A stretch of 26,919 nucleotides of DNA from Bugula neritina (Eukaryota > Animalia > Bryozoa), in contig CAXIUT010000302.1 of NCBI GenBank assembly GCA_964035545.1, positions 1-26,919 of the forward strand. The letters are read 5' to 3'. Below the pieces are notes generated by a model that saw only the letters and a program-made list of their open reading frames with translations, was not told where the DNA came from and searched no databases. The translations under genes and the position numbers were made by a program. This document shows, in pieces, positions 1 to 26,919 of this stretch; position 1 is the first letter of the stretch, and the number at the start of each line of letters is the position of its first letter.

Positions 1-608
1 GGTTAACTCCCGCTGTTCTCTATGCAGCATTTTTTATTTGGTATACCGATCTAGGTGGCCCTCTCAGCGAGGGCGAAATTCAACAATGGCGCCAGACAAT
101 GTCGGACAACGGCATGTCGGCGGAAGGCATTAGCTATTACGGAAAGTTTTTAGAGGAAGATACGGGCCGCCAATTCCTTATGGTCAATGCAATTGATTTG
201 AACGAGAGCCCACCAAATGTTGAAGGAGCTGAACCTGGAGAAACAGCCGAACAATTAATGGGCCGATATATGGAACACATGTTTAAACAGCTGCTGATAC
301 GTGCATCACACCCAGTTATCTTCGGTACGGCGCCCTATACCGCCATTGATATTGTCGGCATAGAAGGCGCGGAAAAGTGGGACCAAGGAGCGATATTCCG
401 CTATCGAAGCCGCCGTACTTTTATGGAAATTGTCTCTAATCCAAATATGTCAAAGAAACATCATTTTAAATTAGCCGCAATGGACAAGACTATTGCCTAC
501 CCTATCGAAACCTCAATCTATCTAGGAGACTTGCGCTTAATACTAGGGCTTTTCTTATTATCAATAACCGCGCTCCTAGACAATTTTTATCTTGCTAGGC
601 GCCGCTAG
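1..608 (+). CDS. Membrane-anchored hypothetical protein, DUF1330-like dimeric alpha/beta barrel; 5'-truncated by the window edge
   Basis: Frame is open from base 3 (LTPAVLYAAFFIWYTDLGGPLSEGEI...) into ORF 99..608. FLMVNAI and WDQGAIFRYRSRRTFMEIVSNP resemble DUF1330-like proteins. Hydrophobic N- and C-terminal segments. Confidence 0.6.
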   Translation, partial: LTPAVLYAAFFIWYTDLGGPLSEGEIQQWRQTMSDNGMSAEGISYYGKFLEEDTGRQFLMVNAIDLNESPPNVEGAEPGETAEQLMGRYMEHMFKQLLIRASHPVIFGTAPYTAIDIVGIEGAEKWDQGAIFRYRSRRTFMEIVSNPNMSKKHHFKLAAMDKTIAYPIETSIYLGDLRLILGLFLLSITALLDNFYLARRR

Positions 609-638
609 ATTTTAATGCCAAACAAGGGTTCATGGGAT

Positions 639-1631
639 TCACCGACCCATAACGTCCATAATCGCTTTTACACATTGCTCGGGTTGCTCCTGTTGTAAAA
701 AGTGGCCTGCATCTGTGATGGTTCGGTGATCTACGCCTTGGCATCCAGGGACTTGTTCCAAGAACCGTTTATCGCCACCAGCCGTGACTGGGTCGTTATC
801 TGAAAACGCCAACATGAATGGTTTTTTAAATTGGCGTAACACCTTCCACGCCTCTTTATTCTCAGGAACCTCAGGTTCGTTTTTAAAAATTGGGACCAGC
901 GTTGGGAACTGACGCGCCCCTGCCATATAAGTTTGGTCAGGGAATGGTGCTTCATAAGCGATTCTAGCCTCTGGAGCTAGCCCTCCGCGTGCGGTACCCC
1001 CCATCACATCCCCGATGGAAAAATTAGGGCTCTTTGCACAATATTTTCGCCAATACAAAAAGCCGGGTATGCCTTTCTTCGCGCGAAACTTTTGCGCTAA
1101 TTCTTCGGCATCTACAACTTTGATAAACGGATAAATCCATTGTAAAACCTTCCCGATCATCGTTGGAATGATGCCAGCCGGCAAGCCGCCATTAGCCAAG
1201 ACCACTTGGCTGAAGCGTTCCGGAAAAGCCGCTACTAAGCGCAAGCCGATTAAACTTCCCCAATCCTGAAAAAACACGGTCACATCTTTTAAATCCAATT
1301 GAGTAAGCCAATCGCTCATCCACGCAACATGACGCGCATAAGTATAATCTTCGCGACGTTTAGGTTTGTCCGATTTCCCAAAGCCGATTAAATCTGGAAC
1401 GACAACCCTAAACCCAGCATCAACCAATAAAGGAATCATGAAACGATACAGATAAGACCAGACTGGCTGACCATGCATAAGTAAAACCACCTCACCATCA
1501 CGCGGGCCTTCATCCAAATAATGAACTCTTAAGCTTCCACCTTCGGTGTCGTCAACATCTAAATAGTTCGGCGAAAACGGGTAATCCGCTAAGTTACTAA
1601 ATTGTTCGTCTGGCGTACGTAAGAATTCCAT
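639..1631 (-). CDS. Haloalkane dehalogenase, HLD-I (DhlA/DhmA-like) alpha/beta hydrolase
   Basis: N-terminus MEFLRTPDEQFSNLADYPF, HGQP oxyanion motif, PDLIGFGKSDKP, nucleophile elbow QDWG, acid in FSDNDPV, catalytic His in AGHFLQQE. Confidence 0.9.
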   Translation of the reverse strand: MEFLRTPDEQFSNLADYPFSPNYLDVDDTEGGSLRVHYLDEGPRDGEVVLLMHGQPVWSYLYRFMIPLLVDAGFRVVVPDLIGFGKSDKPKRREDYTYARHVAWMSDWLTQLDLKDVTVFFQDWGSLIGLRLVAAFPERFSQVVLANGGLPAGIIPTMIGKVLQWIYPFIKVVDAEELAQKFRAKKGIPGFLYWRKYCAKSPNFSIGDVMGGTARGGLAPEARIAYEAPFPDQTYMAGARQFPTLVPIFKNEPEVPENKEAWKVLRQFKKPFMLAFSDNDPVTAGGDKRFLEQVPGCQGVDHRTITDAGHFLQQEQPEQCVKAIMDVMGR

Positions 1632-1739
1632 AATGCTGAAGGCTCCTGATTTTAGATAACCGCCTTAGGCAGTTTCTTAATTGACGTTATTGTATCTCTA
1701 GATGTAAGTAGGGTTCTGTCAGTCACGGTTCAACTTCTG

Positions 1740-2849
1740 TCAGTTATGACTCAATAGAGACACCATCTGTCCACGGCTGCCGGACACTTTGTTATTCAAA
1801 ATATCTAGCCATAAAGACTGTAAAGACTCGACGTCTTTGGTCCATTCCATGGTCATTTTCTCTGCTACGCTGACCGCTATCTGAGCGCTCGACTCTGCGG
1901 CTTTAGCCATAACTACGCCTGGACCCCAGTCTGTGTCACGTTTAGCAATCTGGCTTGGGGCAAAAAAGAACCTCGGCTTTGCTCCTGGTAAGCTCTCAGG
2001 CCGCCCACCTTCTTGCCAGTGCGTGCCGCCCACAATACAACTCTCGACAAGGTTTTCACCACAGTGGTTGTGAAGAGCTTGAGTCAGGTTAACATCGCCT
2101 GACATATCAACATAGGCCGTGGGCTTGCTTGCATCAATTTGACCTTCAGAACCGTATTCAATAATTTGATCGCAACACCCCATGCTTTCAACGAACTCTA
2201 CATTAGCCGAAGAGGTAACCCCAATCACCAAGCGCGAATGACTTGGATCTTTGCTCAGGATTTGCGCTAAGCCAAACCCCGTCTTAGAGGAAACAGACCC
2301 GATCACAATTTGTTCCGCGCCAAAAAATTCATTGTCTGTTAAATAATCTGAGATCACATATGAAGTGATGAATAACGGAAAAAATAGACAACGTTCGTTT
2401 TCCATGTCGGTCAAAAATTCCGGCTCTGCCTTTGTCCGACGATATTGATTGTACAAAGCGGGCAATTGTTGACGGTGAGCGGCCACGTCGGTGAATTGAT
2501 CGTGCGCTATATTTCCGGGTCGCAAATCAACATGGCTGGCCATTGGAAAAAACCCATAAAGGCGTTCTCCCACAGGTATGTCAGCGCAATTTGATTCAAC
2601 AATATCTGCACAACCCCAGACCGGTACTTTCACCCAATTCTCCTCGGCGGGATAATAAGCCCAGTATCCTATTGAACCTCCAGTCACCGCATAGCTCACA
2701 TTATTGGAGGTTAAACCAAATTTATCGATCGCAAGCCGAACCTCGCCCGCTTGAAGCGGAGGGAGTGTACGCTCTACGATCTTTGATTGCCGAATATCAT
2801 CTCGATCTACCCAAAATTCATTGCTGCAAAATTCGTTGCTCATTTTCAA
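1740..2849 (-). CDS. DUF2855 family protein (MDR-like fold)
   Basis: FGLTSNNVSYA..G..IGYW.YYP, VPVWGCA, GERLYGFFPM, FPLFITSY, SVSSKT and FFFAP match my recollection of DUF2855. Confidence 0.8.
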   Translation of the reverse strand: MKMSNEFCSNEFWVDRDDIRQSKIVERTLPPLQAGEVRLAIDKFGLTSNNVSYAVTGGSIGYWAYYPAEENWVKVPVWGCADIVESNCADIPVGERLYGFFPMASHVDLRPGNIAHDQFTDVAAHRQQLPALYNQYRRTKAEPEFLTDMENERCLFFPLFITSYVISDYLTDNEFFGAEQIVIGSVSSKTGFGLAQILSKDPSHSRLVIGVTSSANVEFVESMGCCDQIIEYGSEGQIDASKPTAYVDMSGDVNLTQALHNHCGENLVESCIVGGTHWQEGGRPESLPGAKPRFFFAPSQIAKRDTDWGPGVVMAKAAESSAQIAVSVAEKMTMEWTKDVESLQSLWLDILNNKVSGSRGQMVSLLSHN

Positions 2850-2866
2850 TTCGCCCTAGGAAATTC

Positions 2867-3157
2867 TTAAACTGCGTCCAACACTTCAATATCCGGTGCA
2901 CCAGCCACCATTCCTGCTAAGCTAATATTGGCTGCTTTGAAGTAATCTGTTTGCCCATGGGCTGTAAGATCATCAGCAGACTTGTATTGCTCGAGTACCT
3001 TATAAGTTTGTGGATCAGCTTTACTACGGTGCAATGCATAGAAGACACAACCTTCTTCATTTGCCAGAACCTGTTCTGCTAAACCCGCAAAGACCGCTTC
3101 AAACTCTTCATTCTTACCATCTTGCACTTTAATTGTTGCGATTACTCCAATAGCCAT
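2867..3157 (-). CDS. Antibiotic biosynthesis monooxygenase (ABM) family / putative quinol monooxygenase
   Basis: 96 aa; EEGCVFYALHR...YKVLEQYKS..DL.AH.QT.YF is the ABM pattern. Confidence 0.88.
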   Translation of the reverse strand: MAIGVIATIKVQDGKNEEFEAVFAGLAEQVLANEEGCVFYALHRSKADPQTYKVLEQYKSADDLTAHGQTDYFKAANISLAGMVAGAPDIEVLDAV

Positions 3158-3386
3158 AATTACTTCCTAATGTCGTGAGTGAATATTTAATTGAAAACTA
3201 ATTCTACTTAACTTAAGCAAACCCCGCTGTATTCCATGTGACTCGAAACACAACTAGTTGCGAATTTTATATTTATCGAATTAATGTAAGTTAATACGCC
3301 AGCTCTATTTCTAGTTTTGAATCACATAATGTCACAATTTATGTTATATATTTATATAAATCACTTCTCATAGAATAGCCAATCAT

Positions 3387-4229
3387 ATGACCGATAACAC
3401 TGAATACATGCCACCAAAGGTTTGGAAATGGAACAAGGATAGCGGCGGCAGGTTTGCAGCTATTAATCGACCTATCGCGGGTGCCACTCACGAACAAGAT
3501 TTACCAATAGGTGAACACCCACTACAGCTTTACTCTCTGGGAACACCAAACGGAGTGAAGGTCACAGTATTACTCGAAGAACTATTGGCTCTCGGGCATC
3601 AAGGTGCAGAATATGACGCATGGATTATAAACATCCAGGAAGGTGCTCAATTCAGTAGCGGGTTCGTCAATGCAAACCCAAATTCAAAAATCCCTGCGCT
3701 TATGGACCACAGCGGTGAAAGCCCAGTTCGAGTATTTGAATCGGGCGCTATCATGATGTATCTAGCCGAGAAATTCGGTGAACTCTTGCCATCCTCAGGC
3801 GCAGATCGTGCAGAGTGCCTTTCGTGGTTATTTTGGAATATTGGCAGCGCGCCATTTCTAGGTGGTGGCTTTGGTCATTTCTACGCCTACGCACCTGAAA
3901 AACTGGAATACCCTATAGATCGATATGCGATGGAAGTTAAGCGACAATTGGATGTGCTAGATCGAAATTTGGCCGAACGCCAATATCTATGTGGCGACTA
4001 TTATACGATCGCGGATATTGCCAATGTGCCATGGTATGGGTCGCTAGTGGCCGGAAAGCTCTATGAGAGTGAGGAGTTTTTGGACGTGGCTTCCTATAAA
4101 AATGTTCTGCGCTGGAACGACGAAATTCAGCAACGAGAAGCGGTAAAGCGTGGTCAACGAGTTAATCGAGTCTGGGGAGCACCAGAGTCGCAGCTGGCAG
4201 AACGACACAGCGCTAGCGATCTAGACTAA
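3387..4229 (+). CDS. yghU: Glutathione-dependent disulfide-bond oxidoreductase (nu-class GST)
   Basis: YMPPKVWKW, INRPIAGATH, LQLYSLGTPNGVKV, NPNSKIPAL, FESGAI, GGGFGHFYAYAP and C-terminal ERHSASD are hallmark YghU segments. Confidence 0.95.
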   Translation: MTDNTEYMPPKVWKWNKDSGGRFAAINRPIAGATHEQDLPIGEHPLQLYSLGTPNGVKVTVLLEELLALGHQGAEYDAWIINIQEGAQFSSGFVNANPNSKIPALMDHSGESPVRVFESGAIMMYLAEKFGELLPSSGADRAECLSWLFWNIGSAPFLGGGFGHFYAYAPEKLEYPIDRYAMEVKRQLDVLDRNLAERQYLCGDYYTIADIANVPWYGSLVAGKLYESEEFLDVASYKNVLRWNDEIQQREAVKRGQRVNRVWGAPESQLAERHSASDLD

Positions 4230-4340
4230 CAAAAGTTTCGTTGGCTAAATCGCGCCGATATTGATCTAGTCGGCTTTGATTTAAATAGCGCAGGCAAGGC
4301 GCTCTTCTTCAAGGTGGTCTTCTTCTAAGCTAATTGCGCC

Positions 4341-5735
4341 CTAGGCTTGCAATTTTGATTGGAGGTGGCGTTGAATTTCCTTGGCGATAATCCACAGTCG
4401 ATCCTGACCCCACAACGCTACAATCGTATCACCATTAGAGTCTAATAGACGAAAACTAGGTACCCCCCACAAGCCCAGCTCATACATAGACAAACGATTA
4501 ACCTCTAATTCTTCCTGCCATTCATCATTATCGATTACATGCTTGGCTTCTTGCCAATCCAAGCCAGCTCGCTCGACTACCTTTTTCATTCCTCTATTGT
4601 TATTAGTATTCACGGCATCAACCCATGCACATTTGATAAACGAGGAAAATAATTCGTTAGCTTTGCCCTCTTTTTTGGCCCATGACAGCAAAGAATATGC
4701 ACGTCGGGCTGGTTCGCCAATGGGGTCATAACAAGGCCCAAAAGGAACTCCAGCGGCTCTGGCTTCACGGCCTGTATCAAACAAAATGTACATCCCTTTT
4801 TCACGCGTCGCGGGCACTCCTCGCATCACCATGGGCAATACAGGGCGGACATTTAAGTTTACTCCTGTCTGCTCAGCCAGAGTCAGAGTTTGATCAAACA
4901 CTACCGCCGTATAGGGGCTGCGCAGCGATGGATATATCTCGAGGGTTAGCTCACCTTTATCTTTGAGAGGCCCGGTATCTATCTTAGGTCTTGGGGCTAT
5001 TAACGGTTCACCCGGGGTGCTATCCAAACCGAGTTCTATCAAACGTTGCTCTAAGTGATAAAGACGGTCTACTCCCCAATACCACTCTCCTGCATAGTAG
5101 AACGTAGCACTTGAATAATGTTTCAACTCAGCTCGACGTGCATTGCCAGCCTCAATTAAATCAATACTCCGCTCGCTGGAAGATTCGCCCAACTCACTTG
5201 CAAGGTCATCAAGCTTTATAGAATCTCCCGCCCATAGAGCAGTACTGATAGCGGCAATGTTTGTAACACAGGGTTCAGCGCTACTTTCTTTGTCTAACTG
5301 ATTTGCAAAAATGGCCCTAGCCTTGTCAACCAACTTTTTTTCAACAGGCGCATCATGCTGCAAGAATGTTAATCCGTAATAAGGAGCAATATGGAATGCG
5401 TCGTAGCGCGACAAGCTCAAAAGTAGATCTGGCTCGGGCGCGTTATCTCCCTCAGCCTCGCTCACTAAATGGCACTTTAGCCCAATCTGATATCGGGTAG
5501 AAAACCTCTCTAAGATCTGAGCTGAAAGGTGACTATACCCATCATCCACTTGATGAAAATATTCTACTTCGTGTGCGGCACCATTTTTCGATCGCTCAGC
5601 TTCAGCCTTCTGTCTATTTTTCAATAGGCGCGCTTCACTAGACATAGTTGTCATCATCTTAGAAGTAAGCCATCGAAGGATAGGGTTAGGATCCATCGTG
5701 GCAGCGCCACCTTGTTCTTTAAATTGTTGGCTCAT
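4341..5735 (-). CDS. DsbA-like/2-hydroxychromene-2-carboxylate isomerase (kappa GST) family protein with two tandem domains
   Basis: Domain 1 runs YFHQVDDGYSHL...WYWGVDRL. Domain 2 runs IYPSLRSPYT...GLWGVPSF...LWGQDRL. Confidence 0.85.
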   Translation of the reverse strand: MSQQFKEQGGAATMDPNPILRWLTSKMMTTMSSEARLLKNRQKAEAERSKNGAAHEVEYFHQVDDGYSHLSAQILERFSTRYQIGLKCHLVSEAEGDNAPEPDLLLSLSRYDAFHIAPYYGLTFLQHDAPVEKKLVDKARAIFANQLDKESSAEPCVTNIAAISTALWAGDSIKLDDLASELGESSSERSIDLIEAGNARRAELKHYSSATFYYAGEWYWGVDRLYHLEQRLIELGLDSTPGEPLIAPRPKIDTGPLKDKGELTLEIYPSLRSPYTAVVFDQTLTLAEQTGVNLNVRPVLPMVMRGVPATREKGMYILFDTGREARAAGVPFGPCYDPIGEPARRAYSLLSWAKKEGKANELFSSFIKCAWVDAVNTNNNRGMKKVVERAGLDWQEAKHVIDNDEWQEELEVNRLSMYELGLWGVPSFRLLDSNGDTIVALWGQDRLWIIAKEIQRHLQSKLQA

Positions 5736-5853
5736 AATTAATAAATGTGAAAAAGAATTGGATGAACTCTAAACTTGATACCATTAGCACGGTCGATACC
5801 TTTGCAATTAATTTGCAAACTATTATCATAACATATGTCGCTTTATTCTAATC

Positions 5854-6750
5854 ATGGGGTACTCAACAATGAGTGTGTCAGAAACAATGCCTTATCAAAA
5901 GAGATTTTCGGAAGTTAATAAAAGACAAATTGCCTACATTGATGAAGGCGAAGGTGATCCGATAGTCTTGCTACATGGAAACCCGACCTCATCATTCTTA
6001 TGGCGAAACGTCATACCTGAACTATTAGAATCAGGGCGAGTGATCGCGCCAGATCTCATTGGCCAAGGTGACTCAGAAAAACTGCCTGCCGACCAAGGCC
6101 CAAGGCGCTACTCGCTAGAAGTAGCCTATGACTATGTGGACGGTTTACTTAAAGCCATTGAGGCCACCCGAAATGTGACCTTGGTAGTACACGATTGGGG
6201 GAGCGCTATAGGTTTTCTTTGGGCCATGCGCAATGCTTCTAAGGTAAAATCTATCGCATACATGGAAGGCATTGTTAAACCGCTGACCTGGGCTGATTGG
6301 CCTGAAAGCGCTGTGGGCGTTTTCAAGGGGTTTCGCTCAGAGAAAGGCGAAGACATGATTCTGCAACGAAATATGTTTATTGAAGGTGTACTACCGAGCT
6401 CTATTATGCGGCAGCTTAGTGAAACGGAGATGAATGCTTACCGCGCACCATTTCTTACTGCTGAAGATCGGCAACCCACGCTTAATTGGCCTCGCCAAAT
6501 TCCCATCGACGGAGAACCTGCCGAGGTTGTTACACTGGTTGAGCAATATGGATCTTTCATGGCCGATAGCCCCATTCCTAAGCTATTTATTAACGCAGAA
6601 CCGGGGTCGATTTTAGTAGGCTCGCAGAGAGATTTTTGCAGAACTTGGCCCAATCAACAGGAGGTCACCGTTAAGGGTACTCACTTTATCCAAGAGGATT
6701 CGCCCTTAGAGATTGGGCAAGCCATAGCTTCTTGGTTGAAAACAATATAA
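5854..6750 (+). CDS. Haloalkane dehalogenase, HLD-II (LinB/DhaA-like)
   Basis: HGNPTSSFLWRN, APDLIGQGDS, VHDWG, YMEGI (catalytic Glu), PTLNWPRQIPI, GTHFIQEDSP. The true start may be a few codons downstream (MSVSETM). Confidence 0.92.
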   Translation: MGYSTMSVSETMPYQKRFSEVNKRQIAYIDEGEGDPIVLLHGNPTSSFLWRNVIPELLESGRVIAPDLIGQGDSEKLPADQGPRRYSLEVAYDYVDGLLKAIEATRNVTLVVHDWGSAIGFLWAMRNASKVKSIAYMEGIVKPLTWADWPESAVGVFKGFRSEKGEDMILQRNMFIEGVLPSSIMRQLSETEMNAYRAPFLTAEDRQPTLNWPRQIPIDGEPAEVVTLVEQYGSFMADSPIPKLFINAEPGSILVGSQRDFCRTWPNQQEVTVKGTHFIQEDSPLEIGQAIASWLKTI

Positions 6751-6765
6751 ATAAGAGGAAATCAA

Positions 6766-7083
6766 ATGTCCGAAATACCTGTCTTCATGATCGCAAACCT
6801 CGTCCCAAATGAGGATTCTGGTGAATACAATATTTACGAAAAGGGGTTCTTCCCTTTGCTCAAGAAACACGGCGGTTCATTCGTCACGTTTGACGATAAC
6901 ATCAAGCACATGGAAGGCACCGAACCACGGCCTGGCAGAATGATTATTTTTCAATTCCCGTCTGAGCATGCCGCTGAGGCTTGGTACAACGACCCAGAGT
7001 ATCAAGCGTTGTCAGAACATCGAAGAGCCGGGGCCGAACTAAAATCGTTAACGATGGTGCACGGCTTACCTCCTCGCACATAA
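6766..7083 (+). CDS. DUF1330 family protein
   Basis: HGG.FV...MEG....GRMIIFQFPS..AAEAWYNDPEYQAL..HR; SD-like AGAGGA upstream. Confidence 0.88.
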   Translation: MSEIPVFMIANLVPNEDSGEYNIYEKGFFPLLKKHGGSFVTFDDNIKHMEGTEPRPGRMIIFQFPSEHAAEAWYNDPEYQALSEHRRAGAELKSLTMVHGLPPRT

Positions 7084-7168
7084 AGAATATTGATTAAATA
7101 CTTAGATAGCCCTATCGTAAGCTACTCTAAAAATTCACATCTAACGCCCTATTTGGCGGGTTGTACCT

Positions 7169-7966
7169 ATGAAAGATTTGTTTAACGTTAAAGGAAAAGT
7201 CATCGTCATTACCGGAGGCTCACGTGGCATTGGCGCAATGATGGCCCAGGGGTTCCTTGAGAACGGTGCTCGAGTTTATATTACTGCTCGCAAAGAGGCC
7301 GAACTTAAAGAAGCGGAAACCGAGCTCAGCAAACTGGGGAGTTGTACAGCCATACGTTCTGATTTAGCCAGCTATGAGGGAGTTGTAGCCTTTGCTGACG
7401 CTATAAAAGCGCATGAAGATAAAGTCGATGTCCTTATAAATAATGCCGGCGCGTCTTGGGGAGCACCCTTTGATGATTTCACCGAAGCAAATTGGGATAA
7501 AGTCATGGACTTAAATGTAAAGTCTCTGTTTTTTCTCACTCAGCAATTAGCATCAGCACTTAGGGCAGCCGCTAGCGAAGAAGACCCAGCTCGAGTAATC
7601 AACATCGCTTCAATCAATGGCCTGACTCATCCAGGTATGCAAACCTATTCTTACTCTTCTAGTAAGGCGGCGGTCATTCATTTAACTAAGCATCTTGCCG
7701 TCGACCTTGCTGATGACAACATCAATGTTAACGGGATCGCCCCAGGATTTTTCCCAAGTAATATGACTGCTTTTATGGCGCAAGATAAAGAGCTTCTTGC
7801 CAAACTGAAAAAGAGTATCCCACGGGGCCGAATGGGAGACCCTAAAGATGCCGCGGGGACCGCTATCTATCTTTCATCAAGAGCAAGCGCTTTTATGACA
7901 GGCAACACCATCGTACTCGATGGCGGGCAAGTGGCTGGGGCGGGCTCTAAAGATGTAGCCCACTAA
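7169..7966 (+). CDS. Short-chain dehydrogenase/reductase (RhlG/FabG-like)
   Basis: TGGSRGIG, NNAG, INIAS, YSSSK (YxxxK), IAPGFFPS. Confidence 0.93.
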   Translation: MKDLFNVKGKVIVITGGSRGIGAMMAQGFLENGARVYITARKEAELKEAETELSKLGSCTAIRSDLASYEGVVAFADAIKAHEDKVDVLINNAGASWGAPFDDFTEANWDKVMDLNVKSLFFLTQQLASALRAAASEEDPARVINIASINGLTHPGMQTYSYSSSKAAVIHLTKHLAVDLADDNINVNGIAPGFFPSNMTAFMAQDKELLAKLKKSIPRGRMGDPKDAAGTAIYLSSRASAFMTGNTIVLDGGQVAGAGSKDVAH

Positions 7967-8269
7967 CCAGAACATGGTCACTAACGCAAACTATCTGGCC
8001 GCAATTTCTGGATTGGCTTACTCTTAGTAACTGGCTACCATAATACTTAAAAACCTCTGACACCACGGTAAGGCGTACTCATAAGACAGTACATTTTCTG
8101 GGATTCATTTGGCCGATCACCTTTGATCGAAACACGAGAAGGCGCTATTCAAGCTGAACTATAGCCGACTCCGATGGGACAAAAAGATTATGGATAAGAT
8201 CGTGAAACAATGTGAATTGTGTAACGCTTTGATAAGCGTGGCCACACATGATCGTGGTATAAGAGGGCG

Positions 8270-9937
8270 ATGAAGCCCCCCTTCCATGTACAGGACGTTA
8301 TTGACTCGGTTATTGCCTCTGGGGTCTTAGGTGCGTCAGAACAACAACTAACCCTACTCCAATACTTGGTAGAACAATCTCTGGATGGCCAAGCGGGTAA
8401 GGTTAACGAATACACAATTGCGCTGGATGCATTCAAACTTTCGACAAATTTCGATTCTGCCCAGAATAGTTCAGTAAGAGTAGAGTTACACAGGTTAAGA
8501 AAAAACCTAAAGATTTATAATTCGAGCGATTCTAAGTTTACTCTCTCGCTCCCTCCTAGAAGCTATGAGCTAAAAGTTGATCTTAGAGAAGATGAGTTAA
8601 ATTCCGATGCTAAAACAGATCAAGCGTTGACTATACCAAAGCCCCTGATACTCACTCTGTTAACTCTGACTTTGCTTGGTGTTGCCTATTTTGCGATAAA
8701 ATCAAATAGCGCTAGTAAGGCAAATTATTGTTCGGAAGACCGCCCAGTGCTACTCATAGGTGACTTATTGCCCGGCGAAGGCTCTATGGCAGAGCATTCA
8801 TTCTACAAAAATGGCTTAAATCGCCAATTCAAGCGTTTCTTAGAACAATATAAAACCTTGTTATTAACGAGCGAAACTGTGTCGTGCAAGAAAGCAGCGA
8901 CACCAGTATACGAACTCAATATCAAGCTCTTGGATCGACCCGGAAAACCAAACACGAGTAACAGAACATCCAACATACATATCGATGTTGAGGATGCTGA
9001 ATCAGGGTCTATTGTTTATTCCCATGAAATTATTGATGTATCTGAGTTGTCTGGCTCATCTCTACGCTTGGCCGGAGCGGCCTATGAAATAGCTCAACAA
9101 GAAAGCGTAATTATGACTCACGCACTCACTAAAAGCTGGGAAAATAAAAATGCCTTGTCACAGCACCAATGTGTAACTGTTGCCCATGAATTTCACAGTG
9201 GCGGCGGAGACTCTGCCTGGAACAAGGCCCTCGATTGCCTCGTTTCTTATTACGAGGCCGGCAACTATATATGGGAAGTTCCCGCTGCACTCTCCACTCT
9301 CTATCTTTTGCAAGTAAGAAATGCATTTGCGCACTCAGTCGACAATCCACTTGAGCATCTATTGCTCACTCATGAGTCGGCGCAGAACCTTAGCCCATTT
9401 GCGGCCGACGTGCTGAACATGGATGTACGAATTAAAAGTTTTCTGAAAACCAAAATCAACCAAAGTGAAGGCCGAAAGGCCATTACGAAAACATTGGAGA
9501 TGCAACCCTTTAATCCACGCGCACTTTCACAGATGAGCCAAATACTAGGCTTCTTTTACGGAGAATGGGAAACTTCTTTAGCTTTGCTAGACCGACTTAA
9601 CCAGATTGAAAGGAATGATTTGGAAGCTTGGAATTGGATAGAAGTGATGAACAACTTGCTGAATGAAGATCCACAATCTGCCTATGATGAGATTATCGAA
9701 ATTGATTTTGACGGACAGTCATGGGGATACCTAATTCAGTGGATCTTAGCTAATCGAGTTGGCAGCAACCAAGCTAACTACTATCGGAACCTTCTTGCTA
9801 ATCAAGGGTTTGATACCAATGACAAGCTCGTAGCCTATGTAATTGAGCGCGGCTACCACGCTTCTATTACCAATAAAATGCTCCGTGACATCTGTGCCCC
9901 ATTCAAATATGAAAATCAGCGCTGTACTCAGCAATAG
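8270..9937 (+). CDS. Putative membrane-anchored one-component regulator: N-terminal OmpR-type winged helix, one TM helix, helical/TPR-like C-terminal domain
   Basis: LLQYLVEQSLDG.AGKVNEYTIALDAF...NFD..QNSSVRVELHRLRKNL resembles the wHTH N-terminus of TolB-like/TPR regulators. TM segment LILTLLTLTLLGVAYFAI. The rest is Leu/Ala-rich and helical. Confidence 0.65.
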   Translation: MKPPFHVQDVIDSVIASGVLGASEQQLTLLQYLVEQSLDGQAGKVNEYTIALDAFKLSTNFDSAQNSSVRVELHRLRKNLKIYNSSDSKFTLSLPPRSYELKVDLREDELNSDAKTDQALTIPKPLILTLLTLTLLGVAYFAIKSNSASKANYCSEDRPVLLIGDLLPGEGSMAEHSFYKNGLNRQFKRFLEQYKTLLLTSETVSCKKAATPVYELNIKLLDRPGKPNTSNRTSNIHIDVEDAESGSIVYSHEIIDVSELSGSSLRLAGAAYEIAQQESVIMTHALTKSWENKNALSQHQCVTVAHEFHSGGGDSAWNKALDCLVSYYEAGNYIWEVPAALSTLYLLQVRNAFAHSVDNPLEHLLLTHESAQNLSPFAADVLNMDVRIKSFLKTKINQSEGRKAITKTLEMQPFNPRALSQMSQILGFFYGEWETSLALLDRLNQIERNDLEAWNWIEVMNNLLNEDPQSAYDEIIEIDFDGQSWGYLIQWILANRVGSNQANYYRNLLANQGFDTNDKLVAYVIERGYHASITNKMLRDICAPFKYENQRCTQQ

Positions 9938-10619
9938 ATCGACAGGTCATTCTTAGTTCTTTCTGCATTCCCTCGGCAGGCAAGCACGCATAGAGCCGCT
10001 GACCCCTGTCGTCAGATACCTGCTCTAAGCAATGACGAATTGCACGCAAAACGTACTTTCGTACCATGCTTTGAGAGATGCTCATCGATATTGAAATTTG
10101 ATCATATCCCTGACCTTGAATCTTATACAGATAGAAAGCTGTTTGGCATTTTTTAGGCAACTCACTCAGGGATCTAATAATGATTCTAAGCGAGTCGCGC
10201 ATTTCTAAAGGAGCTTCTGCCGTGGGTTCAAGCCTCAAGAGGAATTCAGCATCAAGATTGGCTTCGCTAAAGTGGTCCAATTCCATAAACCGAACACATT
10301 TACTCCGTCGAATTTTATCGATAGCTAAGTTATGCGCTATTCTGTAAACATAAGATTTAGGATGTATAGGAGTTTGGCTTTTTTTGAGCCGCATGAGGCG
10401 GACAAAGGCCTCCTGAGTTATATCTTCGGCATCCTGCGTACTCCACCCTTTCTTAAGCAGGGAATCTATCACCACATTTTTGTATTCTAAATAAAGTAAA
10501 CGATAACGATCGCCTTGAACTTTTTTCATGTAAGTCTGAATTACTTTCCTCAGTCTCGATACTGCATAAGATGTGGCTGAGATGTTGTTCAGCGAGTCCT
10601 GCTGTATCAACACCTCCAA
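9903..10619 (-). CDS. ECF sigma-70 factor (FecI-like)
   Basis: Region 2: DAEDITQEAFVRL...YVYRIAHNLAIDKIRR. Region 4: LSELPKKCQTAFYLYKIQG.GYDQIS..MSISQSMVRKYVLRA. Start is uncertain (TTG 10619 or a later ATG). Confidence 0.9.
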   Translation of the reverse strand: MEVLIQQDSLNNISATSYAVSRLRKVIQTYMKKVQGDRYRLLYLEYKNVVIDSLLKKGWSTQDAEDITQEAFVRLMRLKKSQTPIHPKSYVYRIAHNLAIDKIRRSKCVRFMELDHFSEANLDAEFLLRLEPTAEAPLEMRDSLRIIIRSLSELPKKCQTAFYLYKIQGQGYDQISISMSISQSMVRKYVLRAIRHCLEQVSDDRGQRLYACLPAEGMQKELRMTCRSIAEYSADFHI

Positions 10620-10697
10620 TTTGGCAGTTTTCCATCATAATTTAGTCATTGACATACGTGTCACCTCTGTTGAAAACTCAATTGTGTATAGCAAGAT

Positions 10698-10797
10698 AAA
10701 AAAACGAAACCGGAGGGCTTTAGGGTTGGGTTTCCACCAGATTGGGTTGGGTTGGGTGGATTGAGACTCCCTCCGATCTCGTTGTAAGCGATCTATG
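10698..10797 (-). ncRNA. Candidate structured small RNA or leader with C-rich loops and a U-tail
   Basis: On the minus strand a 15-bp stem (10783-10769 with 10717-10703, two G-U pairs) encloses an inner hairpin UCCACC/GGUGGA with loop CAACCCAACCCAAUCU, and ends in a 7-U run. The 5' end is an estimate. Confidence 0.45.
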
Positions 10798-11449
10798 ATT
10801 GATAACTGGACGACAACAATGCTGCTCACGGTATCAATCCAAAAAGATTTTCTGATTTCATTTTCTCCCTTGTTCATACTAAGAGTCCAAACTAGAACAT
10901 TTATAAATTCAACGAGGTCTATAATCTCCATTTGCACTGTATATGCAAGCTTCAACATGTTTGTAACATGTTTAAGTGATTGATTAAAAAGAACTTATCT
11001 TGAAATTTGATAAGGTCGTTCAAGCGTACCGAATCCTGCCGATATTCGCTAAACGGGGTAAAAGAACAAGCCGTCGTGATGGCTAGCTCACATTAATCGA
11101 CTCATGAAATCTGCGAGCGGCGATGCGCCTTCGCAAGAATTTTCTATCGTTATTGATTCGGCGCGTATAAGTGCCTAATCGATCTCGTTCCCTGAAATCG
11201 ATTTTCGGCTCGTTCCCCCTCAGAAACATACTTAGATTACACAACAAATGGCTGCGTACATTTGTTGGAAAATGATTTTGTTGTAACTTACCTATGGGAC
11301 GGTTTCACCATGGTATTTGGGAATATTTTTTGATCTTTTCGCAACCGAAACACCAGAGCGAAAGCGCCCTAGTTTTAAGATAAGCAAGCCAAATCCCTCG
11401 GCTCAGCTTGGTAAGCAAAATTCGCGCTAAGAGACGCAAAAAAATGATT

Positions 11450-12712
11450 CTATGATGCTTCTGCTATCAGTTCGTCTTCTTTCCATTCGACCGATTGGCC
11501 ATCGCGTAGGCGCTCGCCGCCACGAATAATTACGGTGGCATCGGCAGGGATATCCCCAATGACCTCAATCATATCGCCTTCACCGTATCCCAGTTCAACA
11601 TCTTTGCGATGTGCAACACCTTCTTCAACGACAAAAACGTATTGTTGATTGGGGCGCAAAATAACGGCGTCGCGTGGGATTGCGGTCACTTCCTTTGCTT
11701 GTGCTGTGGGCAGAGATACTCTGACCGGGGATCCTACAAGAAGCTGAGTGTCATTCAAAGAAACTCTTAATTCCATTGTTCTGCTAACTGCATCGCCAAC
11801 TGGGATCAAAGCCCTTAGAGGTGCGCGAAGCTCTCCCCCTCTTCCGGTAATTTTTAATTCAGTACCAGGCTCGATGGGTTGTACCAGTGCCGCTGGCACC
11901 TGGGCACTAACTTCTAAGTTCTTTGTATCAACCACTCTAGCAATCGGACTACCAATTTGAGCAAACTCACCCGGTTGAATCGATTGGCTTACTACACGAC
12001 CACTAAATGGCGCCTTAATTGATGTACGTTGTAAATCATTCTGAGCAGACACCAAGGCCGCTTTAGCCCGTGCCACCTCGGCTTTGGCTGTTTCTACATT
12101 TGATCGTAACTCAACGATAGTAATTTCAGGAATGCCAAGATCATTGGTATCACCACCAACACGTTTAAAATAGTCGGCATGGTAGGTATGGAGGCTCTCA
12201 AGCCGATCCAACTCGGCCCTTCGCTGCGCCACCAATTGTTGAGCATTTTGAGGGTCTATTTCGGCAAGGCTATCGCCAGCTTCCACCACATCGCCAATCT
12301 GTACCACCGAAATAACTTTGCCAGAGGTTTCGGCCGCTATCACGGCATCAAGTACACTCACAACAGTTCCAGGCAAAGTAGAGTGAGGTGACATTGTAAC
12401 CGTCTGAGCATTGGCAACCACAACCAAAGCTGGTGGTGGACCTTGCTGCTCACTACTAGCCGTACTCGCCGGTGCAAACCAATCAAAAACGTAGGCCGCT
12501 ATCGCTAATGCGATCAATAACAGCCCAGCTATACCACCGCCAAGCTTTAGCTTATTGCGAACAGTCTCCGAGCCTGGCTCACCCACTTCAACCAATTCAA
12601 AATCAGACCCGTCATTGTTATGAGATTGAGTGCCAGATTTCTCTTCTGGAAACTCTCTTCCCTGAATGTCGTCTTCAATATTGTCTTCGAACACCTGTTT
12701 CTGATTTAACAT
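11450..12712 (-). CDS. RND efflux periplasmic adaptor subunit (membrane fusion protein)
   Basis: TM anchor, lipoyl motifs IAAETSGKV...GDVVEAGD.LAEID and IKAPFSGRV....PGE, AIPRDAV, V.LG, G.ERLRDG..V. Confidence 0.93.
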   Translation of the reverse strand: MLNQKQVFEDNIEDDIQGREFPEEKSGTQSHNNDGSDFELVEVGEPGSETVRNKLKLGGGIAGLLLIALAIAAYVFDWFAPASTASSEQQGPPPALVVVANAQTVTMSPHSTLPGTVVSVLDAVIAAETSGKVISVVQIGDVVEAGDSLAEIDPQNAQQLVAQRRAELDRLESLHTYHADYFKRVGGDTNDLGIPEITIVELRSNVETAKAEVARAKAALVSAQNDLQRTSIKAPFSGRVVSQSIQPGEFAQIGSPIARVVDTKNLEVSAQVPAALVQPIEPGTELKITGRGGELRAPLRALIPVGDAVSRTMELRVSLNDTQLLVGSPVRVSLPTAQAKEVTAIPRDAVILRPNQQYVFVVEEGVAHRKDVELGYGEGDMIEVIGDIPADATVIIRGGERLRDGQSVEWKEDELIAEAS

Positions 12713-12717
12713 AATAA

Positions 12718-15700
12718 TTATCCGCTATGGTTACCGCTTAAAGTAAAGCTTCCTAACCGTTCTCTTAAACGTATTTTTGAGGGTATTTCTAGTTGCAATA
12801 GACACGGCAAGAGAACGAGAGTAAACAATGTTGACACCAACATTCCTCCCACAATCACCGTAGCCAGCCCCTTATAAATTGCGCTACCTGCTCCTGGAGC
12901 AATGACCAAAGGCAACATCCCCATCAACGATGTCAGTGTCGACATCAAGATAGGCCGTAATCTGTTTTTTAGTGCCGTGTGAACGGCTTCTCGGCGATCT
13001 GCGCTTTGTTTCTCGGCGCTTCGGGTTTCAGATACAAGAAGGATCGCATTATTGACAACCAGGCCAAGCAAAATGATAAAGCCAATCATGCCTAATAAGT
13101 CGAGCGGGGTCGGCGTAATTAAATCAACCACACGTACAGCCAATACTCCGCCTACTGCGGCCATGGGTAGAGAAATCATCACCAAAATCGAATCTGTTAC
13201 CGATTTAAATAACGCTGCCATTACCAAAAATAGTAGCACCACAGCTAATAGGAAATTTCCGCTAAGGTTTGAAATAGCACGGCCCAGTGAATCTGCATCA
13301 CCGCCGTAGGCAATGTTTGCATCCAATGGCAACATAGATCGAATTTGCGGCTCTAACTCACGCAAAATAGACATTGTTTCTCCCAATGCCAAATGAGGTG
13401 GCGGATTGATACCAAGCGATATCGTGCGTTGTGCCTCTAATCGGAAAATTTGATTGGGCCCCACTCCTCGTTCGATCTTGGCAAGATTACCAAAAGGTAC
13501 GACCGCTCCTGAAGGCGTTACAATAGGTAGGGTCTCTAACTGCTCTGGATCGGTCCATTGATCTGAGCGCAGTAAGATATCTAAACGCGACTGTTGATGA
13601 AAAAACTCCCCAAGCCAGAGCCCGTCGCCAAAGGCTCGCAAAGATCGAGCCAATGACTCACGTGTGAGGCCGACTTCAGCTAAGCGTCTATCATCGGGTA
13701 TAAGCCGCAGCTCAGGCGTTACAATTTGCGGATCCGGGTCTAGATTAACCCGCCCCCCAGATAAGCGTTCGCGTACCAAATCGGCTACATTCATAGCCGC
13801 ATTTCCAAGCGCGATAGAATCAGAAGATTGAAGATCTATGCTGATTGAACCTCCCCCTCCAAAACGCCCGAATAATGAACCTTGCTGGGCGAAGGATCGA
13901 GTATCAGGAAAGCCCGTTAGAATCTCCTCGTTAGTAATCTTAACCATTTCATCAACGCGAGATTGATCCTTAACTCTGATGCCAATATTGCCACCCCAAG
14001 GCCCGGTAAAAAGATAGTAATTTTTCAATGCAGGCTCTTTCTCTCCCGACATATAAGGCGCCAAACGATCAACCACAATTTCAGCAAACTCTTCGCGGAC
14101 AACGTCGGTACTGGCACCGGATGGAAATGAAACAAAAGCATCTACCGCGTCTCGTTTAACAGGTGGGAGATAATTTAGTTGTGGAAAGAAATACCAGCCA
14201 AGAAATAGCGGCAATACTGTCAGGCCAGCGATCCAAGAAATGCGTTTGCGAGGCGTATCGCTCAGGGACATTAAACTACTAGCGATGTTATTCCAACGAG
14301 CTTCGTGCTGCACCCCTTGTTGGTTTGGCTTTGGCAAAAAGTAGGTTGCAGCGGCGGGCAATATCAATAAAGCGGCAATAAAACTAAAGGTAACGGCGAT
14401 CGCTATAGTTAGCGCCAAGTCGGCAAACAGCTGCCCCTCCACATCTTCAAAAAATACGATAGGTACAAAAATAACAATAGTGGTTAAGGTTGAGGCTAAC
14501 AACGCCCCGCCCACGCTTTTGACAGAATTGACGGCCGCTTTGGCCGCTTCCACACCGCGATCTACCTGTCGTACGTAATGCTCTAGCACCACGATGGCCG
14601 CATCTAGAACCATGCCGGTTGCAAATGCCAGACCGGCCAATGAAATCACATTGATGCTACGACCGAACAAATTCAAAACAGTGAATGTGGCAAGTAAGCT
14701 GATCGGAATCGCGGCCGCAATCAAAAGCGTCGCTCGTAACCGACGCACAAACAACCACAATGATCCAACCGCCAGGAGTATTCCTATGCCCATATTTTCC
14801 GTAAGTAAAGCAATGGCTCGTTTAATAAACACAGACGGGTCAAAGCTCTTCTCTATGGTTATTCCATATTGCTCAGGGAAAATTTCATTGAGCTCGTTCA
14901 TGCGATGAATAACTTGGTCTATTGCCGCCAGAGTATTGCCTCCTGGCTGGCGCATAACACGCATGCCAATCGCAGGCTGACCATTTTGATAAGTAACTCC
15001 GCTAATTTCCTCCGGGCCTACTTCAACTGTGGCAACGTCGCCAAGAGTTACAGGAGCGCCGTCTCTCCACGCTAAAATCACTTCGTTCAATTGATCAGCT
15101 GCGTATCGTCCTTCAAATCTAAGTGTGAAATCGCGTCGCCCTACTTCTACAGTGCCACCACTCACATCGGTTGATCGATTAATTTTTGTAGCAATATCTT
15201 CAATCGATATTCCAAGTTGTGCAGTACGAAATGGGTCAAAACGTACACTGACTATTCGCTCACCCCCATCCTGCTGAACATTGACACCACCAACTCCCTC
15301 TATGTTTTCAAACTGCGGAGCGATATTTTTCTCGGCAAAAGATTTAAGCTCTTCAGAAGAGACCACAGAGTCTGGAGAATGTTGTAAGAACAGAAAGATT
15401 AACGACTCACCAGAACCGCCACCTCCATCTCGCCTTATTTGAGGACGGTCCGCATCTGCTGGGAGCCCTCGAACTCTTTGCAATCGGCTGGAAACCTCAG
15501 TAAAAGTCTGGTCCATATTGGTGCCCAACTCATACTCCATGTTGATCCACGCGTTGCCATTGTTCGACCATGACCGCAACTTCGTCATGCCGGTAATTCC
15601 ACGCAACTCTCGCTCAATAGGTTCGACTATTTCACTTTCTATTTCTCGTGGACTAGCAGCACGCCAAGATACCTGTACCGACAAAACAGGGCGATCTATC

Positions 15701-15816
15701 GCCGGAAACAGCTGTACCGGGAGCTGTTTAACTGAAACTAAACCTAGCAACACCAGCAGGCACATCGCCACCGCCGTAATCGCTGGGTTACTGATAAAAA
15801 ATTTCGTGGCCTGCAT
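12718..15816 (-). CDS. RND efflux permease (AcrB/AcrD/AcrF family)
   Basis: 1032 aa; LPVQLFP, ASPREIESEI..PIE, SINVISLAGLAFATGMVLDAAIVVLE, GFIILLGLVVNNAIL, RLRPILM. Confidence 0.95.
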   Translation of the reverse strand: MQATKFFISNPAITAVAMCLLVLLGLVSVKQLPVQLFPAIDRPVLSVQVSWRAASPREIESEIVEPIERELRGITGMTKLRSWSNNGNAWINMEYELGTNMDQTFTEVSSRLQRVRGLPADADRPQIRRDGGGGSGESLIFLFLQHSPDSVVSSEELKSFAEKNIAPQFENIEGVGGVNVQQDGGERIVSVRFDPFRTAQLGISIEDIATKINRSTDVSGGTVEVGRRDFTLRFEGRYAADQLNEVILAWRDGAPVTLGDVATVEVGPEEISGVTYQNGQPAIGMRVMRQPGGNTLAAIDQVIHRMNELNEIFPEQYGITIEKSFDPSVFIKRAIALLTENMGIGILLAVGSLWLFVRRLRATLLIAAAIPISLLATFTVLNLFGRSINVISLAGLAFATGMVLDAAIVVLEHYVRQVDRGVEAAKAAVNSVKSVGGALLASTLTTIVIFVPIVFFEDVEGQLFADLALTIAIAVTFSFIAALLILPAAATYFLPKPNQQGVQHEARWNNIASSLMSLSDTPRKRISWIAGLTVLPLFLGWYFFPQLNYLPPVKRDAVDAFVSFPSGASTDVVREEFAEIVVDRLAPYMSGEKEPALKNYYLFTGPWGGNIGIRVKDQSRVDEMVKITNEEILTGFPDTRSFAQQGSLFGRFGGGGSISIDLQSSDSIALGNAAMNVADLVRERLSGGRVNLDPDPQIVTPELRLIPDDRRLAEVGLTRESLARSLRAFGDGLWLGEFFHQQSRLDILLRSDQWTDPEQLETLPIVTPSGAVVPFGNLAKIERGVGPNQIFRLEAQRTISLGINPPPHLALGETMSILRELEPQIRSMLPLDANIAYGGDADSLGRAISNLSGNFLLAVVLLFLVMAALFKSVTDSILVMISLPMAAVGGVLAVRVVDLITPTPLDLLGMIGFIILLGLVVNNAILLVSETRSAEKQSADRREAVHTALKNRLRPILMSTLTSLMGMLPLVIAPGAGSAIYKGLATVIVGGMLVSTLFTLVLLPCLLQLEIPSKIRLRERLGSFTLSGNHSG

Positions 15817-16174
15817 TTATTGTTCTCTTTTACAAACTAGAGTTATCGCTTCCAAGTGAGCGTTGTTCTATTGTTAAGATGCATGCACAACAAAATTCGT
15901 TGCAAAATAATTTGGTAAGAGGCTTTTTGTGTCAACAACAAAGGCCACTAGTAAGCAAAACGCCACTGGCAGTCGAACGCCAACATCTCACCCGAAGTAG
16001 TCTAATACATCGTCAATTACGCACGATAAATATCCATCAGCCAGGCGCGACTTTGCTATCTAAACGGATAGGAGCAATTACACTCTACTAAAACTAGATC
16101 ACTAGACGAATAGAAAATTGGTGATCAAGACTGAGCGTCAGTTCTCATATCCCAAGGCCAGAATCCTTTCAGTT

Positions 16175-17146
16175 CTAACTTGGCAAGCGAAACTCTTGCA
16201 GTACATCGGCAACGGTATCAACCGAATTGATGTTGCCTAAGCCCTTCCCTGCCTGCCAAAATTTAACATCATCGTTGAATGCTGTCTTACTGTAGTTTCG
16301 GATGCCCTTGCTCATCAGCCACATTCGAGCATACTTTTTCAAGTTGGGTTTTCTCAACATATAGTTGATTACCGGGCCAGTTTGCAAACCACCTTTCATA
16401 ATGTCATCAGTTCTTATCACAGATGAATTATTGCCAGCGATCTTGTTAGTCCAAACAATATCTTCCTCAGCTGAGTCAACAATAGCTTGCTTATAAGAGT
16501 CGGTGACTTTGCACTCCTTGGTTGCCAAAAATCGAGTCCCCAATTGAACTCCAGCGTAACCTAATTCTAAGGCCTTGTTAAAATCTTCAGCATTGCCAAT
16601 TCCTCCCGCACAAACTAAAGGAATGCCAATATCGTGCAACTCTTCCATGAATTGTTCCGCTGACTGAATACCGGTCTGACCACCGCCACGCCAATTAATG
16701 CAGTTCAGCCCATCAACACCGGAGTCCCTCATGGCGAGAGCCACCTTCTTGTTCGGTACATCATGGTAAACCTTAATACCATTTTCCTTAGCTACCTTAA
16801 CTACTGAATCGGGTTTGCCTAAAGAGGTAAGGAAAAACTTTACGCCCTCTTCGATGGAAATCTCCATCCATTCCTTCATTTGCTCATGGTACTTCTTGTT
16901 AGCACCACCAAATATTGTAAAATTGACACCAAACGGCTTGTCTGTAAGCTGCTTAATTAATTGAAGACCTTCACGGAAATCGTGACCATAGAGCGACGTT
17001 AAGGCCACCGGTTGAACGACGCCAAACCCGCCGCTATCTGACACAGCCGCGACAAGCTCTGGATTTGATCCAGGGTACATCGGGCCGCACACAACCGGTG
17101 TCTCAGCACCTGTATCGGCAAGAAACTGTTGCACAAATAGACTCAT
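16175..17146 (-). CDS. Nitronate monooxygenase / FabK-like FMN oxidoreductase
   Basis: PVVCGPM...SNPELVAAVS..GGFG, TDKPFGVN, PLVCAGGIG, GVQLGTRFLATKE, WQAGKG. Start placed at ATG 17146 (MSLFVQQ), where family similarity begins. Confidence 0.9.
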   Translation of the reverse strand: MSLFVQQFLADTGAETPVVCGPMYPGSNPELVAAVSDSGGFGVVQPVALTSLYGHDFREGLQLIKQLTDKPFGVNFTIFGGANKKYHEQMKEWMEISIEEGVKFFLTSLGKPDSVVKVAKENGIKVYHDVPNKKVALAMRDSGVDGLNCINWRGGGQTGIQSAEQFMEELHDIGIPLVCAGGIGNAEDFNKALELGYAGVQLGTRFLATKECKVTDSYKQAIVDSAEEDIVWTNKIAGNNSSVIRTDDIMKGGLQTGPVINYMLRKPNLKKYARMWLMSKGIRNYSKTAFNDDVKFWQAGKGLGNINSVDTVADVLQEFRLPS

Positions 17147-17330
17147 AACTTTTTCTCGAATTCTTATCTGAGCTACAGATGCTACATCTATTTGCCGCCA
17201 GAAGGTGTCACCTGCAACACTCTTGATAGCCAAGCGACACTTAATTTTCCAGAAATAACTCCAGATCAAGCAAGCGTAGCAATCAAAGAGTAGTTTTGTT
17301 ACTAAGATCAGAATAAGCCAATCTGAGAGA

Positions 17331-17637
17331 TGCGGTCATGGGTGGGCTGACACGTCACGCAGTGGCACCGACCTGGGCAGCGAAGATGCCCTAAGATAGC
17401 TTGACTATGAGTAATGTACATAAAAAGAAAAGATATGGTGGTCATGGGTGGACTTGTAACGCGTCATGCAATGACACCGACCGAGGTAGCAAAGATACCT
17501 CGTATTCGTGTTACCACTCTTACACTGAAAAGGAAATGGTGGTCATGGGTGGACTGACGCGTCACGCAGTGGCACCGACCCGGGCAACGGAGATGCCCTA
17601 AGATATCTTGACTATGAGTAATGTACTTAGAAAGATA
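17331..17637 (-). repeat. Three ~101-105 bp tandem repeats containing the 3' end of tRNA-Met
   Basis: The core TGGTGGTCATGGGTGGACT occurs exactly at 17436, 17537 and 17638 (period 101) and in degenerate form at ~17331. Units 1 and 3 are near-identical; unit 2 has a different distal part. Confidence 0.92.
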
Positions 17638-17685
17638 TGGTGGTCATGGGTGGACTTGAACCACCGACCCCAGCATTATGAATGC
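17638..17685 (-). tRNA. 3' fragment (48 bp) of tRNA-Met(CAT); att site, not an intact tRNA
   Basis: Minus strand reads GCATTCATAATGCTGGGGTCGGTGGTTCAAGTCCACCCATGACCACCA: anticodon arm with CAT, T arm with GTTCAAGTC, acceptor 3' strand and CCA. No D arm or 5' acceptor strand upstream. Confidence 0.88.
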
Positions 17686-17732
17686 GGTCAATTGGTTTAC
17701 CTGCAATGGCAGAAAATAGCTAAAAATGGACA

Positions 17733-17833
17733 TAAATGATTGTATATTAAAAGATATTTGGGTTTTCAACATCACGTTAATCTATTTTGTATCAATGCAA
17801 TCCACTTACTCACTCCCCCATTATTCCCCCATT
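17733..17833. promoter_or_regulatory. Putative att arm: IHF-like site and integrase arm-type direct repeats
   Basis: TAAATGATTGTAT at 17733-17745 resembles YAANNNNTTGATW. TCCCCCATT is repeated at 17814 and 17825 (11-bp period). Confidence 0.5.
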
Positions 17834-17890
17834 TAGGAAATGATATACGAGACAAGTCGAAAAATTGCGTATAACCAATTTGGCAATCTA

Positions 17891-18874
17891 TCAACTGAGA
17901 GCAACTCCAATATCTGACGCAATTAGGGACAAAACACTCTCTTCCAATGGCCACTCTTCCGTAACCCTATTTTTATGCGTATTTAACATCCAATACACAA
18001 AAAGAACTACACTTTGTCTATAAAAACTAGTTACTTCTGCATTAGTCAAAATTCTATCTGCCAAAAAAGAGTACTTGTCTTGGGATAAAAGCTCACATAT
18101 ATCAGTAATAGAATTTGCGCATATGACGTCTTCAAATTCATCCCAAATGACAATGCTCGACTTCTGATTTAGCGGCTTTCGTCCAGTCATCTCATAATAG
18201 AAATCGTCCAATCTCTCTTGAACTTTAAATTCGACCAGAGGGCCATGATTTAGCCTTTTTACTACTTCTTGAAAATACTCATCCGTTGTTTCAATTAAGG
18301 CCATACTCCTTGCGACTGTTCTATTTATTTTAGGCTCTACCTTTCTTTTCGCTTTATAAATGGCATCATGTGTGAGTTCTGCATGTGCATGTTGAAGCAA
18401 TGTCCTAACTTGCACTTCACAACACACATTTGTAGGTATAGCTAAGTTATTTATAGTCGTTTCACGTAAGGGCCTAAGAACATAATGTACGGACTGATAG
18501 GTAAATAGCAAAGGGGCTGATTCTCTCTCAGTCATAAAGTGTCTACATTCCTCATACTCCCATCCTTGATCATTCTTGATCGTGTCACATACTAAGTTTA
18601 AATCGCTTAATAACAACACAACAAATCTTATACCAACTTTATCCTCAATTTCCGAATATGGATCAGCATAGCTTTTAGATGGCCGATAAAAAGCTTTATC
18701 TATTAACGAATTCTCGTCTTTAAGTCTATAAGACGGCGGCACTTTGAAAAAAACTTCAGGCTTGTGCCCTTTATCGTTTAATGAGCTACAAACCTGATCT
18801 AATATCGCTACCGCCCATGCTTCGTATAGTTTTTCTTCGGACCTCCACTTTTCTATGAGCTCACGCTGATTCAT
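17891..18874 (-). CDS. RelA/SpoT-family synthetase-only protein (small alarmone synthetase-like) with a C-terminal helical extension
   Basis: Synthetase motifs YRLKDENSLIDK, IEDKVGIRFVV, YQSVHYV, EVQVRTLLQHAHAELTHDAIYK. No HD hydrolase, TGS or ACT domain. Confidence 0.9.
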   Translation of the reverse strand: MNQRELIEKWRSEEKLYEAWAVAILDQVCSSLNDKGHKPEVFFKVPPSYRLKDENSLIDKAFYRPSKSYADPYSEIEDKVGIRFVVLLLSDLNLVCDTIKNDQGWEYEECRHFMTERESAPLLFTYQSVHYVLRPLRETTINNLAIPTNVCCEVQVRTLLQHAHAELTHDAIYKAKRKVEPKINRTVARSMALIETTDEYFQEVVKRLNHGPLVEFKVQERLDDFYYEMTGRKPLNQKSSIVIWDEFEDVICANSITDICELLSQDKYSFLADRILTNAEVTSFYRQSVVLFVYWMLNTHKNRVTEEWPLEESVLSLIASDIGVALS

Positions 18875-19971
18875 TCTTGATTTACTATCAAATCCTTAAT
18901 CGTGACTTTAGTCCACCTAGTATCCTCTGCGACTCCTTCCTCGTTAGCATCAGGTGTAATCGTTTCTATTGTCACATATTCATCTAATACATCTGCGGGT
19001 GCTAGAATCTGAATATTCTTCCTAAACCTTAGTTTGCGAGTCTTTAGTTTGCTCACAATATACTCGGTGTCTTTAGTAAAACTACCTTGTGGCACATCAG
19101 AGTCACGCATGAAATTTTCATAACTGTCCTTCGTTGCGGTATCTACAAAATATTTTTCACCAAAATCTGAAGAACCGATAGCTTGAGCGGTATCAACTTT
19201 TAAATAGGTAACCAACGCATTCATCAAATCATTTTTTTTCTCAACGGAGACATCCAAATCAGAAACAAACTGCTTAGTGCTTTCATAAAACATCATTGTA
19301 GTTCTAGCGCTTGATTGAGGGTAACCACAACCTAAAAAGTCTATGTAAAAATATTTTGCTGCCGCCTTTCCTTCCGTTTTACTGATCTGATAATCAGATA
19401 GCATTACAATCCATTTTTCATTAAGGTTCTCAGGCTCCACTTCACTAGTACTTTTTCGGAAAAATCCTGCTGTTTTATATAATTTTGTGCCAGGTGTTAA
19501 CAATAATTCCTCAACAAACTTTAACGTGATTTCATCATCCACGGTGGTTTCTTTCTCATAGCCACTATGAACCTCAGCTTTGATAATACCGAGATAACTT
19601 TTCGGTAAGGCTGAATATTTTCCAGTAAAAACTATTACAATTCCTCCCGGTATATTTCTTGTTTGCTGAGCATAAGCAAGCTTTGTGGCTACATCATATG
19701 ATGACACAGCAAAATCTTCATCATTCAGATCCACCATTGAGTTAATTAACTTAGGCAATGAGTTGGCACCTTGGTCAAATATCTCCATTTGAACTGCTCT
19801 TGAAGAACTACCTAAAGAATCTGTTATTCGAGAAATAAACGTATTCTTTGCACTTTGCTCAAAGTTCGTAAAATCATGGCTTTGAATAGGCTGAACAATA
19901 CTCCCTTCACCATCTCGCTTAAAAACTTGATGGATAATGATTCTATCCACACTCAAATTCAGTAATTCCAT
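18871..19971 (-). CDS. NA37/YejK-like nucleoid-associated family protein
   Basis: N-terminal L.VDRIIIHQV, IPGGIVIVF, YLGIIKAE, LYKTA, AAKYFYIDFLGC, T..FY and size (~366 aa) fit NA37-like proteins. Likely start is ATG 19971 with AGGGCGG upstream. Its stop overlaps the next start (ATGA). Confidence 0.75.
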   Translation of the reverse strand: MELLNLSVDRIIIHQVFKRDGEGSIVQPIQSHDFTNFEQSAKNTFISRITDSLGSSSRAVQMEIFDQGANSLPKLINSMVDLNDEDFAVSSYDVATKLAYAQQTRNIPGGIVIVFTGKYSALPKSYLGIIKAEVHSGYEKETTVDDEITLKFVEELLLTPGTKLYKTAGFFRKSTSEVEPENLNEKWIVMLSDYQISKTEGKAAAKYFYIDFLGCGYPQSSARTTMMFYESTKQFVSDLDVSVEKKNDLMNALVTYLKVDTAQAIGSSDFGEKYFVDTATKDSYENFMRDSDVPQGSFTKDTEYIVSKLKTRKLRFRKNIQILAPADVLDEYVTIETITPDANEEGVAEDTRWTKVTIKDLIVNQE

Positions 19972-20388
19972 TTCAACCGCCCTGTATTGATTATGAGTTT
20001 CATTTAAACGCAAAAAATATTATCTAGCTACTGAAAACTATGACAATAGCTCCAGTATACATGAACGAAGCTGCTAACTATAAGTCAATCAACTGCAATT
20101 TTACTTTGACTTATTAAACCAAATCACCGATAAAACAAACAATTAAAGCTCACAAAGCTCTGTAACAAGGAATTTCCTACTTTCAGCCAAGAGGACAATG
20201 CGCATACGGGTAAGGCCTGAATTTTTATGGAGGTTCATCGAAACTGTCGCCCACCTTGTCAGGTTTACGCGCCGCTAAACTATAAACTCATAATTCTCCG
20301 CTTGGTAGCTCTTTGGTTTCAGCTTTATGTGGCGCAAAACTAAACACTATCTTGGGAATACCTTAAATACAAATTTAATCAATCAAGC

Positions 20389-21270
20389 ATGAATACAAAC
20401 AAAAAAGGAAAAGCTCCCTATGGATACCAATGGTCTGACGGTGAACTCATATTCAAAAAACCGGAATGCGATATTTACGGTCTTGCTTTTGAGCTGTATT
20501 TTTTGACTGGCCGCATCGGTACTACGGCTCGGCTTCTTAATGAACGAGGCTTCTTGAGCCAACACAAAAGCCCCTTCTCCACTTCTACAGTTCGACGCAT
20601 GCTAACTAACAGTGTCGCAAAAGGAATCTATGAAAAGTCTGCTTCCGCAGACACCGGCGAAGATTGCTCTGTATTAGCACCCGCAATTGTGAGTGAGGAT
20701 ACTTGGAACCAAGTCCAATCCATGATCGCCGAGGCCGCCAATGCAAAATCTCGCGTTCCACGACAAGACATCTTCGTGGGTTTGATCGATTGCGATTGCG
20801 GAACTCCGATGGACCTGCCCTCCAAATCCAAAGAGTATCAATGCTCTGGCTGCAACAATCGTGTTTTAAAGGAAGATTTACATTCTGCCTTTGAAACGGA
20901 ACTAAAGGGGTTGGAAATACCGCCTAGTCATGAACTACAACGCTATGCCAAAGTCACTCTATTGGAAGATGAAATTGATCCAAGTTCCCTCCTCAAATCC
21001 GTTGATAAAAGTATTGAATCCCTGTTTGAGCTCTACGAACAGCAAAAAATTGGTGAACCAATATTCACAGAGCGCATGGCAAAACTAACGAAACGCAAAC
21101 AGCAACTTTTGAGTAACCTCAGTCATCAACTAACTGAAACAACGGATACCTTATCAGATTTATGGCCAACACTTGCCTATGCTGAACAACGCCTCATACT
21201 AGAAAGCCTGCTCCAACGCATTACTGTTTCAAAAACCAAGGTTACCTTTTCCTTTTTCTCTCTTTTTTAA
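20389..21270 (+). CDS. Large serine recombinase-like protein lacking the N-terminal catalytic domain (recombinase domain, Zn ribbon, coiled coil)
   Basis: G.APYGY, TARLLNERG, FSTSTVRRMLTN...KG, PAIVSEDTWNQVQ, GLIDCDCGTPM...YQCSGC. No Y/IxRVST catalytic motif in the ORF or visible upstream. Confidence 0.8.
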   Translation: MNTNKKGKAPYGYQWSDGELIFKKPECDIYGLAFELYFLTGRIGTTARLLNERGFLSQHKSPFSTSTVRRMLTNSVAKGIYEKSASADTGEDCSVLAPAIVSEDTWNQVQSMIAEAANAKSRVPRQDIFVGLIDCDCGTPMDLPSKSKEYQCSGCNNRVLKEDLHSAFETELKGLEIPPSHELQRYAKVTLLEDEIDPSSLLKSVDKSIESLFELYEQQKIGEPIFTERMAKLTKRKQQLLSNLSHQLTETTDTLSDLWPTLAYAEQRLILESLLQRITVSKTKVTFSFFSLF

Positions 21271-21546
21271 AAAGGCCCAACAAGCCACCAAACGGGGTTG
21301 TAATCTAACCCATCCTAGATCATGGACAAAAACGGCTTGTGTGGCCTTAGAATGCCCTATAATGGCTAGGCCAATGGTTATTGCTTTTCTCTTAATGGCT
21401 GTGCGCGACTTGTCGCGCCCTTTTAATGAGAATTCAATAACGACGTTGAGGTGGCGAGTAAGGCGACTTATTTTTAAGCGCTTATTGCTTATTTCACGCG
21501 CTGGCAACCTTGTGCGTCCAGTGCTCATGGCTGAGGTTTACTCATC

Positions 21547-21771
21547 ATGATGCTAACTGATACAGCACAACTTTTGTATGACCAATACGGTACACTAACG
21601 CTGAACACACGACAGCTTGCCAAGGTGCTCCATTATCGAACACCTCGGGTATTGCTCAATGCGATTTCAGCGGACCGTTGTCCGGTCCATACTTTTAAGG
21701 TCGGCAAACACCGTGTCGCTGATATTCGCGATGTCGCGGAACATTTAGACACACTGCGTCGCTTTAAATAA
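21547..21771 (+). CDS. Small HTH DNA-binding protein, PrtN/excisionase-like
   Basis: 74 aa; LLYDQYG..TL....LAKVL...P..L.NAI....PV.TFKVG..RVADIRDVAEHLD. SD-like GAGG upstream and a terminator directly downstream. Confidence 0.7.
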   Translation: MMLTDTAQLLYDQYGTLTLNTRQLAKVLHYRTPRVLLNAISADRCPVHTFKVGKHRVADIRDVAEHLDTLRRFK

Positions 21772-21775
21772 TAAG

Positions 21776-21803
21776 AAGGCCAACTCTTGGAGTTGGCCTT
21801 TTT
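21776..21803 (+). terminator. Rho-independent terminator
   Basis: AAGGCCAACTC-TTG-GAGTTGGCCTT perfect 11-bp stem running into a T tract, 4 bp after the stop of 21547..21771. Confidence 0.85.
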
Positions 21804-22367
21804 CATTTGAGAGTGGTTTTGCTATTTTTAGCGCACCTTTGCTATAGTGGTGTTGGTAGCACAGGTTGCGCTAACTATGCTTATGAATAATAAGAGAAAA
21901 CAGGTATCGCTGAATGATTTTCATTTGGAATTAACGTTGGCGTTTGCCTTACTTATGATCTTGATCTTTCATGACGGCGCGAAAGCCGCCTTCTGTTATA
22001 GTTCATCTAATACAAGCTCGTTAACCGGCTATTCATTAAGCCGTTAGGAACCTTTCTCTATTGGAGAATTCCCTTCGGGTTCAATGCTAGACACCTAACG
22101 CATTTAGACGAATCGAGCACAGGCAGCCCGCGCCACTCGATGTCCAAGTGTTAGTGTGACAAAACAAATACAAAAATAAAAATTTAGTTCTTTATTTTAG
22201 TTTTTAATCACATTTAAAATGCGCGCCTGTGCTGCTTTTAGTAAAGAACGAACTTCGCTTATGGTCAAGCGCCCATCTGTGGATAACTCAGGTCACTACT
22301 AACCACATACTTAGAGTTCCTGTCTAATGTACACATTCAGGACAAGAGCCTGTCACGGTGTCGCTGG

Positions 22368-25353
22368 TTATGTTCGCCTCGTTAGGATTTTAGCAACGAC
22401 TGTTTGATGAATTGACCGACGCTCTTCCCCCACATCAACCTTATTGGATTCCACCATCCGTCCTCCCACGTGATGAGCCCCTGGTTTCGTCGTCAATTCT
22501 CTCTTAGCTAGACCATGAATTGAGATCATGGCCTCACTCAGTGCCAACACCTCACATTGCGAGACCAAATCAGTCTCATCGAGTTTGGACCTTAATCCGT
22601 CGCGCCACTTAGGATCTTCTGAAACAATCCAGACTTGGTCCACGCCAAAAATTGAGGCATTTTTAATGTTGTCTACTTCGTGAGTCACCGACGTGGATAC
22701 TGAAATCTCACACGCGATTCTACGTTTATCCTGACAGAGCAACACATCAATGTGCTGACCGTCCCCACAATGAGCTTCAAGCTGTGCCTCTAAGCCTAGT
22801 TTTTGCGCAGTATCACACAGCAGGGCTTGTATTGTTTTATGCGCTTCGCCTCCTTTGCCACCTCTATTTGTCAACGGCACTTCCGTACTTCCTTCCGGTG
22901 AATCCACCTTGACTGAGTCCTGTGCTGGCTTCACTTGTCCGAGAGACTCATAGATCAAGTGCTCTACTTCCTCTTTAGGTGTGCCGTATCGTTGCCGTGA
23001 ATGATTTATAATCGCTTCCACTTTTTCAGCGGCCTTTACTTCATCAATCTCCGGCATCATGGGCCGTCGATAAATTAAAATCAAACGCCGAGCGCTCCGC
23101 TCGCATAATCGCTTGTCCGACCCCAAGACTTTGTAGGTCACCCGCCTCGAATGAAGAAAAGCCCGGCTGCAATGCTTTGGCGTCCTTATCACCCAATCGA
23201 AAACACACACGGCTAAACGGATTGGCCAAAACGCTTTCCGCCACATCCGGGTCTTTGCCCTCTAATTGACGTAATTGCTGGTGCGCCAGCACAAACCCTA
23301 ATTGGTATTTACGCGTACCACTTAGAATGGACTCCATGCTCGGCGTAATAAAGTTGTGGAACTCATCAATATACAAATAAAAACGGCACTCGCTCCTCTT
23401 CGGGAATCGCCTGCCGGGCATAGGCCATTTGGTTAAACTTAGTCACCAACAAGGTGCCCATCAAATAGGAGTTCTCGACCCCAATGGCGCCGTGAGAGAG
23501 TTTGGCCAACAAAATCTTACGACCCTGCATCACCTCCTCAAAGTCTATTTTGTTTTTCTTCTGGGCCACCATATTGCGAATCGGCTTGGGCCGTAAAAAC
23601 GTATCGAGCCGGGTCAGTACAGGGCCCTGAGGCTTGCCAGAGAGCATGGCAAACTCACGCTCCCAATAAAACACGTTTTCTGGATCGCGCACCGTTTCAA
23701 GATGCTCTCGACGAAAATCTTTGTCTACTAAAAATCGGCGTAGTAGGGGCAAGGTACCGCCCTCCTCACTCTCTAGCATGGCATTGATGCCATTGGCCAG
23801 CACGCTGTTCATTTGATCGCCCCAGGTACTGGATAAGCGTCTAAACACAGACGTCAGATCGGAAGCCAATAGAATGCTCTCCAAATCCGAGTGTGCATCT
23901 AAAATATTAAACCCAACGGGATAGGCTTCATCAGACGGATCAAACACAATCACATCGTCCATCCGGTCTTCAGGCACGCGTTTGAGGACAGCATCAATCA
24001 AATCCCCGTGAGGGTCTAATACAGCCAACCCCTGCCCCATCTCCATATCCTGACAAATAAGATTCAGCAACATGGTGGATTTACCTGTTCCTGATGCGCC
24101 GATCAGGTGCATATGACGCATGCGATGGGTTGGCGTTAAGCCCACCGGCACTGTTTTGGCTTCTATGCTCATTGTGGCCTAACGCAAACGCATGACCGAT
24201 GACCATATCAGGCGCGGCCTTAGTACGCTGGGTAACCCGTTTGAGCTTAGCGGATCGCAAAGACGCATCCGGCAGGTGTGCCAGCGCCGTTAATTCATTG
24301 GCATTTAATAAAAGGCCGCTTCGATGAGTTGTTCGTTGCACCACATCAGCCGCATGGCATGCCTGTCATAGCCTTCATTGCTCAGCGGAAATAACGCATT
24401 ACTGCCGGGGTTATCAAACTGAGTCATGGCCCCACTCAGATCTCGTAGAATCATGGCTCGTCGTTGTTCATCAAGAGATGCGGCACCAATGCGAATCAAT
24501 CCAGCATAGAGAGGGGCTGCAATTTTTTGTTTTGTTAGCACCAGCATCTCTGGGGCATCGGCAAAGAAGGCACTGCCGTCCCCGTTAGTTACCGAATCGA
24601 GCAAAGCCTCAGACCAAATCGGGTTTGCGGGCTCAAACAATAATTGCAGCACCCCACACTCACCACTGGTTTAAACCTGAGAGTGCACCTGTCATACCGT
24701 CAGAGAATCAATGCTCTTGAGATCGGTATTAAGAGGCCGCATCACCTCTTGATCTAGCCCAAACTCAATCACGGATTGCGCCGACCAGTCCTGCCCCCAT
24801 TTCGTTGCCAAACAGTCGTTCGATTGCTCAATCACGCAATCCGGTTTCATGCGCCTCTAGCTGACGAATGACCGTATCGGCATCGGTTTCAGCACAACTA
24901 AGCAAGACAACGATCTCTTCCATCGACCCCACAAGCTCAAAACTCAACGGCGCACTGACATAATGCAAGGTCTTAAGAATGGTTTGCATCTAGCTTTGTT
25001 GTGCTTTTTAATGACTGAGGCAGCAACAGATGTAACTCCACCCGCTCATCCCAAACCTCTAAGGGCTCGCATTCGGGAACTCAGCCTCTGTGTCAATCGG
25101 TTCAGGAGCAGCTCCCTGATTTGACCCCACATTCTGAAATGAATCCGCAATTCGGCTTAGCCAAGTGTGATGCCGCCCATCGTCATGATTGACGCCCATC
25201 GTCACGATGCGACTCATGCTCGTAAAACGCCAAGTCTTTGGGGCACGGTGCGATTCGGGGCTCCAACTTAAGCGGTACGTCATACACATCCCATCCTCGT
25301 AATCGCCGCTCCCATTGGGCAAAGAGTTGTGTTCTTCGTTCAGCCAAGGACAT
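22368..25353 (-). pseudogene. Frameshifted ~990-aa VirD4/TrwB/HerA (DUF87)-like ATPase with a C-terminal PD-(D/E)XK-like domain
   Basis: Reconstructed by hand from ATG 25353 (MSLAERRTQLFAQWERRLRGWDVY, GGAG upstream) across about 10 frame changes. Walker A GASGTGKS, LDPHGDL, Walker B FYLYIDEFHNF, LAHQ; C-terminal H...LE...IDV...IACEIS. May be intact in vivo if the indels are sequencing errors. Confidence 0.8.
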
Positions 25354-25370
25354 GGACTACTATCTCCACA

Positions 25371-26919
25371 TCAGTTATCAAAAAACGATTTTATCACCGG
25401 CTTGCGCTCATCTGGTGTCAAAGCACGCAAGCCGTTACTGCTGGTCATTTGATCCACAACGTCGGTGACCGCCGAATGCGTCAACGTTCGATACATCGTA
25501 CGGGTATCTTGCGTGTAATAAGTTTCGGCGCCAAATAGCTTATCCCAAAACACCGCCAACCAATTAAGTAGTGGTATACGATACAAAAGCGCCAATATTA
25601 AAGAAGGCATTTCGCCCAACCACCACGACACGAAAAAGCCATTCCCAAACGGCGCACCACAGACATCAAAACACAAGTGCTCACGAGTAACCCGTAAGTA
25701 ATCGCGCTTGGCACTAAACATGCCCCTTCTTTCATTTGAATGCGATCAACCCTAAGGCCATCAATCTTCTTTTCTTTAAGAGCTATCTCCACTTGATCAA
25801 AAAATTCCTGAGGCGAAGCCTTCAGACCTTCAATCATCATGCTCCAATTGGAAAAAGGTTGACTGGCACGCTGGAGCAATAGCCATGACCAGAAACTAGT
25901 CAACACGGCGACTATCGCCATCCCGACCGACCTCAGAACCGTTAAGGTTGGGCCACGTGTGCTTTCAAACGCCAATAAAATGGCTAAGGCTAATGATAGC
26001 CAGAGAAACCAATAATCACGCAGCAACTCGAAAAAAACCACGCAAAATCTGTAATAAGCGATAATCCCAACTCTGCCAAGTTTTAGTTTTATCATCCAGC
26101 ACCTTAGCCAGTTCTGGCCAATTTCCTTGATACGACGTGGTAAAGGAAATATCTCGACGTATTGCCCGTCATACTCCGTCTTAGGAAAATAGGCGGTCTT
26201 CAATAATCCTCCGTCAGCGAACCCTAAGTAATAATGCGTGGTCGTTTCGCCCAAAGAGGTAATCGCTTGGTATTTTTTAATTTGCCGAGTTTCAGTACAA
26301 GCAGCATAGGAAGACTTACTACCTCAAGATCAGCTTCAACCCGCCACACTAAAATATCGTCGTACGATTTGTGTTTTGGTTTTTCGGCACAAGGATCAAA
26401 CGTTTTCTGTGGAAAGGCAGGTTTAATCTGTTTTGAAGTTTCATTAGCCTTTGGAGAATTAATCGCAATATTGTTCTCTTCAATGAGAAACAGGCGATTG
26501 TTCTTCAATAGTCTCTATACTGGGAGGTACGGCTTCGAATGCTTCTTGTTTCTCTATCGTTGCTAAGCGATCCGTACGCAACCAACGCTCCTTTCCTTGA
26601 TATCGAAAGCGATAGAAACCACTGTTCGATTTTGCATCCACTTCCACAATCCGGCCTTTTGGTAGTCGCCCGTCACTCGGGCAAGCCCATGCGCACACTT
26701 ATGAATGAGTGTCTCGGAGCTCGTGACTAAGAAAACGGGTAATATGGACTTTATTTGTAGAGTAGGAACCACATCCCTGCCAACTTCTATGTGCTTTGCC
26801 GCCACCCAACGAAATTTAACATCGCCTTCTTCGTAAACTAAATACCAAAGGTTGCCGAAACGGCTTTTGGTTTCGGCGATAACTAGAAATTTGTTATCAG
26901 ACGTAATTTTGTTAATCCG
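25371..26919 (-). pseudogene. Frameshifted, 5'-truncated membrane protein with SH3b-like repeats, TM helices and a conserved C-terminal domain
   Basis: Frame is open from the window edge (RINKITSDNKFLVIAETKSRFGNLWYLVYEEGDVKFRWVAAKHIE). About six frame changes join it to GRLPKGRIVEV...GFYRFRYQGKERWL, the TM segments and SNWSMMIEGLKASPQEFF...EG/GMFSAKRDYLRV...FDVCGAPFGNGFFVSWWLGE. Confidence 0.6.

What the first reader, a model, noticed from the sequence alone, without database searches (positions are those of the whole stretch)
17891..19971. NA37/YejK-like protein plus RelA/SpoT synthetase: candidate two-gene antiphage or toxin-antitoxin system at the island edge
Seen: two co-oriented genes coupled by an ATGA stop/start overlap (18871-18874). 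They are AT-rich (hand-counted lines 18001 and 19321 have 17/60 and 22/60 G+C, against 37/60 for line 23581) and form the first cargo inside the att site. The synthetase keeps all four synthetase motifs, lacks hydrolase and regulatory domains, and has a ~110-aa C-terminal extension. Known: synthetase-only RSH enzymes include toxins that make (p)ppGpp or (p)ppApp or pyrophosphorylate tRNA CCA ends, and CapRel is a phage-activated example; YejK/NA37 proteins bind DNA. Inference: the NA37-like protein senses foreign or damaged DNA, or acts as antitoxin, and gates the RSH effector to cause growth arrest. I recall this pairing being predicted computationally as a conflict system but cannot verify it, and I know of no mechanism for it.
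Basis: partly seen in the sequence, partly recalled or inferred. Interest (0 to 1): 0.85.

Follow-up and report, generated by a model that had tools for sequence, protein, structure and literature searches.

The report
PANGU-type NAP plus alarmone-synthetase defence pair

Summary
On the minus strand, a 366-aa YejK/NA37-family protein (18871-19971) overlaps by ATGA a 327-aa synthetase-only RelA/SpoT protein (17891-18874). Both lie in a 36-39% G+C cassette beside a tRNA-Met 3' fragment.

The pair is a conserved, co-inherited unit. I found the same order and the same 4-bp overlap in 11 other loci from Gamma- and Betaproteobacteria, Campylobacterota and Bacillota. 53 of the top 120 homologues of each protein share a contig, and partner distances correlate (Mantel r 0.94).

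The synthetase model shows an alarmone-synthetase domain, a linker helix and an acidic all-helical C-terminal domain. The partner's only significant fold match is E. coli YejK.

This anatomy matches type I PANGU (Pag1A + Pag1B/gRel; bioRxiv 10.64898/2026.04.06.716658). In that system, phage-driven chromosome degradation frees the DNA-bound NAP. The NAP binds the synthetase's acidic domain and switches on pppGpp synthesis, which aborts the infection.

I file the locus as a new member of a known kind. The co-folding test gave no answer. The contig is bacterial (Arenicella-like) inside a 216-Mb assembly that an earlier scan follow-up calls a ciliate. Earlier scan notes cover only this same stretch and the neighbouring tRNA-like repeats.

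The parts
18871..19971 (-). pag1A-like gene: 366-aa YejK/NdpA (NA37) family nucleoid-associated protein, 41.3 kDa; the inferred DNA-bound sensor and activator
   Evidence: Pfam PF04245 at E 5.7e-14. The AF2 model (pLDDT 79) has E. coli YejK 9be2 as its only significant PDB fold match, E 8.5e-09 over 346 columns. 465 homologues of about 365 aa at 53-69% identity. phrog_1974 at E 1.7e-44.
17891..18874 (-). pag1B-like gene: 327-aa synthetase-only RelA/SpoT homologue (gRel-type small alarmone synthetase), 38.2 kDa; the inferred effector
   Evidence: Pfam PF04607 at E 1.3e-12. More than 1400 homologues of about 327 aa aligned over the full length. phrog_32462 at E 1.5e-68. R50, K52, D78, R83, Y126, E153, Q155 and R157 are invariant.
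18350..18874 (-). SYNTH (alarmone synthetase) domain, residues 1-175
   Evidence: AF2 model has pLDDT about 90 here. The best Foldseek matches are B. subtilis and S. aureus SAS1/SAS2 (RelQ/RelP), E 1e-08, TM 0.75-0.8 by target. CapRel ranks 40th.
18248..18334 (-). long linker helix, residues 181-209 (low confidence, probably flexible)
   Evidence: DSSP helix 181-209 with pLDDT 53-58.
17894..18241 (-). acidic all-helical C-terminal domain, residues 212-327; the equivalent of the 'DNA-mimicking' DMK domain that binds the NAP in PANGU
   Evidence: pLDDT 85-95 with eight helices. Net charge -9 over the last 115 aa (pI 4.4); over residues 212-327 as aligned, the charge is negative in 83% of 58 family members. 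Collinear in all relatives.
18871..18874 (-). ATGA stop/start overlap coupling the two genes
   Evidence: Sequence read. The same 4-bp overlap occurs in L001, L002, L003, L004, L007, L008, L010, L012, L013 and L014. In E. coli L009 the overlap is 1 bp. In L011 the caller's N-extended start hides it.
20019..20046 (-). promoter-like site (TTGTCA-16-GATAAT) upstream of the ATG at 19971
   Evidence: Consensus scan, 10 of 12 matches. This is weak evidence: the scan found fewer sites than in shuffles.
17638..17687 (-). 3' fragment of a tRNA-Met-like gene (anticodon loop with CAT, T arm, acceptor strand, CCA); likely att remnant marking the island edge
   Evidence: Read directly. It is unique in the window. 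ARAGORN does not call it as a tRNA.

Best explanation
This is a two-gene abortive-infection defence module of the type I PANGU kind, carried as low-G+C cargo of a decayed integrated element. SHOWN HERE: a YejK-fold nucleoid-associated protein gene is translationally coupled to a synthetase-only RelA/SpoT gene. The synthetase consists of an intact alarmone-synthetase domain, a flexible linker helix and an acidic helical C-terminal domain. The two genes are inherited together across phyla, mostly on mobile elements. INFERRED from the published family mechanism: in uninfected cells the NAP dimer is clamped on chromosomal DNA and the synthetase sits in the cytoplasm as an inactive tetramer. When a phage degrades the host chromosome, the NAP is released. 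It then binds the acidic, DNA-like C-terminal domain of the synthetase, breaks up the tetramer and forms an active 2:1 complex. [quoted passage not shown] This drains ATP and GTP, shuts down transcription and translation, and stops phage production at the cost of the infected cell.
For: Domain calls: NA37 at E 5.7e-14 and RelA_SpoT at E 1.3e-12, with no other domains. The NAP model's only significant fold match is YejK 9be2. The synthetase model matches the Pag1B description of N-terminal toxSYNTH, helical linker and acidic C-terminal domain. The last 115 aa carry net charge -9. The catalytic G-loop Tyr (Y129 in the tested protein) corresponds by motif to invariant Y126, and D78, E153 and R157 are also invariant. 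Protein sizes are 41.3 and 38.2 kDa, against 40.6 and 37.5 kDa for the tested P. aeruginosa pair. The NA37 gene lies directly upstream, in the same order, in 11 other loci: Microbulbifer, Pseudomonas, the nearest metagenomic relative, Methylococcaceae, Halomonas, Gilvimarinus, a Klebsiella plasmid, the E. coli chromosome, N. gonorrhoeae, Sulfurovum and a C. botulinum C/D plasmid. 53 of the top 120 hits of each protein share a unique contig length. Partner identities co-vary (69/61, 57/52, 54/51, 43/44, 42/47, 33/35, 31/36%) with Mantel r 0.935, and 0 of 2000 permutations reach it. The Klebsiella and E. coli variants add a DUF4231 gene upstream (a SLATT-family domain, by my recollection), as the preprint describes for some type I operons. 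Contexts are mobile and patchy: integrases, prophages, plasmids, and only 2 of 5426 complete E. coli genomes.
Against: The tested Pag1A/Pag1B sequences were not obtainable: no supplement is held and no PDB entry matches. Identity to a proven system and the interface and DNA-contact residues (R258/R306/H314; K200/R203/K204) therefore could not be checked. The source is a single preprint that has not been peer reviewed. No complete known defence system lies next to the pair in the window, and PADLOC gives only a weak partial hit for the synthetase (PDC-S33, E 2e-06) and fragments of a mad8/HerA-like ATPase. Expression is unknown, as no RNA run holds the locus. The host bacterium's own YejK, RelA and SpoT are not in the assembly, so redundancy could not be assessed.
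Confidence: 0.72

Rival explanations
1. Classical type II toxSAS toxin-antitoxin pair: the synthetase is constitutively toxic, and the upstream NA37-like protein is its antitoxin, stabilising the island or firing when antitoxin synthesis stops.
For: The gene order (small overlap, putative neutraliser first) resembles many TA operons. Other synthetase-only RSH proteins are TA toxins (stated). The pair sits on mobile elements.
Against: For the NAP + gRel family, the preprint reports no toxicity of either gene alone or of both together. It also reports that the synthetase is inactive alone in vitro, is activated by the NAP, and becomes toxic only with a NAP mutant that cannot bind DNA. A 366-aa DNA clamp is atypical for an antitoxin.
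Confidence: 0.08
2. Same architecture but different output or trigger. In this roughly 50%-diverged marine ortholog the effector makes (pp)pApp or pyrophosphorylates tRNA like CapRel/FaRel2, or the NAP is released by a cue other than phage nucleases, such as island excision, replication stress or filamentous phage.
For: RSH toxins are chemically diverse. Identity to named relatives is only 35-61%. Two of the 11 related loci lie next to inovirus prophages, which do not degrade host DNA.
Against: All synthetase motifs are invariant across the family, so a change in chemistry within it is not indicated. The best fold matches are (p)ppGpp-making RelQ/RelP, with CapRel far lower and only through the catalytic core. 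The preprint excluded tRNA labelling for its member.
Confidence: 0.1
3. Not defence: an element-encoded NAP that regulates the mobile element (as NdpA2 does on the P. aeruginosa ICE PAPI-1), together with an ordinary small alarmone synthetase used for stress signalling.
For: NA37-family proteins on islands can be regulators of transfer (PMC8565334, listed; abstract only read). Some relatives sit between housekeeping genes with no mobile or defence neighbours (L012).
Against: Strict co-inheritance with a synthetase carrying a dedicated, conserved acidic partner-type domain argues for a two-component machine. Distribution is patchy and rare (2 of 5426 E. coli genomes). Both families have PHROG matches. 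Homologous operons gave direct antiphage phenotypes.
Confidence: 0.07
4. An inactive relic: the pair is intact in frame but no longer expressed or functional within a decaying island.
For: Its neighbours are degraded: a 5'-truncated serine recombinase and a split ATPase gene. The gonococcal copy of this family is broken.
Against: Both ORFs are full length and collinear with all relatives, every invariant family residue is kept, the coupling overlap is preserved, and a promoter-like site lies upstream.
Confidence: 0.03

Closest known systems
Type I PANGU (Pag1A NAP + Pag1B/gRel toxSAS), bioRxiv 10.64898/2026.04.06.716658
   Same: A YejK-like NAP of about 365 aa sits directly upstream of, and in one operon with, a synthetase-only RSH of about 327 aa. 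That RSH is built from toxSYNTH, a helical linker and an acidic C-terminal domain, and keeps the catalytic G-loop Tyr. The pair is patchy in distribution and linked to mobile or defence elements, and the partners co-evolve.
   Different: This copy has not been tested. Its identity to the tested Ferrimonas, Pseudomonas and E. coli systems is unknown. It has no SLATT/DUF4231 gene and no complete known defence system within the window. Its C-terminal domain is the most acidic of the 58 compared (residues 212-327 as aligned: -9, median -3).
Type II PANGU and the other NAP-centred operon clusters (same preprint)
   Same: They use the same sensor principle: a YejK-like NAP paired with an effector carrying a DNA-mimicking domain.
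   Different: Their effectors are a transmembrane protein, lysozymes, a PAPS reductase and others. Here the effector is an RSH synthetase.
CapRel(SJ46), fused toxSAS antiphage toxin-antitoxin (PDB 7ZTB)
   Same: It shares the synthetase-only RSH catalytic fold, a C-terminal regulatory domain and an abortive-infection logic.
   Different: CapRel is one polypeptide, auto-inhibited by its own C-terminal domain, triggered by phage capsid protein, and pyrophosphorylates tRNA. Here the fold match to CapRel is weak (rank 40, rmsd 14 Å), the C-terminal domain is acidic and all-helical, and a separate NAP partner is encoded.
RelQ/RelP (SAS1/SAS2) small alarmone synthetases of Firmicutes
   Same: They are the best structural matches for residues 1 to about 205 and are homotetrameric (p)ppGpp synthetases.
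   Different: They are housekeeping enzymes of about 200-230 aa with no C-terminal partner-binding domain and no NAP partner. Sequence identity is 17-21%.
gRel subgroup of the RSH superfamily (Atkinson et al. 2011, PMC3153485)
   Same: It is a synthetase-only subgroup of mainly Gammaproteobacteria, and the preprint places Pag1B in it. The 2011 tables list N. gonorrhoeae FA 1090 as a gRel carrier, and gonococcal DNA holds an NA37 + RSH locus of this family.
   Different: Subgroup membership is defined by phylogeny, which I could not run against reference gRel sequences.
E. coli YejK (PDB 9BE2) and island-borne NdpA2 of PAPI-1
   Same: They belong to the same NA37 family, and YejK has the same fold.
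   Different: YejK is a stand-alone, abundant chromosomal protein at 13% identity. NdpA2 is described as a regulator of ICE transfer. Neither is reported as coupled to an RSH gene.

Membership tests
Type I PANGU (Pag1A/Pag1B) | Sensor is a YejK/NdpA-family NAP (IPR007358/PF04245; preprint filter HMM E < 1e-10 and length >= 300 aa) | tested here: met
   PF04245 at E 5.7e-14, 366 aa. The fold matches YejK 9be2 at E 8.5e-09. The criterion is quoted.
Type I PANGU (Pag1A/Pag1B) | Two-gene operon: the NAP gene adjacent (< 40 bp) to a synthetase-only RSH (gRel toxSAS) gene | tested here: met
   4-bp ATGA overlap with the NAP gene first. PF04607 is the only domain in the second protein.
Type I PANGU (Pag1A/Pag1B) | Effector architecture: N-terminal toxSYNTH, alpha-helical linker, acidic C-terminal 'DMK' domain | tested here: met
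   AF2 model: SYNTH 1-175, helix 181-209, helical domain 212-321 at pLDDT 85-95. The last 115 aa have net charge -9 and pI 4.4. True DNA mimicry of the surface was not computed.
Type I PANGU (Pag1A/Pag1B) | Catalytic G-loop tyrosine (Y129 in the tested Pag1B) and intact synthetase motifs | tested here: met
   Y126 in FTYQSVH, D78, E153, Q155 and R157 are invariant in 57 sequences. The correspondence with Y129 is by motif, not by alignment to the reference.
Type I PANGU (Pag1A/Pag1B) | Sequence homology to, or clade membership with, the experimentally tested Pag1A/Pag1B (Ferrimonas futtsuensis, P. aeruginosa, E. coli) | not testable with these tools
   No supplementary file is held and no PDB entry matches. 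Indirect support only: homologous pairs in Pseudomonas (54/51%) and E. coli (43/44%), and sizes matching the P. aeruginosa proteins.
Type I PANGU (Pag1A/Pag1B) | NAP dimer binds the effector's C-terminal domain (2:1 complex) | tested here: inconclusive
   The complex-prediction job returned 'no answer', so it is not evidence either way. Partner co-variation (Mantel r 0.935) shows co-inheritance, not binding.
Type I PANGU (Pag1A/Pag1B) | Basic DNA-contact residues lining the NAP pore (K200/R203/K204 in the tested protein) | tested here: inconclusive
   A low-confidence loop at residues 196-204 carries K198 and K202 (K202 conserved in >= 90% of sequences) at nearly the same numbering. Without the reference sequence the mapping is a guess.
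Type I PANGU (Pag1A/Pag1B) | Genetic linkage to known defence genes (within 10 kb; used by the preprint to pick candidates) | tested here: not met
   PADLOC finds only fragments of a mad8/HerA-like ATPase at 23044-24172 and nothing else. The preprint used this as an enrichment filter, not as a requirement of the family.
Type I PANGU (Pag1A/Pag1B) | Antiphage protection needing both genes; NAP-dependent (pp)pGpp synthesis | not testable with these tools
   Needs experiments.
Classical toxSAS toxin-antitoxin | Synthetase toxic on its own and neutralised by the adjacent gene product | not testable with these tools
   Reported as not so for the NAP + gRel family.
CapRel-type fused toxSAS | Single polypeptide whose C-terminal antitoxin domain folds back on the synthetase; basic tRNA-binding patch | tested here: not met
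   The C-terminal domain is acidic and all-helical. CapRel aligns only weakly (rank 40-42, TM 0.37-0.40, rmsd about 14 Å). A separate partner gene is present.
gRel subgroup (Atkinson 2011) | Placement in the gRel clade of an RSH superfamily tree | not tested
   No reference gRel sequences were at hand. There is an indirect link through N. gonorrhoeae and through the preprint's own assignment.

The most novel reading that the evidence does not exclude
The most novel reading not excluded is that this marine, roughly 50%-diverged ortholog keeps the NAP + gRel architecture but differs in what releases the NAP or in what the enzyme makes. For example, it might respond to filamentous-phage or island replication rather than host-DNA degradation, or produce an adenine-based alarmone. 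That would extend PANGU beyond the T4-type trigger described so far.
Probability: 0.1. Interest if true: 0.45.

Novelty: new member of a known kind. Interest (0 to 1): 0.3.

Why it matters
The locus adds an intact, strongly acidic-tailed member of the NAP + gRel (type I PANGU) family from an uncultured Arenicella-like marine bacterium. My survey independently confirms the family's strict pairing, 4-bp coupling and co-inheritance across four phyla-level groups, and on plasmids, prophages and islands. For annotation, the 'nucleoid-associated protein' + 'GTP pyrophosphokinase' neighbours now labelled generically in RefSeq, and missed by PADLOC v2, can be read as a defence pair.

Tried and rejected
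- Co-folding of 2 x NAP with synthetase residues 205-327 (complex prediction) returned 'no answer' (score 0.00, alignments not used, partner fold uncertain). I do not count it for or against binding.
- PDB sequence searches with both proteins found no PANGU entry. They returned only RelQ/RelP-type SAS for the synthetase and nothing for the NAP.
- The preprint's supplementary table is not held. I therefore could not map the interface residues R258/R306/H314 or the DNA-contact residues K200/R203/K204, nor measure identity to a tested system.
A named Ferrimonas or P. aeruginosa reference could not be fetched.
- PADLOC gave no system-level match.
- Rfam and ARAGORN found nothing in the window.
- A search for a second att copy found none.
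- Translating 19972-20393 in three frames found no remnant of the recombinase's catalytic domain.
- The sequencing-run search found one holder, probably the source sample, and no RNA. I did not lay reads.
- The idea that the contig is bacterial DNA transferred into the ciliate genome was rejected. The contig has no telomeric ends and carries only bacterial genes.
- A paper on Pseudomonas protegens phages carrying NdpA/YejK turned out not to mention an RSH partner.
Full report
**1. What is in the sequence**

The window carries two co-oriented minus-strand ORFs.
- The upstream ORF runs from 19971 (ATG) to 18871. The mechanical ORF starts at TTG 20013.
- Homologues begin at the residues encoded from 19971 (consensus MQLLNL). 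A TTGTCA-16-GATAAT site lies at 20046-20019. I therefore take 366 aa as the product.
- The downstream ORF runs from 18874 to 17891 and encodes 327 aa.
- G+C falls to 0.36-0.39 between about 17.7 and 20.5 kb, against 0.44-0.50 around it.

**2. What the proteins are**

Family searches:
- Pfam gives NA37 (PF04245, E 5.7e-14, residues 12-330) for the first protein. It gives RelA_SpoT (PF04607, E 1.3e-12, residues 50-176) for the second, with nothing else.
- NCBIfam shows only sub-threshold similarity to YejK and to the YjbM-type GTP diphosphokinase.
- PADLOC v2 has no model for either protein beyond a weak partial PDC-S33 hit.

Synthetase model (AlphaFold2 on 57 homologues, mean pLDDT 84.7):
- A mixed alpha/beta domain spans residues 1-175.
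- A long low-confidence helix spans 181-209.
- A confident eight-helix C-terminal domain spans 212-321.
- The best PDB matches are the (p)ppGpp-making small alarmone synthetases RelQ/RelP over about 205 residues. CapRel appears only at rank 40, with rmsd about 14 Å.
- The last 115 residues carry net charge -9 (pI 4.4).

Conservation and the partner:
- In the 57-sequence alignment the nucleotide-binding and catalytic residues (R50, K52, D78, R83, Y126, E153, Q155, R157) are invariant.
- The partner's model (pLDDT 79) has one significant PDB match, the E. coli YejK DNA clamp 9be2 (E 8.5e-09, 346 columns). The next hit is five million-fold worse.

**3. Is the pairing conserved?**

Yes, strongly.
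- The synthetase has more than 1400 database relatives of about 327 aa that align end to end at 49-61% identity. The partner has 465 of about 365 aa at 53-69%.
- 53 of the 120 best hits in each list share a unique 'longest contig' length with a hit in the other list. This shows that they are neighbours on the same contigs.
- I inspected 11 other loci, and in every one the NA37 gene lies directly upstream. Most have the same 4-bp overlap.

The 11 loci are:
- Microbulbifer, beside an integrase and prophage-like genes.
- Pseudomonas resinovorans, beside Fic, an Mrr-type nuclease and an inovirus.
- The nearest metagenomic relative, on an integrase island with a divergent small resolvase.
- A Methylococcaceae genome, next to a PIN gene.
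- Halomonas.
- Gilvimarinus, beside an inovirus and an integrase.
- A conjugative Klebsiella plasmid and an E. coli chromosomal island, both with an extra DUF4231 gene upstream.
- A phage-like plasmid of C. botulinum C/D.
- Sulfurovum.
- N. gonorrhoeae, where the synthetase is in two pieces.

Further measures:
- Identities of the two partners to the window pair fall in step (69/61, 57/52, 54/51, 43/44, 42/47, 33/35, 31/36%).
- Over 58 pairs the two distance matrices correlate with r 0.935, or 0.81 within the close set. None of 2000 permutations reaches either value. This shows inheritance as a unit without partner swapping; it does not by itself show binding.
- The family is rare within a species: 2 of 5426 complete E. 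coli genomes.
- Both proteins match PHROG families full length.

**4. What is known**

Full-text search for NA37 with RelA or toxSAS returned one relevant paper, bioRxiv 10.64898/2026.04.06.716658, April 2026. It defines PANGU as two-gene defence operons with a YejK-like NAP.

Type I pairs the NAP (Pag1A) with a gRel-subfamily toxSAS (Pag1B). Pag1B is built from an N-terminal toxSYNTH domain, a helical linker and an acidic 'DNA-mimicking' C-terminal domain. For operons from Ferrimonas futtsuensis, P. aeruginosa and E. coli the authors report the following:
- Protection against T4 or Bas34 of 3-4 logs, needing both genes and the G-loop Tyr.
- No toxicity of either gene, alone or together.
- No activity of Pag1B alone, and NAP-dependent conversion of ATP + GTP/GDP/GMP to AMP + (pp)pGpp, with no tRNA labelling.
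- A 2.64-Å cryo-EM complex of two Pag1A with the Pag1B C-terminal domain.
- A Pag1B tetramer that Pag1A dissociates.
- T4 escape through denA (endonuclease II) mutations.
- DNA binding by Pag1A that needs fragments of 400 bp or more.
- Relocation of Pag1A from the nucleoid on infection.
- Toxicity when a DNA-binding-deficient Pag1A is co-expressed.

The paper also notes SLATT-bearing variants of type I and co-evolution of the partners. The gRel subgroup itself dates from the 2011 RSH classification.

**5. Membership**

Four defining features were tested here and met:
- NAP family and size.
- Operon coupling to a synthetase-only RSH.
- The three-part effector architecture with an acidic C-terminal domain.
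- Intact catalytic residues.

Protein sizes (41.3 and 38.2 kDa) match the tested P. aeruginosa proteins (40.6 and 37.5 kDa).

Other features could not be settled:
- Direct homology to the tested sequences could not be checked. No supplement is held and the structure is not in the PDB copy.
- The residue-level interface and DNA-contact positions remain unmapped. I note only that a flexible loop at residues 196-204 carries conserved lysines at almost the same numbering as the published K200/R203/K204.
- The co-folding job gave no answer.
- Linkage to known defence genes is not seen in this window. That was the preprint's enrichment filter rather than a family requirement.

I therefore file the locus as a new, untested member of type I PANGU. 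My confidence is about 0.85 in family membership and 0.72 in the full mechanism applying here.

**6. Mechanism and rivals**

The best explanation is the PANGU model: a DNA-bound NAP released by phage-driven chromosome degradation activates the synthetase through its acidic tail, and (pp)pGpp synthesis with ATP/GTP drain aborts the infection.

Rivals, in order of weight:
- The same machine with a different trigger or product (0.10).
- A classical TA pair with the NAP as antitoxin (0.08), contradicted by the family's experiments.
- An island regulator NAP plus an ordinary SAS (0.07).
- A silent relic (0.03).

**7. Context**

- The whole window is contig C311 of a 216-Mb, 321-contig assembly. It holds the only NA37 and the only RelA_SpoT match in that assembly.
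- An earlier follow-up in this scan calls the assembly a ciliate.
- The contig has no telomeric ends and its other genes are bacterial.
- Its RND pump is 76% identical to that of Arenicella xantha, and up to 87% identical to metagenomic proteins.
- Only one of three runs of the source study holds the locus.

I read the contig as DNA of an uncultured Arenicella-like gammaproteobacterium living with, or eaten by, the ciliate, not as ciliate DNA.

The pair lies about 200 bp inside a 50-nt tRNA-Met 3' fragment (17687-17638), which is preceded by three tRNA-like tandem repeats. On the other side lies a serine recombinase gene that lacks its catalytic N-terminal domain. An excisionase-like gene and a split HerA/TrwB/mad8-like ATPase follow. 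The island's far border is beyond the contig end.

**8. Verdict**

The functional reading is essentially right. The finding is ordinary in the sense that the kind is now described, so I score interest 0.3.

Noticed in passing
window 1-26919 (whole contig C311 of G000): The window is a complete 26.9-kb bacterial contig inside a 216-Mb assembly that an earlier follow-up calls a ciliate. It has no telomere repeats at either end and carries only bacterial genes. Its RND pump is 76% identical to Arenicella xantha and up to 87% to metagenomic proteins. Only one of three runs of the source study holds it. It is probably an associated or ingested marine gammaproteobacterium, not ciliate DNA.
   Followed up: partly
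window 17331-17690: A tRNA-Met-like 3' fragment (17687-17638, minus strand) is preceded by three tandem copies, about 101 bp apart, of its acceptor/T-stem end, joined to a different hairpin-rich sequence. ARAGORN and Rfam call nothing here. These may be stacked att remnants or tRNA-like elements. This is the subject of another first-stage note.
   Followed up: partly
window 20389-21270 (+) and 21547-21771 (+): The large serine recombinase lacks its N-terminal catalytic (resolvase) domain. It matches positions 242-561 of a 651-position integrase PHROG, and the 376 bp upstream hold no remnant of the missing domain. It is transcribed divergently from the PANGU pair. The nearest relative (L010) has a small resolvase gene in the same divergent position. 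An excisionase/PrtN-like gene follows.
   Followed up: partly
window 23044-24172 (-): Two overlapping ORFs (23366-24172 and 23044-23421) match consecutive parts of one HerA/TrwB-like ATPase (PADLOC mad8 positions 25-143 and 194-287; phrog_5156 positions 414-663 of 824). This looks like a frameshifted and truncated gene, so the island appears decayed while the defence pair is intact.
   Followed up: no
L002 8177-12981 and L013 9003-16981: In Pseudomonas resinovorans and in Gilvimarinus algae the NAP + synthetase pair lies directly beside a filamentous (inovirus-type) prophage carrying Coat_B, DUF2523 and Zot. Either this spot is a hotspot for inovirus integration or the pair travels with such elements.
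   Followed up: no
L007 6096-8659 and L009 6528-9078: The Klebsiella plasmid and E. coli chromosomal versions carry a DUF4231 gene (a SLATT-family domain, by my recollection) directly upstream. This three-gene form matches the SLATT variant mentioned in the preprint. Only 2 of 5426 complete E. coli genomes have it.
   Followed up: partly
L014 1593-3639 (N. gonorrhoeae record listed among plasmids, 2.17 Mb): An NA37 gene is followed, with the usual 4-bp overlap, by the synthetase in two pieces (124 aa, then 212 aa in another frame). This is a broken copy. The record is chromosome-sized although filed as a plasmid.
   Followed up: partly
L008 1-6966 (C. botulinum C/D plasmid p2CbBKT12695): A Firmicute copy of the pair (33/35% identity) sits just after phage structural and lysis genes on a 52-kb circular plasmid. 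The plasmid looks like a plasmid-prophage carrying the defence pair as a moron.
   Followed up: no
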